The position numbers and the translations under genes are program-made. A stretch of DNA of 64,000 bases. It comes from a phage. Under the pieces are notes generated by a model. It had not been told where the DNA came from and did no database searches. It saw nothing but the letters and a program-made list of their open reading frames with translations. The stretch lies in the sequence record PZ445515.1. One strand, written 5' to 3'. Shown here one piece after another: positions 1 to 64,000 of the stretch. Every line of letters begins with the position of its first letter. Positions within the stretch are counted from its first letter, which is position 1.

Positions 1-747
1 CAGATTATTTGGTAAATTTACTTTAGAACCTTTAACAAATACCAGACGTGAAGCACCCTCCGCCTTAAACGGATCTACTATACCATCAGTAAATAACGGA
101 TCTGCAAAATAATGGAGCTGTACGGAAGAGTAATAAGCTAAGTCGGCAATATCAAAGCCGTACTTTTGTCTACTACTTTCATTGATAGATGTAAATAAGA
201 ATTTGATTTGACCCTGAGTTACTTTAACATTAGATTCTAGTATTAAGTGCATTCGGATACCTGGTTTTAGCCCAGCCGAAGACGATGCATGAGCGATAAA
301 CCCTGCATCAAGAGGAAACATATCCTCACTAATACTATTTAACATCCTAATAATATGTCGAGCCATGCCAACAAGATCAAACTTGTTACAACCACCTGTA
401 TCTACAATACCATCCACGTCCATTGCAATTATATGACTTGGATTAGATACATTAAAGTTGCCCTTCTTACGTCGCACATTATTTTTAGGTGCAAGACATC
501 GACCTCGTACCGCAACGATATGAGGGTCAGACGTTAAACGTCTCATAAGAGGAAGCATTTCTACTAGGGTTTGAGGATCAACTTCATCAATTACATCAAA
601 CTTGAAGGGCATTGAGGCTGGTTTACCTTCAGGATGCTTTGAGGAAAATCTTTTAGCAAAAAGATAGTCTTCTGCTTTAACTTCTCGCCAATTGCCTGTG
701 GCTAAATCGCGATGAAATCCTGCATGACCTTGTAGGATTGAGAACAC
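1..747 (-). CDS. hypothetical protein (partial; 3' end lies beyond window start)
   Basis: Minus-strand frame open across the whole interval; GTG at 747 preceded by AGGAG 7 nt upstream; no family recognised. Confidence 0.45.
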   Translation of the reverse strand, partial: MFSILQGHAGFHRDLATGNWREVKAEDYLFAKRFSSKHPEGKPASMPFKFDVIDEVDPQTLVEMLPLMRRLTSDPHIVAVRGRCLAPKNNVRRKKGNFNVSNPSHIIAMDVDGIVDTGGCNKFDLVGMARHIIRMLNSISEDMFPLDAGFIAHASSSAGLKPGIRMHLILESNVKVTQGQIKFLFTSINESSRQKYGFDIADLAYYSSVQLHYFADPLFTDGIVDPFKAEGASRLVFVKGSKVNLPNNL

Positions 748-1366
748 AACAATACTCCTGTGTTGGAAATAAAATAAGTTTTCTTTAGGACTATTCAGAA
801 AGAATAGAACAACTGTTACTGTCAATTTCTCAACAAATTAATCGCAAATACTGAAGGGGGGTGGCAACTTCCACTTTCACGCTGCGCTGCTGCTTTGCTA
901 TATCGCACAAATCCTTGAGGATGGCCGCTAAGCCAGATTTGCTCACCTAATGCTTCATATACTAGCTCATACTAGATGCAATATAACTTACAGAATCACG
1001 TCTCGGAGTTTTTCACTCCTCCCATCTCACTTCACAACCACCTCATACTAGGTTGCTTCGAGGCCTTACCAGGGTTCCTATGGGACGCAGATCGCTAAGT
1101 ATTCTATTAACTATTTGTTTAAAAACTAACACGTAACAGTTAAAACAACCCTTAATGGGGCAGCCTAACTGTTCCGTATCGCGGATTGTAAACAAGAAAA
1201 ATTAGCAAAATCAATTTTTACTAATGTCTCTCAATTCAATATAAATATTATATCAAGATTTTGGGCATCCTGCAAGTAAAATTTTCCGGATGGTGCTATC
1301 ATTGGTCTTGAGTACGGATAAAACCGAGCCAAAATGACTCGGTAATCAGAGTTCAGCTAATAAAAA

Positions 1367-1759
1367 TCATTCATCATTTAAGCCTGGAACATAAATCCCA
1401 ACACGGTTTAATTGTTCTTTAGCTTCTTTGAGAATATCTGGAGTGTACTCCCAAATATCATCTTCCACCTGTAAAAGATGGGGCGAACAACCATCATCCG
1501 ACACACGACATATGGCCAAACCACGTGGGTGGAACAAAGAGAAATTTAGGGCAACAATTAAACCCATAGCAGACAACTCATTCCAATCCAACTCCCATTC
1601 CCCCGCGTAGCCGGATAGGAAAACACCAACACAGGGATCATCTATTTGCTGCTCCGGAAAAGTGAAGGAGGCTTGTCTTACCCCCAACCAACGTTGTAGC
1701 AGCTTCTCCGCACGTTTCACCAAACTAGGATCAATCTGACGCCAATATACTTGTTCCAT
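1367..1759 (-). CDS. hypothetical protein, paralog of adjacent 1769-2197 gene
   Basis: 130 aa ORF; shares W-x-ELD-x-MGL-x-ALN-x-LF-x-P and C-terminal IPGL motifs with neighbour. Confidence 0.6.
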   Translation of the reverse strand: MEQVYWRQIDPSLVKRAEKLLQRWLGVRQASFTFPEQQIDDPCVGVFLSGYAGEWELDWNELSAMGLIVALNFSLFHPRGLAICRVSDDGCSPHLLQVEDDIWEYTPDILKEAKEQLNRVGIYVPGLNDE

Positions 1760-1768
1760 TCTGCCTCC

Positions 1769-2197
1769 TTAAGCAGTTAAACCTGGGATCATATACCCGA
1801 AACGTCGAAGTTTCTGAATCCCCTCATTTACTTCTTCCGGTGAGTAAGACCAACCATAACGTTCATTAACCTGAAAACCAGGAGATTCACTAGTTTTATA
1901 GTTAACAACAAGGCGATGCTTAGCAGGCATAAACAGCTTATAATTTAACGCAAAAACTAAGCCCATTTCGTCTAACTCTTTCCAGCCCACAATCTCTTCA
2001 AGACCATCCTCTACCTGCACAATTAAACCAATACAGGGGGCCTCATCAATATCATCTTTAAAAGCAAAGGAGATTTCGTTATTCTCACACCATATTTTCA
2101 AGGAGTTAATAGCCTCATTATACAGGCTAGCCGGTAGAGTACGCCAAAAGTTAACCAAAATTGGGTTAGCTTCTTTAGAGAATACATTATTGAACAT
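1769..2197 (-). CDS. hypothetical protein, paralog of adjacent 1367-1759 gene
   Basis: 142 aa ORF; tandem duplicate of upstream gene by shared motifs. Confidence 0.6.
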   Translation of the reverse strand: MFNNVFSKEANPILVNFWRTLPASLYNEAINSLKIWCENNEISFAFKDDIDEAPCIGLIVQVEDGLEEIVGWKELDEMGLVFALNYKLFMPAKHRLVVNYKTSESPGFQVNERYGWSYSPEEVNEGIQKLRRFGYMIPGLTA

Positions 2198-2199
2198 AT

Positions 2200-2706
2200 T
2201 TACACCTTAAATTGTTGTAGGGCTTTACACATTTCAAGATCTGGACTAAATTCTAGCATATAGCTAACAGCCATTAAATCTTGAAGATTTATTCCAGTTC
2301 TACCGTTGACTATAACCGTTGGATACTGGTACATCATAGCACCAGCGTCATCCAGAACACACCAATGTTTGAGCTTATGCTTTTCAACGAAGCGAAGAAC
2401 AGAATTACCCCTAGATAATCCACCCCCAGTAAAATCCGTTGTACCAAGAAAACGATCGATAAGACCTAATCCGGTCATAATCTGAACGTTCTCCATCTCA
2501 TTCCTGACAGAGAACCATGAGGATACTCCAACAATCATTATCGGAGAAGGACGAATAAAGTCCTGAAAAGCCTTGAGAAGCGGTTTGAAAACCCAATCAC
2601 TTCCAAAGAAAATCTTTTCGTCATCAGGTGCATGATGGTGGGAGATGCTCGAATTGAGCACCCCATCAATATCTAGAAAAATAATTGGAGTATTACTTAT
2701 TTCCAT
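2200..2706 (-). CDS. HAD-superfamily phosphatase-like protein
   Basis: 168 aa; HAD motif I FLDIDGVL near N-terminus and VLDDAG motif IV-like. Confidence 0.5.
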   Translation of the reverse strand: MEISNTPIIFLDIDGVLNSSISHHHAPDDEKIFFGSDWVFKPLLKAFQDFIRPSPIMIVGVSSWFSVRNEMENVQIMTGLGLIDRFLGTTDFTGGGLSRGNSVLRFVEKHKLKHWCVLDDAGAMMYQYPTVIVNGRTGINLQDLMAVSYMLEFSPDLEMCKALQQFKV

Positions 2707-2902
2707 TTTTGTTCCTTTCTAAGAACGTATCATACTCAACCGTATCAACATATATAACACCATAGTCATCGGATTTATAGTCCATCTCCCACAGCTCACA
2801 GCGATAGCACCAACTACCATCCGCCCATACAAATATATCATCGGGGTGTGTATATACAGATTTAACTATGGACATATCTGTTTCCCTTGCTTCTCGACAC
2901 AT
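2693..2902 (-). CDS. hypothetical small protein
   Basis: 69 aa ORF bridging HAD and Sir2 genes with short overlaps. Confidence 0.3.
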   Translation of the reverse strand: MCREARETDMSIVKSVYTHPDDIFVWADGSWCYRCELWEMDYKSDDYGVIYVDTVEYDTFLERNKNGNK

Positions 2903-3698
2903 AAGGTCTACCCTCTAAATGAGCTTCTACACGAGCAATAAAATCAGGGTCACTGAAAGCATCTACCGCACCTTTACTCCAGTAAGGGATACCGCGTTCC
3001 TCCAGCTGGTACATCTCACTACGAGTCATACCTTGATAGCCCGGTTCCGCTGCGAGGGCACTATCATAGTAGTTAACAACCATAAGTTTCGCAGCAGTCA
3101 AACTAAGAACAGGAAATAATTCCCAGTAGAAGTTAATTACTTGGTTAGAGCAACCAACCACAATGATCATATCTTGACTGGTAATACCATCAAAAACATT
3201 ATACATTTCTGCGTATGCAGGAGCATGCTCTCCAAAGAAGATTACATTAGGTTTAACCCATTTATAATCATCTGGATCAATAGAATTGTATCCTACATCA
3301 ATAATCCGTTTATTGCTACTATTGTAGCTATCAGCTACAACAACCTCTTTTAAATATCCGTGAATATGCAGAATGTCACTATGTGGAACGCCAGCACGCT
3401 CAATAAGGTCATCAACGTTGGTAGTCAAGTTTACTATTTGACCTGGATATTGTTTATACCATTCACCAATACGCAAATGCGCAAGATTGGGTTCAACAGT
3501 TTTTAGCTCTTCACGACGCTTGTTGTAAAACATATGGGTTTTATGATAAAAATTACCACGAAAGGCATGAATATTACATACTTCTTCTAGATCATAGTCA
3601 TCCCACAATGCTTTACCACTAGCAGTATCAGTACGGAAGGCTCGTACACCACTTTCAACACTCAAACCTGCACCACTAATAATAATTAATCTACGCAT
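2862..3698 (-). CDS. Sir2-family (sirtuin-like) NAD-binding protein
   Basis: 278 aa; N-terminal GAGLSVESGVRAFR matches sirtuin GAGIS-SGIP-FR motif, later HIHG; no Zn CxxC pairs seen. Confidence 0.6.
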   Translation of the reverse strand: MRRLIIISGAGLSVESGVRAFRTDTASGKALWDDYDLEEVCNIHAFRGNFYHKTHMFYNKRREELKTVEPNLAHLRIGEWYKQYPGQIVNLTTNVDDLIERAGVPHSDILHIHGYLKEVVVADSYNSSNKRIIDVGYNSIDPDDYKWVKPNVIFFGEHAPAYAEMYNVFDGITSQDMIIVVGCSNQVINFYWELFPVLSLTAAKLMVVNYYDSALAAEPGYQGMTRSEMYQLEERGIPYWSKGAVDAFSDPDFIARVEAHLEGRPYVSRSKGNRYVHS

Positions 3699-3912
3699 TT
3701 TTCACCTGTTCTCTGAAGTTTTGCCCAATACTGTCTAATAGCTCAGCTAATTCTTTATTGCCTTTCTCCATTAAGGTATTAGCAATAACTTCTAGCATAG
3801 TAGCGCAGGATTCAACACCATCCTTATAGCCAGTTTCCCAGTGCTGCATTAATGCGTTTTCCAAAGCAGCGTTTAAACCCTTATCTGGTAGCATCGGCTT
3901 CGAGAATGCCAT
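3691..3912 (-). CDS. hypothetical protein
   Basis: 73 aa ORF in operon-like array, start/stop overlap with neighbours. Confidence 0.45.
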   Translation of the reverse strand: MAFSKPMLPDKGLNAALENALMQHWETGYKDGVESCATMLEVIANTLMEKGNKELAELLDSIGQNFREQVKNA

Positions 3913-4105
3913 AAAGTTTCTCCTCTAGTTCCATGATACGATTTTCATAAGAGGCACGCAACTTTTCAATTGCCAGCGCACGCACTGTAACCTCATTAGA
4001 ATTAATAGCTAATTGGGCCAGATCTTCCGTTTCCATACGTCCGTTGTAAATTAAGCGATATTTAAGGTGTTTTACATTCTTAGTCATTATTAAACTCCAC
4101 TGCAA
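3881..4105 (-). CDS. hypothetical protein
   Basis: 74 aa ORF, coiled-coil-like, overlaps neighbours. Confidence 0.45.
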   Translation of the reverse strand: MQWSLIMTKNVKHLKYRLIYNGRMETEDLAQLAINSNEVTVRALAIEKLRASYENRIMELEEKLYGILEADATR

Positions 4106-4460
4106 CTGTTTCTAGGTCTTCGTCAGAAAAACTAGAGTATATATCTTTAAGATACTGTTTAATACTCCAAGTAATATCTTCGTACCCATTGGGGCTACGT
4201 TGGTATACTTTTAACACTCTATTATACACAAATTCAAGATTACATTTTACTTCATCTCTGTCTTCATCAAACAAGCAATATGGATTATAAGGTGATACAT
4301 CTAGATTTGTTCCCACCCAATCGCCAATAATGGTAGGGTATGCAACACCCTCTATATGCGAGTAATCACCTGTGGCAGCAAAGACAGCCTCAGCAATATC
4401 ATCCACACCCAGATGGAAACCACCACAAGTAGATTCAACTATATAGGGCTTTAATTCCAT
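4080..4460 (-). CDS. hypothetical protein
   Basis: 126 aa ORF downstream of nrdD; no radical-SAM CxxxCxxC so not NrdG. Confidence 0.5.
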   Translation of the reverse strand: MELKPYIVESTCGGFHLGVDDIAEAVFAATGDYSHIEGVAYPTIIGDWVGTNLDVSPYNPYCLFDEDRDEVKCNLEFVYNRVLKVYQRSPNGYEDITWSIKQYLKDIYSSFSDEDLETVAVEFNND

Positions 4461-4528
4461 ATCTTTCTCCTCTCAAATTTATAAATCTATTATATATAAA
4501 TTTTTGGCTGAAAGCAAATAAAATAAAA

Positions 4529-4553
4529 GCCAGGTCGACTAGCAACCCGGCTG
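4529..4553 (-). terminator. putative rho-independent terminator after nrdD
   Basis: Imperfect hairpin agccagg/cccggct followed on minus strand by T-run. Confidence 0.35.
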
Positions 4554-4559
4554 ATTAGC

Positions 4560-6434
4560 TTATTTAGCTCGAATATCCTGATGTTTCACCCTGCCCATAA
4601 CCTCATGCTGTTTGCCTGGGTTAAATGGACGAGCACCTGGATTTCCAAGATACCCACAAACTCGACGAGTTACTTCAAGAGTTTCGGGGTCGTGATTACC
4701 ACAGATAGGGCACTTAAACCCGTCTTCGGATGCTATTGTTTCACCTAAGAATCCACATTTACCACAAGAATCTACTGGAGTATTAATACCGAAGTAATGA
4801 ACCTTACTAGCAGCATAATTAATAACCCATTCCAGTGCATCTGGGAATCGTTTCATATCCGGTAGTTCTACATAGGAAATACATCCACCAGAAGCAATAG
4901 GAGTAAAGTTAGATTCATAATCAAATTTCACATTGGGAGCAACTTTACGTTCTACATCAAGGTGGTGCGAGTTAGTGTAGTATCCTTTAGACAGAATATC
5001 TTCATGCTCTGGGAAATATTCACGGTCTAGACGACAAAAACGGTCACATAGGGATTCTGATGGTGTAGCATACAGGCTATAACCTAACTTAGTTTCTTCC
5101 TTCTTCTGATCGACTCTATCCCGCATGTACTGCAATACACGCTGAACAAACTTGATGCAGGTCTCGGACATTGTGTCTACATCTTTGCCAAACATGAACT
5201 GTAGCATTTCATGGCAACCAATATACCCTAGAGATACAGAAGCACGGTTATAGAAATGATCGAATACATATTCATCAGGCTCCAAGCGCAGTCCAAAGGC
5301 TCCTGACATATAGAGGATGGGCGCAGCTTTAGCTTGAATGTATTTTAAGCGATCAACTCTCCACTCCAATGCTTTTAACGCTGTATCCACACGTAGCTCA
5401 AGTAAATCAAAGAATAGGTCAATATTTCCTTCAGCTTCGATAGCAATTCTAGGCAAGTTTACAGAAACAACACCTAAGTTATTACGACCGGCAGTTTCAC
5501 CATCTTCTGTAGCAGCTAAGAATGAACGGCAGCCCATAGAAACTTTATAGTCACCAGTAACTTCCACAACCTTATCATAGCTGATATAATCTGGATACAT
5601 ACGTTCAGCAGTACATTTCATAGCTAACTTCTTGATGTCATAATTAACATCTCCTGGTTTCATGTTAACGCCATCACGAAGTACAAATACCAGTTTCGGG
5701 AAGATAGCTGTACGTTTATTGATACCTAAGCCATCCATGCGTACTTTCAGTATTGCTTTCTGTACTAGACGTGCTTCCCAAGAAGTTCCTAGACCAAAAC
5801 CAAAGGTAATAAATGGACTCTGACCATTAGAGTTGAACATGGTATTGATTTCATATTCTAGACCCTGACAGGCATCATAAACTTCTTTTTCAGTCATCTC
5901 CGTAGCCATTACTGATGCTTTGGCCTCATCTTTAGTCCAACGTTTTGCAAACGCATGATTTTTGTCATAGGATTTACGAACATAAGGAGCTAATACTTCA
6001 TCAAGGCGATCCACGGAAGTACCACCATACTGATGGGAGCTAACCTGTGTGATAATCTGAGCTGTAATAGCTGCCGCAGTAGTGATAGAGTTTGGAGTGC
6101 TAATTTCAGCATTACCAACCTTCATACCATTCTTCAACATATCTTCCAGAGCTACCAGACAACAATTAGTCATGCCTAATGCAGCATAATCAGCATCATG
6201 GAAATGAATATCCCCAATCATATGAGCATTTCGAATCTGAATTGGCATTTCTTCTAGAATCAGATACTTACTCAATTCACCTGCAAGCATATCCCTCTGT
6301 GTAGGGAAACGTTCTGAGGGTTTATTGGCATTATTAAACAGCAGCTCTTCATCTGCTGACCCTTCGATAATCTCTTTGCAGTTTCTAATTAACGCCTGCA
6401 TTTCTTTATACTTTAGTTCTTCATTGCGATTCAT
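4560..6434 (-). CDS. nrdD: anaerobic ribonucleoside-triphosphate reductase (class III)
   Basis: 624 aa; C-terminal glycyl-radical motif RVCGYLG, Cys-rich C-terminus, overall NrdD-like. Confidence 0.9.
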   Translation of the reverse strand: MNRNEELKYKEMQALIRNCKEIIEGSADEELLFNNANKPSERFPTQRDMLAGELSKYLILEEMPIQIRNAHMIGDIHFHDADYAALGMTNCCLVALEDMLKNGMKVGNAEISTPNSITTAAAITAQIITQVSSHQYGGTSVDRLDEVLAPYVRKSYDKNHAFAKRWTKDEAKASVMATEMTEKEVYDACQGLEYEINTMFNSNGQSPFITFGFGLGTSWEARLVQKAILKVRMDGLGINKRTAIFPKLVFVLRDGVNMKPGDVNYDIKKLAMKCTAERMYPDYISYDKVVEVTGDYKVSMGCRSFLAATEDGETAGRNNLGVVSVNLPRIAIEAEGNIDLFFDLLELRVDTALKALEWRVDRLKYIQAKAAPILYMSGAFGLRLEPDEYVFDHFYNRASVSLGYIGCHEMLQFMFGKDVDTMSETCIKFVQRVLQYMRDRVDQKKEETKLGYSLYATPSESLCDRFCRLDREYFPEHEDILSKGYYTNSHHLDVERKVAPNVKFDYESNFTPIASGGCISYVELPDMKRFPDALEWVINYAASKVHYFGINTPVDSCGKCGFLGETIASEDGFKCPICGNHDPETLEVTRRVCGYLGNPGARPFNPGKQHEVMGRVKHQDIRAK

Positions 6435-6684
6435 TATACTCTCCTTCTCTAACTAAGACTACTATTATAACTCATTCGAGGGCGGATGTCAACAATATTT
6501 TACTATAAAGTTCTGTAACATGATCTGAGTCAAAAAATTTTATTTGCCAATCTCTATTAAAAATTGTATAATCACGCACTCGTGCACGCGATATAAAATG
6601 ATTATCTAGTATCACACATCTCACGTTAAAAGCAAGCAAATTTTTTATTTAAATGCAATATCATAGGCTTATTTAAAATTGTAG

Positions 6685-6713
6685 TTGCTTTTTACTGTAT
6701 ATATTGGTATAAT
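6685..6713 (+). promoter_or_regulatory. sigma70-type early promoter
   Basis: TTGCTT -35, 17 bp spacer, TATAAT -10. Confidence 0.55.
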
Positions 6714-6786
6714 ATATTTGTAAGTTGATAAACAAGATCTTTTTGTTGATCCTCTGTTAGCGAAGTACACTATAGGAGTGTTATTT

Positions 6787-7539
6787 ATGGGAAAAGCACG
6801 TCAAAAAAGAGAGAACCGCAATGGTTCAAGAAAGCGTGGCAACAAGTATGAGAATAACGTAATTCAGGCTGATTTTTCTAATGATTACGCTAACCCAGTT
6901 GCTAAATCCCTAGTAGGTAAAAACCGCGAGCAAAAATCATATATCAATATGATCAAGAACAACACAGTGACTGTGGGCATCGGTGAGCCAGGTACTGGTA
7001 AAACCTTTATTCCGTCCGTTCTTGCAGCTCAGGAACTCGTAGACATTCACTCAGATATTGAGCAAGTGATCCTCGTACGTCCTAATGAACCTCTAGGTAA
7101 GTCTCTTGGTATGCTTCCTGGTGATCTAGCAGAAAAGCTAGAGCCTTGGTTGGAGCCAATAGCTGATGGTATGAAATGGGCCATCGGCGATCATGCCTAT
7201 AAGGGATATGTCGAACGTCAGAAAATTAAATTTTTGGCTGTCGAACATGCTCGTGGCAGAACTTTCAACAACTCCTATGTAATTGTCGATGAAGCTCAGA
7301 ATATTTCCGTTGAGGCAATGATTTGTCTTCTAACTCGTGTAGGGCAAGACTGCCGTTTAATTATCTGCGGAGATATAGCTCAGAAAGACATTAAAGGTGA
7401 CTCAGGTCTAGCACTCCTTATGGAAGTCTATGAGAAATACGAAAATGCCCCATTCTCAATGATCGAATTGATTGATAACGTTCGTTCTGTTGAGTCTAAA
7501 GCATTCTATGACATCTTTAAAGACATGGGGAAGGTGTAA
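6787..7539 (+). CDS. phoH: PhoH-like ATPase
   Basis: Walker A GEPGTGKTF and DEAQN Walker B; ATG at 6787 after GGAG. Confidence 0.85.
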   Translation: MGKARQKRENRNGSRKRGNKYENNVIQADFSNDYANPVAKSLVGKNREQKSYINMIKNNTVTVGIGEPGTGKTFIPSVLAAQELVDIHSDIEQVILVRPNEPLGKSLGMLPGDLAEKLEPWLEPIADGMKWAIGDHAYKGYVERQKIKFLAVEHARGRTFNNSYVIVDEAQNISVEAMICLLTRVGQDCRLIICGDIAQKDIKGDSGLALLMEVYEKYENAPFSMIELIDNVRSVESKAFYDIFKDMGKV

Positions 7540-7540
7540 T

Positions 7541-7762
7541 ATGGGAAACGTCGTTCATCTGAGCCGTAAAACTAAAATACATCGTACTTCACTGAGTGCT
7601 GCTAATATGATTACACGTAAGGAAGGGGAAGAAAGTCCTAAGACAACCCTAGCGTGGAAAATTGTAACCTCAAATCCAAATAAACCATTCAATTATAACG
7701 AGTTGAGCACCTCCATAGATATTCTATTAAAAGAAGTAGCTAGAACTAAAGTAATTGAATAA
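7541..7762 (+). CDS. hypothetical protein
   Basis: 73 aa ORF, ATG immediately after phoH stop. Confidence 0.45.
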   Translation: MGNVVHLSRKTKIHRTSLSAANMITRKEGEESPKTTLAWKIVTSNPNKPFNYNELSTSIDILLKEVARTKVIE

Positions 7763-7904
7763 GCTAAAAAGCTAGACTGGTAATATACAGGGCCTGGGTA
7801 TGAAAATACTCGGGCCTTTTCTATCAGAAAATTTTATTTGCCTAATGACCGATAATAAAGTAGAATATTCCTTAAATCCTGATAACTATAAAAAGGAAAG
7901 CCAA

Positions 7905-10235
7905 ATGAGCCATCGCATTGAAAAAGTAATTAAACGTGACGGTACTGTAGAAGACTTTGCTCCTGAAAAAATCAATGGTTGGGCAGAGTATGGTTGCAAA
8001 ACAGTTGATGTAAGCTGGTCAGCCATTACTATGGCTGCTCAAAAAACTCTGCCTAAAGGGGTTGTAGATTCCGACACTCTGATGGATGCATTAATTAAAG
8101 CTGCTGAAAGTCTTATTAAAGATAATCCAGCATACGATGTGCCAGCAAAGGAATTACGTCTTGCGCAAATGCGTAAACGCCTTTATGACTCTTTCGAACC
8201 ACCTTCTTTACGCTTCTTCCATGACCACATGGTTAGCGTAGGTGCATGGGAAGACATGAGTGCATGGATTACCGATGAGCAATTTGAAGCTCTGAATCAG
8301 GTTATCGACCATGATCGTGACCGTCTTTTTACTAGTGGTGGGCTGAAGCAGTTCTTTGATAAGTATTCCCGTCGTAATATAGCCACTGGTGAAATTTATG
8401 AAACCCCGCAATTCGCCTACATGGGTATGGCAATGGCGATGTTATCTCAACCTAACTGGACAATTCTAGATGCAATCGACCTCTACAACGCAATGTCGCT
8501 CCACAAAATCAACGTTCCTACGCCGCCACTGGTTGGTCTGCGCTCTAGTGACCGTGGATTTGCTAGTTGCTGTCTCGTGGATTCCACTGACACGTTGGAT
8601 TCAATCGACACCGCCGAGCACATCGTCTTCAAAATGGTCGCAGCCAGAGCGGGAATCGGGTATCATCTTGAAAGCCGATCAATTGCTGATCCGGTGCGAA
8701 ATGGGGCATTCCCGCATTCCGGAAAACTGCCGTATTATCGACACATTGACCGCTCAGTAAAGGCCAATACTCAGCAAACTCGTGGTGGTTCTGCTACAGT
8801 GTCTTATCCATACTTCGACCCTGAAATCATTCAATTGATGCAGGTTAAGCAACAACGTGCTACAGATGAGAATAAAATCGATAAGATGGATTATTCTCTG
8901 AGCTTTAACAATCTTTTGTTAAAACGTTATCTTAAAAACGAAGATATTACGCTAATGTCATACTTCTATGCTCCAGAAGTTCATGAAGCGTTTTATAGTG
9001 ATGACGAGGCTAAATTTGAAGAAATCTACGTGGCAGCGGAGAAACGTGTGGCATCTCTTACAAAGATCGACCACGAAGGAAAAACAGTTCCTGCAGCTCC
9101 TAAAGTCTCTGCAAAAGAAATCCTAGATACTTGGCTACGTATCCGAATGGAAACAGGACGTATGTATGCTCACCACATTGGGGAATCTAATCGTCACGGT
9201 AACTTCCTTGATCCGATCCGTATGACAAACCTTTGTGTTGAAATTACTCAGCCTACACGCCCGTTCCATCACATTACAGAGCTGTACAAGACAAAAGAGC
9301 AGCTTGATCAAATGAAGCCGGAGGATATTGGTGAAGTATCTCTGTGTAACTTAGGTGGTGTTGTACTTGGACGCATGGAATCTCTGGCTGAGTGGGAAAA
9401 AACTTGCTACATCCTTCTGAAATTCGTTGATACAATTATTGAAATTCAGGATTATCCGTTCCCAACTATGGAATATACGGCTAAGAAACGTCGTAATGTC
9501 GGTATTGGCCTAATGAACGCAGCAGGTGCAATGGCAGCAGAAGGTCTGGCTTACGAAGGTATTGAAGCTCGTAACTGGATCCACCGTGAGGCTGAAAAAC
9601 TGTCTTACTTCCTGCATAAAGCCTCTGTACGCCTGGCTAAGGAACAGGGTGCATGTGAGTGGTTTGATCGTACTAAACCATCTAAAGGAATTCTGGTAAT
9701 CGACACGTACAAGAAAACTGTTGATGAGCTGGTATCCGTAGGTCTAGAAATGGACTGGGAGTCTCTGCGTGCAGATATTCTGAAATATGGTATGCGTAAC
9801 TCTGTTCTGACTGCTCAGATGCCGGGAGAAAGTTCTTCTGTTCTGTTAGGTGTTACTAACTCTATCGAACCACCTCGTAAGATTGTATCTATCAAGGGTA
9901 GTGCAGTAAATAAAGTAATTGCAATTGCTCCAGGTGCAACCGATTGGGAAACGTTAATGAGCTATAAATTGGCTTATGATGTAGATCGTATCGAGTGGAT
10001 CAAATGGGTAGCAACTATGCAGAAATTCTTCAGCCAGTCTGTTAGTACTAATATGTACTACGACTACACCAAGTTTGAGAATGAAATTATTCCTGGCCCA
10101 GTAGTAGTTCGTGATTTCATGACTGCTGTTAAATACGGGTGGAAAACTTGGTATTATGCTAACTTCAACACCGCAAATGGTGGTGGTGCTGGAGAAGAAG
10201 CAGCTGGTTGTGCATCAGGCGGTTGTACTATTTAA
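7905..10235 (+). CDS. nrdA: ribonucleotide reductase class I large subunit
   Basis: 776 aa from ATG 7905; N-terminal ATP-cone (VIKRDGTVEDF), C-terminal CxxGGC tail. Confidence 0.9.
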   Translation: MSHRIEKVIKRDGTVEDFAPEKINGWAEYGCKTVDVSWSAITMAAQKTLPKGVVDSDTLMDALIKAAESLIKDNPAYDVPAKELRLAQMRKRLYDSFEPPSLRFFHDHMVSVGAWEDMSAWITDEQFEALNQVIDHDRDRLFTSGGLKQFFDKYSRRNIATGEIYETPQFAYMGMAMAMLSQPNWTILDAIDLYNAMSLHKINVPTPPLVGLRSSDRGFASCCLVDSTDTLDSIDTAEHIVFKMVAARAGIGYHLESRSIADPVRNGAFPHSGKLPYYRHIDRSVKANTQQTRGGSATVSYPYFDPEIIQLMQVKQQRATDENKIDKMDYSLSFNNLLLKRYLKNEDITLMSYFYAPEVHEAFYSDDEAKFEEIYVAAEKRVASLTKIDHEGKTVPAAPKVSAKEILDTWLRIRMETGRMYAHHIGESNRHGNFLDPIRMTNLCVEITQPTRPFHHITELYKTKEQLDQMKPEDIGEVSLCNLGGVVLGRMESLAEWEKTCYILLKFVDTIIEIQDYPFPTMEYTAKKRRNVGIGLMNAAGAMAAEGLAYEGIEARNWIHREAEKLSYFLHKASVRLAKEQGACEWFDRTKPSKGILVIDTYKKTVDELVSVGLEMDWESLRADILKYGMRNSVLTAQMPGESSSVLLGVTNSIEPPRKIVSIKGSAVNKVIAIAPGATDWETLMSYKLAYDVDRIEWIKWVATMQKFFSQSVSTNMYYDYTKFENEIIPGPVVVRDFMTAVKYGWKTWYYANFNTANGGGAGEEAAGCASGGCTI

Positions 10236-10243
10236 TAAAAACA

Positions 10244-10268
10244 AGGAGATCTTCGGGTCTCCTTTTTC
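10244..10268 (+). terminator. rho-independent terminator
   Basis: Hairpin aggagatc-ttcg-ggtctcct then TTTTTC. Confidence 0.7.
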
Positions 10269-10281
10269 TTTGAAATTTTAC

Positions 10282-10310
10282 TTGCTAATCGCTACCAGAT
10301 TTGCTATAAT
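10282..10310 (+). promoter_or_regulatory. T5-type early promoter
   Basis: TTGCTA -35, 17 bp, TATAAT -10. Confidence 0.6.
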
Positions 10311-10341
10311 ATTCCTGAAATAGTGAGAAAGAGGAAAATCA

Positions 10342-11487
10342 ATGACTACTTTACTAAACCTGAATTGGGATCATACTAACGCCGACCTTTTCCTGGGAGA
10401 TTCTCTCGGTATCGCAGATTATGTACGTGTAGCACATCCAGAACTAGAACGTCTGGCACTTCTGCAGCGCTCTCAATTTTGGACTGAAACTGAAATCAGT
10501 CTGGAAGCAGATAAGAAACAATGGCCTAATCTCCCACGAGAAATTCAGGAAATTACACTCCTGAACTTAGCATGGCAAACTCAAACTGATTCCTTTATCA
10601 GTCGTGCCCCTGAAGCAGCTATTATGCCGCTTGTAAGTCGTCCAGAATTGGAAGGTATGCTCAAACAGTGGAGCTATTTTGAAGACCTGCATAGTCGTGC
10701 TTATAGCAATATTATTCGTAATGTGCTGACTGATCCAGCAGAATTTATTGATTCTGTAACCAAAAACCAAGAAGCATTCGCGCGCATCGCTGATTCTGTT
10801 GAACTATTCGATGAACTGTACCAGTTAGGTCAGTATTTCATCGCAGTACGCGATCATCGTGGCGACAATACATATCCAGAAACTGAGTTCCCTGAAGTTA
10901 AACGTGAAACTCAGGCTAAACTATTAGACGCTTACTTTGCGATCTATGGTCTGGAAGCAATGCAGTTTTACGCATCCTTTGCATGTACCTTTGCATTAGC
11001 AGAGAACGATATTCTGCAAGGTATTGCTAAAAATCTGCAATTAATCGCTAAAGATGAAGCTCTGCACACTCAGATGTCCAAAGCAATCATCCAGATTATG
11101 TTTCAGCAATTTGACAAAGATCTGGTAGATGAAGCAGTGGCTAAAGCACCAGCACAGCTCCTGAAAACTCTGAAAACTGAAATTGAATGGGGTCATTTCA
11201 TTTTCAAAGGTCGTAGTCTGATTGGCTTGAATGCAGAACTTCTAGAAGAATATCTGTATTTTGTGGGACGTAATGCATTTATGCACATCGGTGTAGAATG
11301 GCCTAGTCATTTACCAGTAATCACCAAAAACCCTATTCCGTGGATTATGAACTGGTTGGATACTACTTCTCTACAGCCTGCTCCACAAGAAATCCAGATT
11401 GGTGCAGCCTACCGTGTAGGTCAGGTAACTGAGACCTCTACTGATACTCTGAAAGATCTGGGTAATGAATTTGGAGATTTCTTATGA
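10342..11487 (+). CDS. nrdB: ribonucleotide reductase class I small subunit
   Basis: 381 aa; R2-like diiron motifs incl. EALHTQ; follows nrdA. Confidence 0.9.
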   Translation: MTTLLNLNWDHTNADLFLGDSLGIADYVRVAHPELERLALLQRSQFWTETEISLEADKKQWPNLPREIQEITLLNLAWQTQTDSFISRAPEAAIMPLVSRPELEGMLKQWSYFEDLHSRAYSNIIRNVLTDPAEFIDSVTKNQEAFARIADSVELFDELYQLGQYFIAVRDHRGDNTYPETEFPEVKRETQAKLLDAYFAIYGLEAMQFYASFACTFALAENDILQGIAKNLQLIAKDEALHTQMSKAIIQIMFQQFDKDLVDEAVAKAPAQLLKTLKTEIEWGHFIFKGRSLIGLNAELLEEYLYFVGRNAFMHIGVEWPSHLPVITKNPIPWIMNWLDTTSLQPAPQEIQIGAAYRVGQVTETSTDTLKDLGNEFGDFL

Positions 11488-12017
11488 TTACAGCAATGTA
11501 TGCAGTTGGGCCGAATGGGGAGTTCGGCCTCCGCGGTAAACTTCCATGGGGTTCCTTCAAAGAAGAACTAGATGCTTTCTATTCTCAACTGGACGTGTTG
11601 AATCCAGATAACATCATCATTGGTGCGGGTACTTATTTAGCTCTTCCATACGCCGTTAGAGAACGTATGATTGGAGCTTCTGACCTATTTATTCGTGCTG
11701 ATCGTCCACTGCCAGATGATATTACACATGATATTTACACCCCAATTTCTAAGATTGGGGATGCTTTACCTACATTTCTGAAAGATCAGCAGACAGTAGT
11801 TCTAGGTGGTGCTAACCTTCTTCTAGAAATGTATCAATATGGTCATATTGAAAGTGCTTTTGTATCCACAATCTTTAGTAATCAAAAACTAGAGGCAGAT
11901 GTATATCTGGATAATACGATTCTAGATTACAACTATGAATCTACTCGTTTAGTTTACGCAACTGGCGCAAACAGTGATAACAGCCTGCGATTTGTACAGG
12001 AATTGGTTACTTATTAA
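11484..12017 (+). CDS. frd: dihydrofolate reductase
   Basis: 177 aa; GLRGKLPWG...ALPYA resembles phage/bacterial DHFR; sits between nrdB and thyA. Confidence 0.75.
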
Positions 12018-12871
12018 TGGATCAGTATATAGAAGTTGGAAAACGTATTCTATCAGAAGGTCAGTGGGTAACGAATCCCAGAACAGGGGTTCGTTGCCTC
12101 ACCATTATTGATGCAGATTTTACTTTTAACGTAGGTGCAGGTGAATTCCCACTTATTACTACTCGTAAGGCGTTTGCAAAACAAGCAATAATGGAAATGA
12201 TTGGGTATCTACGTGGGTATGATTCAGCAGCACAATTCCGCGCTATTGGTGTTAACACATGGAATGCTAATGCAAATGAAAACTTAGCTTGGCTAGACAA
12301 TCCATACCGTAAAGGTGAGGATGATATGGGACGAGTCTATGGTGTTCAAGGACGTCAGTGGACTAATTCCGATGGTCTTATGTTTGACCAACTAGCCAAG
12401 ATTTATCATAATCTGAAAAAGGGCATTGATGATCGTGGGGAAATTCTAACCTTCTGGAATCCGGGGGAGTTCTCAAAGGGTTGCTTACGTCCATGTATGC
12501 ATACTCATCAGTTCTCTATTTTGGGAGATACATTATATCTGAACTCTTTCCAGAGATCTAATGACTTCCTGTTAGGCCAAGTATTTAACATGGTTCAGTG
12601 CTATACGCTTCTAGCATTAATGGCACAGATTACAGGCCTTAAACCAGGGATTGCACGCCAGAAGATTATCAATCTTCATATCTATGAGGATCAGTATAAT
12701 GTTTTGATGGAGCATAAGCAATTTGATCGTGAACCCTTTGCACCTCCTACTCTAGAAATCAATCCAAATATCCGAACTCTGGAGGATGTATTGACCTGGG
12801 TAAATAAGGATGATTTTACTGTTCGTGGTTACGAACACCATCCTGCTATTGCATATCCATTCACTGTGTAA
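12017..12871 (+). CDS. thyA: thymidylate synthase
   Basis: 284 aa; catalytic [10 protein letters not shown] (PCH motif) and conserved ThyA core. Confidence 0.9.
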
Positions 12872-12875
12872 TTTA

Positions 12876-12900
12876 AATAGCCCTTCGGGGCTATTATATT
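12876..12900 (+). terminator. rho-independent terminator
   Basis: Hairpin tagccc-ttcg-gggcta followed by T-rich run. Confidence 0.65.
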
Positions 12901-12910
12901 TAAATTTCAT

Positions 12911-12939
12911 TTGCTTATTTAGTGAAATTTAAATATAAT
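12911..12939 (+). promoter_or_regulatory. T5-type early promoter
   Basis: TTGCTT -35, 17 bp, TATAAT -10. Confidence 0.6.
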
Positions 12940-12965
12940 ATATTTTATAGATTGGAGATACACAT

Positions 12966-13169
12966 ATGGGACTCTTTAGAAAGAAAGTTTATTTAACAGA
13001 AAGCCAAGAGCACAAACTTCTTACTCTATCAGAACATTATCATTTACCCTATGACTACTTTGTAGATAGAGCAATAGAGGAACTCTTAGATAGGGAATTA
13101 GCGGCTATAAAACCTAACCCTCCCATCCCACCAAAAACCAGAAGTGTAGCAGAAGGTGAAAAGCCATGA
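12966..13169 (+). CDS. hypothetical protein
   Basis: 67 aa ORF behind promoter. Confidence 0.5.
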   Translation: MGLFRKKVYLTESQEHKLLTLSEHYHLPYDYFVDRAIEELLDRELAAIKPNPPIPPKTRSVAEGEKP

Positions 13170-13447
13170 TTTCAGCCAAAGAAGCCCAAGAACTTGCAGG
13201 ATTAACAGAAGTACCCGCTTTTCTAAAGTTTATAGAAGAAAAGATTGTAGAAGCTGCTAAGTCTGGAAATACAGAAGTAATTATTCGAGATAATCCTTAC
13301 GCTAGGTGGCTATATAATCCTAGAGAAATGCCAGGAGCCGCTAAATCGGTACTAAAAACCTTATCGGATAAGGGGTATCATCTCTCTCAATACTACCGAG
13401 AAGCCGCCTTTGTAGACATGGGTCTTAAAATTAGTTGGGAGGTATAA
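13166..13447 (+). CDS. hypothetical protein
   Basis: 93 aa ORF, ATGA overlap with upstream gene. Confidence 0.5.
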   Translation: MISAKEAQELAGLTEVPAFLKFIEEKIVEAAKSGNTEVIIRDNPYARWLYNPREMPGAAKSVLKTLSDKGYHLSQYYREAAFVDMGLKISWEV

Positions 13448-13923
13448 TGTCGGTTTTCCACATTTACACAGATGGTGCTTGTAAGTCTAATCCAGGTCCA
13501 GGTGCTTGGGGTTTTATTGTCTATGATGATAACGACGATCGTTTAGGTTCTAAATCTGGTTATAATCCTAAAACTACAAATAATGAGATGGAACTCACAG
13601 CTATCGTAGAAGCCCTACGTTGGTCTGTTAAAAAAGATAATAGACCAATTGCTATCTATACTGACTCTGCTTATTGCAAAAATGGCATGGAAAGTTGGAT
13701 GTTTTCTTGGCAAAGGAAAGGCTGGAAGAAAGCAGATGGTGAAGTTCCTCTTAATCTAGAACTTTGGCAGGAAGCATTTAAATTAACACAGCAGTATATC
13801 AACTTTCATAATACTAACCCTACCTTTATTAAGGTTAAAGGACATTCTGGTATTAGTGGTAATGAGGCTGTAGACGCCTTATGTAATACAGTTATTACTG
13901 AAGCTGAAATGGCTGAGATGTGA
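13447..13923 (+). CDS. rnh: ribonuclease H
   Basis: 158 aa from ATG 13447; IYTDGACKSNPGPGAWG and downstream E/D/H/D motifs of RNase HI. Confidence 0.85.
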   Translation: MSVFHIYTDGACKSNPGPGAWGFIVYDDNDDRLGSKSGYNPKTTNNEMELTAIVEALRWSVKKDNRPIAIYTDSAYCKNGMESWMFSWQRKGWKKADGEVPLNLELWQEAFKLTQQYINFHNTNPTFIKVKGHSGISGNEAVDALCNTVITEAEMAEM

Positions 13924-13944
13924 TAAATAAATTAAAAAATTCTC

Positions 13945-13973
13945 TTGCTTAAAGCCCTATAATTTAGTATAAT
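13945..13973 (+). promoter_or_regulatory. T5-type early promoter
   Basis: TTGCTT -35, 17 bp, TATAAT -10. Confidence 0.55.
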
Positions 13974-14000
13974 ATTCGTATTGAAAGTGAGGAGGGCTTT

Positions 14001-14285
14001 ATGCGGATCTATAACTCAAATTCATTAGGATTTAAACCATTGAGAAAACGTGCACAATCACCTCGTCAAATAAGAAAGGCTAATATTGGCGAGCCAGAAA
14101 CACGTCTTCCACCTCCTCCAGAACAACGTTTAGTTTATTTGGACGAAGAATTAGCGGAACGCGAAAGAAAAGCTCAAGAAGAGATTGAGCGTAAGAAAAT
14201 GTGTACTGCTCCAGCCTACTCCAAAGGGGCTTATCAGTATATCTATACAGCCGAGGAGGCTAAAGATGCGGGGCGTAAAAAATGA
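14001..14285 (+). CDS. hypothetical basic protein
   Basis: 94 aa ORF. Confidence 0.5.
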   Translation: MRIYNSNSLGFKPLRKRAQSPRQIRKANIGEPETRLPPPPEQRLVYLDEELAERERKAQEEIERKKMCTAPAYSKGAYQYIYTAEEAKDAGRKK

Positions 14286-14731
14286 AGATTACTGAATTTA
14301 AAGGTACTTATAGTTTCTTATCTAACTTTTATTTATCACCAATTACTTTCGAATATCTAAATGAGATATGGCATGCTGATACTGTAGAACATGCTTTTCA
14401 GGCTATGAAATCCGACCAAAAAGATGATGTAGCTCATGTACTCCGCTCCCTAAATGCAGGAGTTGCTAAACGTAGAGGACGTAAATTAACCCTACGCTCT
14501 GACTGGGATAAAGTAAAAGATGATGTAATGCTAGAGCTTTTACGATTAAAGTTTGCAATTCCTGATTTAAGAGATAAACTGTTAGCAACAGAAAATGCAA
14601 CTTTGATCGAAGGAAATACCTGGGGAGATACATATTGGGGTGTTTGCCGAGGCATCGGGGATAATACTTTAGGAGTCCTTTTGATGCAAGTAAGGTCTGA
14701 AATTAAAAGAAGCTTACAGTTAATAAATTAA
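14282..14731 (+). CDS. NADAR / YbiA-family protein (N-glycosidase-like, possible ADP-ribosyl hydrolase)
   Basis: 149 aa; motifs LSNFY, EHAFQAMK, EGNTWGDTYWG, GDNTLGVLLMQVR match YbiA/NADAR core. Confidence 0.8.
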   Translation: MKITEFKGTYSFLSNFYLSPITFEYLNEIWHADTVEHAFQAMKSDQKDDVAHVLRSLNAGVAKRRGRKLTLRSDWDKVKDDVMLELLRLKFAIPDLRDKLLATENATLIEGNTWGDTYWGVCRGIGDNTLGVLLMQVRSEIKRSLQLIN

Positions 14732-14738
14732 AAATTCA

Positions 14739-14768
14739 TTTGCTAAACGCTTCAAATTCTCGTATAAT
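14739..14768 (+). promoter_or_regulatory. T5-type early promoter
   Basis: TTGCTA -35, 18 bp, TATAAT -10. Confidence 0.6.
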
Positions 14769-14806
14769 ATACTTCATAAATTGATAAACAAAAAGGAAAA
14801 CAAATA

Positions 14807-15322
14807 ATGGCTAAGCAGAAAAACGCAAAAACTCAAGCAGCCCCGGCAGTTAAAACTTTCCCGCAGACCGAGGCTAATCGCAAAGCTCGTCTGGAACGTC
14901 ACCTGCGTAAGCATCCTACCGATGCTCAGGCTGCGCAAGCATTGAATAATCCGGCTCCGATTCGTAAGAAGCCTAAAGCTAAAAATGCCACCCGTAAATC
15001 CTACAAAATGGTTATGTATGTAGAAAATTACGGCCACAAATCTGTCCCAGTATCTTTGAGTTTCAACGCTGGGGCTGAATTGTTCTCTCGTAATGGTATG
15101 TCTATGAAAGACTACGAGAAGGCAGTTAACCAGAAGCGTAAACCAACAGCAGATGTATTGCGCGATACTCGTGGACAGTTTGGTTCTGTTAAGCCAAATA
15201 TCTTTGGCGTAGAGTATAGTAAAGATAATGTTCGCGCTCTGTGTTACGGTGTAGGCATTAAGTTCACTGGTGATTCTGCTCGTAAATCTGCTAAACCAGC
15301 TCGCAAGCGTAAAGCGAAGTAA
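14807..15322 (+). CDS. hypothetical highly basic protein (possible nucleic-acid binding)
   Basis: 171 aa, K/R-rich N- and C-termini. Confidence 0.55.
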   Translation: MAKQKNAKTQAAPAVKTFPQTEANRKARLERHLRKHPTDAQAAQALNNPAPIRKKPKAKNATRKSYKMVMYVENYGHKSVPVSLSFNAGAELFSRNGMSMKDYEKAVNQKRKPTADVLRDTRGQFGSVKPNIFGVEYSKDNVRALCYGVGIKFTGDSARKSAKPARKRKAK

Positions 15323-15387
15323 TAGATAAATAGGGGCAGAAGCCCCTACAATCCACTAATTCTCTAACTAATCAAGGATATTTTTTT

Positions 15388-15603
15388 ATGTTCTCTAAGA
15401 AACCACGTTCTGTTACTGAAATCGTTGCTTCCTTTACCACTATCACTGATGAGCTTCAAGCTCGTATTGAGGCTGATCAAAAAATCGCAGCTGATATTCA
15501 GAAACAGCAGGAAGAACTCGCTTTAAAGTTGGCTGAAACCAACAAGAGTGAAAAATCTGCCCAAACTATTATGGAAAATATCCTTAAACTGCTGGGCAAG
15601 TGA
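15388..15603 (+). CDS. hypothetical protein
   Basis: 71 aa coiled-coil-like ORF. Confidence 0.5.
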   Translation: MFSKKPRSVTEIVASFTTITDELQARIEADQKIAADIQKQQEELALKLAETNKSEKSAQTIMENILKLLGK

Positions 15604-15610
15604 TTTAAAT

Positions 15611-15634
15611 CAGGGGGCGAAAGCCCCTCTTATT
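15611..15634 (+). terminator. rho-independent terminator
   Basis: Hairpin gggggc-gaaa-gcccc then TCTTATTT. Confidence 0.6.
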
Positions 15635-15644
15635 TGGAGAAACT

Positions 15645-15881
15645 ATGCGTAATTTTGTGGCAAAGAATGATTTTAACCGTGCTACCACCCATAAGTCAGC
15701 TAGGGATTATACACGACTTTCTAGTCATGAGGTAATGGATACCTGTTATGAAGAGTTGGAAGGTAGTTGGGATGAATGGCCCGACTTCTCTATGGAAGAG
15801 AACTGGGATGTCAGTGAGGATATGCTCCCTGGTTTTAAAGACCCCAAGAAGTGGGAGTCTATTAAAGAGACAGCTCTTTAA
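15645..15881 (+). CDS. hypothetical acidic protein
   Basis: 78 aa ORF. Confidence 0.5.
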   Translation: MRNFVAKNDFNRATTHKSARDYTRLSSHEVMDTCYEELEGSWDEWPDFSMEENWDVSEDMLPGFKDPKKWESIKETAL

Positions 15882-15909
15882 TAGTTTTCTACACAATAAA
15901 GGATAACTT

Positions 15910-16611
15910 ATGAAAGTAAAACCATTTGGTATGCTAGATATTGAATCTCTGGGAACTCCAGGAGATTGTGGTACTACTCATATCGCAATGCCTTCTTTCG
16001 CTTTTGTGGCTATGCATGGAATTGATAAAGACCCTGATCTAGTATTTGTTACTTTGGATGTACAAGATCAGCTTAATTCTGGTGCTAAAGTTACAGCATC
16101 TACTCTAGCATTCTGGATGGATCAAGCTAAAAATAGCCCGTCTGCTATTCACATTATGGAAGCTATGAAGGAACGTAATCCAAAACTGATTGCCTTCCAA
16201 AATGGTAAACATCATTGCACTAATAAATTTGGCTCAAACTATGCTGCCTTCTCTATGGCTCAAAATATTATGGAGTTGGCTCTAGGCGAAAATGCTTTGT
16301 ATTATGGTAATGGCCCAGAGTTTGATATGACTATCTACTCTGCAAACACATTCCATGCTGGAACCAATGAAGAGGTAGTTCCGTGGAAATTCTGGAATTT
16401 GGGCAATGTTCGATCTCTTCGTAATCTCTGGATGCAAGCTGATTATAGTTACAAAGATCTAGAGGCTGAAGGTATTAGCTGGGCAAAAGCTAAAATGGAG
16501 AAGATGGACACCATTCGTTATGGGATCTATCCGGTTAAGCATGATCCTGCATTTGATGCCTTAGTTGAAAGCTATTGTGTTGCAGCTATGATCGAAAAAA
16601 TGAAAATTTGA
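15910..16611 (+). CDS. putative DEDD-type 3'-5' exonuclease-like protein
   Basis: 233 aa; MLDIESLG (exo I-like) and HDPAFDA (H-x4-D exo III-like); assignment tentative. Confidence 0.35.
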   Translation: MKVKPFGMLDIESLGTPGDCGTTHIAMPSFAFVAMHGIDKDPDLVFVTLDVQDQLNSGAKVTASTLAFWMDQAKNSPSAIHIMEAMKERNPKLIAFQNGKHHCTNKFGSNYAAFSMAQNIMELALGENALYYGNGPEFDMTIYSANTFHAGTNEEVVPWKFWNLGNVRSLRNLWMQADYSYKDLEAEGISWAKAKMEKMDTIRYGIYPVKHDPAFDALVESYCVAAMIEKMKI

Positions 16612-16612
16612 T

Positions 16613-16641
16613 TTGCTTCCGGCTCCAAAATTCTGTATAAT
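16613..16641 (+). promoter_or_regulatory. T5-type early promoter
   Basis: TTGCTT -35, 17 bp, TATAAT -10. Confidence 0.6.
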
Positions 16642-16681
16642 ATATTCATAAATTTGAGAAAACAATAAAAGGAAAACAAAT

Positions 16682-16864
16682 ATGCCAGTATCTAAAAATG
16701 TTCGTAAAAATGGTAAGAAAGCTACTCGTAATCTGGGTATCCGTCGTATGGCTGAACGTCAATCAGGTGTCCAGAAAATCTTTGATCTGCTAAATCGTGC
16801 TAATCCTAAAATTGATAACAGTAACGATACTGTTCTGCGCACTCTGCTGGCAATTGGTCTGTAA
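16682..16864 (+). CDS. hypothetical small basic protein
   Basis: 60 aa ORF. Confidence 0.45.
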   Translation: MPVSKNVRKNGKKATRNLGIRRMAERQSGVQKIFDLLNRANPKIDNSNDTVLRTLLAIGL

Positions 16865-16917
16865 TAGACCAACTTTAAACAAATTCAAATCTCAAACCTC
16901 ATATAAGGAAACAAATA

Positions 16918-17556
16918 ATGACTACTCGTATTTCTAAAACTCGCGCTCTAGCAACTATCAAATCTCTGGAAGCTAAAATCCGTAAAGCTACTGAACAGCA
17001 GCTTCTGATCGCTGTTGGTGAAGGTAAGGATAAAAACCAGGTTGTAGTTGGCGCTGCAATCGAAGTAGCTGATCTGTCTACTCGTATTAAGACTGATTTC
17101 CAGTCTCTGCTGGATATGATGTCTCAGCGTGATCGTATTAAATCTGCTCTGATTAAGAGCAATGCAGAAACAATCGTTGAGATCGGTTCTCGTAAAATGA
17201 CTGTTGCGGAAGCAATTGAAGCTAAGCGTTCTATGGAGCTTAAAGCTCAACTGCTGGCTAACATGCGTAAGCAGTTCCATGCCGCTACGGTTAAGTTTAA
17301 TACGCAGAAAGCACAGTTTGATGCTAAATATGAGCGTTTGCAGGATAGCATGGCTACCCGTGATAAGAAAACTTCCGAAGATGAAGTTAAAATGCAACTC
17401 AACCTGCTGGAACTCAAGAATACTCCATTCTTGATTGATCCGCTGGAACTGGAGAAGTTGATTAAGCAGCATGACGAGGAATACCAGGACTTTGCAACAA
17501 ATGTTGACTTTGTTCTGTCCGAGTCTAACGCCTCTACCTTCATTGAAGTAGAGTAA
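16918..17556 (+). CDS. hypothetical protein
   Basis: 212 aa ORF with RBS; antisense ORFs in same interval judged spurious. Confidence 0.6.
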   Translation: MTTRISKTRALATIKSLEAKIRKATEQQLLIAVGEGKDKNQVVVGAAIEVADLSTRIKTDFQSLLDMMSQRDRIKSALIKSNAETIVEIGSRKMTVAEAIEAKRSMELKAQLLANMRKQFHAATVKFNTQKAQFDAKYERLQDSMATRDKKTSEDEVKMQLNLLELKNTPFLIDPLELEKLIKQHDEEYQDFATNVDFVLSESNASTFIEVE

Positions 17557-17938
17557 TAATTTAAAAGCTAGTAAATCGGTAGACGAAAGCCCAAGCATCT
17601 TACCTCGCAGCAGCGGTTGAAATACGAGGTTAAATAAGACCGCTGACCATACTATAAAGTATAATCTATTGGAGATTATGTTTATTACACCAGCCTTTTA
17701 AGCTGACACGTAAGAACAAAGCGTCGTTGATATTACCGACACAACTTCAAAGATCAACATTTAAGTATGAAAGCTGAAAAGTTTAAAGAACTCAAACTTC
17801 TAAACTTCTAAAGCTAAAAGATGCAAAGTATTCGTTGATGATTCAAACCCTAGATCAAAGGTACATGGCTCATAAGATATGGCCTGTGGCGCCTCTAGGC
17901 TGTTTATCGGTTTACTAGTTTCACAATTTAAAAATGTA

Positions 17939-17968
17939 TTTGCTAATTTACTAAGTTATCTGTATAAT
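17939..17968 (+). promoter_or_regulatory. T5-type early promoter
   Basis: TTGCTA -35, 18 bp, TATAAT -10. Confidence 0.6.
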
Positions 17969-17998
17969 ATATTTTTAAATTGATGAAACGAGGCTATT

Positions 17999-18316
17999 AT
18001 GACTTTTCATATTTTGATTGATGATGTGCGTAATCTTCACGGAATGGACATTATCATTCGAACCCCAGAAGCCGCTGTAGAGTTTCTGAATAAAACTGAT
18101 ACCACCGGCCATTTCGTTTATATGGATAATGACTTGGCTGTAGATGGTATGGAAGGTTATCAAATTCTTCGTTTACTCTTAGAATTTGGGCAGAGACCAA
18201 AGAAAGTGGTACTAGTAACCTCGAACCCAGTAGCTAAGCAAAATATGCGTAATGATTTGCTTGACTTAGGGTATAAAGAAAATCCCAATCGTGTTGAATA
18301 TGATTGGCAGGAGTAA
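17999..18316 (+). CDS. hypothetical protein with receiver (CheY-like) domain resemblance
   Basis: 105 aa; ILIDDV...MDNDL...LVTSNP pattern resembles response-regulator receiver fold; tentative. Confidence 0.3.
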   Translation: MTFHILIDDVRNLHGMDIIIRTPEAAVEFLNKTDTTGHFVYMDNDLAVDGMEGYQILRLLLEFGQRPKKVVLVTSNPVAKQNMRNDLLDLGYKENPNRVEYDWQE

Positions 18317-18321
18317 AAAGA

Positions 18322-18771
18322 ATGAAGGCAGCTTTGCTTTTAGTAGCTGCCCTTACCTTCAGCTTTAGTAGTCAGGCATCGCACGATGCAAAAGAAATAG
18401 ATTGCATTGCTAAAAATATCTATTTCGAAAGTCGTGGTGAGGGCATAAAGGGAATGACGGCGATTGCACATGTTACTAAAAACCGTGTAAACTCCGGTAA
18501 ATTCCCAGATTCCTACTGTAAAGTAGTATATCAGTCTAACCAGTTCTCTTGGGTATCTAAGAGACCAAAAGTTGATAAAACTGATGAGGCTTGGCAAACC
18601 GCTAAGAATTTAGCTAGAGTGATATACTACGTTGATTTACCACAAGATCCTACATATGGAGCACTATACTTCCATAGTGGTAAAGATAAACCTTACTGGA
18701 CAAAGAAGTTTAAGAAAACAACTAAGATTAAGGGACATACATTCTATAAACCTGTTGTCACTAAAACTTAA
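18322..18771 (+). CDS. secreted cell-wall hydrolase (SleB/CwlJ-like)
   Basis: N-terminal signal peptide; IAKNIYFESRGEG...AIAHVTKNR...FP-SYCKVVYQSNQFSW matches hydrolase_2 family. Confidence 0.6.
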   Translation: MKAALLLVAALTFSFSSQASHDAKEIDCIAKNIYFESRGEGIKGMTAIAHVTKNRVNSGKFPDSYCKVVYQSNQFSWVSKRPKVDKTDEAWQTAKNLARVIYYVDLPQDPTYGALYFHSGKDKPYWTKKFKKTTKIKGHTFYKPVVTKT

Positions 18772-18778
18772 AAATTTA

Positions 18779-18808
18779 CTTGCTTAGCTACTTAAATTTC
18801 TGTATAAT
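18779..18808 (+). promoter_or_regulatory. T5-type early promoter
   Basis: TTGCTT -35, 18 bp, TATAAT -10. Confidence 0.6.
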
Positions 18809-18838
18809 ACTTTCATAAATTAATGAGAGGAAGCGAAA

Positions 18839-19010
18839 TATGAAATCAGTTGTAATTATTGGTGTTAACACTCGCGGTATTCGTACTACGAAAACTGTTA
18901 AAACTTCTAACGTTGCTGAAATAACTACGAACCCTAAAAAGTTTGATTTCGCCAAAGTCTCAGCAGTTATGACAGAACAATCTTTTAACCAAGCATTGGG
19001 GATGAAATAA
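18839..19010 (+). CDS. hypothetical small protein
   Basis: 56 aa ORF with RBS GAGAGGAAG; stop overlaps next ATG. Confidence 0.4.
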
Positions 19011-19444
19011 TGGGTGAAAATATTCTAATGACCCTTCGTGGACTACTTAGTCTAGCACGTACTCACGGTGATAAGGAACGGGCACTTAATCTTCAGACCA
19101 TGATTGGTGATCTGCAACGTATTGATAAAGACATTGTTACTCGAACCGAGTTCGTAGCCTATCTGAAAGCTCAGATTAAGGCTCTAGAAAATGCAAAACA
19201 ACGCGCTATTAAAGTTGGTATGGAAGTTCCTACTGATGTAGACTATGAGCAACTGCTTTATTCCATGCTGCAAGAGTATCAGCCAAGTCAACTGACTGAG
19301 GTTCAGATTCGTGAGTATTTTGCAGAACTGGTTAAATTAAACCCAGGTATTACCAAAGCTCTATTAATGAAAACTATTAAGGCAGAATTTCCCGGACGTT
19401 ATGACGGTAAAACAACTGCTTTGATTGCTAGTGAATTTTTCTAA
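19010..19444 (+). CDS. hypothetical protein
   Basis: 144 aa ORF. Confidence 0.55.
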   Translation: MGENILMTLRGLLSLARTHGDKERALNLQTMIGDLQRIDKDIVTRTEFVAYLKAQIKALENAKQRAIKVGMEVPTDVDYEQLLYSMLQEYQPSQLTEVQIREYFAELVKLNPGITKALLMKTIKAEFPGRYDGKTTALIASEFF

Positions 19445-19452
19445 AAATTCAT

Positions 19453-19481
19453 TTGCTAAATGCTTATAAATTCTGTATAAT
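19453..19481 (+). promoter_or_regulatory. T5-type early promoter (no ORF follows)
   Basis: TTGCTA -35, 17 bp, TATAAT -10; followed by about 800 nt without ORF. Confidence 0.6.
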
Positions 19482-19704
19482 ATATTCATAAATTAGGGAA
19501 CAGCGAGCCGATTACGCTGAGTGCAGAATCCCAACCGGAGCGCATTGAATAGAGTCGGTGGGTTAGTTGTAAAACTAGTACACAGGGGGCGGCAATCCCG
19601 GTTAGTGGCTAGAACGTGTAAAATGAGGCGTCTGAAACCTCTCCCCTAAACTCTTCTCTGATTTATAAATAGTGGGGTGTGGAAATCACTTATGTAGTAA
19701 CACT

Positions 19705-19776
19705 GCCGTCCTAGTATAATTGGTATTATCAAGCCGTAACTGGTGGAAGATGTAGGTTCGAATCCTACGGTCGGTA
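19705..19776 (+). ncRNA. tRNA-like element (no encoded CCA, poor D/anticodon arms)
   Basis: T-arm gtagg-TTCGAAT-cctac and 6/7 acceptor pairing, but no 3' CCA unlike all other tRNAs here. Confidence 0.3.
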
Positions 19777-20278
19777 AGAACTGGATAACTGATGCTTTTA
19801 ACATAAAAGCTTCCGAGGTTAGTTGCGCACTGCCTAAACCACGCGGTAGTTGGTTCCAGACTAACCAACCAGTCTGCTGAATAGTTTTATTACGATTTAA
19901 CTATGTCCAGGCTAAAGAAGAACTTTAGAAGGTATTCTAGGATAGTGAAGTTCTTTCTCCATATCGGAGTAGTTTTTCAAGCTATCCACAAAGTGGGAAA
20001 TGCTGACATGAGAGATGTCACTAATGGTGCACAATAGCACAGGTAATTCGCGATAACTCCTGTTGAGTAGCAGCAAAAGGTGGGAAGTCATGACCCCAAG
20101 CCTAACCGAGTCCTCAATATACCGCAGGACATAACCACTAAGTCACCCTGACTTAAACTGGAAAATAATAGACGTTACTGTATTTTGTCTTGAAATACTT
20201 AATGAGTGAGACTTATGACTCTCCCGGTATCGTCTGTATTTTTAAGAGTTTTTACGAGAGTTCTTAAAAATACTTAAA

Positions 20279-20350
20279 CGGGGTGTAGTCTAAGGGAGAG
20301 GCAGGAGTCTTCTAAATTCCTTTATGCAGGTTCGAATCCTGTCACCTCGG
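20279..20350 (+). tRNA. tRNA-Arg (anticodon TCT)
   Basis: Acceptor cggggtg/cacctcg, anticodon loop CTTCTAA, T-loop TTCGAAT, CCA encoded. Confidence 0.8.
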
Positions 20351-20387
20351 CCAATTTTATTAACTGTAACTAAAACAAAGGAAATAT

Positions 20388-21335
20388 ATGTTTGCTACTA
20401 AAAATATGAAAGAACTGACTTCTGAGCAGAAAGTAATTCGTACTATTAAACGTTGGGGTATTGGTGCTGTAGTTGGTTTAGCAGGTTTAATCCTAGCTTT
20501 TAATTCATATACTATTGTTTCTGATGGTACGGTTAAAACCCAAACATTCCTGGGTAAAGTAGACCCTAATCCAGTATTGCCGGGCTTCCATCTTGTAAAC
20601 CCGTTTGCATCTTTCGATACTTTTAGTACAAAAGATATTGCTGTAAAATTAGATAAACTTCAGGTTCCTAGCCAGGATAAGTTTAAATCCACTGTTGACC
20701 TGACTGTTATGTTGCAGTTTGATGGTTCTAAAGCACCGATTAACCGTATTAACGCAGGTACTCAGGATCAGGCACTAGACAAGTATGTAACTGAAAAATT
20801 ACTGTCTACTATTCGTGAGTTTGGTAAGTCTGTACCTAAAGCACAAGATTTATTTGATGCTAAAATTCAGGCTCAATTGCAAACTGCAATTCAACAGGAA
20901 GTTGAAGAGTATGCGCGCCCATATGGTTACACAGTTAAGCAGGTATTCCTTCAGGATATTACCTTGCCGCCAGTAATCATGGAACAGGTACAGAATACCA
21001 AAGTTCGTGAAGAGCAAGTTAATGCTGCGAAAGCTGAACTTGCTCGCGTTGAACAGGAAGCACAGCAAAAAGTTAAACAAGCAGAAGCAGATCGTGAAGC
21101 TCGTAACAACCAAGCTATTGCTAATGAACGTGACGCAGATGCTAAACTGTACGCAGCTAAGAAAGAAGCTGAAGCTAACGCCGCATTGCAACGTACCATT
21201 ACTCCTGAAATGATTCGTTGGAAACAACTGGAAGTTGAAATGATCCGTGCTCAGAAGTATCAAGGTGGTGTACCTCAGACTGTGGTAGGTACTGGCTACG
21301 ATGGTCAAATGATCATGGATATGCGTAACAAGTAA
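20388..21335 (+). CDS. SPFH/band-7 (prohibitin/HflC-like) membrane protein
   Basis: 315 aa; N-terminal TM helix, SPFH-like core, C-terminal A/E/Q-rich coiled coil. Confidence 0.55.
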   Translation: MFATKNMKELTSEQKVIRTIKRWGIGAVVGLAGLILAFNSYTIVSDGTVKTQTFLGKVDPNPVLPGFHLVNPFASFDTFSTKDIAVKLDKLQVPSQDKFKSTVDLTVMLQFDGSKAPINRINAGTQDQALDKYVTEKLLSTIREFGKSVPKAQDLFDAKIQAQLQTAIQQEVEEYARPYGYTVKQVFLQDITLPPVIMEQVQNTKVREEQVNAAKAELARVEQEAQQKVKQAEADREARNNQAIANERDADAKLYAAKKEAEANAALQRTITPEMIRWKQLEVEMIRAQKYQGGVPQTVVGTGYDGQMIMDMRNK

Positions 21336-21358
21336 TAGTTACACGTAATCTTCGAACC

Positions 21359-21394
21359 AAGCCCGCGTTTCCTACGAGAGCGCGGGCTTTTCTG
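21359..21394 (+). terminator. rho-independent terminator
   Basis: Hairpin gcccgcg...cgcgggc followed by TTTTCTG. Confidence 0.7.
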
Positions 21395-21411
21395 TATTTA
21401 AGGCAAAAGAA

Positions 21412-21447
21412 AAAGCCCCTTACCTTTCGGCAGGGGCTTTTGTTTTT
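21412..21447 (+). terminator. bidirectional rho-independent terminator
   Basis: Hairpin agcccct...aggggct flanked by A-run upstream and T-run downstream; between convergent genes. Confidence 0.65.
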
Positions 21448-21654
21448 GGTTTAGAACCATACTCTCGGTGTACAGCAACCACCCATACGGGAGGCCAATC
21501 TTGACTGAAAATCTACTCTAGGGGGCAGGATAAGAGTAGGCTTAAAGGCAAAGGGATTGAACGCCGGTATTTGCGTAAACATTGCTGGAGAGCAACAACG
21601 TGCTACAGGCACTGGGCAGCACGAAACAGATTTTCTGCAACACATATTTCCTCC

Positions 21655-22071
21655 TTAGGAGTTACTACCCCCATTTTGAGCTTTTGCAACTTGGCTTTGG
21701 CAGAAGCTATTAAACTTACCCATAAGTGATACAAGCTGTTTCCCATCCTCTGTCTTTGCGAAGTCTTCGAAAAGGGCTAGTACTGCCTGTCCTTCCGCAG
21801 AAACCTGCGGTTGTTGGGTTTGTTGCTGAACTTGCTGCTGAGGCACCTGTTGCTGCATTTGTTGAGGCATTTGCGACTGCCCGCTCATTTGCTGCATCAT
21901 TTGCATAGGACTCACACTTCCAGGGTTTTGCTGGAGTTGTTGCTGCATCTGTTGCGCTTCTGCTAAACGCTGTTGCAACTGTTGTAAGTAGGGGTTATCC
22001 AGACCCGGAATGGGCTGCTGGGAGCCCATACTTTGATTAAGTCCGTTATTTACAAAACCATATTTACTCAT
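21655..22071 (-). CDS. glutamine-rich low-complexity protein
   Basis: 138 aa; central Q-rich tract QQMQQQLQQ...QQVQQQTQQPQ; opposite strand to neighbours. Confidence 0.5.
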   Translation of the reverse strand: MSKYGFVNNGLNQSMGSQQPIPGLDNPYLQQLQQRLAEAQQMQQQLQQNPGSVSPMQMMQQMSGQSQMPQQMQQQVPQQQVQQQTQQPQVSAEGQAVLALFEDFAKTEDGKQLVSLMGKFNSFCQSQVAKAQNGGSNS

Positions 22072-22092
22072 AATGGGCTCCTCCCCTTAATA

Positions 22093-23082
22093 TTAAGCCG
22101 GCAGTTTAGCCTGCAGACCAGCCAGAGTCTGAGTGATAGCACCAAGACTTAAAGCGATTTGATTAATTACCTGACCGTTAGCACCGCTACCCGCAGCGAT
22201 TGCTTCACGTAGGCGACATGCGTCTAACTCATCCTGGATACGCGCAGTAGTTACACCAGCGATCGCAGTCTGAAGTTCACAGCAACATTCAGCGATCTGA
22301 CGTTCCAGAGAGTTCTGGTTAGCACACATCTGAGCCTGAACAGCGGCAAACTGGTTATTAGTTTGTAAAGTCTGCTGGAAAGCGATCTGTGCAGAATCAA
22401 ACTTATCTTGTGCACGAGCTATCTGGTTAGCTGCGAAAGATTGATCAATCTGGCGAGAAAGATCGAACTGACCCTGAATAACGTTGCGAGTTTCCTGGCA
22501 GATCTGATTAGACAGATTAGCACCTGTACCGTAGATCGTAGTTAGTACAGACTGAGTATCACGGCTCTGGTTTTGGGTTGTCTGGCTAAAACCATTGTTA
22601 ACTGCGCTTAAAACAGCTCCAGTACCCTGGTTAGCCTCTGTACGAGTAGTGTTGATAGCTGCTAGAATACTAGCGGTATCTTGGTTCTGAAGTACTGCAT
22701 CAACTGCGGTACCTTCACCAACTACACCACGTCCACCGAATCCACCGAAACCACCGAATCCGCCGGTTAATAGAGCACCGATTAGGATAGCTCCGAATAG
22801 TCCCATACCTTCACCACCGAAAGCACCTGCGTTTGCTGGGTAACCACCCAGTAGGCCAGGGAAGCCACTAGTGAATACGTTTACTGGTTCTTGCATTTTA
22901 TGTTTTCCATATTTATGACAATGTTCATCATCGTCATCTTCTTCTTCATCATCGTGTTCACGATGTTTTTCTTCGTAGGCTCTGACCTTCTCCCACTTTT
23001 TCTTATCTGATTCCTCGTGACGGTGCAGTTCTGCTGCAACGCTAGCGACGGTCTCAGGACTCTTAGCTACTTCTTCTGTCAT
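22093..23082 (-). CDS. low-complexity protein (acidic tract, Gly-rich repeat, Q/N/T/A-rich domain)
   Basis: Start at internal ATG 23082 with AGGAGG RBS; EEEDDDDEH, GGFGGFGGFGG, then long Q/N/A-rich region. Confidence 0.5.
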   Translation of the reverse strand: MTEEVAKSPETVASVAAELHRHEESDKKKWEKVRAYEEKHREHDDEEEDDDDEHCHKYGKHKMQEPVNVFTSGFPGLLGGYPANAGAFGGEGMGLFGAILIGALLTGGFGGFGGFGGRGVVGEGTAVDAVLQNQDTASILAAINTTRTEANQGTGAVLSAVNNGFSQTTQNQSRDTQSVLTTIYGTGANLSNQICQETRNVIQGQFDLSRQIDQSFAANQIARAQDKFDSAQIAFQQTLQTNNQFAAVQAQMCANQNSLERQIAECCCELQTAIAGVTTARIQDELDACRLREAIAAGSGANGQVINQIALSLGAITQTLAGLQAKLPA

Positions 23083-23289
23083 ATTTTGACACCTCCTAGT
23101 ATATAGAAAATGTGTGTCTCTTTGATCACTCATCCATAACATATACTTTACACTACCCCAGCGAAAATGTCAAGGGGTCTTTAAAAATTGCCCCCGGATT
23201 TTTAGTGGGGTCACAAATTTTGGTCCTCCCCACTTATCTGCTACCCTTAAGTGCCCTATGATTTTCCTCTAAAAAGTTAAAAAATTTGA

Positions 23290-23318
23290 TTGCTTGAATG
23301 CTAAATTCTCTGTATAAT
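23290..23318 (+). promoter_or_regulatory. T5-type early promoter
   Basis: TTGCTT -35, 17 bp, TATAAT -10. Confidence 0.6.
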
Positions 23319-23348
23319 ATATCTATAAATTTGAGAGAGGAACCAAAT

Positions 23349-23867
23349 ATGAATGTTGATGAGCTAACACAGCACCTCTTATCCAGAGGATTTGATACAG
23401 ATAAATATCATTGCTGGTTAAGTCCGGAAGGATGGCTAACAGTCCCGTTGTATGACTTCTCCGGGATGTTGCGAGGCTATCAGACGTATAATCCTTCTGC
23501 TCCAAAAGGTCATGGTAAGTGTCCCTTTGAAGCTAAATATTTTACTTATTCTACTACCCAGTGTGTATGGGGACTAGAAACTCTCAATGGAGATGAAAAA
23601 GTAGTATTGATCGCTGAATCTGTATTTAAGGCAGTTGCGCTACATAACGCTGGTTATCCAGCCCTGGCAATGTTAGGTTCTTCTCCAGGAAAAGCGTTAT
23701 TAAAGCAACTGAAATTATTACCTTTTAAATTGGTAGCTGTCGGAGACAACGATCCTGCGGGTGAAAAATTTGCTAGAAAATTAAACGGCTTTGTTTCTCC
23801 CGTAGATGTGGATGAGATGTCTACCGAAAACTTGAAAAATTTTCTTGCTATGAAGCTAAATTTCTAA
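23349..23867 (+). CDS. hypothetical protein with Toprim-like motif
   Basis: 172 aa from ATG 23349; VVLIAESVFKAV...VGDNDPAGEKFA resembles Toprim fold; tentative. Confidence 0.35.
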   Translation: MNVDELTQHLLSRGFDTDKYHCWLSPEGWLTVPLYDFSGMLRGYQTYNPSAPKGHGKCPFEAKYFTYSTTQCVWGLETLNGDEKVVLIAESVFKAVALHNAGYPALAMLGSSPGKALLKQLKLLPFKLVAVGDNDPAGEKFARKLNGFVSPVDVDEMSTENLKNFLAMKLNF

Positions 23868-23873
23868 TATAAT
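23845..23873 (+). promoter_or_regulatory. T5-type promoter overlapping CDS end, driving tRNA cluster
   Basis: TTGCTA -35, 17 bp, TATAAT -10. Confidence 0.5.
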
Positions 23874-23888
23874 ATATCTTATAAATTC

Positions 23889-23974
23889 GGAAGAATAGCA
23901 TAACGGTATTGCAGCAGATTGCTAATCTGTCGGTTTGAAATATAGCCTTGTGGGTTCGATTCCCACTTCTTCCG
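23889..23974 (+). tRNA. tRNA-Ser (anticodon GCT)
   Basis: Acceptor ggaagaa/ttcttcc, anticodon loop TTGCTAA, long variable arm, T-loop TTCGATT, CCA encoded. Confidence 0.8.
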
Positions 23975-23983
23975 CCAAATTCT

Positions 23984-24058
23984 GGTTCTCAAGCTCATAT
24001 GGTATGAGCACCCGGCTCATAACCGGAAGGTACGTAGGTTCGAATCCTCGGGGAGCCA
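23984..24058 (+). tRNA. tRNA-Met/Ile2 (anticodon CAT)
   Basis: Acceptor ggttctc/gggagcc, D-stem gctc/gagc, anticodon loop CTCATAA, CCA encoded; T-stem imperfect. Confidence 0.7.
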
Positions 24059-24081
24059 CCAACTTAATTAGGGGATTACAA

Positions 24082-24270
24082 GTGGAATTATACATAGTTT
24101 ATGTTGTATTTATTCAAGATAGAGAATACCCGGATGAATATAAAAAAGGATATAGGTTAGCCAGAGCTACCTCTGAGGCCCAAGCTATGGATAAAGTGGC
24201 AGATTATATGATTATGGTAGAAAACGTATACTATATCGACTCCCTTGAAGCCTCAAAAGTAATTGACTAA
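24082..24270 (+). CDS. hypothetical small protein
   Basis: GTG start after AGGGGA; longer ORF-track version would overlap two tRNAs. Confidence 0.35.
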   Translation: MELYIVYVVFIQDREYPDEYKKGYRLARATSEAQAMDKVADYMIMVENVYYIDSLEASKVID

Positions 24271-24279
24271 GGAGACTAT

Positions 24280-24465
24280 ATGTCCAAGTTTCAAGAACTC
24301 AAGCAAGAGCTAGAAGAATGTGCCTGCCCTGAGTGTAGGGGAATTGGTGAAAGTTCTGATGCAGAAGCAGGAGATACTTTTTGCAATATCTGGATTTGTT
24401 CAAATTGCAACGGTACAGGTATTAATCCTAACTGCGGTGTTTCCCTAGATATTGAACGAGGATAA
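24280..24465 (+). CDS. small Cys-rich (zinc-ribbon-like) protein
   Basis: 61 aa; CPEC...CSNC pairs. Confidence 0.5.
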   Translation: MSKFQELKQELEECACPECRGIGESSDAEAGDTFCNIWICSNCNGTGINPNCGVSLDIERG

Positions 24466-24566
24466 TACCTGTGAAACTAAAAGATTATTATATTGGTTGG
24501 TTTGTGGGACTAGTAGTAGGATTTTCACTAGGCTATAATATGTATCAACTAATAAACTGATTACAT

Positions 24567-24640
24567 GGGGGTGTAATCGAATTGGTATAGGTACTGGACT
24601 TAAAATTCAGGTTTTGTGGGTTCGAATCCCACCACCCCTA
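24567..24640 (+). tRNA. tRNA with anticodon TAA (Leu-type anticodon, short variable arm)
   Basis: Acceptor gggggtg/cacccct, anticodon stem ctgga/ttcag loop CTTAAAA, T-loop TTCGAAT, CCA encoded. Confidence 0.65.
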
Positions 24641-24658
24641 CCAACTTAAGGAAATAAG

Positions 24659-24826
24659 ATGTATAGACATCCACCTCCGCCAACACGTCGTTCTAGAGAA
24701 GTTATCCTCATGGAATTGACGAAAAACTTCAAGGCAACTCTTGAAGATAGAGATCTAGGCACAGATGAAGACATTGATTTTATTTGTAGACTATTAAACA
24801 TGAAACTGGAGAAACAACATGGCTAA
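24659..24826 (+). CDS. hypothetical small protein
   Basis: 55 aa ORF right after tRNA; stop overlaps next ATG. Confidence 0.4.
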   Translation: MYRHPPPPTRRSREVILMELTKNFKATLEDRDLGTDEDIDFICRLLNMKLEKQHG

Positions 24827-25025
24827 TCCCGAAATTACCGCACAACGTTTCATGCTTAAAGGCATGATTGCTGAGGCAGGTATGACTCAAGAGGTTGCAG
24901 ACTTTCATAAGCAATTTCTTGATATTATAACCCTAGCTAAAGAGACAGGAGAAAGAGAACACGGAGCAGCAATTATGGCTATATCTCTTATTAGCCTAGA
25001 CTTAGCTGAAGAATCTGGAGTTTAG
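24819..25025 (+). CDS. hypothetical protein
   Basis: 68 aa ORF. Confidence 0.5.
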   Translation: MANPEITAQRFMLKGMIAEAGMTQEVADFHKQFLDIITLAKETGEREHGAAIMAISLISLDLAEESGV

Positions 25026-25055
25026 CTCCTCCAAACAGAATTTTTAAAAATGTAC

Positions 25056-25085
25056 TTGCCTTTTGCTTTAAATTTCTGGTATAAT
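25056..25085 (+). promoter_or_regulatory. T5-type early promoter
   Basis: TTGCCT -35, 18 bp, TATAAT -10. Confidence 0.5.
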
Positions 25086-25115
25086 AGTTATATAAATTGA
25101 TGAAGGAGTTAACGA

Positions 25116-25391
25116 ATGCAAAATCGTGTTATAGCAACTGGTATTGAAAGTGCAATCTGTAAATCCTGGGAAGGCTGGGAAGGTGAGATTGAATGGCTTT
25201 ATTTCTACGATGTAGAACTTCTGCCGGAAGTTAAAGCTAAATGTATTGAAGCTGGCATGGCTCCAGATGCAAAAGCTGATATTGATATTTCAATGTCTGA
25301 ACTTAAAGGTCGTGTAATTACTGTTAGTGATGAGGGCGAAGAAGTTTTCGAACTTCCATTCTCCTTAACTGTCGCTCCTAAGTTCGACTAA
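25116..25391 (+). CDS. hypothetical acidic protein
   Basis: 91 aa ORF. Confidence 0.5.
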   Translation: MQNRVIATGIESAICKSWEGWEGEIEWLYFYDVELLPEVKAKCIEAGMAPDAKADIDISMSELKGRVITVSDEGEEVFELPFSLTVAPKFD

Positions 25392-25427
25392 CTAATACAG
25401 CACTGAGCAAGTTCTTTAAAATTTGAC

Positions 25428-25456
25428 TTGCTCAGTGCCATAAAACTTGATATAAT
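25428..25456 (+). promoter_or_regulatory. T5-type early promoter
   Basis: TTGACT/TTGCTC -35, 17 bp, TATAAT -10. Confidence 0.55.
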
Positions 25457-25519
25457 AGTTATCTAATTTGGAAACATATCTAAAAGTGTTTAAACTAGTA
25501 TTTGAATACTTTTAAATAT

Positions 25520-25607
25520 GTTGGATTAGTATCGTAGAGGTAGCGAAGCAGACTGTAAATCTGCCGACTCGGAAGGGTCTCGGGTGGTTCGACTCCATCA
25601 TCCAACA
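25520..25607 (+). tRNA. tRNA-Tyr (anticodon GTA)
   Basis: Acceptor gttggat/atccaac, anticodon stem gcaga/tctgc loop CTGTAAA, long variable arm, T-loop TTCGACT, CCA encoded. Confidence 0.8.
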
Positions 25608-25617
25608 CCAAATTTAA

Positions 25618-25691
25618 GTCCTGTTAGACAAACTGGTAAAGTCACTACCCTTTCAAGGTAGGATTTGCGGGTTCGATCCCCGCACAGGACG
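25618..25691 (+). tRNA. tRNA-Glu (anticodon TTC)
   Basis: Acceptor gtcctgt/acaggac, anticodon stem ctacc/ggtag loop CTTTCAA, T-loop TTCGATC, CCA encoded. Confidence 0.8.
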
Positions 25692-25699
25692 CCAATTCC

Positions 25700-25776
25700 T
25701 GCATTCCTAGAGTGTTACTGGACAGCATGTCGGTCTCCAAAACCGTACGGTCTAGGTTCGAGTCCTAGTAGGTTTG
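25700..25776 (+). tRNA. tRNA-like, probable tRNA-Trp (anticodon CCA); 5' boundary uncertain
   Basis: Anticodon arm cggtCTCCAAAaccg like E. coli tRNA-Trp, T-arm ctagg-TTCGAGT-cctag, CCA encoded; acceptor pairing not found. Confidence 0.4.
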
Positions 25777-25785
25777 CCAAAATTT

Positions 25786-25857
25786 GCACCTTTAGCTGAG
25801 ATGGATTAGCGCTTGCCTGAAGAGCTTGAGAGGTTCGTTCGATACGAACAGGGTGCA
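25786..25857 (+). tRNA. tRNA (anticodon probably GAA, Phe)
   Basis: Acceptor gcacctt/agggtgc, T-arm gttcg-TTCGATA-cgaac, CCA encoded; anticodon stem imperfect. Confidence 0.6.
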
Positions 25858-26142
25858 CCAAATTGAGGGAGCTGCTGATGCACCCTGAAAACTTCTTTAT
25901 TTACTGCGCGGATAAGTTGCTGAAACGTAGAATTAACAAAGTCTATCATTATCGTGCTAGTCAACAGCCTTATGTATACGCTTTTGACGGTGATCACATT
26001 CCATTAGAACAATTATCCTGTGATTACATGATATTGAAGAACTTTGACGAGACAAAGATCTCAAGCGTTCATAATCGACAGAATCCCTTAACGTGGAAAT
26101 ATAAGAAGAAAAAGAAAGGCATCAAATTTTTAAAAAATGTAG

Positions 26143-26171
26143 TTGCTTAGTTTCCAAAAGTTCTGTATAAT
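26143..26171 (+). promoter_or_regulatory. T5-type early promoter
   Basis: TTGCTT -35, 17 bp, TATAAT -10. Confidence 0.6.
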
Positions 26172-26219
26172 AATTACATAAATTGAACTGGAGAAGCAAC
26201 ATGACAGAACAAGATAAAT

Positions 26220-26292
26220 CGACCGTTGGCTGAATGGCTTAGGCGAAGGATTGCAAATCCTTTTTATGTGAGTTCAAATCTCATGCGGTCGT
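26220..26292 (+). tRNA. tRNA-Cys (anticodon GCA)
   Basis: Acceptor cgaccgt/gcggtcg, anticodon stem aagga/tcctt loop TTGCAAA, T-loop TTCAAAT, CCA encoded. Confidence 0.8.
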
Positions 26293-26297
26293 CCAAT

Positions 26298-26438
26298 TTG
26301 CTGAAAGAGTTGTTAAATCAATTCAGGCACGCGTAGGAACACTGTCTCCGTAATTGAAAGATGAGGCACGGTTTGGAGAGGTATGCCGCTACACGCTACG
26401 GTGCTAACTCCGTCTAGGTGAAAATCCTAGTCAGCAAT
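26298..26438 (+). ncRNA. tRNA-like / stable-RNA candidate (about 140 nt)
   Basis: 7-nt ends ttgctga/tcagcaa complementary, T-arm-like ctagg-TGAAAAT-cctag at 3' side; no CCA; too long for tRNA. Confidence 0.25.
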
Positions 26439-26447
26439 ATAAATTTA

Positions 26448-26527
26448 GGGTCGTTAGCCAAGCGGTTTGGCGGTGGACTGTTAATCCATGTCGAAAGACA
26501 ACGTAGGTTCGAATCCTACACGGCCCG
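26448..26527 (+). tRNA. tRNA with anticodon GTT (Asn-type) and unusually long variable arm
   Basis: Acceptor gggtcgt/acggccc, D-stem gcca/tggc, anticodon stem gtgga/tccat loop CTGTTAA, T-loop TTCGAAT, CCA encoded. Confidence 0.65.
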
Positions 26528-26632
26528 CCAAATTCTGTGTAGAGTTAAGTAAACCGGTAGCCAACCAGCTATCATTGCTGACATCGAATTCAGTCACAGA
26601 TACCATTTTCATTAATAACTGAGGAAACAAGC

Positions 26633-26818
26633 ATGTCCAAGAATGTAATTGCACAGCTAGAAGTTCATCGTGATAGCACTATCAACAATATTGAAGTTGA
26701 GAAGAAATACATCGAAGAACTTAAACATGATATACTAGTAAGTCTCAACCGTCTTAATGTACGAAAAAAGTTTCTTAAAGAACTTAATGCAGCTATTGAA
26801 AAACTCAAAGCTGAGTAA
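26633..26818 (+). CDS. hypothetical small coiled-coil protein
   Basis: 61 aa ORF. Confidence 0.5.
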   Translation: MSKNVIAQLEVHRDSTINNIEVEKKYIEELKHDILVSLNRLNVRKKFLKELNAAIEKLKAE

Positions 26819-26827
26819 ATGAATTAT

Positions 26828-26901
26828 GCGACCGGGGCTGGCTTGGTAATGGTACTCCCCTGTCACGGGAGGGAATGTGGGTTCAAATCCCATCGGTCGC
26901 G
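26828..26901 (+). tRNA. tRNA-Asp (anticodon GTC)
   Basis: Acceptor gcgaccg/cggtcgc, anticodon stem ctccc/gggag loop CTGTCAC, T-loop TTCAAAT, CCA encoded. Confidence 0.8.
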
Positions 26902-26930
26902 CCAAATTAAACTAGTACGAGAAATATGCT

Positions 26931-27278
26931 ATGATTAATGCTAAAGAAGAATTGTTACTTGCCTTAAAGAATATTAATTCTGAAGTTAAGTGTATTAAGA
27001 TAGAATTCGGTTATTATGGGGACAAAGAAGTTTGGGTGTTACCCGTAGGTTATACAGAAAAAGATATTGAAGATTTTCTAAATAATCTAGACTTTAAATA
27101 TGATTCTGGTTTCGGTGGGCAATTGCTTTATGGTAACGTGTGGTTTACTGATGGAACTTGGTTAGAACGTGGTGAATACGACGGTTCTGAATGGTGGGAA
27201 TATAAGGCTACACCAGCAATCCCAGAAGAATGCCGAACAATTAATGGTGAAGTAGATAATACTTTACGGTTAAACTAA
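26931..27278 (+). CDS. hypothetical protein
   Basis: 115 aa ORF. Confidence 0.55.
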   Translation: MINAKEELLLALKNINSEVKCIKIEFGYYGDKEVWVLPVGYTEKDIEDFLNNLDFKYDSGFGGQLLYGNVWFTDGTWLERGEYDGSEWWEYKATPAIPEECRTINGEVDNTLRLN

Positions 27279-27670
27279 TAAAATTTCAGTGCAGAACACG
27301 GAGCTAGCAATTCGGAAGTGCTGACTCATGATAAGCTGCCTATGTACTTGCGAAGCGGTCGTGTCCAAGACTCGGACTCTTGCACTGAAAACAATCAAAC
27401 ATTCTAGCGTGGTTGATGGGGAAACCAGCTTGGCGAGGGCAGAAGCTCGTTCGATTCGAGTGAAAGAATGGTTCTCGTAAGTCCGCACAAGTGATAACAG
27501 GTTCGAGTCCTGTCTAGAATGACACTATAAAGTTTACTTATTATGTAGGTTCCGATAGATCGGCGGGTCTATTCTGGCACTTAAGAGAGGTCTCGCAAAC
27601 TTCTTTGTCAGCCGTGGGGTTGGTAGCCTCCAGGTGGCCTACACAATAAGTAAATTTATTAAAAATTCAT

Positions 27671-27699
27671 TTGCTATTATGCTTAATTCTCTGTATAAT
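27671..27699 (+). promoter_or_regulatory. T5-type early promoter
   Basis: TTGCTA -35, 17 bp, TATAAT -10. Confidence 0.6.
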
Positions 27700-27731
27700 A
27701 TACCTTATAAAGTGTTGAGAAGGAAAGCAAA

Positions 27732-27929
27732 ATGAAAAAAGTTTTACTGCTGTCTGTATTCCTACTTACTGGTTGTTTTAAACTTGACTCAACCATTAAT
27801 AAAGAGTATGAATTTGCTAAAAATTTCTGTGGCGGAGAGAGTAATATAAAGAATTTCTACATATATAGTACAATTCCTAGTACCGTTTATTGTGTAGACG
27901 GACGAATTATTAATATTCCTCCACAATAA
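27732..27929 (+). CDS. small putative lipoprotein
   Basis: 65 aa; signal peptide with lipobox LLTGC. Confidence 0.5.
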   Translation: MKKVLLLSVFLLTGCFKLDSTINKEYEFAKNFCGGESNIKNFYIYSTIPSTVYCVDGRIINIPPQ

Positions 27930-27938
27930 AAGAATTAA

Positions 27939-28011
27939 CAGTGCGTAGCGCAGTTGGTAGCGTGGGAGCCTTGGATGCTTCGGGTCGCAGGTTCGAGTCC
28001 TGCCGCACTGA
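27939..28011 (+). tRNA. tRNA-Pro (anticodon TGG)
   Basis: Standard 73-nt cloverleaf: acceptor cagtgcg/cgcactg, D-stem gcgc/gcgt, anticodon loop CTTGGAT, T-loop TTCGAGT, CCA encoded. Confidence 0.85.
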
Positions 28012-28020
28012 CCAAACAAT

Positions 28021-28095
28021 TGCGGGTTAGATCTCTGGTAGAGATCGCTAGTCTCATAAGCTAGAAAGAGGTAGGTTCGATTCCTGCACCCGCTT
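28021..28095 (+). tRNA. tRNA-Met/Ile2 (anticodon CAT)
   Basis: D-stem gatc/gatc, anticodon stem ctagt/gctag loop CTCATAA, T-loop TTCGATT, CCA encoded. Confidence 0.75.
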
Positions 28096-28118
28096 CCATT
28101 TTAATAGAGGATTTCGAA

Positions 28119-28286
28119 ATGAAAGTATTTCGATTAGTAGTAAGTGACAAACGGTTAGGTAAGAATACATCAAAATCCTTACTCGCTCATTATGGTAAAA
28201 ATTGGGATGAAGTAATGGTAGAGTTTAGTACTAATCACCCTTACTTAAAAGTCCACTCTATTAAAGAAGTGTATAATGGTTACTAA
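28119..28286 (+). CDS. hypothetical small protein
   Basis: 55 aa ORF between two tRNAs. Confidence 0.4.
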   Translation: MKVFRLVVSDKRLGKNTSKSLLAHYGKNWDEVMVEFSTNHPYLKVHSIKEVYNGY

Positions 28287-28287
28287 T

Positions 28288-28363
28288 AGATCGCTAGCTC
28301 AATAGGTTTAGTAGCATCCGACTTTTAATCGGAAGGTTCTGGGTTCGAGTCCCAGGCGATCTA
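28288..28363 (+). tRNA. tRNA-Lys (anticodon TTT)
   Basis: Acceptor agatcgc/gcgatct, anticodon stem tccga/tcgga loop CTTTTAA, T-loop TTCGAGT, CCA encoded. Confidence 0.8.
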
Positions 28364-28384
28364 CCAATTTCAAGAAAAACGCAG

Positions 28385-28413
28385 TTGCTTAATGCTTAAT
28401 TTCTTGTTATAAT
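28385..28413 (+). promoter_or_regulatory. T5-type early promoter (drives non-coding block plus tRNAs)
   Basis: TTGCTT -35, 17 bp, TATAAT -10. Confidence 0.6.
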
Positions 28414-28430
28414 ATTTATATAAATTGATG

Positions 28431-28650
28431 AGGAGAAATCCTCATCATAGTTCACTAAGGTATTAGCTCGACCTAGGACTGGCTGCCAAAAAGCACGATC
28501 CCTACGATTCGGGAGAAGTTCTAGATTAGTCCACTAGATTCAGTGGCAACTGAATAGTGTATCGGGTTTGCGAGATGACGCGGTTCCTTCCGCTCGAAGC
28601 GAAGGTGCTGTAGTTACGCCGAGCTAATAGCCTTAGTAAACTAAATAATT
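28431..28650 (+). ncRNA. candidate structured non-coding RNA
   Basis: No ORF; hairpin gatgagga...tcctcatc at 5' end; 10-nt complementary pair tattagctcg/cgagctaata enclosing about 150 nt. Confidence 0.3.
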
Positions 28651-28651
28651 T

Positions 28652-28727
28652 GGGGAATGGGTCTGCATGGAGTGGACACCTCGCTTGCACCGAGGACATC
28701 AGAACGGTTCGATTCCGTTATTCTCCA
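28652..28727 (+). tRNA. tRNA-Ala (anticodon TGC)
   Basis: Acceptor ggggaat/attctcc, anticodon stem cctcg/cgagg loop CTTGCAC, T-loop TTCGATT, CCA encoded. Confidence 0.8.
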
Positions 28728-28735
28728 CCAAATAC

Positions 28736-28809
28736 GCGTGATTGATGGAATTGGCATACATACCGTCCTTAGAAGTCGGGTTTTGAGGGTTCGAATCCCT
28801 TGTCACGCA
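28736..28809 (+). tRNA. tRNA with anticodon TAG (Leu-type anticodon, short variable arm)
   Basis: Acceptor gcgtgat/gtcacgc, anticodon loop CTTAGAA, T-loop TTCGAAT, CCA encoded. Confidence 0.65.
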
Positions 28810-28924
28810 CCAAATTTGATGGTCAGAGTAAATTAAACCTACTATCTCGGTTGAGCTGTTTTAATGGGTTCGAATCCCAGCGAGGCGTAACTGCCTGGTG
28901 TGATAGAGGCATCATCTTGTTATT

Positions 28925-29012
28925 GGAAGAGCAAATCGAATTGGTGACGAAAACCGCTTGGAAAGTGGCTGACTGGTAAAACGGCTTGAGAGTTCAAATC
29001 TCTCCTCTTCCG
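28925..29012 (+). tRNA. tRNA-Ser (anticodon GGA)
   Basis: Acceptor ggaagag/ctcttcc, anticodon loop TTGGAAA, long variable arm, T-loop TTCAAAT, CCA encoded. Confidence 0.75.
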
Positions 29013-29027
29013 CCAAACAATTTATAT

Positions 29028-29119
29028 GGTAGGTCAATCCAATGGCTGGCGCTGGACTCCGACTTGAAATCGGTTGATCGTAGTGATACGGTGTAAGGGT
29101 TCGATCCCCTTACCTACCT
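29028..29119 (+). tRNA. tRNA-Ser (anticodon TGA)
   Basis: Acceptor ggtaggt/acctacc, anticodon loop CTTGAAA, long variable arm, T-loop TTCGATC, CCA encoded. Confidence 0.75.
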
Positions 29120-29488
29120 CCAAATCCTGAAGTATGCCGGAATCGGTAGACGGGGCTGCCTAAAAGGTTTATAGGGAACATCCACTCCCTGCAACATACC
29201 TCATAAAGCGGCTGAGATAAATGGTCTATCTCGTGAAGGTTCAAGTCCTTCTGCTTCTTGATACACCAATGGCTCAAAGTGTAACGGTGCTATTTGATGC
29301 GCTTAGTAAGACTTCCCCGACATGCGTTCGGGAGTAAGCTGCTAAGACTAGAGTAGAAGAGTTTCTGAGAGCCGCCACAATTGAAAATTCGTACTCGTCT
29401 TGAGCTGCGTGCAATAGGAGATAACTTGATTAGTATTCTAGAACATGCTAATTGAGGAAGGTTTCGCTAACCCTGCGAGTTTTCAATT

Positions 29489-29562
29489 GTGGCTATATCA
29501 TAATTGGTTAATGATCCTGATTGTGAATCAGGCCTATGTGGATTCGAATTCCACTAGCCACC
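29489..29562 (+). tRNA. tRNA-His (anticodon GTG)
   Basis: Acceptor gtggcta/tagccac, anticodon stem cctga/tcagg loop TTGTGAA, T-loop TTCGAAT, CCA encoded. Confidence 0.8.
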
Positions 29563-29590
29563 CCAAATTAACTTAAATAGGAAATAAAAT

Positions 29591-29785
29591 ATGGCTGATT
29601 TCTGCAAACAATGCTCCATTGATATGTGGGGTAAAGATACTGGTGATCTTTCTGGTTTGATTACAGAAGCTGAGGTCAAAGAAGGTTATGGTGCAGTTGT
29701 GATTTGCGAAGGATGCGGCGTTATTCGTGTTGATCATGAAGGCAAACGTTTGGAAGAATCTGAGCCAACAACAATTTTTCCGTAG
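29591..29785 (+). CDS. small Cys-rich (zinc-ribbon-like) protein
   Basis: 64 aa; CKQC...CEGC pairs. Confidence 0.5.
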   Translation: MADFCKQCSIDMWGKDTGDLSGLITEAEVKEGYGAVVICEGCGVIRVDHEGKRLEESEPTTIFP

Positions 29786-29797
29786 AATAAAAATTAT

Positions 29798-29870
29798 TGG
29801 GATGTAGATCAATTGGCAGATCGTCGGCCTCTGACTCCGAAGGTTCCACGTTCGATCCGTGGCATCCCAG
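29798..29870 (+). tRNA. tRNA-Gln (anticodon CTG)
   Basis: Acceptor tgggatg/catccca, anticodon loop CTCTGAC, T-loop TTCGATC, CCA encoded. Confidence 0.8.
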
Positions 29871-29879
29871 CCAAATAAT

Positions 29880-29952
29880 TGGAGAGTAGTGTAACGGTTA
29901 GCACAACGGCCTTTGACTCCGTTAATGGTAGGTTCGATTCCTCCTTCTCCAG
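29880..29952 (+). tRNA. tRNA-Gln (anticodon TTG)
   Basis: Acceptor tggagag/ttctcca, anticodon loop CTTTGAC, T-loop TTCGATT, CCA encoded. Confidence 0.8.
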
Positions 29953-29962
29953 CCAAACAATA

Positions 29963-30036
29963 AGCGGTTAAGCACACGGGTTGTGCCGCAGGCCTTCCAA
30001 GCCTCGCTGAGTAGGGTTCGATTCCCTCTAGCCGCT
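29963..30036 (+). tRNA. tRNA-Gly (anticodon TCC)
   Basis: Acceptor agcggtt/tagccgc, anticodon loop CTTCCAA, T-loop TTCGATT, CCA encoded. Confidence 0.8.
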
Positions 30037-30055
30037 CCAACTTTAAGGAAACATT

Positions 30056-30307
30056 ATGCACGTTTTTGAGTTTCGTAATAAAAGTACCGAAAAACGAGTT
30101 ATTGTTATTGGAGAAACATACCGAGCATACGAACAAACTGACGGCTCTGTTATCCTGAATGATGAGAAAGGAGGTTTTAGCTTTTATCCAGAAGAACCTT
30201 ATGAAGAGTTTCGAAAACAATTTAACCTAGACTGGAGAAAGCATTTAAACACTGTTGCTTCATCTGTAGTATTGCCAACTACCAGTACTGTACTCTCTAA
30301 TGGCTGA
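30056..30307 (+). CDS. hypothetical protein
   Basis: 83 aa ORF. Confidence 0.5.
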   Translation: MHVFEFRNKSTEKRVIVIGETYRAYEQTDGSVILNDEKGGFSFYPEEPYEEFRKQFNLDWRKHLNTVASSVVLPTTSTVLSNG

Positions 30308-30464
30308 TAACCTAAAAGTCAAGATCGATAAACAAAAGAAACGTGTAGAAGTAGAGATTGGTGAAGAACGTGTAGCCTTCACCTTTGAATTTCTACAACA
30401 AATGGCAATGGCGGTTATGACTGATAAGTCTCCTGTTATTGAAAAAGAAATCCCGTTGAAATAA
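30300..30464 (+). CDS. hypothetical small protein
   Basis: 54 aa ORF, ATG overlaps upstream stop. Confidence 0.4.
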   Translation: MADNLKVKIDKQKKRVEVEIGEERVAFTFEFLQQMAMAVMTDKSPVIEKEIPLK

Positions 30465-30472
30465 CGGGTTCT

Positions 30473-30556
30473 GCTGGGTTGGCAGAATGGTTGAATGCAC
30501 CTGATTTGTAATCAGGAGGAGTAATCCCGTTACAGGTTCGAATCCTGTGCCCAGCA
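30473..30556 (+). tRNA. tRNA with anticodon TGT (Thr-type) and 15-nt variable arm
   Basis: Acceptor gctgggt/gcccagc, anticodon stem cctga/tcagg loop TTTGTAA, T-loop TTCGAAT, CCA encoded. Confidence 0.7.
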
Positions 30557-30573
30557 CCAACTTAAGGACTATT

Positions 30574-30741
30574 ATGTTTAAATTATTAGTAGTTATCTGG
30601 TATAGTCAATCAAATAGAGCGAATACCTCCCACGTTATAGACTTTAATACTAAAAATGAAGCTGAAAAAGCATATTCTAATTTAATAGAACGTAATAAAG
30701 AATCTCGTAGTATAGTTTATGAAGTGACTAAACTTTATTAA
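30574..30741 (+). CDS. hypothetical small membrane protein
   Basis: 55 aa from ATG 30574; hydrophobic N-terminus. Confidence 0.45.
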   Translation: MFKLLVVIWYSQSNRANTSHVIDFNTKNEAEKAYSNLIERNKESRSIVYEVTKLY

Positions 30742-30748
30742 AAATTCA

Positions 30749-30778
30749 TTTGCTTTCTCTCTTATTTATTGTTATAAT
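30749..30778 (+). promoter_or_regulatory. T5-type early promoter
   Basis: TTGCTT -35, 18 bp, TATAAT -10. Confidence 0.6.
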
Positions 30779-30808
30779 ATTTATATAAATTAATGAGAGG
30801 GAAGCCAA

Positions 30809-31102
30809 ATGAAACGTTATCTTTCTGTTGTGTTCCAAACTGGTGGTCAACGCTATACCTATGAATTTCCTGGCTCTTGGAAGATCAAAGAAGGTGATCA
30901 AGTAGTAGTGTTAACACCGCGTGAGGGTTTTAAGGTAGTAACGGTTAAGCAAGTATTTCCAAAAGAGCATGAACCAGCTAAAGGCATTCGCTATAAGATG
31001 ATTCATGGTGTAGTTCGTCAAGTACCACGAGCGGAAGTCGAAATCAAAGTAGATAAAGATGGTAAACTTAAATATACCTCTTGCTTAGACGAGTTGCTAT
31101 AA
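30809..31102 (+). CDS. hypothetical protein
   Basis: 97 aa ORF. Confidence 0.55.
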   Translation: MKRYLSVVFQTGGQRYTYEFPGSWKIKEGDQVVVLTPREGFKVVTVKQVFPKEHEPAKGIRYKMIHGVVRQVPRAEVEIKVDKDGKLKYTSCLDELL

Positions 31103-31308
31103 TGAGGATTACTTTTACAGAAAAGATCATGAGTAATGGTGTTATGATCATTACCGCATGGGATGGTAATCAGTGGTGTAGTGTTTCAGGTATTAAGCCT
31201 GAAGAACAAACACTAGAAAATATCTCAAAGATTAAGCGAAGAATGGCAGAACGTGCACGACTTCCAGGTGCACCTAGAAATGGCAAACGTTCTGCTGCAA
31301 AATGTTAA
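31081..31308 (+). CDS. hypothetical protein (start 31081 or in-frame ATG 31102)
   Basis: 75 aa ORF overlapping upstream gene end. Confidence 0.45.
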   Translation: MLRRVAIMRITFTEKIMSNGVMIITAWDGNQWCSVSGIKPEEQTLENISKIKRRMAERARLPGAPRNGKRSAAKC

Positions 31309-31309
31309 T

Positions 31310-31383
31310 GCTTCGGTAGCTTAGCGATCTAAAGCACTCGGCTGATAACCGAGAGATCGGGGGTTTAAATCCCTCCCGGAGTA
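31310..31383 (+). tRNA. tRNA-Ile (anticodon GAT)
   Basis: Acceptor gcttcgg/ccggagt, anticodon stem ctcgg/ccgag loop CTGATAA, atypical T-loop TTTAAAT, CCA encoded. Confidence 0.75.
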
Positions 31384-31400
31384 CCAAATTAAGGTTATGT

Positions 31401-31559
31401 ATGGAAGATATTGATAAACTTGCAAAAATATTTGCTGAACTTTCTGATATAGAAGTCTCAGAGAACTCTAGAATAGATATGTTTATTGACCAATATAGAG
31501 AAGGACTTATCAGTAAGAAAGATCTTCTAGATCTAACCTATAAAGAATTAACTAGTTAG
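31401..31559 (+). CDS. hypothetical small protein
   Basis: 52 aa ORF; TAG stop overlaps 5' end of next tRNA. Confidence 0.4.
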   Translation: MEDIDKLAKIFAELSDIEVSENSRIDMFIDQYREGLISKKDLLDLTYKELTS

Positions 31560-31626
31560 TTGGCAGAGTGGTTATGCACCTCCTTCATACGGAGCGACTA
31601 CAGTGGTTCAAATCCACTACTAACTA
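31554..31626 (+). tRNA. tRNA-Met (anticodon CAT)
   Basis: Acceptor agttagt/actaact, anticodon loop TTCATAC, T-loop TTCAAAT, CCA encoded. Confidence 0.75.
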
Positions 31627-31666
31627 CCATTAAAAGAGCTAGAGATAGCTAACTTTAGGAGCAGCT

Positions 31667-31861
31667 ATGTTAACAATTAAAATAATGTCAGCCAAGAATG
31701 GGGAACAGATTCATACAGGCAAAAGTGTAAGCTTTAATCCTAGAAATAAAAGATTGGCTATAGTTGGAGTAGACCAAGCCATCTTTTTAAAAGAAGATGA
31801 AGTAGCATATGTCATGAACCAAACTGGTAAGACAGTTTCCGTATACTATGGAAAAGTATAA
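31667..31861 (+). CDS. hypothetical protein
   Basis: 64 aa ORF. Confidence 0.5.
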   Translation: MLTIKIMSAKNGEQIHTGKSVSFNPRNKRLAIVGVDQAIFLKEDEVAYVMNQTGKTVSVYYGKV

Positions 31862-31903
31862 AGAATAAATAGCTGAGCCAAATTCTAACATCGGGGAGAT
31901 CTA

Positions 31904-32272
31904 ATGAAAGCATATCAAAATCTTAAATCTGGCGTAATTAACCTTGTTCATGAAAATCAGATTATTCAGCTATACTCCGACAACGGTGAACTTAAACAGA
32001 AAGTTCTAGTTGAAGATCTAGAAGGTATCACACCACAATTCGATCCCGAAGCCTTCCGTGAAGTCAAAGTGGAAGTCGCCCCTCAAATCGAAGGTGGTCA
32101 GCACCTAAATGTCAATGTGTTAAGCTGTGATCAGCTTTTGGATGCGCAGAAACATCCTGAAAAATATCCTCAGTTGACCATCCGTGTCTCTGGTTACGCT
32201 GTTCGATTTAACGCACTGACTCGTGAACAACAGAACGACGTTATTAGTCGTACATTTACTCAGGCGATGTAA
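31904..32272 (+). CDS. grcA: autonomous glycyl radical cofactor (GrcA/YfiD-like)
   Basis: 122 aa; [10 protein letters not shown]...[23 protein letters not shown] matches YfiD/PFL C-terminal glycyl-radical domain. Confidence 0.8.
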
Positions 32273-32353
32273 TGGGGTTTGGGTACGATTTCTCCGAACT
32301 ACGTGAGGTAGTCGAGCAAACTCCGTTTATCTCCCAAGTTTTAGGAGAAATGT

Positions 32354-32668
32354 GTGGATCGAGCATTAAGACGCCATCACCGGCAACGTGTGAAGAACAA
32401 CCGCAAGAAGTATTGGACAGTCTTTCCACATGAAGAAAGCCCTAAGCGGTTAGGTATTATCACTACTACTCCTTGCATCTGTTCTTGTTGGATGTGCGGG
32501 AACCCTCGCAAATATTATAAGAATAGTAAAGCAGGCATGAAAATTTCGGAGATTAGGAAAATGGAAGCAATGATTATGGGCATCTCAAATGATGAATTTG
32601 ATGGCTTTGTAGGATTCGGAGAAGGAATCAGCTCAGGCTATTCCGAAGATGAACGCCCCGATCTGTAA
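32354..32668 (+). CDS. hypothetical Cys-rich protein
   Basis: 104 aa, GTG start after AGGAG; CICSCWMC cluster. Confidence 0.45.
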   Translation: MDRALRRHHRQRVKNNRKKYWTVFPHEESPKRLGIITTTPCICSCWMCGNPRKYYKNSKAGMKISEIRKMEAMIMGISNDEFDGFVGFGEGISSGYSEDERPDL

Positions 32669-32677
32669 TTAATAACA

Positions 32678-32713
32678 AACCCCAGCTATTGAATAAGTAG
32701 TCTGGGGTTTTTC
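32678..32713 (+). terminator. rho-independent terminator
   Basis: Hairpin aaccccag...ctggggtt followed by TTTCTG. Confidence 0.65.
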
Positions 32714-32789
32714 TGTATAAAGGTACATAATATATGTATAATAAAATTCATCCACATTAGGTTAATTTAAAAGACTTAATGGAGGTAAT

Positions 32790-33137
32790 ATGAGCCGTAC
32801 TTATCGTAAACAATCTGGTGATCAGTGGTGGAAGTCTAAAGAACACTTCTCTCAAGAATATTCTTTCTTCAAAGAAAATGGCTACTGGATTCGTGTTATT
32901 TATGCCAAATCCTGGGACGACATCAAAAAAGAAATGAAGGAAGCAACCATTCGTAATGAGAAAAAGGATGGTTATAACTGGAATTCCATTAGTAAGAATG
33001 TTAAGTGGCACTCTAATAAAATGGTTCGTCAAGGGAATCGTCAAGAACTTCACCGCGTGATGAAAGATCCAGAAAATTACGACTATAATCGCGATCATGA
33101 CATGCGTAAGCGTGGGTTATGGTGGTGCTATGACTAA
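32790..33137 (+). CDS. hypothetical protein
   Basis: 115 aa ORF with RBS GGAGG. Confidence 0.55.
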   Translation: MSRTYRKQSGDQWWKSKEHFSQEYSFFKENGYWIRVIYAKSWDDIKKEMKEATIRNEKKDGYNWNSISKNVKWHSNKMVRQGNRQELHRVMKDPENYDYNRDHDMRKRGLWWCYD

Positions 33138-33154
33138 ATTCTGAAATAATTCAT

Positions 33155-33183
33155 TTGCTAAACCTCTCTTTTCTTGCTATAAT
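33155..33183 (+). promoter_or_regulatory. T5-type early promoter
   Basis: TTGCTA -35, 17 bp, TATAAT -10. Confidence 0.6.
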
Positions 33184-33213
33184 ATGTTTATAAATTGATG
33201 AGAGAGGTTTGAA

Positions 33214-33495
33214 ATGAAAACTCGTCTAGACTGTGCTGTTCATGTTCTTGAGCATGATGTTGCTGGAACCTGTATGTCTTACCACGAAGCAGGTCGTTTA
33301 ATTAAAGAACGTGTGGCAGATGTGTGCGGATTGAAGATTACTGCTGAGGAAGCTGATGATCTTTTAGGTCAAGCACTGGAGAAAACCGAAATGTTCCTCT
33401 GCGATTCTTGTTCTTGGTGGTGTGAAGCTCACGAACGTTCTTTCAATGATTATGATGTATGTCGTGATTGTAGTGGGGAGGATGAAGATGAATAA
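33214..33495 (+). CDS. hypothetical Cys-rich acidic protein
   Basis: 93 aa; CDSCSWWC...CRDC; acidic C-terminus EDEDE. Confidence 0.5.
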   Translation: MKTRLDCAVHVLEHDVAGTCMSYHEAGRLIKERVADVCGLKITAEEADDLLGQALEKTEMFLCDSCSWWCEAHERSFNDYDVCRDCSGEDEDE

Positions 33496-33787
33496 GTTTA
33501 TTATTGCACTGATGATCTCCGCAGTTAGTTTCGGTTCTCTGGCGTCTACCAAAGTTTCTATGAAAAATGGTAATGTTAAAGTCCAACAGAACGGCATTAT
33601 TACCGAGTATGGTAAAGTTCGTGATGTTAAGGAACGTAATGGTAAAGTAGAAATCTATACTAATAAAAACTTCTCTACTCCAGCCATTACTATTAGCAAA
33701 CGCGGTGAAATAACCACCCAACGTACTAATAGCTCCAGTTCTTTTACTTGTCGTTATGATTGCGACTTTGAAGGTGAAGATGAATAA
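33488..33787 (+). CDS. hypothetical secreted protein
   Basis: 99 aa from ATG 33488; N-terminal signal-peptide-like segment; C-terminus EGEDE. Confidence 0.5.
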   Translation: MNKFIIALMISAVSFGSLASTKVSMKNGNVKVQQNGIITEYGKVRDVKERNGKVEIYTNKNFSTPAITISKRGEITTQRTNSSSSFTCRYDCDFEGEDE

Positions 33788-34175
33788 TTTAGACCCTAGA
33801 ATTAAATTTGCAATTACAGAAATCCAAGATCAAATTGATGAGGATTTCACTGTTTGGTCAAGGTCTGGTAATGGAGAATATTGCCAGCTTTATAGTATGA
33901 AAATGGGTATCTCAATTGAGCTTAATATCAACCCTGAAGGTAGAGTAGAAGCCCAACCCATGTTCAGTGTTCCAGGCTTCTCTGGATTTGTTGCAGGCAT
34001 AAAATTGTGTCTACCAAATAACCATCTTCATCGAGTTATTTGTCAGCTAGAGACTATTAAGCATTTCTTGCCAGAAGATAACATTAATGACTACTACCAC
34101 GAAGTTGTAGCAGCTCATATGATGAAAGAATCTAAACGTCGGAGAGAAGAACGTGAAAAGACTAAACATCAATAG
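33780..34175 (+). CDS. hypothetical protein
   Basis: 131 aa from ATG 33780. Confidence 0.5.
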   Translation: MNNLDPRIKFAITEIQDQIDEDFTVWSRSGNGEYCQLYSMKMGISIELNINPEGRVEAQPMFSVPGFSGFVAGIKLCLPNNHLHRVICQLETIKHFLPEDNINDYYHEVVAAHMMKESKRRREEREKTKHQ

Positions 34176-34449
34176 CACAGTGCAGATTCCAGCAACTAAG
34201 GATGTTTTAACATTCCTACGGAGTGAAAACGCTCAGTTTTGGCATGATCATGTTGTAAAGAACGGTAGTACTCCAGATGTAGTTGCCTTTGCTAAAAAAC
34301 GTATCGAAGAATATAAAGATCCAGAGATTAAAGATGGGATGATTACTATGCAATTGTGGGTAGCCATGAATACGTTTGGACCTACTATGAGTCTAGGAGT
34401 TACTCCACTGTTTACTAATATTCTAATTAATGAAAAGGATCTGAAATGA
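34153..34449 (+). CDS. hypothetical protein
   Basis: 98 aa ORF. Confidence 0.5.
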   Translation: MKRLNINSTVQIPATKDVLTFLRSENAQFWHDHVVKNGSTPDVVAFAKKRIEEYKDPEIKDGMITMQLWVAMNTFGPTMSLGVTPLFTNILINEKDLK

Positions 34450-34730
34450 TTATCTCTCCATTTGCCCTTTGGTTCGTCATTGGATCTATAGTAGCTATTT
34501 ACAGCTTGGTTGATGATCTGTATATTTCTAAGAATAAAGATGTAATATTATACGTTATACATAAAACTCGACCGTTAGATCTGCCTCCTCTTGATGATAA
34601 AACATTACTCAGATGTGCTAGATCTATGATATTTATTGTGGATATTCTTCTAGGCCCAACATCTGTGTTTTTCTTTTATAGAAAGACTCGTAATATGAAA
34701 AAATTTAAAGCTGAAATGCAGAATACCTAA
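34446..34730 (+). CDS. hypothetical membrane protein
   Basis: 94 aa, two hydrophobic segments. Confidence 0.5.
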   Translation: MIISPFALWFVIGSIVAIYSLVDDLYISKNKDVILYVIHKTRPLDLPPLDDKTLLRCARSMIFIVDILLGPTSVFFFYRKTRNMKKFKAEMQNT

Positions 34731-34840
34731 AGAACTCGCGTAGGACCGAGTTGCGTCACCTGCAACTGTTACGGATAAGGGAGTCGTGCCCCTTAGTGCG
34801 GTAAGTGGTGAGGTGGCTGCTAGCCATAACTGGAGATAAT

Positions 34841-35185
34841 ATGACTATATTACTAATTCTTGTTACAACTTGGTTTTTAATCGGTGCTGGATATGCGATA
34901 GCTATTATTAGACATTTGGATGAACATTCTGCTGAATGGTTTGTTAAGTATCTACGTATTGATGATCAAGAACAGAAGTTTAAAGATGAAAAGCAGAAAA
35001 AAGCAGTAAATAATATGACAGCCAAAGAATGCTTGTTCTACATGCGTATTGTAGGGTTCTTTGGACTATTAGTTGCTGGCCCAATTGGTTCTACCATTGC
35101 TCCATATAAAGAAACAGTTGCCGACATCAAATTGTGGAGAAACGCAGGGGTACTACGCAAAGCTAGAGAAACTAATATTACATAA
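34841..35185 (+). CDS. hypothetical membrane protein
   Basis: 114 aa from ATG 34841 after GGAGA; TM segments. Confidence 0.5.
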   Translation: MTILLILVTTWFLIGAGYAIAIIRHLDEHSAEWFVKYLRIDDQEQKFKDEKQKKAVNNMTAKECLFYMRIVGFFGLLVAGPIGSTIAPYKETVADIKLWRNAGVLRKARETNIT

Positions 35186-35228
35186 GATTGATACTAAATC
35201 AACTTACTAGCAAAAGCAAATAATGACA

Positions 35229-35265
35229 AAGCCCAGCCTGCACTTTTGCGACTGGGCTATTTTTA
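35229..35265 (+). terminator. rho-independent terminator
   Basis: Hairpin agcccag...ctgggct followed by ATTTTTAT. Confidence 0.6.
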
Positions 35266-35278
35266 TAATAAAATTTTA

Positions 35279-35307
35279 GTTGCTTAGATGCCCAAACTTT
35301 TGTATAA
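35279..35307 (+). promoter_or_regulatory. T5-type early promoter
   Basis: TTGCTT -35, 17 bp, TATAAT -10. Confidence 0.6.
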
Positions 35308-35339
35308 TATGTTTATAGATTGAGGCAAGAGGATTAAAT

Positions 35340-36038
35340 ATGAGGATTATTTCTAAGTTCGCCGATGTGTATGACTTGCAGAACAGTTTGTTCGACCCAG
35401 ATCGTGTTTGGGAACGTAAAACTGAAGAGTTGCTGGTCAAAGTAACCGATGATGCAGAAAAGAACATTGTGCATACTCGCCAGGTATTTCGTGATGGTTC
35501 GCTATCTTTCCGTGGTGATTTCGAATATTTTGTAAACCCACTATTTGTTGCAGGTGAAGTTTACTGGTTACACGAGCTGTACTGCTGGCATCCAGCATTT
35601 AGCTTCAAAACGTTCAACCTCGACACTATGTTCGATAAAATGGAAGAGATGGGATTGCATGCTCGCTCTTATTTAATGGATAAGAGTCGCGGAGATGTTC
35701 GTGAAACAATGCGTGATTTGCTCGCGGAAGCAAAACCTAAAGCAGAACGTATCTTATCCGAACTGCGTGTACCGATTGCATATGTGAAAGGTATTAAAAA
35801 GAACGATAACGATGATGTTCGTAACTTCGTGATTCAGACTAACATTCGTTTCCATCAATCAGGTATTCCGTGGCAGGAAATTGAAAGTAACTTATACCGT
35901 TTACACCAAGTTCTCGAACAGTATATCTTTGGAGTACTAGGAACTGGTGAGCCTGATATGATTAAAGTATCAGATAAAGACAGGTTAGCAGCGCATGGAT
36001 TTGATACAAAAACTTCTTTCAGGAATATGGCACGGTAA
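35340..36038 (+). CDS. hypothetical protein
   Basis: 232 aa ORF. Confidence 0.6.
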   Translation: MRIISKFADVYDLQNSLFDPDRVWERKTEELLVKVTDDAEKNIVHTRQVFRDGSLSFRGDFEYFVNPLFVAGEVYWLHELYCWHPAFSFKTFNLDTMFDKMEEMGLHARSYLMDKSRGDVRETMRDLLAEAKPKAERILSELRVPIAYVKGIKKNDNDDVRNFVIQTNIRFHQSGIPWQEIESNLYRLHQVLEQYIFGVLGTGEPDMIKVSDKDRLAAHGFDTKTSFRNMAR

Positions 36039-36444
36039 GTGGTATATCCTGGGAGCAGGTCTAGCGATAGGCATCGGATTCGGTGCTTATCACTTAGTAG
36101 ATAAAGTGGAGACTTTAGCGGGAGATCTTGCAGTAGCTACTAAAAAGATCTCTTCTCTAGAGACTTCCCTTAATAAGGTGAAAGCTGAAAGTGAACTTCG
36201 TGAGACTAGAATGAATCAGTATTTCACGATGAATAATATTTCTCAAGCAGATCTAGACAAAAAGATTAAGCAGCTAGATAAAGCTCTTAGTCGTCAAGAT
36301 GTTATCGCTGCAAAACCTGGATTGGTAACATTGATTGCTAAAAAGCAGAATAAAGAGTTCGAGGAAAGATTAGCGTGTTTAACTGGAAACTTGGAGTACT
36401 GCTCGCAGCCACAATCACAATCACAGGCTGTGCAGAAGAAATAA
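35995..36444 (+). CDS. putative i-spanin-like protein (N-terminal TM plus coiled coil)
   Basis: 149 aa; single N-terminal TM helix, periplasmic coiled-coil region; next gene is an overlapping lipoprotein. Confidence 0.4.
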   Translation: MDLIQKLLSGIWHGKWYILGAGLAIGIGFGAYHLVDKVETLAGDLAVATKKISSLETSLNKVKAESELRETRMNQYFTMNNISQADLDKKIKQLDKALSRQDVIAAKPGLVTLIAKKQNKEFEERLACLTGNLEYCSQPQSQSQAVQKK

Positions 36445-36728
36445 AACCAGAGCCATCTCATGAGTTAAAGCAAGCTCATGTAGACTGGCCTAAAGGACTT
36501 CAACCTTGTAGCTTTGACTTTAAGTTTGAAAAGAAATTAGCTACAAATGGAGAAGATGGCGTAGTAGTTGTTATACCATACAAAGATTGGAATGCAAAAG
36601 CAAAATGTGAGGAAGCAGTTTACTCTTACATTTCACGACTGACTGGTATGGTCTGCTTCTATCGTCAAGATTTACAAGAAAAACGTTGCTTAGTTTACTA
36701 TCCACCAATTAACAATAGGAAAGATTAA
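36375..36728 (+). CDS. putative o-spanin-like outer-membrane lipoprotein
   Basis: 117 aa, GTG start; signal peptide with lipobox ITGC; 5' end overlaps upstream gene in another frame. Confidence 0.4.
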   Translation: MFNWKLGVLLAATITITGCAEEIKPEPSHELKQAHVDWPKGLQPCSFDFKFEKKLATNGEDGVVVVIPYKDWNAKAKCEEAVYSYISRLTGMVCFYRQDLQEKRCLVYYPPINNRKD

Positions 36729-37480
36729 TGTCAGTATTAGTCGGTTTACATGGTGAAGCTGGTTCGGGAAAAGATACCGTTGCAAAATTAATTATCGATT
36801 GGTGTAATGACACGTATCCAACGTGTTTATCTCGTCGTTATAGTTTTGCTAAGCCCGTTTATGAACTTGCATCCGTAATCCTCGGTGTAACTCCAGAGTT
36901 TCTAGGAGAGCGCAGGGGAAAAGAGATTGACCAATGGTTTACGGTCACACAATCTCAGTTGGAACGAGCCAGGGATGTGTGGTTTAAGTACGGTATCGAT
37001 AAGTTTGAAGACTTCTCGTACGTTTGGCCTATTTTTGAGGAAAAATATCTTAATCCTCAACAACTTATATCAGAGAATAAAGAAGACGGTCTTTATAGCT
37101 TATTTATTTCTCCGAGAAAAATGTTACAGCTCGTAGGGACAGAGCTAGGAAGGCAGCTGGTGCATGAACGCATTTGGCTCATAATTCTGGAGCAATCCAT
37201 CGCTAAAGACGACCCAGATGTCGCCGTAATAACAGATGTTAGATTCCCCAATGAAGGAGAGTTACTCAGAGAAACAAACCATTTAGATATGGATTCTTTG
37301 ATAGTAAATGTAGTACCCGCTGAGCAGAAGTTCACTATTAAATCAGATCATCCATCTGAAAGTGGTATTCCTGCAAAATATATTACTCACGAATTAGTTA
37401 ATAAATTCGATGGTATCAATAACCTTAAACTAGAAGTTTATAACTTCTGTGACTTAGAGCTAGAACCACTAGTTGGATAA
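36728..37480 (+). CDS. dnk: deoxynucleoside monophosphate kinase
   Basis: 250 aa; P-loop GEAGSGKDT; size and position as in T5-like phages. Confidence 0.7.
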   Translation: MSVLVGLHGEAGSGKDTVAKLIIDWCNDTYPTCLSRRYSFAKPVYELASVILGVTPEFLGERRGKEIDQWFTVTQSQLERARDVWFKYGIDKFEDFSYVWPIFEEKYLNPQQLISENKEDGLYSLFISPRKMLQLVGTELGRQLVHERIWLIILEQSIAKDDPDVAVITDVRFPNEGELLRETNHLDMDSLIVNVVPAEQKFTIKSDHPSESGIPAKYITHELVNKFDGINNLKLEVYNFCDLELEPLVG

Positions 37481-37492
37481 TCAAGGATCACT

Positions 37493-38092
37493 ATGACTAA
37501 TAAAAAAGAAGAAAAGACTAACCTGTTTCACTCCATTCGCCAATCTAATGAGTATACCTTTTTCTTTGATGAAGAATTAGGCCCGCCGGATGAATACCGT
37601 GATTTATCAATGGTACTTATGCAAGCAAATGAGGACGACGAAATTAATCTGATGATTAATGGCCCTGGTGGTTATGTTGATACTGCTGCACAGTTATCTA
37701 ACTTAATTGCTAATTGCCGTGGAACAGTTATAGGACATCTGGTTGGTCCTAGTGCTTCTGCTTACTGCACAATTTTCCTATCCTGTCATGGGTGGGTAGT
37801 ACATCCACATGCTACGCTAATGGGACACACGTTCTCTGGCGGATTCTGTGAGAAGGGTCAAGAAATCAAGAAAGCCTATGAATCTTACAACAAGTTCGTA
37901 GAAGATATGATGCTAGATGTCTACTATCCGTTTTTCTCAATAGACGAAATCGATGAGATGGTAAAAGACAACAAAAATATCTATCTAGATAGCAAAGAAA
38001 TCCATAAGCGTATTGAAATCTTGGCAAAATATCGATCTGAGCAGTATAATAAAGCCCAGTTACCTCAATCAGAGGAGCATAAAGAAGAGTAA
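37493..38092 (+). CDS. ClpP-like serine protease
   Basis: 199 aa; INGPGGYV, GPSASA (Ser) and VVHPH (His) resemble ClpP catalytic motifs. Confidence 0.6.
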   Translation: MTNKKEEKTNLFHSIRQSNEYTFFFDEELGPPDEYRDLSMVLMQANEDDEINLMINGPGGYVDTAAQLSNLIANCRGTVIGHLVGPSASAYCTIFLSCHGWVVHPHATLMGHTFSGGFCEKGQEIKKAYESYNKFVEDMMLDVYYPFFSIDEIDEMVKDNKNIYLDSKEIHKRIEILAKYRSEQYNKAQLPQSEEHKEE

Positions 38093-38100
38093 GTAGTTTT

Positions 38101-38133
38101 AAGCCAGGGTTTAACGACCCTGGCTTTTCTTTT
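38101..38133 (+). terminator. rho-independent terminator
   Basis: Hairpin aagccagggt...accctggctt followed by TTCTTTTAT. Confidence 0.7.
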
Positions 38134-38196
38134 ATCTAAAATTCTTCTTGACAACGACAAAATTTTGTGCTCCAAAGAAAATCTTTAAAAACACAT

Positions 38197-38224
38197 TGTA
38201 ATTTTCCTCCAAAATTAGTATAAT
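38197..38224 (+). promoter_or_regulatory. sigma70-type promoter upstream of lysis genes
   Basis: TTGTAA -35, 17 bp, TATAAT -10; also TTGACA at 38148. Confidence 0.4.
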
Positions 38225-38248
38225 GGTACTGGTTAGAGGAGGTTACAA

Positions 38249-38905
38249 TTGGAAAAGTTCTTACAATTATTAACGGTACTGCTCCAAGAAGCGAAAGATC
38301 CAGCATCGCTTCTTAAACGTCTGCTAACTATCTTAGTTGCTGTCATTATTTTCTTATTTGTTAGTAATACTAGCGAGGTGATGTCATTCTTAAAGACTTT
38401 CTCCACGTCTGCGGTTCTACAGGATGTTCAAACTCAAAGGATAGATAACTTTCCTAATGTAGCTAGAGAAAAGAGCATGGTACTCTTTTCTCAAACGGGT
38501 GCGGATGCTGTTTTTGTAGTCAAGTATAAACCCGATGCCATTAATGATTATTCTAACATTATTGCATGGGAAAGCAATGCGCAATTAGATAGGGCTGACT
38601 TGGCCGATAAAGCAGTAAATAAAACGTCTGAGCTATACAGACGTCACTTAGAGGGCTTTAACTACGCATCGGATTTAAGTGTAAGAGTAAATAAATATAC
38701 GGGGTTAAATATACCTGCGTTTAAGAACGTTACTTTTAATTACATATACACTTGTCCATATTTCAATCTAAACAATATCTATGCTGGATATATTGGTATT
38801 GCTTGGAAAGATAATCCTGTAGATGCAGCCGATTCTGAGAAATTTAAGGAATATTTAACAAAGCTCTGTTCCCCACAACAGAGATCTTTAGGTAGATCAA
38901 TATGA
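38249..38905 (+). CDS. holin (T4 T-type, single TM with large periplasmic domain)
   Basis: 218 aa; one N-terminal TM helix; immediately upstream of endolysin with 4-nt overlap; TTG start after GAGGAGG. Confidence 0.7.
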   Translation: MEKFLQLLTVLLQEAKDPASLLKRLLTILVAVIIFLFVSNTSEVMSFLKTFSTSAVLQDVQTQRIDNFPNVAREKSMVLFSQTGADAVFVVKYKPDAINDYSNIIAWESNAQLDRADLADKAVNKTSELYRRHLEGFNYASDLSVRVNKYTGLNIPAFKNVTFNYIYTCPYFNLNNIYAGYIGIAWKDNPVDAADSEKFKEYLTKLCSPQQRSLGRSI

Positions 38906-39315
38906 GTTTTAAATTTGGTAAAAATAGCGAAAAACAATTAGCTACCGTTAAGCCAGAGCTACAAAAAGTAGCTCGTAGAGCTTTAGAATTATCTCCATAT
39001 GATTTCACGATCGTACAGGGTATTCGTACAGTAGCACAAAGTGCCCAGAATATTGCTAATGGTACTTCATTTTTAAAAGATCCTAGTAAAAGCAAGCATA
39101 TTACTGGGGATGCCCTTGATTTTGCTCCATACATTAATGGCAAAATTGATTGGAATGATTTAGAAGCATTTTGGGCAGTTAAAAAGGCTTTTGAACAAGC
39201 GGGTAAAGAACTAGGCATTAAACTTCGTTTTGGTGCTGATTGGAATGCTTCGGGAGATTATCACGACGAAATAAAACGTGGTACCTATGATGGCGGTCAT
39301 GTCGAACTAGTTTAA
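38902..39315 (+). CDS. endolysin, L-alanyl-D-glutamate peptidase (M15 family)
   Basis: 137 aa; SKHITGDALD matches S-x-H-x-x-G-x-A-x-D zinc-binding motif; size as T5 endolysin. Confidence 0.85.
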   Translation: MSFKFGKNSEKQLATVKPELQKVARRALELSPYDFTIVQGIRTVAQSAQNIANGTSFLKDPSKSKHITGDALDFAPYINGKIDWNDLEAFWAVKKAFEQAGKELGIKLRFGADWNASGDYHDEIKRGTYDGGHVELV

Positions 39316-39326
39316 TTAATAACTGA

Positions 39327-39349
39327 GGCGGGAATATTCCCGCCTTTTT
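39327..39349 (+). terminator. rho-independent terminator
   Basis: Hairpin ggcggga-atat-tcccgcc followed by TTTTTA. Confidence 0.75.
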
Positions 39350-39392
39350 AGGCAAAGGGGGCTTTAATAATTTTTGAAGATAGGAGAAAGCC

Positions 39393-39809
39393 ATGTTTGC
39401 AGAACTATTCACTATGATGCTGCTAGGTATCTGGAAAATAAGTCTAGTAGTATTCGTTTTAATGATAGTCTTTACTATCATTGCATTAACTACCCGAAAT
39501 AGCTTATTAATAAAGGTTATTCACGGACTAGAGTATATAATTATGGGTTCATTCGGCGTTTGTAAATGCAATTGCCATAGAGATACGAAATATTGTTGGT
39601 TATGGATGGAACTAGAGAATCCTATATCCATAGCTTTGGCTGTTTCATTCGGTATGATTCTTATGGCCCTTACTCTAGCATTAATACCTTTGATGTTAGC
39701 TGGGGGAGTTACAGCGTATTTCACCCTTTTCTCCCCGATACTTATGTACTCAATTTACCCAATAACTATGTATCTAGTTAGGAAAAAATTTATACATGCA
39801 GTAGATTAA
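39393..39809 (+). CDS. hypothetical membrane protein
   Basis: 138 aa, several hydrophobic segments. Confidence 0.5.
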   Translation: MFAELFTMMLLGIWKISLVVFVLMIVFTIIALTTRNSLLIKVIHGLEYIIMGSFGVCKCNCHRDTKYCWLWMELENPISIALAVSFGMILMALTLALIPLMLAGGVTAYFTLFSPILMYSIYPITMYLVRKKFIHAVD

Positions 39810-39822
39810 GATAAAAAAGTAG

Positions 39823-39851
39823 TTGACTTTTAGCCCTAGTTATTATATAAT
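39823..39851 (+). promoter_or_regulatory. T5-type early promoter
   Basis: TTGACT -35, 17 bp, TATAAT -10. Confidence 0.6.
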
Positions 39852-39884
39852 ATATACATAAATTAGTTAAGAGAGGTATATATT

Positions 39885-40316
39885 ATGTCTGATCGTTTCT
39901 ATACTCAAATGGCGGAACATTTTCGTATACCACATTACGAGCTAAACATTGTACTCCGTGATCATGACTCTCCTGAGTACAAAAAGCTCGAAAAGAAAGC
40001 GGAAAAATCTATTGATACAAAGGTAGGTGCATCTATGTCTAAGGGCAAAAAGTTAACTCGTCTTGATCTTAATAAAATTTTAACTGAACTTTTGGGTACT
40101 GATATTGAAGGTGCTAAATTACCGCTTCTTGTACTAGAGACTATGATTAAAAAGGTCAAAAATAAAGAATATAAGAAGGTAGAAGTCCCGGAAGGCAGAT
40201 TAAAAGCTCCTTATCAGGAAGCATTAACCGAGTGTTTGGGTGTAAATCTTGATCTGAGCACCGCAACCGTAAAAACTATGAAAAACTTCTTAGAGGCCAT
40301 TAATAACTATGAGTAA
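39885..40316 (+). CDS. hypothetical protein
   Basis: 143 aa ORF. Confidence 0.55.
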   Translation: MSDRFYTQMAEHFRIPHYELNIVLRDHDSPEYKKLEKKAEKSIDTKVGASMSKGKKLTRLDLNKILTELLGTDIEGAKLPLLVLETMIKKVKNKEYKKVEVPEGRLKAPYQEALTECLGVNLDLSTATVKTMKNFLEAINNYE

Positions 40317-40599
40317 ATTAGTATACCTATTAAAAGGTTCCACTTGCAATCCTTGCAAAATGTTTGAGCCAGTATTTGATAAAGTAGTCAATGACTATAA
40401 TTTGGAAATCCATAAAGAGACTGATAATACAGAATTAATGCAGAAATTTGGTGTGCGCCAAGTTCCTGTAGTAGTTCTGGCAGATCGCTTACCTAATGGT
40501 CGAGTAGAAGCTAACCATATTTTGATTGGACGTCAGCTTCGTAAAGAAACTATGCACGAAGCTATTAAAAATTTCCTGGATGATAATCCAGAGGACTAA
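40309..40599 (+). CDS. thioredoxin/glutaredoxin-like redoxin
   Basis: 96 aa; CNPC active-site motif near N-terminus. Confidence 0.6.
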   Translation: MSKLVYLLKGSTCNPCKMFEPVFDKVVNDYNLEIHKETDNTELMQKFGVRQVPVVVLADRLPNGRVEANHILIGRQLRKETMHEAIKNFLDDNPED

Positions 40600-40605
40600 T
40601 AAACA

Positions 40606-40636
40606 AAGCCTGATCTTAGCAGATCAGGCTTTTATT
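40606..40636 (+). terminator. rho-independent terminator
   Basis: Hairpin agcctgatct-tagc-agatcaggct followed by TTTATTTT. Confidence 0.75.
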
Positions 40637-40640
40637 TTAC

Positions 40641-40668
40641 TTGCTTTTTGCTAAAATTTTGGTATAAT
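40641..40668 (+). promoter_or_regulatory. T5-type early promoter
   Basis: TTGCTT -35, 16 bp, TATAAT -10. Confidence 0.55.
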
Positions 40669-40779
40669 ACTTATATAAATTGATAAGAGAGCCATTAATA
40701 TGCTTACGCCACCTATCTTTGCAGGGATTTTAGCCATATTAATGGACATCTTTGCCACTCAAGAAATAGGAGTATTACG

Positions 40780-41157
40780 ATGAACTATGCATATCTAATT
40801 ATTAATAACAATGTAGTTTGTGGTACTCGCGCCGTTGAGATGGGTATTACAGAAGAAAAGTATAAGTCACTTCCAGAAAAGGAACAACAATATTATGTTG
40901 AAGAAGCTGCTTGGGAATATGCTGATGTTTATCCCGAACAGCGTGAAGATCGCGTTACTATTGTTGTCTCTTTGGGGCTGGTTGGCTGTGATACCGAAGT
41001 TGATACAGACCTAGAGACTTTAGAAGAGTGGGGAGAATTAGACATTTCAGCTAAAAACTCTTTAATCCGTGAGGCTTTTTGGGAAGCAGTTGACTGCCAT
41101 GTTGTCTTTGAGCCTAACGATGAGGAAGCTGAGAAGCATACTAACCACTGGAGATAA
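40780..41157 (+). CDS. hypothetical acidic protein
   Basis: 125 aa ORF. Confidence 0.5.
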   Translation: MNYAYLIINNNVVCGTRAVEMGITEEKYKSLPEKEQQYYVEEAAWEYADVYPEQREDRVTIVVSLGLVGCDTEVDTDLETLEEWGELDISAKNSLIREAFWEAVDCHVVFEPNDEEAEKHTNHWR

Positions 41158-41408
41158 TTAAATGTTAGCGGAACAAGCAAAACGTTTAGCTAGGATAAAT
41201 AGAGCTGCAATTCTTAAGAGCAGAAAGAAACCATATAAGTATGTTAAAAAGAGAATAGTTTCTTCTGTGGAGATTGGGGTTCTTTTGTACAGTTTAATCG
41301 TGATGAAATTAGTTATGAAGCTATAAAAGCCCTCTATAAAGAGGGTTATACTCTCCAACTATCTAATGAGTATGGCACAACTATTTTAACTGTTATTTGG
41401 GAATAATT

Positions 41409-42272
41409 ATGAAAAAAGAATTTAATGTACATAAAACTCTAGTAGTGCCAGATGATGCCAACTTGTTTTTCGTTGGTGATATTCATGGATGCAATGATTT
41501 GCTGGAAGATGCGTTGAAATTAGCTGGGTATAATAGCAAGAAAGATTGCTTAGTATGTGTTGGTGACTTAATTGACCGAGGCACACAAAACCTACAAGTT
41601 TTAGCCAAATTCCTGTATAATCCACATTTTATCAGTGTCCGTGGTAATCACGACCAATTTATGATTGCAGGAGATTGGGCTAATTGGATGTATAACGGTG
41701 GTATATGGGCTATGGAAGAGCTGGATGCAGACACCATTAAAAATATCGCCGAAGATATGGCTGAAAAAATGCCAGTATTCCTAACTGTTAGGCATCGTGG
41801 TAAGAAGTATGGTGTTGTTCATGGTGGTGTACCTTTTACGTACAAAGAATGTGGTAATGAAGTAGAAACCCCAGTATGGGATAATCTTATTGCACAAGTA
41901 GAAGCAGCTAAGGAAGACCCACATGACCATCCTGGATACCATATTGAACCATATTTATGGGATCGAGATGTAATCCAAGAAATAGGCTTCTACTTGTCCA
42001 AAAATGGTGAGGAACACCCGTATTTCCAGCGTTATTCAGGATTTAAAGAAAAATATATGGTAGAAGTGCCAGAAGTTAAAGGGGTAGATTTCGTGTTTCA
42101 TGGGCATACTGGAGTACCTTACCCACTTCTTTATAAAAACCGTGTTTACCTTGATACTGGCGGTGTTTTCAACGGGCAGTTGACGGTTGCGCAAGTTAAT
42201 GATGAAACGGGCAAAATCACCACATTTACTACACTCCGGGAAGATAGCTGTGGTGTACAGAGGATTCTTTAA
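41409..42272 (+). CDS. Ser/Thr protein phosphatase (calcineurin-like metallophosphatase)
   Basis: GDIHG, GDLIDRG, GNHD metallophosphatase motifs; ATG 41409. Confidence 0.75.
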   Translation: MKKEFNVHKTLVVPDDANLFFVGDIHGCNDLLEDALKLAGYNSKKDCLVCVGDLIDRGTQNLQVLAKFLYNPHFISVRGNHDQFMIAGDWANWMYNGGIWAMEELDADTIKNIAEDMAEKMPVFLTVRHRGKKYGVVHGGVPFTYKECGNEVETPVWDNLIAQVEAAKEDPHDHPGYHIEPYLWDRDVIQEIGFYLSKNGEEHPYFQRYSGFKEKYMVEVPEVKGVDFVFHGHTGVPYPLLYKNRVYLDTGGVFNGQLTVAQVNDETGKITTFTTLREDSCGVQRIL

Positions 42273-42571
42273 TGAATGATAGAATGAAAGAAGTACGAGA
42301 AGAATTACGAGCAATGCGTATTGATGCCCTTCGTTGGAGGGCATTAGTTAATGCTTTCGTCAAAGGAGATACGGGGGTAATATATTCTGGGATAGCAGTC
42401 AATTTTTGTTTTAATTCTCCTACTGAAATAGAGGTAGAAACAAGGCTTACTACCTATCTTAATGAGGTAGACCTTAAGGAAGGAGAGACTTCCGAGGAGT
42501 TTAAAACCAAAGTGTTAACCTCTTGGGTTGATAGTTTAATACAGAATAAGGAAAAGAGTAATGAAAGTTAA
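42272..42571 (+). CDS. hypothetical protein
   Basis: 99 aa ORF. Confidence 0.5.
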   Translation: MNDRMKEVREELRAMRIDALRWRALVNAFVKGDTGVIYSGIAVNFCFNSPTEIEVETRLTTYLNEVDLKEGETSEEFKTKVLTSWVDSLIQNKEKSNES

Positions 42572-43151
42572 ATTCTGGTCAGACTTGCACCTAGACCACC
42601 CTGGAGCGTTACGTTTCCGTCCGTGGTTTAAGAACATGAAAGAGCACGATGAGTATATTCTAGATACTTTGTCCAAGCATATTGGTAAACGAACAAAACT
42701 TATTTTGCTAGGAGATATTGCAGTAGGTCGTGAAGGTCTAGCTAAATTAAAGTCGGTTATCCACAATGTTCCTAATCAACTGATTATGGGTAATCATGAT
42801 GCAGAACGTCAGGGACTGAGCATTAGGGACTTGGCGGAAGTTTATGACGATATTCAGGCTCTAGGTAAACAGACTGGAGGTGGCAAAAAGTTTTGGCTAT
42901 CTCACTGCCCTTTGCACCCTAATGAACTTCGTGGCAAACTAAATATTCACGGACACGTACATACTACTTCTCTACGTGATCCACGTTATATCAATGTCTC
43001 ATTTGAAATGAGTAAAACTCCAATTCCACTAGAAGATATTGTGTCTGGTAAGTTTACTAGTTACGATAGAGTAGTTAATTGTACTACCGGCGAGGTATTA
43101 CAAATAGGGGAAGACGTAGCTGCTGTATTGCGTGGTGATATAAATGTCTGA
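42561..43151 (+). CDS. metallophosphoesterase (calcineurin-like)
   Basis: 196 aa; SDLHLD, GDIAVG, GNHD, GHVH motifs. Confidence 0.7.
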   Translation: MKVKFWSDLHLDHPGALRFRPWFKNMKEHDEYILDTLSKHIGKRTKLILLGDIAVGREGLAKLKSVIHNVPNQLIMGNHDAERQGLSIRDLAEVYDDIQALGKQTGGGKKFWLSHCPLHPNELRGKLNIHGHVHTTSLRDPRYINVSFEMSKTPIPLEDIVSGKFTSYDRVVNCTTGEVLQIGEDVAAVLRGDINV

Positions 43152-43258
43152 GTATATAGCTGAGGCTATTATTAAACGAATTATACAAGCGATAGCAATA
43201 CTTATAATCATTTGTATTGCTATTGGTACAGGATTAGGCATTTTAATTAAAAGTTTTA

Positions 43259-43288
43259 TTTGCTAAAATGCCTAAGTTTCTGTATAAT
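43259..43288 (+). promoter_or_regulatory. T5-type early promoter
   Basis: TTGCTA -35, 18 bp, TATAAT -10. Confidence 0.6.
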
Positions 43289-43318
43289 TACTTTATAAAT
43301 TGATGAGAAGGAATCAAA

Positions 43319-43750
43319 ATGAACAAAGTTGATAAAGCTCTAGTTTTCGCAGCAGCAGATAAGTTTGAACAAGTTAAGGCAACTTTCCGAACCTTGTTCC
43401 AGTCTTACGTTCAAGATAAGTCTAATCCTATCTCTGAACGTTTGATGGTCTGGGAATGCCGTGCTTGCAATGCCCTATTAATTGCGGATTATCGTAGCGA
43501 TATAGATAAAGATCTGTGCGAAATTCTTATCGCTGAGGAAGCAGAACGTTATCAGTTAATCTCTTTCCAAGATTTGGCGGAGCATATCATCCCTGATGAT
43601 CTTTGGGACAAATACTACGGTGATCCTGAAGATGAAGGAATGACTCCAGAAGCATGTATTGAGCTGATCTGCAAAGATCATCCTGAAATTGCAGAGAAAT
43701 TTGAAAAGGTTTTTGCTTCTGAGTTCTCCGGCGTTGTTAACGATTGGTAA
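43319..43750 (+). CDS. hypothetical protein
   Basis: 143 aa ORF. Confidence 0.55.
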   Translation: MNKVDKALVFAAADKFEQVKATFRTLFQSYVQDKSNPISERLMVWECRACNALLIADYRSDIDKDLCEILIAEEAERYQLISFQDLAEHIIPDDLWDKYYGDPEDEGMTPEACIELICKDHPEIAEKFEKVFASEFSGVVNDW

Positions 43751-43767
43751 GTAATTAAAAAATTCAG

Positions 43768-43796
43768 TTGCTTTAAGCCTTAAAATTCTGTATAAT
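43768..43796 (+). promoter_or_regulatory. T5-type early promoter
   Basis: TTGCTT -35, 17 bp, TATAAT -10. Confidence 0.6.
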
Positions 43797-43828
43797 AAGT
43801 TCATAAATTAATGAGAGAGGAAATTCTA

Positions 43829-44080
43829 ATGGAAAACATGACTAAAAATGAAATGGCTAACGTTCTGGCAATTCTCCTCGACATGCAGGGTTTTGAGGGT
43901 CAGCTCATGAAGATGTCTATTCCGGCAATGAAAAAGATGTATGATTCTCTGAATAAGAATGCTATGGCGTTCAACCTCGCAAAACAGGAAGCACGTTTTG
44001 CGAAAGAGCATCAGGCAACTGCCGAACGTCGTGCAGCATCTTTTGAGCGTGAAGTTAAGCAACTGAAAGGTAAGAAATAA
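43829..44080 (+). CDS. hypothetical protein
   Basis: 83 aa from ATG 43829 after GAGAGAGG. Confidence 0.5.
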   Translation: MENMTKNEMANVLAILLDMQGFEGQLMKMSIPAMKKMYDSLNKNAMAFNLAKQEARFAKEHQATAERRAASFEREVKQLKGKK

Positions 44081-44505
44081 TGACTAATGGCCAATTTTTC
44101 TATACTATAGCAGTTAACTCGCTGCTTTCTTTAGCAATATCGATTGGTGTTACCGACTATATACTTAATCAACGTGACGAAGTGAAGGAAGTTGTAATAG
44201 AGGAACATATCAGTCCAGAAATTAAAGCTAGGGCAGAAAGCAATAAGTTACTATCAAAACATAAAATAATGCTTGCAGAAGCAGACCTTGTGCTCAGGCA
44301 AATAAAACTAGATGAAGCCTTATCTAAAGATTCTGGGGTTGAAGTAGTAGATGCCTACAAAATGGAAGATTCAATTGAGGCCAAACTTCAAATTGAAGAG
44401 GGTAAGAGATTTTGTAGAGCAGTTAACGGATCTTTAGTCAAGATTAAATTCTACGAAACTGTAAGCCCCTACATTAAATGTAGTAATGGAGTAACGGACA
44501 AATGA
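44080..44505 (+). CDS. hypothetical membrane-anchored protein
   Basis: 141 aa, N-terminal TM. Confidence 0.5.
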   Translation: MTNGQFFYTIAVNSLLSLAISIGVTDYILNQRDEVKEVVIEEHISPEIKARAESNKLLSKHKIMLAEADLVLRQIKLDEALSKDSGVEVVDAYKMEDSIEAKLQIEEGKRFCRAVNGSLVKIKFYETVSPYIKCSNGVTDK

Positions 44506-44783
44506 TTATAGAAATTCTTATTGGACTGCTAGTGCTTATGACACTAGCAGCGATTGGTGGGGTTATTGGTATTGTAAGCATACGAAAAAATATGGAGAGT
44601 ATGCGTATTACTAATAGTGGACTCCACTGTCGCTTAATAGAACAAGAACAAGATATTGAGCTAACGCAAAGACGCTCAGATATTCTAAAAGAAAAACTAA
44701 ACAATATTGAAGCAATAGCTGGGAATACAAAACTACCTAATAAAGTAATGCGTGCACAGATAATTACGGAGATTAAAAAATGA
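44502..44783 (+). CDS. hypothetical membrane protein
   Basis: 93 aa, N-terminal TM. Confidence 0.5.
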   Translation: MIIEILIGLLVLMTLAAIGGVIGIVSIRKNMESMRITNSGLHCRLIEQEQDIELTQRRSDILKEKLNNIEAIAGNTKLPNKVMRAQIITEIKK

Positions 44784-45025
44784 TGATGTTTATTCTCGCA
44801 TTTTATTTAGTTGTGGTTGGTGTACTAGTTACTAAGTACCATACATGGACACCAAAGAATGTAGCTAAGGTAGCATTATTTGTTATTCCAGTACCTTTTA
44901 TTATCTTTTCTATGTTACTGGTAATGCTAATCGGTAAAGTAACAAAAACCGATGTTAAACGTATTGCTGATGAATTGCAACAGTCTTGTGATATGGTAGA
45001 GGATATTATTAAAGATGAAGCTTAA
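44780..45025 (+). CDS. hypothetical membrane protein
   Basis: 81 aa, two TM segments. Confidence 0.5.
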   Translation: MMMFILAFYLVVVGVLVTKYHTWTPKNVAKVALFVIPVPFIIFSMLLVMLIGKVTKTDVKRIADELQQSCDMVEDIIKDEA

Positions 45026-45341
45026 TTTTAATGAATTAAATACCTTACATGAGATATTACAGTTTGTGAATAATAATATTAGTATTCCAGATGATACATT
45101 GGAAGTTCTCATGATAATTGAGAAAAAGGTAGGAATTGAGATTGAGGACTCTTGGAAACCACTTTCTGTATTAACACCACTTAATATGAAAGTGATAGTT
45201 AAAAATATTGATACTGGTGAAGAGTGTGAAATGATTCGTAAAGAACTAGCTGATAGTTATTCACCAAAGTCTGTAGTAATGTATCATGATGACACACCTA
45301 AGATCCTACAGACAGCTAATTACGTATGGCGTCTCCCATGA
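45015..45341 (+). CDS. hypothetical protein
   Basis: 108 aa ORF. Confidence 0.5.
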   Translation: MKLNFNELNTLHEILQFVNNNISIPDDTLEVLMIIEKKVGIEIEDSWKPLSVLTPLNMKVIVKNIDTGEECEMIRKELADSYSPKSVVMYHDDTPKILQTANYVWRLP

Positions 45342-45440
45342 TTGATTTAGTACCAATTACTGCGGGGCTACTAGCACTATTAGTGCTCGCAGTTTTTATT
45401 ATTGTGGAGCAGGCCAAAGTAATAAGGAGACTTAAAAACA

Positions 45441-45641
45441 ATGATAAAACGTCTTGTTTATCAGGCACCAAAGATTGTAACTGAGTATTTTGTATTACTG
45501 CCTCAGATTGTATTTCTAACAGCATTATTTAATATACTTTTTCGACATCTAGGAATAACGGAAAATATCTTCTACACTTCTAAACTACTTCCTTTTATGT
45601 ACGAAGGCATCATCGTGGCAATTAACGGAGTTCGTAAATGA
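45441..45641 (+). CDS. hypothetical membrane protein
   Basis: 66 aa ORF. Confidence 0.45.
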   Translation: MIKRLVYQAPKIVTEYFVLLPQIVFLTALFNILFRHLGITENIFYTSKLLPFMYEGIIVAINGVRK

Positions 45642-46099
45642 CAGCACTACAACAACTACAGAATTACTGGTTTGATAACCAATTTAACGATCTCTTTATC
45701 CAGTTATTTGTCGAAACGAACGGACGTTTCAACTACCGATTCTTTAATAAGTTTCACGAAACAAAATTCTCCCATACAGAAATTAATGCAGCTATCCAAG
45801 ATTTAACTGGTTCTAAAGTAATTCAATATCGTGAAGTAGATTTTACACCAGATTGTTTTGGGTTTGAATTGTTTAAGAAAGCGTATAAATTTGGTAAGTT
45901 TGAGGATGCTCGTCAATGGGTTCATGATTTCTGGTATAATACCGATATTGTTCCTAGTCGTGTACTGATTCTTAACTGGATTGCTAAACAACATCCACCT
46001 AAAGCTCAATCGGCTTTCTTACCAACTGACACAGGAAACCTCTACCATGACAGAAAAGAAAAATCCATTGCTGGAGCAGATGAAGGAATGGGAGAGTAA
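45638..46099 (+). CDS. hypothetical protein
   Basis: 153 aa ORF. Confidence 0.55.
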   Translation: MTALQQLQNYWFDNQFNDLFIQLFVETNGRFNYRFFNKFHETKFSHTEINAAIQDLTGSKVIQYREVDFTPDCFGFELFKKAYKFGKFEDARQWVHDFWYNTDIVPSRVLILNWIAKQHPPKAQSAFLPTDTGNLYHDRKEKSIAGADEGMGE

Positions 46100-46418
46100 T
46101 ATTGAATCTGGTCTAGTAGACGGAGAAGATATTGTTAACTCTATGTTGGAAGTAACAATAGATAATATTAACCCTATTTTGGCCAGTGAAACCTCAGATC
46201 TTATAGGACTTTCTAGTACTTTCGATTCTTTAGCTAAATTAGCTTTAGATAATGAAGAGATAACCAAAGAAGATCTCGCCTCAGCTATGAATATGGCTAT
46301 TAACGCTTACATTGGCAAACGTACCGATGAACTGGACAAACAAATCAAAAAGCGTGATATAACGTTAAATCTTATGGAAACGGCCACTATTTTAAGAAGT
46401 GGTAAACAACTCCACTAA
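46047..46418 (+). CDS. hypothetical protein
   Basis: 123 aa from ATG 46047; overlaps upstream gene end. Confidence 0.45.
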   Translation: MTEKKNPLLEQMKEWESNIESGLVDGEDIVNSMLEVTIDNINPILASETSDLIGLSSTFDSLAKLALDNEEITKEDLASAMNMAINAYIGKRTDELDKQIKKRDITLNLMETATILRSGKQLH

Positions 46419-46423
46419 TTCTA

Positions 46424-46456
46424 GAGGCCAGGACTTAATTGTTCTGGCCTTTTGTG
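46424..46456 (+). terminator. rho-independent terminator
   Basis: Hairpin aggccagga...tctggcct followed by TTTGTGTTT. Confidence 0.65.
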
Positions 46457-46472
46457 TTTCAAGGAACTTAGT

Positions 46473-46670
46473 ATGAAAACATTAGATAACTACCTAAAGG
46501 CTAGATATAGCCCTACGGAAGATCAATCTGCTGTAACCTGTGAAATAAGCAAAAATAAAACAGTACGATTAGCTCAAAAAGGTGGAGGAACATCCCCCAA
46601 TATTATTTGGCTATCCGAAGAACAAGCAAAAGACTTATACTGCAAACTAAATAAGTTATTTAATAAGTAA
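46473..46670 (+). CDS. hypothetical protein
   Basis: 65 aa from ATG 46473. Confidence 0.45.
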   Translation: MKTLDNYLKARYSPTEDQSAVTCEISKNKTVRLAQKGGGTSPNIIWLSEEQAKDLYCKLNKLFNK

Positions 46671-46671
46671 C

Positions 46672-47118
46672 ATGCGTGATAAAATAAATGAATTATTAAT
46701 CGAGGAAGCTAACAACTTCCCAATAAATAGGTTTATCAAATCGGATGGGTCTATTAATAGAACCAAGATTAAGCAGCTACATCCCGACTTTCAACAAGAA
46801 GCACTAAATATTATATTTATCAAGAAAGCTGTTGCAGTTCATGGAGCTTTCTTTGGATATGAGCATGTAAATTATAAAACAATGCAACAGCAAGTCGAGA
46901 TCTATTGTCCAGATCATGATGGTTATTACTGGCAAACTGCTAGATCTCATTTAGAAGGGCATGGTTGTCGACTGTGCGCACACAAGGTTGTGCAGCGTGT
47001 CACGGATTATGGAACTTATACCGTACCAGCATGTTATCATAAATTTGTAATTGACGATAATCATATAGTTTGGTATAATAAGTTTTCAAAGTTAAGAATG
47101 GAGATAAATAGTGAGTAG
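46672..47118 (+). CDS. hypothetical protein with Cys/His metal-binding cluster
   Basis: 148 aa; CPDHDG...HGCRLCAH cluster; HNH-like possibility not established. Confidence 0.4.
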   Translation: MRDKINELLIEEANNFPINRFIKSDGSINRTKIKQLHPDFQQEALNIIFIKKAVAVHGAFFGYEHVNYKTMQQQVEIYCPDHDGYYWQTARSHLEGHGCRLCAHKVVQRVTDYGTYTVPACYHKFVIDDNHIVWYNKFSKLRMEINSE

Positions 47119-47401
47119 CTATATTATATGGTCAAATCCATTAGCAGCACTTAGTAACAAACTATTTAAAACAACATGGGGCTATAATGAAATAGAATTA
47201 AGCAGCCGCCCCATACCAAATACATGCTCTCTAGTCCCAGATCTGTATAAAGTAGTAATAAATAACGTAGAATATTTGGTTGACGAATTTGACAGAAGGT
47301 ATATACTAGAGTGCATTTATGATAACAATACATCAATGAATGAATTGATAGATCATGCCCAAATGTGTGATAAAAGCTGGATGTTAGTATGGAAATCATA
47401 G
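47111..47401 (+). CDS. hypothetical protein
   Basis: 96 aa ORF, GTG start. Confidence 0.4.
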   Translation: MSSYIIWSNPLAALSNKLFKTTWGYNEIELSSRPIPNTCSLVPDLYKVVINNVEYLVDEFDRRYILECIYDNNTSMNELIDHAQMCDKSWMLVWKS

Positions 47402-47622
47402 CAATTATTTTAGTAGTTATGTTATTCATCGTAGTACTTGTATCTTTTGCTATTATGCGTAGAGCCAGAGAATTAGCAGAAGATGTAGTAAAATTACGTG
47501 GTGAGGTAGCGGGGCTCAAACTACAACGTGAAGCTCTCAAGCTATTCGTAGCTCAAGGTAGTGTAGAGCATACAGCAGAAGACTTCATCGTATATCTTAA
47601 ACGTTACATGGGAATCAAATAA
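47389..47622 (+). CDS. hypothetical membrane protein
   Basis: 77 aa, N-terminal TM. Confidence 0.5.
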   Translation: MEIIAIILVVMLFIVVLVSFAIMRRARELAEDVVKLRGEVAGLKLQREALKLFVAQGSVEHTAEDFIVYLKRYMGIK

Positions 47623-47807
47623 TGGAAACTCTTTTTCTTTTAATGCTCGTAGGTTCTCTGTTACTAATACTAGCACTTCTACTAATCTGCAACATTCTTA
47701 ACAACAAGAATCTAGAGTTAAAGTGTGAGAACCAAATCCTTAACCGTGAACTTAAACAATATAATCTAGCAGCCCATAAACTGTTAGACAAACTGGAGAA
47801 TAAATAA
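47622..47807 (+). CDS. hypothetical membrane protein
   Basis: 61 aa, N-terminal TM. Confidence 0.45.
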   Translation: METLFLLMLVGSLLLILALLLICNILNNKNLELKCENQILNRELKQYNLAAHKLLDKLENK

Positions 47808-48421
47808 TGTTTACACAACAGCCTATTCAAGTAGTACCAGACCATGAACTGAACACATGGGATTACAGCTTTAAAGATTTAACTGCTACTGTACAATTCA
47901 AATCTATGAAGCTAACATTTGCACACACCGACCTTAAAGCCTGTAAAGATCTTGAGAGTAAGCTCGAAGATGCTCGTAAGATTTTTGGCACGGCTCGCAT
48001 CCCGGCTGATAACCTGATTAATGCACTAATAGACGCTGGTTATAAACTCGTGAAGACTGAGGTGAACCGTCCTAGTGCTCCAGTAACTATTCGAGATTCA
48101 TGGCCGTCCGGACCAATCGCAATGCTGAATAACTCCGATAAAAGATTAATGTCGGATATGCACAATATTCCTTGTGGGGGTGTGGTAAGTAGTACGCAGT
48201 CATATAAGTTTGTGGAAGATTACGGCCCATCTGTACAGCTAAAACATACTCAAGAAGCTTTTGAATCTGATATGCGAAGCGTAGCACCTGCGGATGCTGG
48301 AGTTTCTAGGAGTTCTGTTTGTACTATTCATTTTAATAATCCTGGTAAACATGGAAGTTTAGAGGATGCTATTATGGAGGCGTTGGGAGCTGCTATTAAT
48401 GAAGATAAGAGAGGTAGCTAA
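47807..48421 (+). CDS. hypothetical protein
   Basis: 204 aa ORF. Confidence 0.55.
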   Translation: MFTQQPIQVVPDHELNTWDYSFKDLTATVQFKSMKLTFAHTDLKACKDLESKLEDARKIFGTARIPADNLINALIDAGYKLVKTEVNRPSAPVTIRDSWPSGPIAMLNNSDKRLMSDMHNIPCGGVVSSTQSYKFVEDYGPSVQLKHTQEAFESDMRSVAPADAGVSRSSVCTIHFNNPGKHGSLEDAIMEALGAAINEDKRGS

Positions 48422-48498
48422 TCCTCTAATACATGAGCCTCTACGGAGGCTCTAAAATAAAAAGAAGGTCATCCAGACCTTAAAAATGGGAGATAATA

Positions 48499-49383
48499 AT
48501 GTATAACTTTAAAGATAAACTAAGACAAAACGCTGGTAAAACAAAACCTAAGGAAAATAATAGTGTTCCTGATGCTAAAGTACTTCCATTTCCTGAACTA
48601 ACCCAGGAAGAAAAAGATAAACTAGCATTTATGTTCGATGCACTTATAGGATTAAGTGGACGACTGTACTCCACCCTTAGTATTAATGAGAAACGTCTAG
48701 TAGAGATGTTTTGTAAACGTTACCAAGTTACTTCAAAAGGCAACGCCCATAAAGAAGGTGAAAAAGCATTCACAGTCTTAAAAATCAGTGCATATGCACA
48801 TCGTTTCTTAGTTTATGGGTTACAGATGGAATACTTCACCATTCCACCATTTAAGTCATTTCACATCTTTGAAGATGAACGAATGAATATTGATGATCTC
48901 TATGGAGATACATACAAGTACTCAGGAAGTCCATTCCATGATGCATTAAGAAGCTATCCTACTAGTTATTTACCAGTTAGGGCATCACAGGGTAAAGCTA
49001 GCATCTTTGCGGTATACTCAGGATCTAAAGCATCGGATCTAGAAACTTATATATTTAAAGAGCGTAAATCTGTGCTTCCAGATGAAGCATTATATAATAA
49101 TCCATTGCTTCCAGAAAAAGAACCCGAGAAAATTGATGTAACCCCACCAACCCCATCTGATTCTCAATATTTAATCTACGAAAAACAAGTTAAGCTATCT
49201 CTAGAGATTGGTTTAGTCACACCGCTTGCTGCAGCATTCATCAATAGATACCTAGAAATTCCTAACGAGTTCCACACACGTTATAATACGAACATTCAGA
49301 TAACAGATGAACTAATTGCACTAGCAAAAGATACACCTACTGACACTGAGGCGTACCAAAAAGCATACCAAGAGTTACTGTAA
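48499..49383 (+). CDS. hypothetical protein
   Basis: 294 aa ORF; last early-region gene before repeat block. Confidence 0.6.
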   Translation: MYNFKDKLRQNAGKTKPKENNSVPDAKVLPFPELTQEEKDKLAFMFDALIGLSGRLYSTLSINEKRLVEMFCKRYQVTSKGNAHKEGEKAFTVLKISAYAHRFLVYGLQMEYFTIPPFKSFHIFEDERMNIDDLYGDTYKYSGSPFHDALRSYPTSYLPVRASQGKASIFAVYSGSKASDLETYIFKERKSVLPDEALYNNPLLPEKEPEKIDVTPPTPSDSQYLIYEKQVKLSLEIGLVTPLAAAFINRYLEIPNEFHTRYNTNIQITDELIALAKDTPTDTEAYQKAYQELL

Positions 49384-49919
49384 GATCCTGCATGTCTCGG
49401 TGCACAATACCTGTACCGAGACTCAAATACAAACTCTCGTTGACAGATAGCTAAATGTATGTTATCATAACTCTATGAGTTAATAGAATTAACCATTTAG
49501 AGTTGCCACACAGAAGGTGTGGTGGTTCAGTAATTTAAAATTACTAACTTGTAGCGGAGGATACGGAGCGACAGGACAAGTTAATAAGTAATTTAATATA
49601 AATTGCTAGAAACATCACGAGACCTTCTGGCGGGGGCAAAGCTCTATATGAGAACCCTGGGGGATCTTATATTTAAAATAAAAGTAAAACTTTTGACCAC
49701 ATAATTTACATTCAAGATGATACACCTGTTGCCGCTCATCTGCTAGGATGGCACAACACTTTCCTAGAAACTCCAGAGTTCTCACGAAATACTCACTCTT
49801 TCTAGGGCGGTTCTCCTAAGTTTCTAGGAACATATACTAGGCGGTTTAATACAGGGCGGTTATGGGGAGGGCGGTTATTTCTAGGAGACATTTTTTGAAA
49901 ACACATTTCCAGAAATTAC

Positions 49920-50520
49920 TGTCGGATTTGCACATTGTGTTTCTAGAAATTTATGGTCGGATTTGCACAATTGCCTAAGTTTTTAGGAACATATAATCTC
50001 TTGAAAATGGCAGCATTATTTCGGGCCGAAGGCCCATGATTGCCTGAGTTTTTAGAGCCACAGAAACTTTCACTTGTCAAGCTATTTTGCCCCATTTAGC
50101 TAATAAGATTTTACTTTATCTGCACTAATCTCAAATTAACCCAAATCTTCTCAACTCTTCCCCAAAATCCCCGCAAATCAGGTGCTACGCACCAAACATG
50201 CGCCCCTCTCGCAGTTCCCTCAAATTTTTCTCGATCTCTCAACTTCTCCCCAAACTCTTACAATCACACACTCTCCAATCGAAGTCACAAAAATCTTGTC
50301 GGATTCGCACAAATAAACCCATGTCGGATTTGCATATATTCTAGTTAATTCCACAGGATTGATGCGCAGCATCGGATTGCTGGAGTTTTTAGGAAAATTC
50401 ATTGTCGGATCCGCACATTATAAAAATTTTTCGGGTCGGATTTGCACACTACCAAAAATTGTCGGATTCGCACATACACGCCCACGCGTAATCCATGGGG
50501 GCAAATGTCGGATTTGCACA
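49920..50520. repeat. array of 8 direct copies of 15-bp motif TGTCGGATTTGCACA (injection-stop-signal-like repeats)
   Basis: Copies at 49920, 49955, 50297, 50322, 50403, 50434, 50460, 50506 with 1-2 substitutions; no ORF. Confidence 0.8.
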
Positions 50521-50559
50521 AAAGCGCAGGGCAATTGCCCTGCTTGCCTGAATACGAAT

Positions 50560-50750
50560 GATAATGAGAATCATTCTCATTTAAAAAGCGGAATGTGAAT
50601 GATAATAATTCGCATTTAAGAATGGAAGTGAGAATTATTCAGGAAGTGAAACGATTCTCATTTAAAAAGTGGAATGATTATTAGTTAGATAGTGAAATGC
50701 GAATGATACTGATTCGTATTTAAGAATGGAAGTGAGAAACACTATTATTT
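50560..50750. repeat. tandem approx. 90-bp repeat pair with palindromic cores
   Basis: Units alternate gagaatcattctcatttaaaaagYggaatg and gaatgata...ttcgYatttaagaatggaagtgagaa; extra copy near 51059. Confidence 0.7.
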
Positions 50751-50753
50751 AAG

Positions 50754-50846
50754 TTATCCACAGACTTATCAACAGCACGATTTGACTTGACAAAATCCTA
50801 GCCATTTTGAGGCGTTATCAACAGACTTATCAACAGCTTATCCTAC
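50754..50846. promoter_or_regulatory. DnaA-box cluster I
   Basis: Perfect TTATCCACA at 50754 plus TTATCAACA x3 and TTATCCTAC within 90 bp. Confidence 0.6.
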
Positions 50847-51414
50847 TGTATAAATATACAGTATTCCTATGCAGTGAATAATTCTAATATACAGCTAAAA
50901 CGCTCTCAAACGCATTCTAACGCGTTTAATTTTGTTGGGGATACTAAAACACGGGTAAAATTGGAGGAGGCTTAGAAATTAGTTAGCGAGCTAACGATCA
51001 CACAAGGCGACACGTAACACCCTAATCATTAGCAGGCTAACCATCGCGGGCGCGGTTAAATGAGAATCATTCTCATTTGAAAATTGGGGGCACTCCCTGA
51101 TAGTTGCGCCCCGTGATTATTAGTCTGGTAGTCGATGCGTGATTTTTTCCTCCTCCCCGTAGGAATCCACCAAATACTGATAATAACCATCGTGATCATA
51201 AATCACTTTATCATATTCGCCACGCTCGACCGCTTGCCGATTCTCCGGCGTATCTGGCACGTAAAAACATCAACCATTGTACTGATCTTGGTTACAACTA
51301 TTTTATTACTCATAATAACTCCCTAGTAAATATATTTTTGCCAATAGTGGCGAATGTTATCGCCACCAGCGGAATCATTAGCGGCCTTACTATTACCAAC
51401 GAAAATATATAATC

Positions 51415-51774
51415 TCATTGCGCCACCTTTCGAAACGCTGTTTCAATACTATCCGCAGTGGATTGAATATATGCGCCTTTCATTATCAGGCGCTCGGTAC
51501 ATACCTTGCGGAAAATATTAATAAAATCATCTTCATTTTCTGCAATTAATGCTTCACCCATAACCTGAACGTCACAAGATGCAAAGGTCAAAAATTGAAA
51601 CGCTAGTTCACGGGCAACGACCGCATTAATTTTATAATGTGCCTTGCCCTCATAAATATTAATAACGCCCTTATAAGCTGGGGAAAGCTGATTTAAATAG
51701 TTTGCTAATAATGCTGGGCGGCAATTAGCAACAAAACGATTGCCTTCATAAATTATCATTTGCATAGCTCCCAA
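51415..51774 (-). CDS. hypothetical pre-early-region protein
   Basis: 119 aa ORF, last gene of leftward operon. Confidence 0.55.
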   Translation of the reverse strand: MGAMQMIIYEGNRFVANCRPALLANYLNQLSPAYKGVINIYEGKAHYKINAVVARELAFQFLTFASCDVQVMGEALIAENEDDFINIFRKVCTERLIMKGAYIQSTADSIETAFRKVAQ

Positions 51775-51878
51775 ATAGTTCCGCCGATGATCATTAGCTG
51801 ACTAATAATTATCAGAATAAAACCAATTGAAGGCAGGACGCCCCAAAAACGAAAAGCCGTTTTAATTTGCTGAATCAT
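51759..51878 (-). CDS. hypothetical small membrane peptide
   Basis: 39 aa hydrophobic ORF overlapping neighbours. Confidence 0.3.
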
Positions 51879-52005
51879 TTGTTAGCCTCCCGATTAGATA
51901 GCCAGATAAAAGCATAAAGATCCCCAATGAAATGGGGTCATTTTTAAATAAGGTGGCGATAAAACCGCCAGCCATTGCAAGGATAATAACAATAACGCTT
52001 TTCAT
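51862..52005 (-). CDS. hypothetical small membrane peptide
   Basis: 47 aa hydrophobic ORF. Confidence 0.3.
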   Translation of the reverse strand: MKSVIVIILAMAGGFIATLFKNDPISLGIFMLLSGYLIGRLTNDSAN

Positions 52006-52214
52006 AGTACCCCACGAAACGCAGCGTAAAAGGTGGCAAAGTGTTTAACTGTTTCAGCTATCACGTTGCCGCGCTTATCAAATTTTTTCTCGGTAACACG
52101 AAAGGCATTTTTGTTACGTGCTACATATTCGATTTTACAATCTTCCCGCTCGAACGTGTTAACATCCACCAGCTTAAAGCCTTTCGAACGTGCAAGGGAA
52201 ACGTTGCGGATCAT
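52002..52214 (-). CDS. hypothetical protein
   Basis: 70 aa ORF with AGGAGA RBS. Confidence 0.5.
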   Translation of the reverse strand: MIRNVSLARSKGFKLVDVNTFEREDCKIEYVARNKNAFRVTEKKFDKRGNVIAETVKHFATFYAAFRGVL

Positions 52215-52216
52215 TT

Positions 52217-52366
52217 TTATTCTCCTTTACTAGTCATGCAGCCCAGCAGATAAGAAAACGCAGCAATGCCAGCGCCAATAATAACGGCGTGAACGCCAAA
52301 AGCTATTGCAAACAACGATAAAATAGCGCCCAAGATACCCGCCAGAATAGCTCGAAAAATAACCAT
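52217..52366 (-). CDS. hypothetical small membrane peptide
   Basis: 49 aa hydrophobic ORF with AGGAGA RBS. Confidence 0.35.
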   Translation of the reverse strand: MVIFRAILAGILGAILSLFAIAFGVHAVIIGAGIAAFSYLLGCMTSKGE

Positions 52367-52413
52367 TTTTTATTCTCCTAGTCAGTGGGGGATATAATAT
52401 CCCCCGTTACTAA

Positions 52414-52644
52414 TTACATTAAAACAATTTTTGCAGCTTGTTTTTTAGTACAGTGTTCCGCTTTCAGCGTGTCCAGCAAAAAGCCCGCCGTTTGCTGATC
52501 GATTTTATCGGCGTTGTATAGTTCTTGGATGGTGTTATAAGTTTTAGCAATGCCGAACTCCTGCACCATTTCATGAATAATGGCGCGGTTAGATACCCAG
52601 CCTTGAGCGGTGAACAGATGAGTAGCAGAAGAGTAAGCAACCAT
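52414..52644 (-). CDS. hypothetical protein
   Basis: 76 aa ORF. Confidence 0.5.
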   Translation of the reverse strand: MVAYSSATHLFTAQGWVSNRAIIHEMVQEFGIAKTYNTIQELYNADKIDQQTAGFLLDTLKAEHCTKKQAAKIVLM

Positions 52645-52747
52645 TTTAAGCCTCCAAATTTTTGGGAAATTTTTAATCCACCGTTTTGGTGTAAAGGCAT
52701 TATAACAAAAAAGCCACCATAAAAGGCGACCTTTACAAAACTTTACA

Positions 52748-53242
52748 TTAAACTACTTGTAAGGACTCAACATTGAAACATCGTTTCAATTCGTCATGCA
52801 AAACAGCGTATTCCTCCCATCGGGTATTATCAGGAATATAAACAAGCTGTTTTAATCGATTTGCGTATATTACCGCTTTGTTACCAACTATCTCGACGCC
52901 GCCATATTTAATAATTAATTTCATGACGGAATTAATAGGATCGCCGCCGTTTACATATGTGCCGGATTTACTTAGCTGATAATGATAAAGGCTTGCGTAT
53001 ACGTTTTCATTTTCATACCATTCGCCAGTATCCTCGTCTTCATAGCCATCGCTACCAAAACGAGAAGCATTATCAATAGCCATTTCATGAGCGAAAGCGT
53101 CCAGATCCGTACCAGCAGGAACAAAATATTCCTCGGTGTTCCCTTCCCCGCAATAGCCAGTATGGCAATCGACTAAAATGATCATATCGTGTTTAGCCGT
53201 GCTTACTTCCCCTAGCGAGAAGCCGTATTTTTCATCAGCCAT
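52748..53242 (-). CDS. hypothetical protein
   Basis: 164 aa ORF with RBS. Confidence 0.55.
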   Translation of the reverse strand: MADEKYGFSLGEVSTAKHDMIILVDCHTGYCGEGNTEEYFVPAGTDLDAFAHEMAIDNASRFGSDGYEDEDTGEWYENENVYASLYHYQLSKSGTYVNGGDPINSVMKLIIKYGGVEIVGNKAVIYANRLKQLVYIPDNTRWEEYAVLHDELKRCFNVESLQVV

Positions 53243-53307
53243 TAGTTAGCCTCCTATTAATTAACAAGGGAATAGTAAAGCGGGGTAACAATCCCCGCTA
53301 AATATTA

Positions 53308-54318
53308 TTACTCGCTTTCGGTGTTAGTGGTAAAAGTAGAAATATCGATACCTTTTACCATTTCATCAATCATTTCAGCGATGTTAAAACTTTGCACCAT
53401 TTCTAACATTGCCGCTTCCATAGCCGCCCCTGCTACCGCTTTCGCTTTCTGGTTAGTCGGTGCGTACTGGTCAACCGCTACACTCAGCAGGTTAGCAATC
53501 ACTACTCGACCAATAGGCGTATCGATATAACCTTTGATCATGAACGGTGCTTTTTTAGCCGCTACTTTCGTGATTTGAGTTAATGCAATCTTACCCGCTT
53601 CCAGTTTTGCAGCGTTTACAGCAGCGGATTTATTAGCGGCAACGATGTTAGCAATCTTGGTCATGGTATTTTTTCCTTTGTTTTCAGTAGTTTGAGTATT
53701 AACGTTTTGAGTGTTAGAATTTACAGCATGGTTTTCTACGCTGTCAATAATCTGATCTTCATCTTTCCAGAAAGAAAAACCAGCGCTTTCTATATCCCCA
53801 TCATAAATATATGGGTATAGCTCCCGTGGTAACAAAAAATTACCATCGCCATCAAAAGCCATTATAGCGGTATATTGAGATCCGTCGTTATCCGGCTTAT
53901 GCCATCCAGCAGGTAAATACTTCCAGATAACATCTAAAAATCCCTCAATGCTAGAAAGTCCATTTATCAGATCAAGCCCAATAAGCTCGAAACCATTTAT
54001 ATTAAATGATTGACGGCCTGAATTGCTATGATACGCAACAATATTATTGCCCTGCGCAATAATAAAATCGGCATCCGGCCCCGCTCCCCTGCCTGTAAAG
54101 ATATGGCAATCCCGATTATATAAAACAAGCGTTGCCCCTTGTTTATATAACGGCAAAAAACCATCCATATCATAAGCGTCATAATCATCAAAAAAGTTTT
54201 GATGAATAGTTTCAGCCTTGTTAATAAAATGTTTAATGCTGGTTGACTTGCTACCATCCAGCAGGTTGCGCAATGCACCTTTTAAAACGGTGGCATTATC
54301 AGGTTTATACAGCCTCAT
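53308..54318 (-). CDS. hypothetical protein
   Basis: 336 aa from ATG 54318 preceded by GAGGGAGG; first gene of leftward operon. Confidence 0.55.
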   Translation of the reverse strand: MRLYKPDNATVLKGALRNLLDGSKSTSIKHFINKAETIHQNFFDDYDAYDMDGFLPLYKQGATLVLYNRDCHIFTGRGAGPDADFIIAQGNNIVAYHSNSGRQSFNINGFELIGLDLINGLSSIEGFLDVIWKYLPAGWHKPDNDGSQYTAIMAFDGDGNFLLPRELYPYIYDGDIESAGFSFWKDEDQIIDSVENHAVNSNTQNVNTQTTENKGKNTMTKIANIVAANKSAAVNAAKLEAGKIALTQITKVAAKKAPFMIKGYIDTPIGRVVIANLLSVAVDQYAPTNQKAKAVAGAAMEAAMLEMVQSFNIAEMIDEMVKGIDISTFTTNTESE

Positions 54319-54600
54319 TTGTTCGGCCTCCCTCGTTAATCGGTGAGTGAATGATATAGATATTTGTTCACTAGGGGCAAGAAAAAAGAAAATGTTTTTT
54401 ATTCCTTGCCTAGCGCCTAGTTTTATGCTAACCGCGCAGCGGTGCAATAAAGAGCAAAACACGGCGAAGCCACCAGGGCGACGGGTGAAGGCTTTACTTT
54501 AATATTACCCCACCGCATTTAGTTCGTTAGAAAGCGTTTTAGGCCGCTTGAAATTGATTGCAGTTGTTAACACTACCTTTTTACCCTGTATATTTATACA

Positions 54601-55020
54601 GTAGGATAACCTGTGGATAAGTCTGTGTAAAAGTCCTTATATCGCCGCCTATCGTGTCAAATTATTTTGTGCTGTGGAAAACATTGTGGATAACTTAAAT
54701 GATAGTGGTTCTCACTTAGACCGATGATTTCTTATAGTTATTATTTCTCATTAATTTATATGTATATTATATATCATGAAATAGTTAGTTAGCTAATGAG
54801 ATTTTCCGTGATTAATAGTCTGCTAATAATTTAAGCCGTTACAATCCACCAGCATGATTATCATCCTAGCAATTATTAGCCTGCTATCTTTCTGATGCAT
54901 ACTAACAAATAAAAGTCAATTAATTTATTTTATAAAATAAGTAGTTATCCACTGGAAAATAAAAGTCAAGTGGATAACTAGGAAAATTTCATTTTTGCTT
55001 TTGGGGATAAGTTATCAACA
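54601..55020. promoter_or_regulatory. DnaA-box cluster II in divergent intergenic region
   Basis: TGTGGATAA at 54612 and 54685, TTATCCAC 54945, GTGGATAAC 54970, TTATCAACA 55012; very AT-rich. Confidence 0.55.
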
Positions 55021-55423
55021 AGGCTAGAATGCGTCTAAAACGCCCTAGAACGCGATGAAGTTTTTAGCCATCCCATCATAAGGGGGCACGCCGTTTATCG
55101 CTGCCACGAGCTTTTTAGATTTTGTCAAGTAGGGCAAAGCAAATATAAATGAAAAAATTACTTGCCTATTTGCTTTATTTTGTGGTATTCGCGCGCCCGT
55201 TTCTTTTAATTTTAGGCCGTCGCCGCACGCCATTCGGTGGATCATGTCTTTACGTTTCTTTACAAAAATAAGGTTGCGCCATTTTTGGTATTTGCTATTA
55301 TTTATCTCGTAGGGCGGCAATGACGAACTACACGGCGGGAAGTTTACCGCCACGCTCTTTAAAAATTGGGTATATCTTAAAGCCTATCGGCGGTAAACTT
55401 ATCTATTATAAGGAATCGACGAT

Positions 55424-55627
55424 ATGAAACAAACTTTATTGATCACTGGTAAACCTAGCAAGGCACTGGATAGCGAAACTAAAAAATTGTTGACAGTAGC
55501 GCAAAGATCGGTAAAATACCGATTCACGCAGTACAAGAAAGGCCGCCAGCAAGGTTTAGAAATGATCTGGCGAAACATTATGATTGACTTGAAAGAAAAT
55601 CATAAAAAACTGCAAAAAATTGTTTGA
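55424..55627 (+). CDS. hypothetical protein
   Basis: 67 aa ORF. Confidence 0.45.
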   Translation: MKQTLLITGKPSKALDSETKKLLTVAQRSVKYRFTQYKKGRQQGLEMIWRNIMIDLKENHKKLQKIV

Positions 55628-55853
55628 CAACCTAGCCGATAGGTTTTAAGATGTACCCAGTTCGATAAGAGCGATAACTTGATAAAATTTGACGGTCGGT
55701 GCTTACCATAATGCGCCCCGCCCCCTAACGGGATATAGCGGCCTACATGGAGTTCTTTAAATTGATTAAACTGGCGAGCGGATTGTTACTTATTACCTGC
55801 TACCTTCTAGCAGGTAATGCGGAACAATCCCCTAAATAACTGGAGTTTATATT

Positions 55854-56105
55854 ATGCAAAACGTTATTACCGCGCCTAAAATTGGTCAATCCGTCTTTAT
55901 TCCTTTCGTTACTAAAACGGATGAATTAACCGGAAAAGCCGAACGTATTAAAGGTGCGGCGCTTATGCCGTTCGATACAATCGACGCGGTATATGCTGAA
56001 AATGAACGCAGTAACAACGGCAAGCCGATTTATAACGTTCGCGTTAAATCCGGCGACGCTGTAAAAGTTATCCAGCGTAACGAAAAATGGGAAGCGGTGG
56101 CATAA
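55854..56105 (+). CDS. hypothetical protein
   Basis: 83 aa ORF with RBS. Confidence 0.5.
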   Translation: MQNVITAPKIGQSVFIPFVTKTDELTGKAERIKGAALMPFDTIDAVYAENERSNNGKPIYNVRVKSGDAVKVIQRNEKWEAVA

Positions 56106-56377
56106 AAATAACCTTCTTTAACTGGTATAAGCACCGCCACAGGTGAACATATCAAGCTACCGTGGCAATTGTGAGCGGCAAATAAAGCGGCTTAAATAGC
56201 GGCTAATATATTCTAAATAGAATAGCTTTAAAGTGTTAACCGAATATACTTGAACTTGCGCGGCGGGTAGTTATTTCTAGAATAACTGAACTCAAGACAA
56301 TATTAGTTGAAAGTATATTCTGATTAACATTTAGTTAATCATTAAATCCCTTAAATTAAACAAATAGGAGTTACATC

Positions 56378-56785
56378 ATGACTAACGCAAAAACCGCAAA
56401 ATTCGCATGGAATGAAGAAAACACTCAGAAAGCTGTTACCATGTACCAGCAGTTAATCAACGAAAACGGTTTAGATTTTGCAAATAGCGACGGCCTGAAA
56501 GAGATTGCAAAAGCAGTAGGCGCGGCCTCCCCCGTATCCGTTCGGTCAAAATTGACCAGTGCAAAAGCCTATCAAAAAAGCGATAAGCCGCGTAAAGTTG
56601 GCGGCGGTAGCTCTGTGCGTAAAGCTCACTATGTGCGAGTAATTGCAAAACACGCTATCGATTCCGGTATTATCAAAGACGCCGATGATCTGGCAAGCCT
56701 TGAAAGTGCTAAACTGGAAACGCTGGACGCGGTGGCGCAACTGTTAGGCGTTGCCGATGAAGTAAAACAAGCCGCAGGCGAATAA
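56378..56785 (+). CDS. hypothetical protein
   Basis: 135 aa ORF with RBS AGGAG. Confidence 0.55.
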   Translation: MTNAKTAKFAWNEENTQKAVTMYQQLINENGLDFANSDGLKEIAKAVGAASPVSVRSKLTSAKAYQKSDKPRKVGGGSSVRKAHYVRVIAKHAIDSGIIKDADDLASLESAKLETLDAVAQLLGVADEVKQAAGE

Positions 56786-56875
56786 TAGTTATACCTTGCC
56801 CCCTCACTAGAAGGGGGCAATAATATAACTGTTTAGCGATAGTTATTTTCTTCCCTTAAATCAGGAGTTTTAAAA

Positions 56876-57073
56876 ATGGTTTTCTTTCCTACTGAATCTT
56901 TAATTCTAGGCTTATTTATTATGGCGGCCTCGTTATTGTTCGCTTATTTTCAAAATGATTTAGATTCGTATTATTTTAAACGTAAATCTAAATTAGCAAA
57001 GCGTTTAGGTCTGATTTGTTTTATTGCCGCCGTTGCTTGTGGTGTTAGTTCTAGCCTAGTGCCTTTAAATTAA
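56876..57073 (+). CDS. hypothetical small membrane protein
   Basis: 65 aa, two TM segments. Confidence 0.45.
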   Translation: MVFFPTESLILGLFIMAASLLFAYFQNDLDSYYFKRKSKLAKRLGLICFIAAVACGVSSSLVPLN

Positions 57074-57163
57074 TGTTGCAAATTATAACGCCTATTATTC
57101 AAGGCGTTATATTTGGCAATATTGCCATTATTAATCTAATCCCTTTAATGGAGTTTTATTACT

Positions 57164-58834
57164 ATGATTATTTCCGCAGAAAAACAAACCGTTATCCTGA
57201 AAATGGCCGCTGACTTTAATTTCTATGGTAAACGTCTGCGCGCTACTAAACTGGAAGTCTGCGACGATATATCAAAAGCGGTCTACGATACAACGAAACA
57301 TTCAACCGCTATCTGCGACTGGCTGGAAGCAAATAAACCAGTTAAACCAAAAGCGGCAAAAGTAGCAAAAGCCATTAAAAACGATGAGCGCCCCGAAGCG
57401 GCGGGGATTGTTTCTAGTACCGTGGAACAGTGGGAAGTAAAACAAGGTAAACGCTTTATTATTACGTCGATTCAGAATAATACTTTCCCGCATAAAAACT
57501 TTTTAGCATCACTGGAGCAATTTGCTAAATATATCGGTGCTGATTTGCTTGTTTCTAAGTATATTTATAATAAAAACGGATTCCAAAATGGAGAAGGTGC
57601 GGATGGAATCAAATATGATTCCGCTTTTGATAAATATATTTGCAGCAAAAACGTGTTTTTAAATAACCGCCGTTTTGCTTTCATGGCTGAAATTAATGTT
57701 TTGCCAACCGCAGATTATCCGCTTTCAGGATTCGCAGAAACTGCAACCGCGCTCAATATTGAGGGGCTTGCGATTGGTCACGCTAAAATTACCGCTGAAA
57801 GTGTGCCAGCTTTAAAAGGTGAAGTAGTGCGCCGCATGTATTCAACCGGAACGGCAACCCTCAAAAACTACATTCAGCAGAAAGCAGGACAAAAAGCGGA
57901 AGCACTGCATAACTTCGGCGCGCTGATTGTTGAGTTCGACGAGGACGGGGAATTTTTTGTACGCCAGCTTGAAACAATGGACGAAAGCGGGGTGTTTTAT
58001 GATCTGAACGTTTGCGCTACTCCTGCCGGATGCTATGAAACATCGGGGCATGTTTTAGGCTTGCAATATGGCGATATTCATGCGGAAAAATTAGATGAGG
58101 AGTGCGCCGCCGCATCTTGGGGGCATGGCGATACTTATGGGCTTGTGGATATTCTTAAACCAAAATATCAGTTTGTACATGACGTGCATGATTTTACATC
58201 CCGCAACCATCATAACCGCGCATCCGGTGTATTCCTAGCAAAACAGTACGCCGCAGGACGTGATAAAGTTCTGGATGATCTTATCGACACGGGGCGCGTG
58301 CTGGAATCAATGGAACGCGATTTTAGTCAAACGATTATCGTAGAATCTAACCATGATCTAGCGTTATCCCGTTGGCTTGATGATCGTAATGCTAACATCA
58401 AGGACGATCCCGCGAACGCGGAACTATATCACCGCCTGAATGCTGCAATTTACGCGGCAATCGGTGAACACGACGAAACGTTCAACGTGCTAGATTATGC
58501 CTTGCGTAACGTCGCAGGTTGCGAGTTTAACGCCATTTTCCTGACCACTGACCAATCTTTCAAGATTGCAGGCATTGAATGCGGCGTACACGGTCACAAC
58601 GGCATTAACGGGAGCCGTGGCAATCCTAAACAATTTAAGAAATTGGGCAAGTTAAACACGGGGCATACGCATACCGCCAGTATTTACGGCGGCGTATACA
58701 CCGCTGGCGTAGCGGGTAGTCTGGATATGGGTTACAACGTTGGCGCGTCAAGCTGGACGCAAACGCATTTAATTACCTATGCAAACGGCCAGCGCACTTT
58801 GATTGACTTTAAGAATGGTAAATTCTTTGCGTAA
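57164..58834 (+). CDS. A1: pre-early protein A1-like (metallophosphatase-fold, host takeover)
   Basis: 556 aa, same length as T5 A1; GDIH, GHGD, SNHD, GHTH metallophosphatase-like motifs; followed by A2- and dmp-like genes. Confidence 0.7.
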   Translation: MIISAEKQTVILKMAADFNFYGKRLRATKLEVCDDISKAVYDTTKHSTAICDWLEANKPVKPKAAKVAKAIKNDERPEAAGIVSSTVEQWEVKQGKRFIITSIQNNTFPHKNFLASLEQFAKYIGADLLVSKYIYNKNGFQNGEGADGIKYDSAFDKYICSKNVFLNNRRFAFMAEINVLPTADYPLSGFAETATALNIEGLAIGHAKITAESVPALKGEVVRRMYSTGTATLKNYIQQKAGQKAEALHNFGALIVEFDEDGEFFVRQLETMDESGVFYDLNVCATPAGCYETSGHVLGLQYGDIHAEKLDEECAAASWGHGDTYGLVDILKPKYQFVHDVHDFTSRNHHNRASGVFLAKQYAAGRDKVLDDLIDTGRVLESMERDFSQTIIVESNHDLALSRWLDDRNANIKDDPANAELYHRLNAAIYAAIGEHDETFNVLDYALRNVAGCEFNAIFLTTDQSFKIAGIECGVHGHNGINGSRGNPKQFKKLGKLNTGHTHTASIYGGVYTAGVAGSLDMGYNVGASSWTQTHLITYANGQRTLIDFKNGKFFA

Positions 58835-58888
58835 TTAAATTATTCCCCTAGCGGCTTGAAATATAGCCGCCATTACAGGAGTCAAAAA

Positions 58889-59146
58889 ATGAAAGTTACA
58901 TTACCCAAAACATTGGACGAAAAAGCATTCATTTCACCGGATGAAATGGAATCCGATAAAGTTTACAGCTTCGGGCCTATCCTAGCCGCCAAAACTAATA
59001 CGGATGGCATTATTTCCATCGATTATCGTGATAATGATGTTGTTCCTTTTGATGACGATGGCGCTTTTTATGAGTGGCTAAGCGATAATAATTTACCCGT
59101 AAACGGTGAATTAACGCCGTACCAGATGCAAATTATTATCAAATAA
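58889..59146 (+). CDS. hypothetical protein
   Basis: 85 aa from ATG 58889 after ACAGGAG. Confidence 0.5.
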   Translation: MKVTLPKTLDEKAFISPDEMESDKVYSFGPILAAKTNTDGIISIDYRDNDVVPFDDDGAFYEWLSDNNLPVNGELTPYQMQIIIK

Positions 59147-59185
59147 ATTAAACCCCCTTATTAAACTAATTGGAGTTTTATAAAT

Positions 59186-59578
59186 ATGAAAAAGCAAAAT
59201 ATTCCATTCGATCGCGCTCAATCCTCAATTGTTCTGGTTTATTCTAATGGCGAACGTTACCACGTCGAGGCGGGGCACGTTATTGATGAATTGTTAGATT
59301 TCAATGACGCCTTGCAGGTTACAACATTTGCATATATGCAGGGCAAACTAACCAGCCATATTAAAGCAAAAGGCGTTTATGTTGACACGATGAAACAAGA
59401 AACAATCATTATTGACGCGGTAAAATCTGGTCTAGCCTTTGCAGTTGTCGCGCCTTGCCCCGCTTGCCTTGATGATCAATTGATCAGTGCAAAAGTATAT
59501 ACTTGTGCGGGGATTCGTTCCAGCGTATCAGGTGAAGATGTTAGTTTTATCGCTGATGCGTTGGCTTATGGTCTTTAA
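59186..59578 (+). CDS. A2: pre-early protein A2-like
   Basis: 130 aa ORF immediately downstream of A1-like gene, as in T5. Confidence 0.5.
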   Translation: MKKQNIPFDRAQSSIVLVYSNGERYHVEAGHVIDELLDFNDALQVTTFAYMQGKLTSHIKAKGVYVDTMKQETIIIDAVKSGLAFAVVAPCPACLDDQLISAKVYTCAGIRSSVSGEDVSFIADALAYGL

Positions 59579-59657
59579 TAGTTGATTTATTATTACCCGC
59601 TTATAAATAGCGGGTAATGCTGAATTAATCTAATCCCTTAAATGGAGAACGTAACAA

Positions 59658-60392
59658 ATGAATAAAGCTATTATGAATATTTCCCGCAGCTTCCCGCATA
59701 TTTCCCGCGTCATGATTTGGGATTTAGACGGCACTATCGTTAATTCTTTCCATCGTGTAGCGCCTTGCTTTGATAATGAGGGCAATTTAGATTTAAATAA
59801 GTATAAGAATGAAGCGTGTAAACATCATTTAATAATGCAGGATACTTTATTACCATTGGTTGAATACATGCGCCAGTGCATGAATGACGCAAATACTTTA
59901 AACATTATTTGCACCGCTCGACTAATGAGCAAGTCGGACTATTATTATTTGCGCAAACAAGGCTTGCGCGGTCGTGGTAATAGTAATATCCGCGTGTTTT
60001 CCCGTGATACACTGCATAAATATTTTGAGGCTGATAAAGTTAGCGAAATATACCACAGCAAGGACGCAGTATATAAATCTTATTATTTTGAATTATTTAA
60101 ACAACTATATCCGAACGCTGATTTTACAATGATTGATGATCATAAAGGCGTGCTATCGGCGGCGGCATCATACGGATTTAAAACGCTGGACGCGCAAGCC
60201 GTTAACGATATTCTATCAATCGGCGTGGCATTAATAGGTGAAACCTTTATTGATGAATCCCTCGATGATGATAATGATTATCAATTCCTAGCTGACCGTT
60301 TGAAATTATGTTGGGAAGGTATGACCGAGGAAGAACGCGCAGAATATAGTTGCAGCCCGCAACAATATATTGAGAAATTAAAAGTTGCGTAA
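59658..60392 (+). CDS. dmp: 5'-deoxyribonucleotidase (HAD family)
   Basis: 244 aa; HAD motif I IWDLDGT and later DD motif; position next to A1/A2. Confidence 0.65.
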   Translation: MNKAIMNISRSFPHISRVMIWDLDGTIVNSFHRVAPCFDNEGNLDLNKYKNEACKHHLIMQDTLLPLVEYMRQCMNDANTLNIICTARLMSKSDYYYLRKQGLRGRGNSNIRVFSRDTLHKYFEADKVSEIYHSKDAVYKSYYFELFKQLYPNADFTMIDDHKGVLSAAASYGFKTLDAQAVNDILSIGVALIGETFIDESLDDDNDYQFLADRLKLCWEGMTEEERAEYSCSPQQYIEKLKVA

Positions 60393-60409
60393 TAATTAAA
60401 GTTAAAATA

Positions 60410-60446
60410 GTTTCATCCTGCAATTAAAATGGTTGCAGGATGAAAC
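60410..60446. terminator. bidirectional hairpin terminator
   Basis: 14-bp stem gtttcatcctgcaa/ttgcaggatgaaac between convergent dmp and minus-strand operon; T-run on minus side. Confidence 0.6.
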
Positions 60447-60556
60447 AGTTACCCTGCTAATAGTAACGGGGGTGGCGGTTAGCAGACTAAGTATTCTCCC
60501 CCAACCCACTGGACACACCTCCATGTGTAATCTTATGAAATTTGGCAAAAGTCAAA

Positions 60557-60802
60557 TTAGCGCATAGAATGGTCATCAAACCTGTGTTCTGGTCTGAACT
60601 CACGGAATCTCTTCCGCGACGCCCGAGATCCGTCCGACCACTCCCGCTCAAACTCCGCACGTTTCTCGTCAAACTTCCGCTCCCTTTCCGCAATCTCCCG
60701 CGATACTTCCGCAATATATTTACGATGCTTGTTGATTGCCGCAGTTGTCCCGAAAACTCCCGCAAGTATCCCGATAATAAAAGCAATTACAATACTAAAC
60801 AT
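60557..60802 (-). CDS. hypothetical membrane-anchored protein
   Basis: 81 aa, N-terminal TM then charged tail. Confidence 0.5.
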   Translation of the reverse strand: MFSIVIAFIIGILAGVFGTTAAINKHRKYIAEVSREIAERERKFDEKRAEFEREWSDGSRASRKRFREFRPEHRFDDHSMR

Positions 60803-60989
60803 CTAATTCCCTCTCAATTTGCAGAATACGGGTGCTATCACAACGTTGCAGTAGTACTAACTTTTCTAGAATAACTTGTTGTTGTTTCACCTGAGCTTCT
60901 AGAGTTTTTAGGCGGAGATACACGATACGAGAGACAATGAGGATTACCCAGACTAATATTACTATTAGTGTAATTCCCACTTCCATCAT
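60795..60989 (-). CDS. hypothetical membrane protein
   Basis: 64 aa, N-terminal TM. Confidence 0.45.
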   Translation of the reverse strand: MMEVGITLIVILVWVILIVSRIVYLRLKTLEAQVKQQQVILEKLVLLQRCDSTRILQIERELDV

Positions 60990-61093
60990 TTACGTTTCTC
61001 CGATAGTAAGGTTTCGATTCTAGCTAAGTGATTATCTAAAATACATTGTCCAATAATCACAATCCCCAGTAATGCAATAATTACCCATTCCAT
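60986..61093 (-). CDS. hypothetical small membrane peptide
   Basis: 35 aa hydrophobic ORF, ATGA-type overlaps both sides. Confidence 0.3.
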   Translation of the reverse strand: MEWVIIALLGIVIIGQCILDNHLARIETLLSEKRK

Positions 61094-61221
61094 TAAATCC
61101 ACCCCGCCATAGCTGCTAACCAAAAACCTACGAAAATAAAGAATAAGATAGTTCCGAATCCAAAACTATTTATCCAGCTATCATATACCTCTCCACGTCT
61201 GGTCTTTCTTTTATTTGACAT
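61093..61221 (-). CDS. hypothetical small membrane peptide
   Basis: 42 aa ORF, basic N-terminus then TM. Confidence 0.3.
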   Translation of the reverse strand: MSNKRKTRRGEVYDSWINSFGFGTILFFIFVGFWLAAMAGWI

Positions 61222-61398
61222 ATCTTTCTTGCTCCAATAAATATGATATTTTAAATTATTTTATAATTTGTGCATAACCAACCATGCTTGTGACTTCCTA
61301 GAAGGACTTCTACTTTTCTTACATAGTGGTTTCTGCCAATATACCATCCAAAAAATAAAAAATTTAGTTTACTTGGATGTCTTTTTGCTTTATACTAA

Positions 61399-61665
61399 TT
61401 ACAGGTAGTTAGATTGCTCTAGTTTAAATTTACAATCACCATATTTAAGGTCAAACTGACTGAGATCCCACCATCCAAACTTAGTACGGAGCTGTACTAC
61501 TGGGAAGCGATCTCCCTTAATACGAACTTTTTGAACCTTGAGGCCGTAATGTTCTTCTCCCGCACCACCAAAAGATTTTACAAATCCAGTACAAAATGGT
61601 TTGGGAGCAGGTGCACAACCAGATAACATAACTGCGGCAACTAGTGCAATCACAAACTTTTTCAT
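61399..61665 (-). CDS. llp: Llp-like lipoprotein (receptor-blocking superinfection-exclusion candidate)
   Basis: 88 aa; signal peptide with lipobox LSGC; divergently adjacent to pb5-like gene as in T5 llp/oad. Confidence 0.6.
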   Translation of the reverse strand: MKKFVIALVAAVMLSGCAPAPKPFCTGFVKSFGGAGEEHYGLKVQKVRIKGDRFPVVQLRTKFGWWDLSQFDLKYGDCKFKLEQSNYL

Positions 61666-61750
61666 ATTTATCTCTCCATTTCTAATTTATGAGTATATTA
61701 TAGCAAAATAGAGAGATGAAAGCAAATACATTTTTATAATAGGAGATTAT

Positions 61751-63508
61751 ATGGGTTTTTTCGCTGGAAAATATAGCGATGGTAAGACCGTACTATCTTT
61801 AAATACTGAATCTGGTGGTGACATTAACCGTCACTATAGTCCAAATAATAATAGTATTTTTCATAGTGATATGCCATTTGTCCTAGTTGATGGTACCTAT
61901 GAGGCGGGACTAGGTAATGCTGGCAACGGCTTTTTTGTATGTCAAATGCCCGCTGACATAATAAATATTAAATCTAATGATCCTGGTAGAGTTATACTAA
62001 CTGCTATTGAGATAAATGGTACTCACAGAGCTTTTCTTAATGGTACTCAGAGTAAGGTAGGTCAAACTATAGTTGCTACTCAGGCAGATCCTTTTAGATC
62101 TTTTGCTAGCGTTTCCCAGACTAGTGGATTTGCATTTGGTAATAGCCTGGCATCCGGGACTTATAATTATAACCCATCTATAGGACATGAAGAATCTATC
62201 TCTAGAAATGGTACTGGTGGAACTACCCTACATAGTACTTATCATGGTATAGTTAGGCCAGGTGCAGGAGCTCCAGTAGGTATTACTGTTGCAGAGGCCT
62301 TTGCACAGTTAGGATTCCCTACTAATAGTAGTACAGTACCTATAGATGGTAATAACCAATATTACTGGGACCCGGGATGGATGTCTCCTTTAGGGTCAGC
62401 ACACAGAGGGCACGATTGGTTTTATGTTTGTAACTCTAACATACGTGGGTATGGTGGGGTAAGACAAGGTCTTCCTGGTAGTGTAAATACTATGTACCAC
62501 GATGGGGGTAACAGATTTGTTTGCAGGGGTTCTACAACTAATTTAGCTAACCAATCTGGTAACGCTACAATATTACAGGATTGGTATAACATAACTCCTA
62601 CTAAAGTTATTTGGTACGTTTTGAATTTAAGATACTCAAATGGTGGTATGAGTATCTCTGGTAATCCTTTTACGGGTTCAGATATTCTTATATCTCCTTC
62701 TAATTTCATAATTAAAGGGGTTAGTCTTCCCAATACGGGTTATAAGTTTATTAATCAGAACGCTTTCGGTAACTTAGGTTATAGACCAGATATGGAATAC
62801 ATTGGAAATAACGCAGCATACACTGGGGCCTTTGGGGATACCACTGCAAGATGTGAACTTGTAGGTTCTAGTAATGGGAGTTTATGGTCTCCTGTGGACT
62901 ACGGAGGGGCTAAGTCTCAAATTAGTATTTACAAATTCGGAGCTGGTAAGCAATGGTACGTAAACTCTAATGATAATACTATCGGTAATGAACACGGGGT
63001 TGTTTGGGGGCCTTCAGCAGTTCCACTACGACTTTTTAGCGGAAATGTTGGTAGTTCTTACATGGGGGATGATATTACTCCCAGCTATCCAGGAACTGGA
63101 GATAGATACGTTGGTTTATCAACTATTGGGCTAGGTATACCGAGTGGCAATGCTACAGTAATTCTTACCACTGAAGTTATATCAGGTAACCTTAACTGTG
63201 CAGGTGTTCCTGCTAATACATGGAATAACGGTGTGTTTCAAGTGCAAGGAAGAAGAGCATATAGTTATAGTAATGGAGACGCGATATTCCACCAGATTTT
63301 AACATTACCAGTAGGGTATTTAGTACCTTTTCATACTACATCTGCTTTTAGATACACACCTAACAATGCCCTAAGTAGAAATAGTTTTATATATACTGCT
63401 AAAAATCTAGGAAATGGAAATGTAGAGTTAGGGGTAGTTATGCACGTAAGTTTAGGTAGCGCAGTTTTCCTACCTAGACTAAGAGTAACAGTTCAACGCC
63501 TTACCTAA
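61751..63508 (+). CDS. oad: receptor-binding tail protein pb5-like
   Basis: 585 aa, G/N/S/T-rich; AGGAG RBS; paired with llp-like lipoprotein gene. Confidence 0.55.
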
Positions 63509-63518
63509 AGGAGGAAAT

Positions 63519-64000
63519 ATGGCAAATGATGTATTAGTACCAGATCTTATGTCCCCTGAAGGGATGGATGTAATTGAAGCTTATTTACAGTGTGGGAGTG
63601 ATGTGCCTTCTGCCGCACGTAGTCTTGGAATGTCAGAAACTGCTTTTCGAGATATTATGAATCGTAGTGAAGTTAAGAATTACTTGAACGATATTTTTAT
63701 GGAGAGTGGATTCCGTAACAGAGATCGTTTGTTTGGTGTTCTAGATGAAGTTATTAAACGTAAGCTGGAGGAACTGGAAGAAACTGGCATGGGTTCTGAC
63801 CAGGATATTATGGATATTCTCTGGAAAGCACATAAAATGAAAATGGAAGAAATGAAAATGATGGTAGAACTGGAAAAAGTAAAGGCAGCAGCCCGTACTC
63901 CCGCTAACCAGACCAATATCCAGAATAACATTATTGCTGGAGCTGGGGATCAAAACTACATGGACTTAATTACTTCCCTGGCTACTGGAGGTAAGAAGTA
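63519..64000 (+). CDS. HTH DNA-binding protein, possible terminase small subunit (partial, runs off window)
   Basis: N-terminal HTH-like segment [16 protein letters not shown]; RBS AGGAGG; no stop in window. Confidence 0.35.

What the first reader, a model, noticed from the sequence alone, without database searches (positions are those of the whole stretch)
26298..26438. Oversized tRNA-like element with paired 7-nt ends and a T-arm-like hairpin
ttgctga at the 5' end pairs perfectly with tcagcaa 135 nt downstream, immediately after a hairpin ctagg-TGAAAAT-cctag positioned like a T-arm. There is no encoded CCA, whereas all confident tRNAs here have one, and the length is too great for a tRNA. 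It could be a processed stable RNA using tRNA-like ends, or a degenerate tRNA with an insertion.
Basis: seen in the sequence. Interest (0 to 1): 0.45.

Follow-up and report, generated by a model that had tools for sequence, protein, structure and literature searches.

The report
Unannotated tRNA-shaped RNA in T5-like phages
Between two tRNA genes of a T5-like phage lies a conserved 141-base gene for an RNA shaped like a tRNA with a greatly enlarged anticodon arm, a new example of the "tRNA-like stable RNAs of unknown function" long known in phages T5 and T4.

Summary
No CCA follows, whereas all 21 ARAGORN tRNAs in the window encode CCA.

The window is the tRNA cluster of a T5-like phage (Demerecviridae). 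The element sits 2 nt after tRNA-Cys and 10 nt before tRNA-Asn, on the same strand, downstream of the homologue of promoter P14b.

About 220 phage records carry it, in three lineages: Tequintavirus/Epseptimavirus, Klebsiella/Yersinia T5-likes, and the unrelated Klebsiella myoviruses of genus Mydovirus. It always lies inside a tRNA array.

Across these lineages 15 of 34 proposed base pairs change on both sides while staying paired. The fold is a cloverleaf:
- a 7-bp acceptor stem;
- a D-like hairpin;
- a 10-bp "anticodon" arm ending in a two-hairpin junction with a 19-nt invariant core;
- a T arm with the unusual loop UGAAAAU.

ARAGORN, Rfam and tmRNA searches find nothing, and no record seen annotates it. 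T5 itself lacks it: T5.069 (172 aa) sits in its place.

Most likely it is cut out by the tRNA-processing enzymes as a stable RNA. That step is inferred, and its function is unknown. It is a new member of a known kind and moderately interesting.

The parts
26123..26197 (+). Homologue of promoter P14b, the likely start of the transcript tRNA-Cys - element - tRNA-Asn
   Evidence: 98.7% identical to the feature annotated 'promoter P14b' in the phage 5 tRNA-region record AJ604531. The simple consensus scan misses it because its -35 hexamer is TTGCTT. No + strand terminator-like site was found in 25800-27400.
26220..26295 (+). tRNA-Cys(GCA), the upstream neighbour; ends in CCA 2 nt before the element
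   Evidence: ARAGORN; Rfam tRNA model, 48.5 bits.
26298..26438 (+). The whole tRNA-shaped RNA gene (141 nt, including the discriminator-like T26438)
   Evidence: Covariance model R1 scores 174 bits here, 170-176 bits in T5-like phages and 138-139 bits in Mydovirus. BLAST homology to other lineages ends at 26439.
26298..26304 (+). Acceptor-like stem, 5' strand (TTGCTGA); predicted RNase P cut is between 26297 and 26298
   Evidence: Pairs with 26431-26437. Four of the 7 pairs change on both sides across lineages: TTACTGA/TCAGTAA and TTGTCTA/TAGACAA.
26307..26324 (+). D-like hairpin (GAGTTG-TTAAAT-CAATTC); 6 bp here, 5 bp in Mydovirus; the loop has no GG
   Evidence: Five of the 6 pairs show both-side changes. 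RNAalifold recovers the hairpin.
26326..26336 (+). Long 'anticodon' arm, 5' strand: GGCAC, bulged G26331, CGTAG
   Evidence: Pairs with 26396-26405. Two pairs covary on both sides (C-G to G-C, A-U to U-G) and none is mismatched. RNAalifold recovers it on the clean alignment, and it appears in the Mydovirus single-sequence MFE.
26343..26368 (+). Distal hairpin 1 at the tip of the long arm (TGTCTC / GAGGCA with a 14-nt loop)
   Evidence: Three pairs show both-side changes. The outermost pair is not kept in the Klebsiella-type lineage.
26369..26388 (+). Distal hairpin 2 (CGGT / GCCG); sequence invariant, so predicted by energy only
   Evidence: Predicted by RNAalifold. No variation exists to test it.
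26383..26401 (+). 19-nt core ATGCCGCTACACGCTACGG, identical in T5-like and Mydovirus copies; contains the tandem CGCTAC-A-CGCTAC
   Evidence: Invariant columns in the alignment of ten copies from the three lineages. Collection scans keyed on a 17-nt part of this core found only these phages, plus chance matches inside coding sequence.
26396..26405 (+). Long arm, 3' strand (CTACG GTGCT)
26406..26413 (+). Variable-region-like linker AACTCCGT; CTC 26408-26410 may pair with GAG 26376-26378 as a pseudoknot
   Evidence: One compensatory change in Mydovirus (A-U to G-C). Unresolved with only three lineages.
26414..26430 (+). T arm: CTAGG - TGAAAAT - CCTAG
   Evidence: The middle pair flips A-T to T-A in Mydovirus, and the loop is constant apart from a T-to-C change at its last base in one copy. 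The loop differs from the TTCRANY loops of all 21 tRNAs in the window.
26431..26437 (+). Acceptor-like stem, 3' strand (TCAGCAA), followed by T26438 and no CCA
26448..26530 (+). tRNA-Asn(GTT), the downstream neighbour, 10 nt after the acceptor stem of the element
   Evidence: ARAGORN; Rfam tRNA model, 59 bits.

Best explanation
26298-26438 (+) is a gene for a structured, non-decoding, tRNA-shaped RNA.

Shown here. It folds as a cloverleaf:
- a 7-bp acceptor stem stacked on a 5-bp T stem (12 bp together);
- a D-like hairpin;
- a 10-bp arm in the anticodon position that ends in a junction with two hairpins and a 19-nt invariant core.

This fold is kept by compensatory substitutions in three phage lineages from two unrelated phage families. 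The element is always embedded, in the same orientation, in a tRNA gene array.

Inferred, about 0.65. It is co-transcribed with tRNA-Cys and tRNA-Asn from the P14b-type promoter.
- RNase P would cut between 26297 and 26298, because it recognises the acceptor/T-stem stack and the T loop.
- The 3' end would be made when RNase P cuts ahead of tRNA-Asn (or RNase E cuts in the AU-rich spacer) and exonucleases trim back to T26438.
- The host CCA-adding enzyme may then add CCA.
- The product would be a stable RNA of about 141-144 nt, like RNA1 and RNA2 of T5 and RNAC of T4.

Inferred more weakly, about 0.2-0.3. It acts in trans as a tRNA look-alike. The tRNA-shaped body would give entry to tRNA-binding proteins, and the invariant tip of the long arm would be the specific working part.

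It is an accessory gene. T5 itself and deletion variants lack it.
For: - Anatomy read from the sequence.
- Host and context: 100% identity to T5-like phages; the tRNA array runs on the + strand; the promoter P14b homologue lies at 26123-26197; no + strand terminator-like site nearby.
- Spread: 220 phage records carry it. The context differs in every lineage: Cys-el-Asn here, Cys-Asn-el in phiR2-01, ORF-Asn-el in Spivey, Ser-el-Ser in Mydovirus. In every case it starts 2-3 nt after the CCA of a tRNA.
- Covariation, hand alignment: 15 of 34 pairs change on both sides and 1 pair has a non-pair.
- Covariation, model-based alignment: 96.3% of cells paired against 25-40% for slid partners; 18 pairs with both-side changes against 1-3; 0 of 500 shuffles as high.
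- RNAalifold on the clean alignment recovers the same helices on its own.
- G-U pairs (26326-26405 in all copies, and others) would be A-C mismatches on the minus strand, so the + strand is the RNA.
- No ORF of 20 aa or more lies within the element on either strand; two + strand ORFs overlap its ends, but both run through the neighbouring tRNA genes.
- Precedent: the curated T5 and phage 5 records annotate 'tRNA-like stable RNA with unknown functions' (RNA1 144 nt, RNA2 125 nt) in the same cluster. RNA2 shows the same layout, and T4 RNAC has a canonical T arm near its 3' end with at most a weak end pairing.
- That RNase P and the CCA-adding enzyme recognise the acceptor/T-stem minihelix is established knowledge, not tested here.
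Against: - No expression or end-mapping data were available, so processing and stability are untested.
- No 3' RCCA is encoded, and it helps binding by bacterial RNase P.
- Position +1 is U, not G.
- The T loop lacks U55 and C56 and the D loop lacks GG, so a canonical tRNA elbow is not assured.
- Only three lineages exist, so the covariation rests on few independent events. The model-based alignment leans towards the model, and it also contains one unrelated tRNA-Lys row, a partial, a deletion copy and an error-laden copy.
- The single-sequence z-score is weak (-1.6).
- The element is dispensable: T5 proper lacks it, and in the NR01-type phage a deletion ends inside it.
- Nothing found points to a target or partner.
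Confidence: 0.62

Rival explanations
1. It is a cis-acting processing spacer only. A tRNA-shaped fold attracts RNase P and so separates and matures the neighbouring tRNAs (or nearby small mRNAs), and the excised piece has no function of its own.
For: It lies between two tRNAs at tRNA-like spacing. The T5 tRNA region mixes tRNAs, small ORFs and several tRNA-like RNAs. The element can be lost.
Against: Other adjacent tRNA pairs in the same cluster are separated by only 6-8 nt and need no such spacer. A mere RNase P handle would not need a 19-nt core invariant between two phage families, nor a conserved, covarying 80-nt distal arm. The element has moved as a discrete unit into different tRNA contexts.
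Confidence: 0.15
2. It is a decaying tRNA gene that suffered an insertion in its anticodon region (a pseudogene), still flanked by its old acceptor and T arms.
For: The overall cloverleaf order is acceptor, D-like, anticodon-position arm, T arm. T5 RNA1 looks like a class II tRNA with an insert. The element is dispensable.
Against: Substitutions are compensatory in all five helices, including the supposed insert. The insert holds the most conserved sequence. No anticodon loop remains if the distal part is removed, and ARAGORN with intron search finds nothing. The Rfam tRNA model gives no hit at E up to 10. Copies remain 75% identical between Demerecviridae and Vequintavirinae.
Confidence: 0.06
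3. It is a DNA-level element or a minus-strand transcript (for example a recombination or homing-endonuclease target, or an antisense RNA) rather than a + strand RNA.
For: The region is a mosaic hot spot. T5.069 with a different tRNA-Asn replaces it in T5, HNH endonuclease genes are scattered in the cluster, and a deletion ends inside it. The minus strand also folds stably (z -2.1).
Against: Conserved G-U pairs exist only in the + sense. The pattern of change is paired, not palindromic. All flanking genes and the promoter are on the + strand.
Confidence: 0.03
4. It is a chance inverted repeat next to a chance hairpin.
For: About 2 such motifs are expected per 64 kb of random sequence. The folding z-score is weak.
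Against: Conservation and covariation across three lineages, and its exact placement in tRNA arrays.
Confidence: 0.01

Closest known systems
Phage T5 'tRNA-like stable RNAs with unknown functions', RNA1 (144 nt) and RNA2 (125 nt), as annotated in GenBank AY543070 and AJ604531
   Same: Same gene cluster, same strand, similar size. RNA2 has the same plan: a 7-8-bp end pairing directly after a T arm, a D-like hairpin, and an enlarged arm in the anticodon position. Function unknown. Homologues of both are also present in this window, at 29133-29270 and 27400-27524.
   Different: No detectable sequence or model-level homology: blastn found nothing, and model R1 finds nothing in the T5 locus L001. 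RNA1 and RNA2 have canonical GGTTCRANTCC T arms, whereas this element has TGAAAAT. Those RNAs are annotated in the records as stable RNAs; this one is annotated in no record examined, including the curated phage 5 record that contains it.
Phage T4 RNAC (species 1 RNA, 139 nt) and RNAD (species 2), encoded at the end of the T4 tRNA cluster
   Same: Small stable RNAs encoded within a phage tRNA cluster. RNAC is of nearly equal length and has a T arm next to its 3' end. Their roles are still unknown (PMC3014915; PMC9697503).
   Different: No sequence similarity, and no model hit in the T4 locus. The T4 RNAC T loop is canonical (TTCGAAT), and its end pairing is imperfect.
Canonical tRNA (Rfam RF00005)
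   Same: 7-bp acceptor stem, 5-bp T stem with a 7-nt loop whose first and fifth bases (U...A) could form the T-loop pair, cloverleaf order of arms, and position in a tRNA array.
   Different: 141 nt; no 7-nt anticodon loop; T loop UGAAAAU instead of UUCRANY; no GG in the D loop; 6-bp D stem; no CCA although every tRNA of this phage encodes one. Not detected by ARAGORN or Rfam.
tmRNA (tRNA-like domain plus a large insert in place of the anticodon arm)
   Same: An acceptor stem plus T arm that encloses a large structured insert.
   Different: ARAGORN tmRNA mode and Rfam find nothing. The element is far shorter than known tmRNAs. An apparent frame, GCC...TAG, is destroyed in Mydovirus, where TAG becomes TTG as part of the T-stem covariation (read from the sequences).
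Other phage tRNA-like genes with the same odd T arm (GGTGAAAATCC), found here in IMG/VR contigs
   Same: Identical T arm CTTGG-TGAAAAT-CCAAG to the Mydovirus copy; location inside tRNA arrays; non-standard anticodon arms. They are a 68-nt RNA in L035 and a 76-nt 'tRNA-??? (ctct)' in at least 9 contigs.
   Different: They are tRNA-sized, encode CCA, and lack the long arm and the 19-nt core. Model R1 scores are only 21 bits, E 0.002-0.008. Common descent is not established.

Membership tests
Canonical tRNA (RF00005) | Detected by tRNA covariance or heuristic models | tested here: not met
   ARAGORN default, intron and mitochondrial modes give nothing at 26298-26438. Rfam gives no tRNA hit at gathering score or at E up to 10, nor on the Mydovirus copy.
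Canonical tRNA (RF00005) | 5-bp anticodon stem with a 7-nt loop carrying U33 and an anticodon | tested here: not met
   The arm in that position is 10 bp with a bulge and opens into a junction with two hairpins. No 7-nt loop remains.
Canonical tRNA (RF00005) | T loop U54-U55-C56-R57-A58 and D loop G18-G19 | tested here: not met
   The T loop is TGAAAAT and the D-like loop is TTAAAT. All 21 tRNAs of the window have TTCRANY-type loops.
Canonical tRNA (RF00005) | 7-bp acceptor stem stacked on a 5-bp T stem | tested here: met
   26298-26304/26431-26437 and 26414-26418/26426-26430 abut each other, and both are supported by compensatory changes.
T5-type tRNA-like stable RNAs (RNA1, RNA2) | Encoded in the phage tRNA cluster on the tRNA strand, with tRNA-like ends and a size of 100-150 nt | tested here: met
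T5-type tRNA-like stable RNAs (RNA1, RNA2) | Sequence homology to RNA1 or RNA2 | tested here: not met
   blastn found no match between them and the element. Model R1 finds no hit in the T5 locus L001.
T5-type tRNA-like stable RNAs (RNA1, RNA2) | Accumulates as a discrete stable RNA in infected cells | not testable with these tools
   No expression data were available. No paper on it was found.
T4 RNAC/RNAD | Homology to rnaC or rnaD | tested here: not met
   blastn-short gives only 6-7-nt chance matches. R1 finds no hit in the T4 locus L032.
tmRNA | tRNA-like domain plus a conserved tag reading frame; detected by ARAGORN or Rfam | tested here: not met
   ARAGORN -m finds 0 genes. Rfam finds none. 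The candidate frame is not conserved in Mydovirus (sequences).
RNase P substrate (functional class) | 12-bp acceptor/T-stem stack, a T loop, and a single-stranded 5' leader | tested here: met
   The geometry is present and conserved. The base at -1 is U.
RNase P substrate (functional class) | Actual cleavage at the +1 position | not testable with these tools
   Needs an in vitro assay or an rnpA(ts) host.
Bacterial Y RNA-like YrlA, group I intron-containing tRNA, known ribozymes | Match to the Rfam family model | tested here: not met
   Only two weak matches, sR24 snoRNA (E 2.5) on the element and plastid UTR models on the tRNA-Asn minus strand; nothing else at E up to 10. No hit on the Mydovirus copy.

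The most novel reading that the evidence does not exclude
The element is a mobile tRNA mimic used in phage-host conflict. It would be matured by RNase P like a tRNA. Its tRNA-shaped body would then be bound by a tRNA-recognising host protein, for example a tRNA-cleaving defence nuclease or a tRNA-processing or modifying enzyme. The invariant tip of the long arm (26383-26401) would block or divert that protein.

This would explain three observations: it has been exchanged between unrelated phage families, it is always found within tRNA arrays, and it is present in only about a third of T5-like phages. If so, it would also give a first functional handle on the decades-old class of phage 'tRNA-like stable RNAs of unknown function'.
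Probability: 0.15. Interest if true: 0.75.

Novelty: new member of a known kind. Interest (0 to 1): 0.42.

Why it matters
Phages T4 and T5 have been known for some fifty years to make small stable RNAs from their tRNA clusters, and nobody knows what they do. This element adds an unannotated member with unusually clear comparative support: five helices with compensatory changes, a 19-nt core invariant across two phage families, and movement as a discrete unit between tRNA arrays.

It has no Rfam family and is missed by all standard annotation tools, so it could seed a new family. It occurs naturally in some easily grown T5-like coliphages and Salmonella phages and is absent from T5 itself, which gives ready-made plus and minus strains for testing a function. 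This is timely because phage tRNAs are now known to counter tRNA-targeting defences.

If it turns out to be only a processed by-product, it is still a useful annotation correction. Several records place spurious 'hypothetical protein' or 'DNA ligase' CDSs over it.

Tried and rejected
- **tRNA and tmRNA finders.** ARAGORN in default, intron, relaxed and mitochondrial modes gave nothing. One call at a lowered threshold (59-223 of the segment, overlapping tRNA-Cys) is spurious.
- **Rfam.** The search at gathering score and at E up to 10, on both the window and the Mydovirus copy, gave no relevant family.
- **Coding potential.** No ORF of 20 aa or more lies within the element. A possible tmRNA-like tag frame is not conserved.
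- **Homology to named phage RNAs.** T5 RNA1, RNA2, RNA3, RNAI, RNAIII, RNAIV and RNA2H, and T4 rnaC and rnaD, showed no similarity.
- **Search for more distant relatives.**
  - Seven pattern scans of IMG/VR, one of JGI metagenomes and one of GTDB genomes were run with the invariant core, the T arm and gapped patterns.
  - Covariance-model searches then screened about 130 of the roughly 250 returned loci; the rest were checked only with a script for the T-arm-plus-acceptor motif.
  - Only the same three lineages were found. There was none in bacterial genomes, and no match in 5,426 E. coli genomes.
  - Weak hits (L034, L039, L033, L036, L037) are coding sequences or chance matches. L150 (150 nt, same T arm, no tRNAs nearby, E 0.33) was left as probable chance.
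- **Odd T loop as a family marker.** The idea that GGTGAAAATCC marks one superfamily was weakened, because the loop also occurs in an otherwise ordinary suppressor tRNA (L264).
- **Core fold.** MAFFT misaligned the Mydovirus 5' end, so I used a hand alignment and a model-based alignment instead. RNAalifold on the noisy alignment preferred a small ACGG/CCGT hairpin over the long arm. On the clean alignment it returned the long arm.
- **Pseudoknots.** The candidates could not be resolved with three lineages.
- **Targets.** A search for targets by complementarity was judged uninformative, since tens of 10-mer matches are expected by chance, and was not pursued.
- **Literature.** Searches found no description of this element.

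Full report
**1. What is in the sequence**

- ttgctga occupies 26298-26304, and its perfect reverse complement tcagcaa occupies 26431-26437.
- The hairpin ctagg (26414-26418), tgaaaat, cctag (26426-26430) abuts the 3' strand, exactly as a T arm abuts the acceptor stem in a tRNA.
- After T26438 comes ATAAATTTA, then tRNA-Asn. No CCA is encoded.
- All 21 tRNAs that ARAGORN finds in the window end in CCA and have TTCRANY-type T loops.

ARAGORN finds nothing here in any mode, including intron and tmRNA modes. Rfam finds nothing at gathering score or at E up to 10.

The motif alone is not beyond chance. A 7-bp end pairing directly after a 5-bp/7-nt-loop hairpin turns up about twice per 64 kb of randomised sequence, and the folding z-score is only -1.6.

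**2. Where the window comes from**

The window is the tRNA region of a T5-like phage (Demerecviridae). The 451 bases around the element are 100% identical to several Escherichia phages such as T5_ev212 and EC148.

The + strand is the transcribed strand of the tRNA array. The stretch 26123-26197 is 98.7% identical to the feature annotated as promoter P14b in the curated phage 5 tRNA-region record. No + strand terminator-like site lies nearby. The element starts 2 nt after the CCA of tRNA-Cys and ends 10 nt before tRNA-Asn.

The curated T5 record annotates a whole set of 'stable RNAs with unknown functions' in this cluster, among them the 'tRNA-like' RNA1 (144 nt), RNA2 (125 nt) and RNA3. Their homologues are present elsewhere in the window.

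The element studied here is none of them. T5 proper lacks it: between tRNA-Cys and the T arm of tRNA-Asn, T5 carries ORF T5.069 (172 aa) and a different type of tRNA-Asn. The phage 5 record does contain the element but leaves it unannotated. So do all the other records seen, apart from a few spurious CDS calls.

**3. Relatives**

blastn finds the element in about 220 phage records, out of about 755 that match the flanking tRNAs. They fall into three lineages:
- the Tequintavirus/Epseptimavirus type, as in the window;
- a Klebsiella/Yersinia T5-like type, about 89-91% identical, with ends TTACTGA...TCAGTAA;
- at 75% identity, Klebsiella myoviruses of genus Mydovirus (Vequintavirinae), an unrelated phage family, with a 136-nt copy and ends TTGTCTA...TAGACAA.

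The neighbours differ in every case: Cys-element-Asn, Cys-Asn-element, ORF-Asn-element, Ser-element-Ser. The element always lies in a tRNA array, in the tRNA orientation, 2-3 nt after a CCA. Detectable homology stops at its predicted 3' end. It therefore behaves as a discrete unit, like a tRNA gene.

Nine pattern scans of IMG/VR, JGI metagenomes and GTDB genomes, a search of E. coli genomes, and covariance-model screening of about 130 of the roughly 250 returned loci found no further lineage and no bacterial copy. The remaining loci were checked only with a script for the T-arm-plus-acceptor motif.

**4. Structure**

Comparing the three lineages gives a cloverleaf:
- acceptor stem 26298-26304 / 26431-26437;
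- two unpaired A;
- D-like hairpin 26307-26324;
- one unpaired A;
- a long arm in the anticodon position: GGCAC, bulged G, CGTAG at 26326-26336, pairing with CTACG GTGCT at 26396-26405;
- an 8-nt linker, 26406-26413;
- T arm 26414-26430.

The long arm opens into a junction with two hairpins. The first (26343-26368) covaries. The second (26369-26388) is invariant, so it is predicted only by energy.

The comparative support is as follows.
- In a hand alignment, 15 of 34 pairs change on both sides while staying paired, and only one pair has a non-pair.
- On the alignment made by covariance model R1, 96.3% of cells are paired against 25-40% when the 3' partners are slid by 1-3 columns. Eighteen pairs change on both sides against 1-3 in the slid controls, and no shuffle of 500 reaches the observed values.
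- That alignment is fitted to the model, and it also contains one unrelated tRNA-Lys row, a partial, a deletion copy and an error-laden copy. The events number only a few per helix. Still, the acceptor stem, T arm and long arm are column-unambiguous.
- RNAalifold recovers the same helices independently on the clean alignment, and the Mydovirus single-sequence MFE contains the long arm.
- Conserved G-U pairs exist only in the + sense, which fixes the strand.

The 19 bases ATGCCGCTACACGCTACGG (26383-26401) are identical in all three lineages. A possible pseudoknot, GAG 26376-26378 with CTC 26408-26410, has one compensatory change but remains unresolved.

**5. What it is not**

- It is not a tRNA. 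It has no anticodon loop, a T loop UGAAAAU instead of UUCRANY, no GG in the D loop, no CCA, and no model hit.
- It is not an intron-containing tRNA.
- It is not a tmRNA. Nothing detects it as one, and an apparent reading frame is destroyed by the T-stem covariation in Mydovirus.
- It is not coding.
- It is not a decaying pseudogene, because the 'insert' is the best conserved and a covarying part.
- It is not homologous to T5 RNA1 or RNA2, or to T4 RNAC or RNAD.

**6. How it most likely works**

Shown: this is a conserved, structured RNA gene with tRNA architecture, inside a tRNA transcription unit.

Inferred from established knowledge of tRNA maturation: the 12-bp acceptor/T-stem stack with a T loop is what RNase P and the CCA-adding enzyme recognise.
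- RNase P should cut at 26297/26298.
- The cut ahead of tRNA-Asn, followed by exonucleolytic trimming, should set the 3' end near 26438.
- The product would be a stable RNA of about 141-144 nt, as annotated for RNA1 and RNA2 of T5 and shown by Northern blot for RNAC of T4 (PMC9697503).

I put this at about 0.65. Points against it: there is no encoded RCCA, position +1 is U, and a canonical elbow is doubtful.

What the RNA then does is unknown. My best guess (0.2-0.3) is a trans-acting tRNA look-alike whose invariant distal junction is the working part. A pure processing spacer (0.15) is the main rival. It fits poorly with the invariant core, and other tRNA pairs in the cluster are separated by only 6-8 nt.

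The element is accessory. T5 lacks it, and in the NR01-type phage a deletion ends inside it.

**7. Comparison with what is known, and novelty**

It works like, and sits among, the phage 'tRNA-like stable RNAs of unknown function': T5 RNA1 and RNA2, and T4 RNAC. The roles of the T4 RNAs are still unknown (PMC3014915, PMC9697503).

It shares their defining architecture and location but not their sequence. Its stability has not been tested. I therefore file it as a new member of a known kind, not as a member of any named family. No Rfam family, database annotation or paper describing it was found.

**8. Verdict**

- Observation: confirmed.
- Interpretation: partly supported. 'Stable RNA with tRNA-like ends' is favoured, 'degenerate tRNA' is rejected, and processing is unproven.
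- Interest: moderate (0.42). It is a well-supported new structured RNA in a model phage group, shared across phage families, but of a kind already known and with no function in sight.
- Most novel reading not excluded: a mobile tRNA mimic used against a tRNA-binding host factor or defence (probability about 0.15).

Noticed in passing
window 27285-27389 (+): A second unannotated element with the same end geometry: 7-bp pairing TTCAGTG/CACTGAA directly after the hairpin CAAGA-CTCGGAC-TCTTG, 105 nt, just upstream of the RNA2 homologue. It is 99% conserved in T5 (AY543070 33084-33204) and phage 5, and unannotated in both.
   Followed up: partly
window 28925-29011 and 29028-29118 (+): Two tRNA-Ser-like genes at the positions of T5 tRNA-Ser2 and tRNA-Ser1. 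ARAGORN default and Rfam at gathering score both miss them. Only the second is called, as tRNA-Ser(tga), with a relaxed ARAGORN threshold.
   Followed up: partly
window 26448-26530 (+): The tRNA-Asn(GTT) next to the element is 83 nt, with a 10-nt insertion forming a long variable arm. That is unusual for tRNA-Asn. T5 proper carries a different, normal-length tRNA-Asn at this place.
   Followed up: no
L001 (T5 AY543070) record 34006-34524, the place corresponding to window 26298-26500: In T5 the element and the 5' part of tRNA-Asn are replaced by ORF T5.069 (172 aa; from memory, the founding member of the T5orf172 domain) fused to another tRNA-Asn. The same ORF-tRNA-Asn cassette precedes the element in Klebsiella phage Spivey. 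This suggests cassette exchange within the tRNA array.
   Followed up: partly
L014 924-1055 (-), Salmonella phage NR01-type contig: A deletion removing tRNA-Leu to tRNA-Cys ends inside the element. Only its 3' two thirds remain, fused to a P14b-like promoter and leader.
   Followed up: partly
L035 4184-4251 (-); L075 9467-9542 (+) and the same gene in L077, L087, L127, L209, L219, L222, L269, L271; L264 1033-1106 (+): The unusual T arm with loop TGAAAAT also occurs in tRNA arrays of unrelated environmental phages. There is a 68-nt tRNA-like gene with a 5-nt 'anticodon' loop, a 76-nt 'tRNA-??? (ctct)' with a 10-nt loop in at least 9 large contigs, and a suppressor tRNA (tta). All of these encode CCA.
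   Followed up: partly
window 26533-26605 (+): Homologue of T5 'RNA3, putative tRNA-like RNA' directly after tRNA-Asn. So three non-tRNA structured RNAs (the element, RNA3, and further on RNA2 and RNAIV) lie within 1.4 kb.
   Followed up: no
L004 (Klebsiella phage BIS47) 2536-2757 (-); L024 (Roth37) 487-630 (+): Database records place protein-coding calls over the element, including a 73-aa 'DNA ligase' on the opposite strand in BIS47. These are probably annotation artefacts.
   Followed up: no
window 26202-26234 (+): A Shine-Dalgarno-like GGAG and an ATG open a 10-codon frame (MTEQDKSTVG) that runs into tRNA-Cys, just after promoter P14b. T5 annotates a 43-aa ORF (T5.070) at the corresponding place.
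   Followed up: no

What the first reader, a model, noticed from the sequence alone, without database searches (positions are those of the whole stretch)
27287..27660. 370-nt ORF-free segment with several nested long-range complementarities
Complementary 7-mers occur at cagtgca/tgcactg (about 27287 and 27381), attctag/ctagaat (27401 and 27512, the latter after acagg-TTCGAGT-cctgt) and gtaggtt/ggcctac (27545 and 27636). No promoter consensus precedes it, so it would be read through from upstream. The pattern suggests one or more structured RNAs rather than spacer DNA.
Basis: seen in the sequence. Interest (0 to 1): 0.4.

Follow-up and report, generated by a model that had tools for sequence, protein, structure and literature searches.

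The report
Three small structured RNAs of phage T5
This gene-free stretch of a T5-like phage holds three back-to-back cloverleaf-shaped small RNA genes: two are the already annotated T5 "stable RNAs" RNA2 and RNAIV (function unknown), the third is unannotated, and RNA2 proves to belong to a widespread, uncatalogued family of phage tRNA look-alikes.

Summary
The window comes from a T5-like phage (Tequintavirus), and the finding lies in its tRNA gene cluster. The three complementarities are real and longer than reported: 10 bp, 8 bp and 20 nt at 90%. Three such stems are rare in shuffles (P=0.0015).

- **27400-27524** is T5 RNA2 ("tRNA-like stable RNA, unknown function").
- **27543-27645** is T5 RNAIV ("stable RNA, unknown function").
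- **27284-27390 ("seg1")** is unannotated in all three T5 records.

Covariation strongly supports a tRNA cloverleaf for RNA2 and a four-arm fold plus a 10-bp precursor stem for RNAIV. In RNA2 the anticodon loop is replaced by a conserved ~55-nt module that carries a second T-loop hairpin.

RNA2-like genes also occur in other Demerecviridae, in Acinetobacter T4-like phages and in about 25 environmental phage contigs. They mostly sit in tRNA arrays. No dedicated Rfam family covers them.

seg1 shows no covariation because it varies too little. It is, however, conserved like a tRNA gene (99.4% identity, against 90.9% for the adjacent CDS).

Function remains open. The most likely reading is non-decoding tRNA mimics excised from the early tRNA transcript.

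The parts
27284..27390 (+). seg1: an unannotated ~107-nt structured unit. It has a 10-bp closing stem (27284-27293 / 27381-27390) and three predicted arms. These include the hairpin GNGUCC-AAGACUC-GGACUC at 27361-27379 and the small hairpin UUGC-GAA-GCGG at 27348-27358.
   Evidence: Perfect 10-bp inverted repeat. Not annotated in NC_005859, AY587007 or AY692264. Found in 220 phage records, all at least 93% identical. Mean identity is 99.4% against 90.9% for the adjacent CDS in 22 genomes. RNAalifold finds 0 of 36 pairs covarying. The 13 variable sites lie mostly in predicted loops (P~0.05). No Rfam match.
27391..27399 (+). A-rich linker (AACAAUCAA) between seg1 and RNA2. It is variable in sequence.
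   Evidence: Variable columns.
27400..27524 (+). RNA2, the T5 'tRNA-like stable RNA'.
- Acceptor stem: 27401-27407 / 27514-27520.
- D arm: 27410-27413 / 27424-27427, with the GGGG loop.
- Anticodon-position stem: 27429-27432 / 27488-27491.
- T arm: 27497-27501 / 27509-27513, loop UUCGAGU.
- 3' tail: G-ACA, with no encoded CCA.
   Evidence: 96.8% identical to the T5 rna2 feature. Covariation. The RNA2 covariance model also hits ordinary tRNAs at 15-33 bits.
27433..27487 (+). Inner module of RNA2 that replaces the anticodon loop.
- AGGG: 27436-27439.
- Second T-arm-like hairpin GCUCG-UUCGAUU-CGAGU: 27445-27461.
- AAUGG: 27467-27471.
- CGUAAGUCCGCA: 27476-27487.
   Evidence: The motifs are conserved across 34 distinct family members. 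The hairpin covaries in 4 of 5 pairs. The drawn helix CGAGGG/UUCUCG is only 69% canonical and is not supported. A possible pseudoknot AUGG/CCGC shows only one-sided changes.
27533..27654 (+). RNAIV precursor hairpin. The lower stem is UUUACUUAUU (27533-27542) paired with AAUAAGUAAA (27645-27654). The mature RNAIV, as annotated in T5, is 27543-27645.
   Evidence: 20-nt, 90% inverted repeat. The lower stem keeps pairing in Pectobacterium phage My1 with a different sequence. 97.1% identical to the T5 rnaIV feature.
27545..27642 (+). RNAIV four-arm core.
- P1: 27545-27551 / 27636-27642.
- CC/GG extension: 27552-27553 / 27633-27634.
- Arm 1: 27554-27561 / 27566-27573, loop GGCG.
- Arm 2 outer: 27574-27577 / 27608-27611.
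- Arm 2 inner: 27584-27591 / 27599-27606, loop CUCGCAA at 27592-27598.
- Arm 3: 27616-27619 / 27627-27630, 7-nt loop.
   Evidence: the count of structure pairs on 23 sequences gave 98.4% paired, 18 pairs with changes on both sides and 0 of 500 shuffles as high. The model R2 finds it only in Markadamsvirinae and Myunavirus.
27671..27699 (+). Promoter P13a (TTGCTA-17-TATAAT). It starts the next transcription unit and marks the 3' boundary of the RNA block.
   Evidence: Best promoter-like site, 10 of 12 matches. It corresponds to the T5 'promoter P13a' feature, mapped to 27652-27726.

Best explanation
The 370-nt segment is a tandem of three small non-coding RNA genes inside the early tRNA operon of a T5-like phage.

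**Transcription and processing.** They are co-transcribed on the + strand with tRNA-Cys, tRNA-Asn, tRNA-Asp and the small ORFs. The nearest annotated promoter upstream is P14b, at window 26123-26197. Each unit is closed by a terminal stem and has three arms, which is cloverleaf topology. Each is most likely cut out by the host tRNA-maturation machinery and accumulates as a stable RNA. The inferred steps are:
- RNase P at the 5' end of the tRNA-shaped RNA2.
- Endonuclease and 3' exonuclease trimming back to the terminal stems.
- A double-strand-specific cut, RNase III-like, at the junction of RNAIV with its 10-bp lower stem.

**What each unit is.**
- Unit 2 is T5 RNA2. It has a genuine tRNA shell (acceptor, D arm with GG, T arm, 5-nt variable loop). 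Its anticodon loop is replaced by a conserved ~55-nt module containing a second T-loop hairpin, so it cannot decode.
- Unit 3 is T5 RNAIV, a four-arm RNA with invariant loops CGGCGGG and CUCGCAA.
- Unit 1 (seg1) is an unannotated partner that always sits 9-13 nt upstream of RNA2.

**Shown versus inferred.**
- Shown: identity with the annotated T5 RNAs, the folds by covariation, the strong conservation, the wide distribution of RNA2-like genes in phage tRNA arrays, and the absence of an internal promoter or terminator.
- Inferred: the processing enzymes, and the function. My best guess for function (about 30%) is that RNA2-type RNAs act as non-decoding tRNA mimics. They would occupy or titrate a tRNA-binding factor, such as a host tRNA-targeting defence nuclease, a modification or processing enzyme, or a ribosomal tRNA site. 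This would fit the role of the phage's own tRNA set.
For: **Identity.**
- The window is 96-100% identical to T5-like phages.
- Alignment to NC_005859 places rna2 at 27400-27524 and rnaIV at 27543-27645.
- The same features are annotated in AY692264 and in the BF23 record AJ604530 (H125).

**Chance.** Three stems of at least 8 bp give P=0.0015.

**RNA2 fold.**
- In Demerecviridae, 6 of 7 acceptor, 4 of 4 D, 3 of 4 anticodon-stem and 3 of 5 T pairs covary.
- In 34 distinct members, including metagenomic ones, the figures are 7 of 7, 4 of 4, 4 of 4 and 3 of 5, with 93-97% canonical pairs. The inner T hairpin covaries in 4 of 5 pairs.
- The Rfam tRNA model scores some relatives at 46-51 bits with the 7-nt anticodon loop replaced by 51-59 nt.

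**RNAIV fold.** 98.4% paired and 18 covarying pairs.

**seg1.** 99.4% identity against 90.9% for the adjacent CDS and 98.6-99.6% for true tRNAs. In the Epseptimaviruses TrudiGerster and STWB21 it stays linked to RNA2 while the upstream CDS is absent.

**Context.**
- 21 tRNAs lie on the same strand.
- There is no strong promoter or terminator inside the segment.
- RNA2-like genes lie in tRNA arrays of environmental phage contigs.

**Modularity.** Some relatives carry 180-350-nt inserts between RNA2 and RNAIV, or lack RNAIV altogether. The units are therefore independent.
Against: - No expression or end-mapping data were available here. 'Stable RNA' rests on the depositors' annotation of T5, not on anything I could verify, and I found no paper in the held library that describes these RNAs.
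- seg1 has no compensatory changes. It folds equally well on the minus strand. Its variable sites are only weakly enriched in loops (P~0.05).
- Single-sequence z-scores are modest.
- The window's RNA2 ends in G-ACA rather than CCA, and neither ARAGORN nor the Rfam tRNA model detects it.
- The decoy function is pure inference. No binding partner, phenotype or co-occurring protein was identified.
Confidence: 0.8

Rival explanations
1. RNA2 is an interrupted but functional tRNA gene. The ~50-nt module would be an intron in the anticodon loop, removed to yield a decoding tRNA. One reading is tRNA-Pro with anticodon NGG and G37, with the insert after position 37. The other is tRNA-Arg(CCG), with the insert before the loop.
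For: - The 5' flank of the insert reads Y-N-[A/U/G]-G-G-G and the 3' flank ends in A. Excision could therefore leave a loop such as CUAGGGA.
- With the insert removed, the shell is closest to the tRNA-Pro(UGG) of the same locus in several lineages: L117, L100, Epseptimavirus and several T5-likes.
- Some relatives encode CCA: INF11, Klebsiella phages, L121, L138 and L113.
Against: - Position 33 is U in only 17 of 32 members. It is G in the window and toggles between G and U among near-identical T5-like phages. A decoding loop needs U33.
- The stem and flank register is not consistent between members. L117, for example, would not leave a 7-nt loop.
- ARAGORN finds nothing in any T5-like copy and disagrees with itself on the isotype.
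- The Arg reading puts a pyrimidine at position 37.
- The insert lacks group I hallmarks and matches no Rfam ribozyme or intron.
- Bacteria are not known to have a tRNA splicing endonuclease (established knowledge).
- The insert's sequence is far more conserved than the shell. That is the opposite of what is usual for an intron.
- T5 annotates the unspliced 125-nt form as the stable species.
Confidence: 0.1
2. The three units have no function of their own as free RNAs. They would be decayed tRNA genes, or structural 'punctuation' that only serves in cis. In this reading they direct cleavage of the polycistronic transcript and protect the 3' end of the upstream ORF mRNA (T5.067 homologue, 26931-27278) and the ends of neighbouring tRNAs.
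For: - seg1 begins 6 nt after the stop codon of the upstream CDS.
- All units have cloverleaf topology in a cluster where small ORFs alternate with tRNAs.
- The slot upstream of RNA2 holds different cassettes, or nothing, in different phages.
- RNAIV is missing in one relative.
- T5 tRNA-region deletions are viable. The st0 deletion mutant record is an example.
Against: - Loop and single-stranded sequences are nearly invariant across very distant phages. These include AGGG, UUCGAUU, AUGG and CGUAAnUCCGCA in RNA2, and CGGCGGG and CUCGCAA in RNAIV. That implies sequence-specific recognition, not just a stem.
- seg1 is more conserved than the CDS it would protect. It also persists without that CDS in TrudiGerster and STWB21.
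- RNA2-like genes are kept in unrelated phage families and in megaphage-sized contigs.
Confidence: 0.2
3. RNA2 is a miniature tmRNA-like molecule, with a tRNA-like domain plus a PK1-like pseudoknot. It would act on stalled ribosomes or titrate SmpB.
For: - The order of elements resembles the 3' half of tmRNA pseudoknot 1: helix strand, then CGUAAA-N-CCGCA, with a possible pairing AUGG/CCGC. The E. coli sequence CCUCGUAAAAAGCCGCA is recalled from memory, so this is a lead and not a test.
- The few changes seen in AUGG/CCGC improve pairing: ACGG, GUGG, CCAU and CCGU.
Against: - ARAGORN finds no tmRNA.
- The Rfam tmRNA model gives no hit even at E<=10 on the 396-nt stretch.
- RNA2 has a full D arm and an anticodon-position stem, which tmRNA lacks.
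- It has no tag reading frame.
- No G3:U70 is conserved, and acceptor stems differ freely between members.
- The pseudoknot pairing has no double compensatory change.
Confidence: 0.04
4. seg1 is not an RNA gene. Its conservation would reflect a DNA-level element (a nick site, a homing-endonuclease target or a recombination site) or a short protein-coding frame.
For: - No covariation is available.
- It folds equally well on both strands.
- The T5 tRNA region is rich in HNH homing endonucleases and cassette exchange.
- Its distribution is narrow, with 220 records all at least 93% identical.
Against: - The perfect 10-bp terminal stem encloses ~90 nt exactly like its two neighbours.
- Predicted helices contain several G-U pairs, which exist only on the + strand.
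- The one 4-nt block that differs (UCAU to GCGC in TrudiGerster) and a 1-nt deletion fall in a predicted hairpin loop.
- No ORF is conserved. The only + strand ORF (27328-27480) runs into RNA2.
- The orientation and spacing to RNA2 are fixed.
Confidence: 0.08

Closest known systems
Bacteriophage T5 stable RNAs RNA2 (rna2, T5s06) and RNAIV (rnaIV, T5s05), as annotated in GenBank NC_005859/AY543070, AY692264 and BF23 AJ604530
   Same: Same locus, same order and same strand relative to the tRNAs. Identity is 96.8% (RNA2) and 97.1% (RNAIV) over the full annotated lengths. These are the same genes in a sister phage.
   Different: Nothing substantive for these two units. The annotation gives no structure, no family and no function. 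The 121 nt between T5.067 and rna2 (seg1) carry no feature in any T5 record.
Canonical tRNA (Rfam RF00005)
   Same: RNA2 has a 7-bp acceptor stem, a 2-nt 8/9 linker, a 4-bp D stem with a GG-containing loop, a 5-nt variable loop and a 5-bp T stem with a UUCGAGU loop. All stems covary. It lies in a tRNA cluster. Some relatives encode CCA and reach the Rfam tRNA gathering score.
   Different: There is no anticodon loop. A conserved ~55-nt module with a second T-loop hairpin sits in its place, and U33 is not conserved. The window copy is not detected by ARAGORN or the Rfam tRNA model. It has no encoded CCA.
Phage T4 small stable RNAs, species 1 (rnaC) and species 2 (rnaD)
   Same: Both are small stable RNAs of unknown function, encoded at the end of a phage tRNA cluster and co-transcribed with the tRNAs (T4 annotation). 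rnaC also carries a T-arm-like GGGUUCGAAUCCC near its 3' end.
   Different: No detectable homology. The RNA2 model hits only the T4 tRNAs in that region, and the RNAIV and seg1 models hit nothing. However, an Acinetobacter T4-like phage (Zedzedvirus Henu6) does carry a true RNA2 homologue at 56.7 bits.
tmRNA and bacterial Y-RNA-like YrlA (other tRNA-mimicking non-coding RNAs)
   Same: Both combine a tRNA-like elbow or acceptor module with a non-tRNA module, and both are processed like tRNAs (established knowledge).
   Different: tmRNA lacks a D stem and an anticodon stem and carries a tag ORF and four pseudoknots. YrlA has its termini in the anticodon-position stem and closes the acceptor end, which is a permuted topology. 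Neither Rfam model matches, and ARAGORN finds no tmRNA.

Membership tests
T5 RNA2 / RNAIV (annotated stable RNAs of Tequintavirus) | Sequence identity and collinear position with the annotated features rna2 and rnaIV of phage T5 | tested here: met
   125 of 125 nt aligned at 96.8% and 103 of 103 nt at 97.1%. Both lie between the T5.067 homologue and promoter P13a.
T5 RNA2 / RNAIV (annotated stable RNAs of Tequintavirus) | Accumulation as discrete stable RNA species in infected cells | not testable with these tools
   This rests on the depositors' annotation ('stable RNA with unknown functions'). No expression data or primary paper was available.
tRNA (RF00005) | Cloverleaf with a 7-bp acceptor stem, a D arm, a T arm with a UUCRANY loop, and G18G19 | tested here: met
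   RNA2's stems are 93-97% canonical with compensatory changes in nearly every pair. The D loop is GAUGGGGA and the T loop is UUCGAGU. The RNA2 model cross-hits true tRNAs.
tRNA (RF00005) | 7-nt anticodon loop with U33 and a purine at position 37, able to decode | tested here: not met
   The loop is replaced by 55 nt in the window and by 45-59 nt in relatives. U33 is present in only 17 of 32 members and is G in the window.
tRNA (RF00005) | Detection by tRNA finders or the Rfam gathering score | tested here: not met
   The window copy is not found by ARAGORN, by ARAGORN with introns allowed, or by Rfam at E<=10. Some distant relatives do pass: L109 at 50.6 bits and L092 at 45.9 bits.
tRNA (RF00005) | 3' CCA and aminoacylation | not testable with these tools
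   The window encodes G-ACA. INF11, the Klebsiella phages and some metagenomic members encode CCA. Charging cannot be assessed in silico.
tmRNA (RF00023) | tRNA-like domain without a D stem, a tag-peptide ORF, PK1-PK4, and G3:U70 | tested here: not met
   No ARAGORN tmRNA and no Rfam hit. RNA2 has a D stem, no ORF, and an acceptor stem free to vary.
Intron-containing tRNA (group I intron in the anticodon loop) | Self-splicing intron core (P1-P9), U before the 5' splice site, terminal G, and more than 200 nt | tested here: not met
   The insert is 45-59 nt, ends in C, follows a G, and matches no Rfam intron or ribozyme.
T4 species 1/2 RNAs (rnaC, rnaD) | Homology to T4 rnaC or rnaD | tested here: not met
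   Covariance models R1, R2 and R3 give no hit on rnaC or rnaD in L074.
YrlA / bacterial Y RNA | Ro60-binding stem formed by the termini plus a tRNA-like module closed at the acceptor end | tested here: not met
   The termini of RNA2 form the acceptor stem. No Rfam match.

The most novel reading that the evidence does not exclude
RNA2 would be the long-overlooked founding member of a widespread class of phage-encoded 'anticodon-less tRNAs' that has not been curated.

**Architecture.** A fully covarying tRNA shell whose anticodon loop is replaced by a conserved ~50-nt module. The module carries AGGG, a second T-loop hairpin, AUGG and CGUAAnUCCGCA, possibly folded as a pseudoknot or a second 'elbow'.

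**Distribution.** The class is kept in the tRNA arrays of Demerecviridae, Acinetobacter T4-like phages, megaphage-sized contigs and many lake, soil and sediment phages.

**Proposed role.** It would have a dedicated trans-acting role in the phage-host conflict over tRNAs and translation. Examples are a decoy or inhibitor of a tRNA-targeting defence, or a codon-independent ribosome ligand. seg1 and RNAIV would be lineage-specific partner RNAs.
Probability: 0.3. Interest if true: 0.75.

Novelty: already known. Interest (0 to 1): 0.45.

Why it matters
Small stable RNAs in phage tRNA clusters (T4 species 1 and 2, and the T5 RNAs I, III, IV, 1, 2, 2H and 3) have been known for decades, and to my knowledge none has an assigned function. 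The finding itself rediscovers two of them.

This analysis adds several things:
- Covariation-backed secondary structures for RNA2 and RNAIV.
- A precise definition of what is tRNA-like in RNA2 and what is not.
- Evidence that RNA2-type RNAs are a broad family in phage tRNA arrays, well beyond T5, with no dedicated Rfam family.
- A third, unannotated unit that is conserved like a tRNA gene.

Phage tRNAs are now understood as counter-measures to tRNA-cleaving defences. A conserved tRNA that cannot decode is therefore a concrete candidate for a decoy or regulator. It is directly testable in T5, a tractable model phage.

Tried and rejected
- **Rfam.** I searched the 14-kb tRNA region at E<=1 and the 396-nt segment at E<=10. 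No family matched any of the three units; the only hit was a spurious miRNA match at E=6.3.
- **Host origin.** blastn of 27279-27655 against 5,426 E. coli genomes found nothing.
- **Distant seg1 homologues.** blastn 'distant' found only copies at least 93% identical. The covariance model R3 found nothing in 75 loci. Covariation for seg1 is therefore untestable.
- **RNAIV outside Demerecviridae.** Model R2 found none.
- **MFE inner helix.** The inner helix CGAGGG/UUCUCG of RNA2 from the MFE fold is rejected. It has no compensatory change, 8 of 24 and later 31% of cells are non-canonical, and the AGGG is better read as unpaired or tertiary. The MFE pairing UGGC/GCCG in RNAIV is also rejected, in favour of CUGG/UCAG, which covaries.
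- **Alternative helix.** By eye I tried pairing the segment after AGGG with the segment before CGUAA (AGAA/UUCU, GUA/UAC, GUC/GAC, GGG/CCC). It is suggestive but needs two registers, so I do not claim it.
- **Pseudoknot AUGG/CCGC.** Only one-sided changes were seen, and the shuffle test was uninformative.
- **RNA-RNA pairing between the units.** duplexfold over whole sequences was not meaningful. The short complementarities I saw by eye (RNAIV loop CUCGC with RNA2 GCGAG, and RNAIV GCGG with RNA2 CCGC) do not covary. RNA2 also exists widely without RNAIV.
- **Annotation artefact.** A 'tRNA-Gly' annotated under an RNAIV homologue turned out to be a mis-joined feature.
- **Literature.** Six full-text searches found no paper on T5 RNA2 or RNAIV, or on the wider family. 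The 1980s primary literature is not in the held library.
- **IMG/VR scans.** These returned mainly isolate genomes and added little diversity.
Full report
**Where the window comes from.**
- blastn of 27200-27750 against GenBank phages gives 100% identity to Escherichia phages T5_ev212, EC148 and MM-1, and 96-98% to many Tequintaviruses.
- ARAGORN finds 21 tRNA genes, all on the + strand, between 20279 and 31629.
- The finding lies inside this cluster, between the CDS 26931-27278 (homologue of T5.067) and a small ORF at 27732-27929.

**The observation.**
- All three complementarities exist. The second 3' arm is at 27514-27520, not 27512.
- The repeat finder shows the stems are longer: 27284-27293 / 27381-27390 (10 bp), 27400-27407 / 27514-27521 (8 bp) and 27530-27549 / 27638-27657 (20 nt, 90%).
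- As 7-mers the pattern is within chance (P=0.08). Three stems of at least 8 bp, each enclosing 60-130 nt, occur in 3 of 2000 dinucleotide shuffles.
- MFE folds close each unit by its terminal stem, but the z-scores are only -1.3 to -1.8. Thermodynamics alone would not be convincing.

**What is already annotated.**
- Aligning the segment to phage T5 (NC_005859, 97% identity) and reading that record's features gives three matches:
  - rna2, 'tRNA-like stable RNA with unknown functions', is window 27400-27524.
  - rnaIV, 'stable RNA with unknown functions', is window 27543-27645.
  - 'Promoter P13a' is 27652-27726. The scan finds TTGCTA-17-TATAAT there at 27671-27699.
- The same features appear in AY692264 and in the BF23 tRNA-region record.
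- The 121 nt between the CDS and rna2 carry no feature in any of the three T5 records. I call this stretch seg1.
- The window also contains homologues of the other T5 stable RNAs: rna3, rna2H, rna1, rnaI and rnaIII.
The first belongs to an unannotated unit.

**RNA2.**
- *Fold by eye.* The sequence forms a tRNA cloverleaf. It has a 7-bp acceptor stem, the linker CG, the D arm UGGU-[GAUGGGGA]-ACCA, a stem CUUG/CAAG in the anticodon-stem position, the 5-nt variable loop UGAUA and the T arm ACAGG-UUCGAGU-CCUGU. Fifty-five nucleotides stand where the anticodon loop should be.
- *Homologues.* blastn 'distant' finds homologues in 485 phage records, down to 75% identity. They include Epseptimavirus, Pectobacterium phage My1, Klebsiella Sugarlandviruses and Acinetobacter T4-like Zedzedviruses.
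- *Covariance model.* A model built on my manual structure (R1) scores true homologues at 117-165 bits. It scores the Acinetobacter copy at 56.7 bits and ordinary tRNAs of the same genomes at 15-33 bits. The shell is therefore genuinely tRNA-like.
- *Covariation in isolates.* On 24 sequences, 94.5% of cells pair and 18 of 31 pairs show changes on both sides. No shuffle out of 500 reaches this, and slid controls give 35-45%.
- *Wider search.* A pattern spanning both T-loops and the conserved CGUAA..CC..A block found 54 metagenome stretches and one GTDB contig. R1 confirmed about 25 further distinct 120-140-nt members at 32-72 bits. They come from lake, sediment, soil and gut samples, including a 570-kb contig.
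- *Family-wide covariation.* Over 34 distinct members every acceptor, D and anticodon-stem pair covaries, as do 3 of 5 T-arm pairs and 4 of 5 inner-hairpin pairs.
- *Genomic context.* The genes mostly sit in phage tRNA arrays, some next to suppressor tRNAs.
- *The inner module.* It is more conserved than the shell. Its consensus is N-C-[U/G]-AGGG-YWG.., then a 4-6-bp hairpin with loop UUCGAUU, then UGAAAG-UAUGG, then ..CGUAAAUCCGCA. The helix CGAGGG/UUCUCG from the MFE fold is not supported (69% canonical, no compensation). A pseudoknot AUGG/CCGC is possible but unproven.
- *Rfam.* No dedicated family matches. The tRNA model accepts some members as tRNAs whose 7-nt loop is replaced by 51-59 nt.

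**Is RNA2 an interrupted tRNA gene?**
- *For.* The 5' flank of the insert looks like positions 32-37 of a tRNA-Pro (Y-N-NGG-G). ARAGORN with introns calls some members tRNA-Pro(agg), and others tRNA-Arg(ccg) using the 3' flank. With the insert removed, the shell is closest to the local tRNA-Pro(UGG) in several lineages. Descent from a tRNA-Pro gene is plausible.
- *Against.* U33 is present in only about half the members and toggles between G and U among near-identical T5-like phages. The flank register is inconsistent. The insert has no intron or ribozyme signature. The insert is the most conserved part. T5 annotates the full 125-nt form as the stable species.
- I therefore read RNA2 as a non-decoding tRNA mimic and keep the intron idea as a 10% rival.

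**RNAIV.**
- *Alignment.* Twenty-three distinct sequences were aligned. They come from Tequintavirus, three Epseptimavirus subtypes, Yersinia phage phiR2-01, Salmonella phage INF11 and Pectobacterium phage My1.
- *Fold.* It has a terminal stem of 7+2 bp. Arm 1 is 8 bp with a GGCG loop. Arm 2 is 4+8 bp with the invariant loop CUCGCAA. Arm 3 is 4 bp with a 7-nt loop.
- *Covariation.* The fold is 98.4% paired, with 18 pairs changed on both sides. No shuffle out of 500 is as high, and slid controls give 40-55%.
- *Precursor stem.* A further 10-bp stem, UUUACUUAUU/AAUAAGUAAA, flanks the mature RNA and is kept, with a different sequence, in My1. The annotated T5 ends fall at the junction of this lower stem with a 2x2 internal loop. 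This suggests excision by a double-strand-specific nuclease such as RNase III (inference).
- *Distribution.* The R2 model finds RNAIV only in Markadamsvirinae and Myunavirus.

**seg1.**
- *Distribution.* blastn finds it in 220 records, all at least 93% identical. The R3 model finds nothing more distant.
- *Structure.* RNAalifold on 15 variants gives a closing stem plus three arms, with 0 of 36 pairs covarying.
- *Variable sites.* Of 13 variable core positions, 9 are unpaired in that consensus, 3 are wobble-compatible or pair-creating, and 1 breaks a pair. Against pair probabilities from the window sequence alone the enrichment is weak (P~0.05).
- *Conservation.* This is the strongest argument. 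Over 22 Tequintavirus genomes, seg1 is 99.4% identical (minimum 98.0%). The CDS that ends 6 nt upstream is 90.9% and promoter P13a is 91.7%. RNAIV is 96.9%, RNA2 98.6% and true tRNAs 98.6-99.6%.
- *Linkage.* In the Epseptimaviruses TrudiGerster and STWB21 seg1 follows tRNA-Lys(CUU) and an odd tRNA-like RNA instead of the CDS, yet it still sits directly upstream of RNA2. It belongs with RNA2, not with the ORF. Other phages fill that slot with different small hairpin cassettes, or with nothing.
- *Verdict.* I judge seg1 a probable third small RNA gene (about 70%). This is not proven.

**Mechanism.**
- *Shown.* One transcription direction, no strong promoter or terminator within 26200-27670 (T5 features), modular units and cloverleaf-type folds.
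- *Inferred from established knowledge of E. coli tRNA maturation.* RNase P cuts at the 5' end of RNA2, which also frees the 3' side of seg1. Endonuclease and exonuclease trimming then proceeds to the terminal stems. CCA addition is possible, and RNase III-like cleavage would release RNAIV.
- *Function.* It is unknown in the annotation, and I could not derive it. The invariant loops argue for specific recognition in trans. Given current knowledge that T5 tRNAs counter tRNA-cleaving defences (cited in PMC10644984), a tRNA mimic that cannot decode is most economically a decoy or regulator of a tRNA-binding factor. I put about 30% on that.

**Novelty.**
- The existence of structured stable RNAs at 27400-27645 is already known from the T5 annotation, so the finding as stated is a rediscovery.
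- New here, as far as the held literature and Rfam 15 show, are the covariation-backed folds, the breadth of the RNA2 family and the candidate seg1 RNA.

Noticed in passing
window 26533-26605, 28461-28632, 29133-29270, 29271-29377, 29382-29487: These are homologues of the other five annotated T5 'stable RNAs': rna3, rna2H, rna1, rnaI and rnaIII, at 85-99% identity. The tRNA cluster therefore holds at least eight non-tRNA small RNA units. rna1 is only 85.5% identical to T5.
   Followed up: partly
window ~28100-29600 compared with T5 (L001): blastn of T5 tRNA-Val(UAC), T5.069 and the HNH endonuclease genes hegC and hegD found no match in the window. This phage lacks those T5 cassettes, consistent with mosaic exchange in the tRNA region.
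   Followed up: no
L039 ~1133-1190 and L040 ~1133-1190 (between tRNA-Lys(CUU) and the RNA2 homologue): Salmonella phage S132 and Pectobacterium phage My1 carry a ~57-nt hairpin unit in the slot where T5-like phages have seg1. The sequences are AUAGAGU...ACUCUAU and ACAGAGU...ACUCUGU, and the closing stem shows a compensatory change. SB13 and INF11 carry yet another sequence there, and sal2 and phiR2-01 carry nothing.
   Followed up: partly
L075 ~955-1045, L077 ~655-745, L040 ~1415-1500: An odd ~90-nt tRNA-like RNA (GGGGUCUUAGCUAAUCGG...AGACUCC-ACCA) with an encoded CCA lies upstream of seg1 in TrudiGerster and STWB21. A related copy lies downstream of tRNA-Gly in My1. The depositors did not call it a tRNA.
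   Followed up: no
L051 8285-8394: An Epseptimavirus contig carries a ~100-nt tRNA-shaped RNA (GUGGAGA...UCUCCAC-A-CCA, T arm GCAGG-UUCGACU-CCUGU) with a non-canonical core. It sits between tRNA-Gly and the RNAIV homologue.
   Followed up: no
L117 1967-2098 and L124 3514-3652: In environmental phage tRNA arrays the Rfam tRNA model also finds tRNAs carrying 60-70 extra nucleotides whose sequence is unrelated to the RNA2 module. In the L117 case the extra sequence lies in the anticodon loop. The L117 array, like that of L139, also contains amber and ochre suppressor-type tRNAs (anticodons cta, tta).
   Followed up: no
L008, L009, L012, L020 (between the RNA2 and RNAIV homologues); L022: Some Tequintaviruses have 180-350-nt insertions between RNA2 and RNAIV, and one (L022) lacks RNAIV. 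The content of the insertions was not examined.
   Followed up: no
window 19705-19776, 23984-24058, 29028-29118, 29963-30036: Rfam detects tRNA-clan matches that ARAGORN did not list. The tRNA matches score 35.5 and 40.3 bits. The tRNA-Sec-model matches score 37.6 and 31.1 bits, below the gathering score. They probably correspond to the additional tRNA genes (Ile2, Ser, Gly) annotated at the equivalent positions in T5 and T5_ev212.
   Followed up: no
window 27287-27293 / 27381-27387 compared with 27939-27945 / 28005-28011; 27497-27513 compared with 27988-28004: The seg1 terminal stem (CAGUGCA/UGCACUG) differs by one base pair from the acceptor stem of the nearby tRNA-Pro(UGG) (CAGUGCG/CGCACUG). 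The RNA2 T arm is nearly identical to that tRNA's T arm, and in some relatives it is identical (GCAGGUUCGAGUCCUGC). This may hint at descent from a tRNA-Pro duplication.
   Followed up: partly

What the first reader, a model, noticed from the sequence alone, without database searches (positions are those of the whole stretch)
28431..28650. Structured non-coding block directly behind a strong promoter and ahead of tRNA-Ala
About 220 nt with no ORF starts with hairpin gatgaggagaaatcctcatc and is bracketed by perfectly complementary 10-mers (tattagctcg at about 28461, cgagctaata at about 28620), with several internal hairpins. T5-family phages are reported to make small stable RNAs from the tRNA region; this is a candidate, co-transcribed with tRNAs and presumably released by RNase P/E.
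Basis: partly seen in the sequence, partly recalled or inferred. Interest (0 to 1): 0.5.

Follow-up and report, generated by a model that had tools for sequence, protein, structure and literature searches.

The report
T5 stable RNA gene "RNA2H"
The block is the gene for a stable non-coding RNA that GenBank's T5 record already calls RNA2H; comparison of related phages shows a conserved, knotted fold shared across T5-like phages, but its function is still unknown.

Summary
Positions 28420-28651 hold no gene. They fold far better than shuffled sequence (z = -6.6) and lie between a T5-type early promoter and tRNA-Ala.

The element is not new as an object. GenBank's phage T5 st0 and DT57C records annotate the homologous stretch as misc_RNA "RNA2H, stable RNA with unknown functions", directly after "promoter P13b". 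That stretch corresponds to window 28461-28632 and is 168/172 identical.

New here:
- Covariation across 46 close variants supports the fold. So do distant homologues that my covariance model found in Klebsiella (Sugarlandvirus) and Aeromonas (Shenzhenvirus) phages.
- The fold has a 22-bp terminal helix with one conserved bulge, a core with two loop-to-strand pseudoknots, and two swappable peripheral hairpins.
- It matches no Rfam family, tRNA or host sequence.
- The annotated ends fall at the conserved bulge and leave a 2-nt 3' overhang. This points to RNase III rather than RNase E. RNase P sets the outer 3' boundary.
- T5 mutants deleted for this region are viable, so the RNA is accessory.

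Its function is unknown. The most likely reading is a free-standing RNA that binds a protein or ligand.

The parts
28385..28413 (+). Early sigma-70 promoter, homologue of T5 'promoter P13b': -35 TTGCTT at 28385-28390, 17-nt spacer, extended -10 TGtTATAAT at 28405-28413. The inferred transcription start is about A28420.
   Evidence: The sequence is. T5 st0 annotates 'promoter P13b' at the homologous position. It is almost invariant in 11 phages. The same promoter type sits directly before the distant homologues. The tool's consensus scan did not call it. The start site is inferred from spacing and from my recollection of T5 promoter PN25.
28426..28447 (+). 5' hairpin of 9 bp with a GAAA loop, at about +7 to +28 of the transcript. 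It buries a GAGGAG Shine-Dalgarno-like run. It is specific to the Tequintavirus/Epseptimavirus lineage and is not part of the conserved RNA.
   Evidence: It is absent in the Klebsiella and Aeromonas homologues, where the terminal helix starts at the transcription start. In Spc35-type phages it carries an insert of about 100 nt.
28448..28470 (+). P1, 5' strand of the 22-bp terminal helix.
   Evidence: Pairs with 28620-28643. 98.9% of cells are paired in 46 sequences. There are several double compensatory changes in the Klebsiella and Aeromonas homologues.
28620..28643 (+). P1, 3' strand. It carries the conserved single-purine bulge (A28629 or G28630), 13 bp from the open end of the helix.
   Evidence: MFE folds of the two distant homologues show the same layout of 13 bp, a bulge, then 10-11 bp.
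28461..28632 (+). Mature 'RNA2H' as annotated in GenBank (172 nt). The 5' end U28461 pairs with G28630 or A28629. The 3' end C28632 leaves a 2-nt 3' overhang.
   Evidence: Coordinates were transferred from AY692264 31811-31982 and KM979354 27116-27287. Identity to the window is 168/172.
28471..28474 (+). P2 5' strand (ACCU). It pairs with GGGU at 28564-28567.
   Evidence: 99.5% paired. The Klebsiella homologue has AUAC/GUAU, which is two double compensatory changes.
28476..28480 (+). Pseudoknot 1, strand side (GGACU). It pairs with AGUCC at 28528-28532 in the P3 loop.
   Evidence: The pairs are GGACU/AGUCC (T5 group), GAGUC/GACUC and GAGCC/GGCUC (Klebsiella) and GACGG/UCGUC (Aeromonas), always starting 1 nt after P2. 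Cognate pairs give 5/5 (Aeromonas 4/5) Watson-Crick matches; pairs between the three host groups give 1-2/5.
28484..28488 (+). Pseudoknot 2, strand side (UGCCA). It pairs with (U)GGCA at 28544-28548 in the P4 loop and is followed by a conserved A-rich run at 28488-28492.
   Evidence: One compensatory change (G-C to A-U) in the Klebsiella phages, and the same register in all clades. Support is weaker than for pseudoknot 1. Two outlier sequences break it.
28493..28496 (+). P2b 5' strand (GCAC). It pairs with GUGU at 28557-28560.
   Evidence: 100% paired. Klebsiella has ACAC/GUGU and Aeromonas UAC/GUA.
28499..28514 (+). Variable hairpin 1. It is short here (CCC/GGG stem). Many Epseptimaviruses carry hairpins about 25 nt longer with UGC/GCA stems.
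   Evidence: Three pairs with changes on both sides.
28520..28538 (+). P3 hairpin (UCUAG/CUAGA, 9-nt loop). The loop carries the partner of pseudoknot 1.
   Evidence: Two double compensatory changes (UCUGA/UCAGA) in L005 and L008. These contradict the MFE and RNAalifold pairing of 28473-28480 with 28517-28524.
28539..28554 (+). P4 hairpin (UUCAG/CUGAA, loop UGGCAA). The loop carries the partner of pseudoknot 2.
   Evidence: The stem sequences are completely different in the Klebsiella (ACGC/GCGU) and Aeromonas (ACUCU/AGAGU) phages.
28570..28619 (+). Variable hairpin 2, a long irregular arm branching at the P1/P2 junction. It comes in three or more sequence types and is shorter in the Aeromonas phages.
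   Evidence: Eight pairs with changes on both sides.
28644..28651 (+). 8-nt spacer before tRNA-Ala. RNase P cleavage at 28651/28652 sets the outer 3' boundary of the leader.
   Evidence: tRNA-Ala lies at 28652-28730. The spacer is 2 nt in the Klebsiella phage and 3 nt in the Aeromonas phage. The RNase P step is inferred from general tRNA biology.

Best explanation
This is the gene for the phage T5 stable RNA 'RNA2H'. It is a non-coding RNA of about 170-230 nt and forms the first element of an early tRNA operon.

Biogenesis:
- Host RNA polymerase starts at about 28420 from a strong T5-type early promoter.
- RNase P, cutting at the 5' end of tRNA-Ala, frees the whole leader.
- The two ends of the conserved part (28448-28643) pair into a 22-bp helix, P1. 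It has one conserved purine bulge 13 bp from its open end.
- A staggered double-strand cut at that bulge, most likely by host RNase III, gives the annotated 172-nt species (28461-28632).

Fold: above P1 sits a compact core. Two short helices (P2, P2b) enclose a 19-nt strand, and that strand pairs with the loops of two adjacent hairpins (P3, P4), giving two pseudoknots. Two peripheral hairpins are free to vary and are exchanged between phages.

Status of each step:
- Shown here: homology to the annotated RNA, the fold, its strand, and its conservation across three groups of T5-like phages.
- Inferred: promoter use, the RNase P and RNase III steps, and accumulation of the RNA.
- Function: unknown. 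My best guess, at about 0.4 within this explanation, is a free-standing abundant RNA whose invariant core and bulged helix bind a specific host or phage factor. It is an accessory function, because T5 lacking the region grows on laboratory E. coli.
For: Identity and context:
- T5 st0 and DT57C annotate the homologous 172 nt as RNA2H, after promoter P13b and before tRNA-Ala. The window is 168/172 identical.
- DT57C labels RNA2H 'stable RNA' but labels RNA3 'putative stable RNA'. This suggests RNA2H rests on observation.

Structure:
- z = -6.56 for the window sequence, and -3.7 and -4.2 for the distant homologues.
- In 46 distinct sequences 98.1% of cells are paired and 15 pairs change on both sides. 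0 of 500 shuffles reach the observed percentage paired or covariation score. Slid controls give only 29-41% paired.
- Covariance model hits: 92.7 bits (E = 1e-28) in a Klebsiella Sugarlandvirus and 42.8 bits (E = 1.5e-12) in an Aeromonas Shenzhenvirus.
- These homologues carry compensatory changes in P1, P2, P2b, P3, P4 and pseudoknot 1, and one in pseudoknot 2.

Strand: conserved G-U pairs, and 239 bits forward against 33 bits reverse.

Layout: promoter, then the RNA, then a tRNA within 2-8 nt, in all three clades.

Processing: the annotated ends give a 2-nt 3' overhang exactly at the bulge that is conserved in all clades.

Other points:
- Dispensable: T5 deletions 29191-32442 and 30661-38625 are viable (PMC11464382).
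- One copy per genome, in 425 phage records.
Against: - No expression data could be read. The papers behind the GenBank annotation are not held, so the annotated ends could be predictions.
- The RNase III step rests only on those ends and on helix geometry.
- The core is nearly invariant within the T5 group. The pseudoknots therefore rest on three or four deep lineages, not many independent events. Pseudoknot 2 has a single compensatory change and is broken in phiR2-01.
- In about 8 Epseptimavirus genomes a protein gene with a ribosome-binding site follows instead of a tRNA. This fits a cis-acting leader as well as a free RNA.
- Nothing identifies a binding partner.
Confidence: 0.72

Rival explanations
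1. It is a cis-acting leader of the tRNA operon, not a free RNA. The structure would act on its own transcript. Possible roles are a ligand- or tRNA-sensing switch, an element that makes RNA polymerase resistant to termination, or a processing and stability module for the downstream genes.
For: - It always lies directly behind the promoter at the 5' end of an operon, in all three clades.
- In some Epseptimaviruses it is followed at once by a ribosome-binding site and a gene.
- A pseudoknotted core with an A-rich strand is typical of small aptamers (my own knowledge).
- The pseudoknot 2 strand reads RCCA and its partner loop UGGY. That is the pairing T-box leaders and RNase P RNA use for tRNA 3' ends (my own knowledge).
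Against: - There is no expression platform. No terminator-like hairpin followed by a T run lies on the + strand between 28420 and 28651.
- Where a gene follows, its ribosome-binding site lies outside P1.
- No riboswitch or leader family of Rfam matches, even at E up to 10.
- The record calls it a stable RNA.
- The downstream gene is interchangeable: at least four tRNA-Ala alleles, another tRNA, or a protein gene.
Confidence: 0.17
2. It is a self-cleaving ribozyme of a class not yet described. Its double-pseudoknot core would cut the precursor and release the tRNA transcript.
For: Its architecture is a closing helix formed by the two ends plus two loop-to-strand tertiary pairings and a handful of invariant unpaired nucleotides. 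This resembles twister-type and HDV-type ribozymes in outline (the comparison rests on my own knowledge).
Against: - No match to any ribozyme family in Rfam.
- The annotated ends lie inside a regular helix with a 2-nt stagger. That geometry is protein RNase III, not ribozyme.
- RNase P already provides the 3' cut.
Confidence: 0.04
3. It is a DNA-level element, such as a replication origin, a recombination or homing site, or a cruciform, rather than an RNA.
For: - The core is conserved at the sequence level.
- The two variable hairpins occur in different combinations in different phages, which shows recombination inside the element.
- Homing endonuclease genes are common nearby.
Against: - Conserved G-U pairs are valid only on the + strand RNA.
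- The model scores 239 bits on the + strand and 33 on the - strand.
- Pseudoknot covariation has no DNA explanation.
- Deletion mutants replicate.
Confidence: 0.03
4. It is spacer sequence with chance structure, or a mis-annotated small protein gene. Several GenBank records place 'hypothetical protein' over it.
For: Some records carry CDS features across the homologous region, for example VAC35 UEP19064 and UEP19065 and one in AhP_Mru1.
Against: - 0 of 200 shuffles fold as well.
- Compensatory changes occur throughout.
- No ORF is conserved, and the replacements of variable hairpin 2 and the indels in variable hairpin 1 would disrupt any reading frame.
Confidence: 0.01

Closest known systems
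Phage T5 'RNA2H' (misc_RNA in GenBank AY692264 and KM979354)
   Same: It is the same gene: 168/172 identical, with the same promoter upstream and tRNA-Ala downstream.
   Different: - The window's phage carries a different tRNA-Ala allele downstream and lacks T5's tRNA-Val upstream.
- The records give no structure or function.
- The fold and the Klebsiella and Aeromonas homologues described here are not in those records or in Rfam.
Other stable RNAs of phage tRNA clusters (T5 RNAI, RNAIII, RNAIV, rna2; T4 species 1 and 2 RNAs)
   Same: They are small stable RNAs of unknown function, encoded among phage tRNA genes, co-transcribed with them and cut out of the precursor (for T5; my own knowledge for T4).
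   Different: - There is no sequence or model similarity to the others in this window.
- T5 rna2 looks like a tRNA with an acceptor stem and T arm. RNA2H has no tRNA features.
Adenovirus VA RNA I
   Same: In outline it is the same kind of molecule: a very abundant viral RNA of about 160-200 nt. Its two ends form a long terminal helix, a pseudoknotted central domain sits above that helix, and an RNase III-family enzyme trims the terminal helix (PMC6599070, listed, and my own knowledge).
   Different: - There is no homology.
- It comes from a different domain of life, and bacteria have no PKR.
- The resemblance is an analogy recalled from the literature, not a test.
Bacterial and phage Y RNAs (YrlA)
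   Same: The two ends pair into a helix with a conserved bulge, which in Y RNAs is the Ro-binding site. Both are often encoded next to tRNAs in phages (my own knowledge).
   Different: - No Rfam match.
- No tRNA-like domain.
- E. coli K-12 lacks Ro (my own knowledge).
phi29 packaging RNA (pRNA)
   Same: It has a terminal helix formed by the two ends, plus two loops used for base-paired tertiary contacts (my own knowledge).
   Different: - No Rfam match.
- The loop partners here lie within the same molecule.
- The RNA is dispensable for T5 growth.

Membership tests
T5 RNA2H (annotated stable RNA) | Sequence homology to the annotated locus | tested here: met
   168/172 identical to AY692264 31811-31982. 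96% identical to DT57C across the 285-nt query (H11).
T5 RNA2H (annotated stable RNA) | Same neighbourhood: promoter P13b upstream and tRNA-Ala downstream on the same strand | tested here: met
T5 RNA2H (annotated stable RNA) | A discrete stable RNA species in infected cells | not testable with these tools
   It rests on the wording of the GenBank records. The primary papers are not held.
tRNA or tRNA-like RNA | Cloverleaf, or an acceptor stem plus T arm | tested here: not met
   ARAGORN finds nothing between 28367 and 28651. There is no tRNA-clan match in Rfam even at E up to 10.
Any curated RNA family (Rfam 15: riboswitches, ribozymes, Y RNA, pRNA, 6S, leaders) | A covariance-model match | tested here: not met
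   Nothing within 28448-28651 at E up to 10. The weak matches lie upstream of that; two reach a short way into it, and all are far below gathering scores. The variants in six other phages also give nothing.
RNase III processing site | About two turns (20 bp or more) of double-stranded RNA | tested here: met
   P1 is 22 bp in the T5 group, 23 bp in Klebsiella phages and 24 bp in Aeromonas phages.
RNase III processing site | Product ends staggered with a 2-nt 3' overhang | tested here: met
   The annotated ends 28461 and 28632 lie opposite each other in P1 and leave CC-3' unpaired. This holds only if the annotated ends were measured.
RNase III processing site | Cleavage depends on the rnc gene, or occurs with purified enzyme | not testable with these tools
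   This needs an experiment.
Riboswitch or attenuator leader | An expression platform: a terminator, or a sequestered ribosome-binding site, that alternates with the sensor fold | tested here: not met
   There is no + strand terminator-like site in 28420-28651. The downstream ribosome-binding sites lie outside P1.
Structured RNA under selection | Compensatory base changes in the proposed helices | tested here: met
   15 pairs change on both sides within the T5 group. Further compensatory changes occur in P1, P2, P2b, P4 and pseudoknot 1 in the distant homologues.

The most novel reading that the evidence does not exclude
RNA2H and its relatives may be a new functional class of phage RNA. One possibility is an abundant decoy or sponge, working like adenovirus VA RNA. 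Its bulged 22-bp helix and double-pseudoknot core would capture a host factor such as RNase III or an RNA-sensing or tRNA-targeting defence protein. The other possibility is a small-molecule aptamer or ribozyme. It sits in the T5 region that already holds anti-defence tRNAs (tRNA-Lys against PARIS, tRNA-Tyr against retron Eco7). Its peripheral hairpins are swapped between phages while the core stays fixed.
Probability: 0.25. Interest if true: 0.8.

Novelty: already known. Interest (0 to 1): 0.48.

Why it matters
T5's stable RNAs were already being cloned in 1982 (reference seen), and I found no assigned function. They are missing from Rfam, and many recent genome records overwrite RNA2H with spurious 'hypothetical proteins'.

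This analysis gives RNA2H a covariation-supported architecture, precise boundaries and a family that spans at least Tequintavirus, Epseptimavirus, Sugarlandvirus and Shenzhenvirus. That is about 510 of 50,697 phage records.

The old question of what these RNAs do therefore becomes directly testable:
- There are defined mutations to make: the bulge, the two pseudoknots and the A-rich strand.
- There is a defined processing prediction: RNase III.
- There is a natural set of swapped peripheral arms to compare.

The practical gain is a candidate new Rfam family and better annotation of T5-like therapeutic phages.

Tried and rejected
- **Rfam.** I searched the 14-kb tRNA region, then the 289-nt block at E up to 10, then six variant loci. 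There was no meaningful match.
- **Host similarity.** BLAST of the RNA against 5,426 E. coli genomes found nothing, so mimicry or antisense at BLAST level is not supported.
- **MFE and RNAalifold structure.** The pairing of 28473-28480 with 28517-28524, and a small hairpin at 28562-28573, are rejected. L005 and L008 break these pairings and compensate in the P3 hairpin instead, and position 28571 covaries with 28618.
- **Paralogues.** T5 'rna2' is not related, despite the name RNA2H. It is tRNA-like, and the model finds no second copy in the window.
- **Wider searches.**
  - A metagenome scan with a 21-nt core pattern gave only near-identical T5-type copies plus chance hits.
The model kept three loci, all of Klebsiella or Aeromonas type.
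  - Nothing was found in Vibrio phage pVp-1's tRNA region.
- **Literature.** Searches for RNA2H, T5 stable RNAs and T5 transcriptomes found no paper describing this RNA's structure or function. The T5 genome paper and the deletion-mutant paper are not held.
- **Klebsiella and Aeromonas BLAST hits to the first 70 nt of the query.** These are only the shared promoter type. At first I read them as absence of the RNA. The covariance model later showed that the RNA is present elsewhere in those genomes.

Full report
**1. The observation**

The window is the early tRNA region of a T5-like phage. It is 100% identical to Escherichia phages T5_ev212 and EC148 over 28367-28651. The block lies between tRNA-Lys (28288-28366) and tRNA-Ala (28652-28730), all on the + strand.

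- The hairpin (28426-28447, 9 bp) and the complementary 10-mers (28461-28470 and 28620-28629) are exactly as described. They belong to a longer interrupted helix, 28448-28470 with 28620-28643.
- No credible ORF exists.
- The RNA folds at -87.7 kcal/mol against -58.2 +/- 4.5 for dinucleotide shuffles, z = -6.56.
- The promoter is TTGCTT, 17 nt, TGtTATAAT. The simple scan missed it because of its weak -35 hexamer. T5 annotates the homologous sequence as 'promoter P13b'. It is almost invariant in 11 phages.

**2. It is already annotated**

- GenBank AY692264 (T5 st0) carries misc_RNA 'RNA2H' at 31811-31982, immediately after 'promoter P13b' and before tRNA-Ala.
Its RNA3 is only 'putative'.
- Transferred to the window, RNA2H is 28461-28632, with 168/172 identical bases.
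- I found no paper in the held library that describes its structure or function. Rfam 15 has no family for it.

**3. Structure within the T5 group**

The core is found in 425 phage records, one copy each, essentially all Tequintavirus or Epseptimavirus. From GenBank, IMG/VR and metagenome loci I collected 46 distinct sequences.

They show an invariant core and two hairpins that are replaced wholesale. The replacements occur in several combinations, which shows recombination within the gene.

The RNAalifold consensus follows the single-sequence MFE fold. Two phages (L005, L008) break two of its helices and compensate perfectly in a hairpin, UCUAG/CUAGA to UCUGA/UCAGA.

My revised structure is:
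- P1, 22 bp
- P2
- P2b
- variable hairpin 1
- P3
- P4
- variable hairpin 2
- two loop-to-strand pseudoknots

It pairs 98.1% of 3,126 cells. Fifteen pairs change on both sides. 0 of 500 column shuffles reach the observed percentage paired or covariation score. Structures slid by 1-3 columns give 29-41% paired.

Within this group P1, P2, P2b, P4 and the pseudoknots hardly vary, so they stay untested at this stage. The few single changes in P2, P2b and pseudoknot 1 are all wobble-compatible.

**4. Distant homologues settle the core**

A covariance model built from this alignment finds no second copy in the window. It does find clear hits in two other genera of Demerecviridae:
- Klebsiella phage VAC35 (Sugarlandvirus): 92.7 bits, E = 1e-28.
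- Aeromonas phage AhP_Mru1 (Shenzhenvirus): 42.8 bits, E = 1.5e-12.

BLAST with those sequences shows 79 Klebsiella-phage and 7 Aeromonas-phage records. Three more loci came from IMG/VR. Independent MFE folds of both give the same order of helices, with z = -3.7 and -4.2.

The alignment shows compensatory change almost everywhere:

| Element | T5 group | Klebsiella phages | Aeromonas phages |
|---|---|---|---|
| P1 (upper part) | AUUAGCUCG/CGAGCUAAU | AUUAAUCUG/CGGAUUAAU | differs again |
| P2 | ACCU/GGGU | AUAC/GUAU | not well aligned by the model |
| P2b | GCAC/GUGU | ACAC/GUGU | UAC/GUA |
| P3, P4 stems | see parts list | entirely different sequences | entirely different sequences |
| Pseudoknot 1 | GGACU/AGUCC | GAGUC/GACUC, GAGCC/GGCUC, or the wobble intermediate GAGUC/GGCUC | GACGG/UCGUC |
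| Pseudoknot 2 | UGCC(A)/(U)GGCA | ACCA/UGGU | UGCCA/UGGCG |

- Pseudoknot 1 always starts one nucleotide after P2. Cognate strand-loop pairs give 5/5 (Aeromonas 4/5) Watson-Crick matches, against 1-2/5 for pairs between the three host groups.
- Pseudoknot 2 keeps its register, with one G-C to A-U exchange. It is plausible but less secure. phiR2-01 and one metagenomic sequence break it.
- The model found nothing in the tRNA region of Vibrio phage pVp-1. The family may therefore not cover all Demerecviridae, although the model was trained on the T5 group only.

**5. Strand and layout**

- Conserved G-U pairs and the score asymmetry of 239 against 33 bits put the RNA on the + strand with the tRNAs.
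- In the Klebsiella phage a TTGCTA-17-TATAAT promoter places the start at the first base of P1. tRNA-Ala begins 2 nt after the last base of P1.
- In the Aeromonas phage an extended -10 promoter and a tRNA 3 nt downstream frame the RNA in the same way.
- The conserved unit is therefore: promoter, then an RNA whose two ends pair, then a tRNA.
- The T5-group 5' hairpin is a lineage-specific addition. It covers a GAGGAG run that looks like a ribosome-binding site and may instead be part of the promoter's downstream region (inference).
- Within the T5 group the downstream partner varies. There are at least four tRNA-Ala alleles, one other tRNA, and a protein gene with its own ribosome-binding site in about eight genomes.

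**6. Processing**

RNase P at the tRNA 5' end is the standard way such a leader is released (established tRNA biology).

The annotated ends point to a further cut:
- U28461 pairs with G28630 or A28629.
- The 3' end C28632 pairs with G28459.
- The product therefore has a 2-nt 3' overhang, which is the RNase III geometry.

The cut lies exactly at a single purine bulge on the 3' strand. In all three clades this bulge sits 13 bp from the open end and 9-11 bp from the junction. The flanking AAGG/CCUU pairs are the only part of P1 conserved in sequence across clades.

A helix held at 22-24 bp with a fixed bulge is what a double-strand-specific processing or binding site would look like. I put RNase III processing at about 0.55. 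It depends on the annotated ends being measured rather than predicted.

**7. Function**

- T5 deletion mutants 29191-32442 and 30661-38625 both remove RNA2H (31811-31982 in the T5 st0 numbering, which should agree with theirs up to this point). Both are viable. In the PARIS study the rescuing activity of this region mapped to tRNA-Lys (PMC11464382). RNA2H is therefore accessory on laboratory E. coli.
- There is no similarity to E. coli sequence, no terminator or sequestered ribosome-binding site, and no known family.
- Three things fit a free-standing RNA that binds a specific partner best: strict conservation of the core and the bulged helix, free exchange of the peripheral arms, and a very strong promoter.
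- A cis-acting leader role is the main rival.
- A decoy role like that of adenovirus VA RNA, or an anti-defence role suggested by the neighbouring anti-defence tRNAs, is an attractive analogy. It is untested.

**8. Verdict**

- The element is already known as an annotated T5 stable RNA.
- Its fold, its boundaries, its likely RNase III site and its family across T5-like phages of Escherichia, Salmonella, Klebsiella and Aeromonas appear to be undescribed.
- Its function is an open and now testable question.

Noticed in passing
L010:360-470 (Salmonella phage Spc35); also L009 and L017. Corresponds to window 28431-28442.: In Spc35-type phages the loop of the 5' hairpin is replaced by an insert of about 100 nt. 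It folds only weakly (z = -1.6). It contains a 15-codon ORF (MTSTLAELPKKRSSG) with AGGUG 3 nt upstream of the ATG. The ORF is identical in two phages that differ elsewhere.
   Followed up: partly
window 27400-27524: This is the homologue of T5 'rna2'. It has an 8-bp acceptor-like stem (CATTCTAG/CTAGAATG) and a clear T arm (GGTTCGAGTCC), with a large insert where the D and anticodon arms should be. Neither ARAGORN nor Rfam calls it. It is unrelated to RNA2H despite the name.
   Followed up: partly
window 28652-28730, and the downstream flanks of L001-L126: The tRNA-Ala(UGC) after the RNA is 79 nt long. ARAGORN calls it, but it is absent from the Rfam tRNA matches for the window. Across phages at least four quite different tRNA-Ala alleles follow an almost identical RNA2H. 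The tRNA is therefore exchanged much faster than the RNA.
   Followed up: no
window 28484-28488 and 28544-28548; the same positions in L127 and L128: The strand side of pseudoknot 2 reads RCCA (GCCA, ACCA, GCCA) and the P4 loop reads UGGY. The R:Y pair covaries. This is the pairing that T-box leaders and RNase P RNA use to hold a tRNA 3' end (my own knowledge). The loop might therefore also be able to bind tRNA ends in trans. This is a lead only.
   Followed up: no
L007:590-868, L117:582-845, L009:700-990, L015, L025: In about eight Epseptimavirus genomes the RNA is followed not by a tRNA but by a small protein gene. Its ribosome-binding site starts within 3 nt of the end of P1 (AACUAGAAGGAAUAUCUAUG). 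GenBank gives these genes implausible names such as 'Rho-associated coiled-coil kinase 2'.
   Followed up: no
L127:18260-18556 (VAC35), L128:14201-14477 (AhP_Mru1), several Salmonella phage records: Automatic annotation places 'hypothetical protein' genes over the RNA homologues, some on the opposite strand. In VAC35 the tRNA-Ala just downstream is not annotated at all.
   Followed up: partly
L236:297-512 (Klebsiella phage vB_Kpn_3, partial genome): This is a chimeric copy. Its 5' half is Klebsiella type and its 3' half is Epseptimavirus type. As a result P1 has three mismatches and P2 has one. It is either a recent recombinant that has lost function or an assembly artefact.
   Followed up: no
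window 28385-28434; L011 and L012: The P13b-type promoter, with its first 15 or so transcribed bases (ATAAATTGATGAGGAG), recurs in Klebsiella and Aeromonas Demerecviridae in front of ordinary protein genes. The early promoter, including its initial transcribed region, therefore behaves as a portable cassette in this family.
   Followed up: partly
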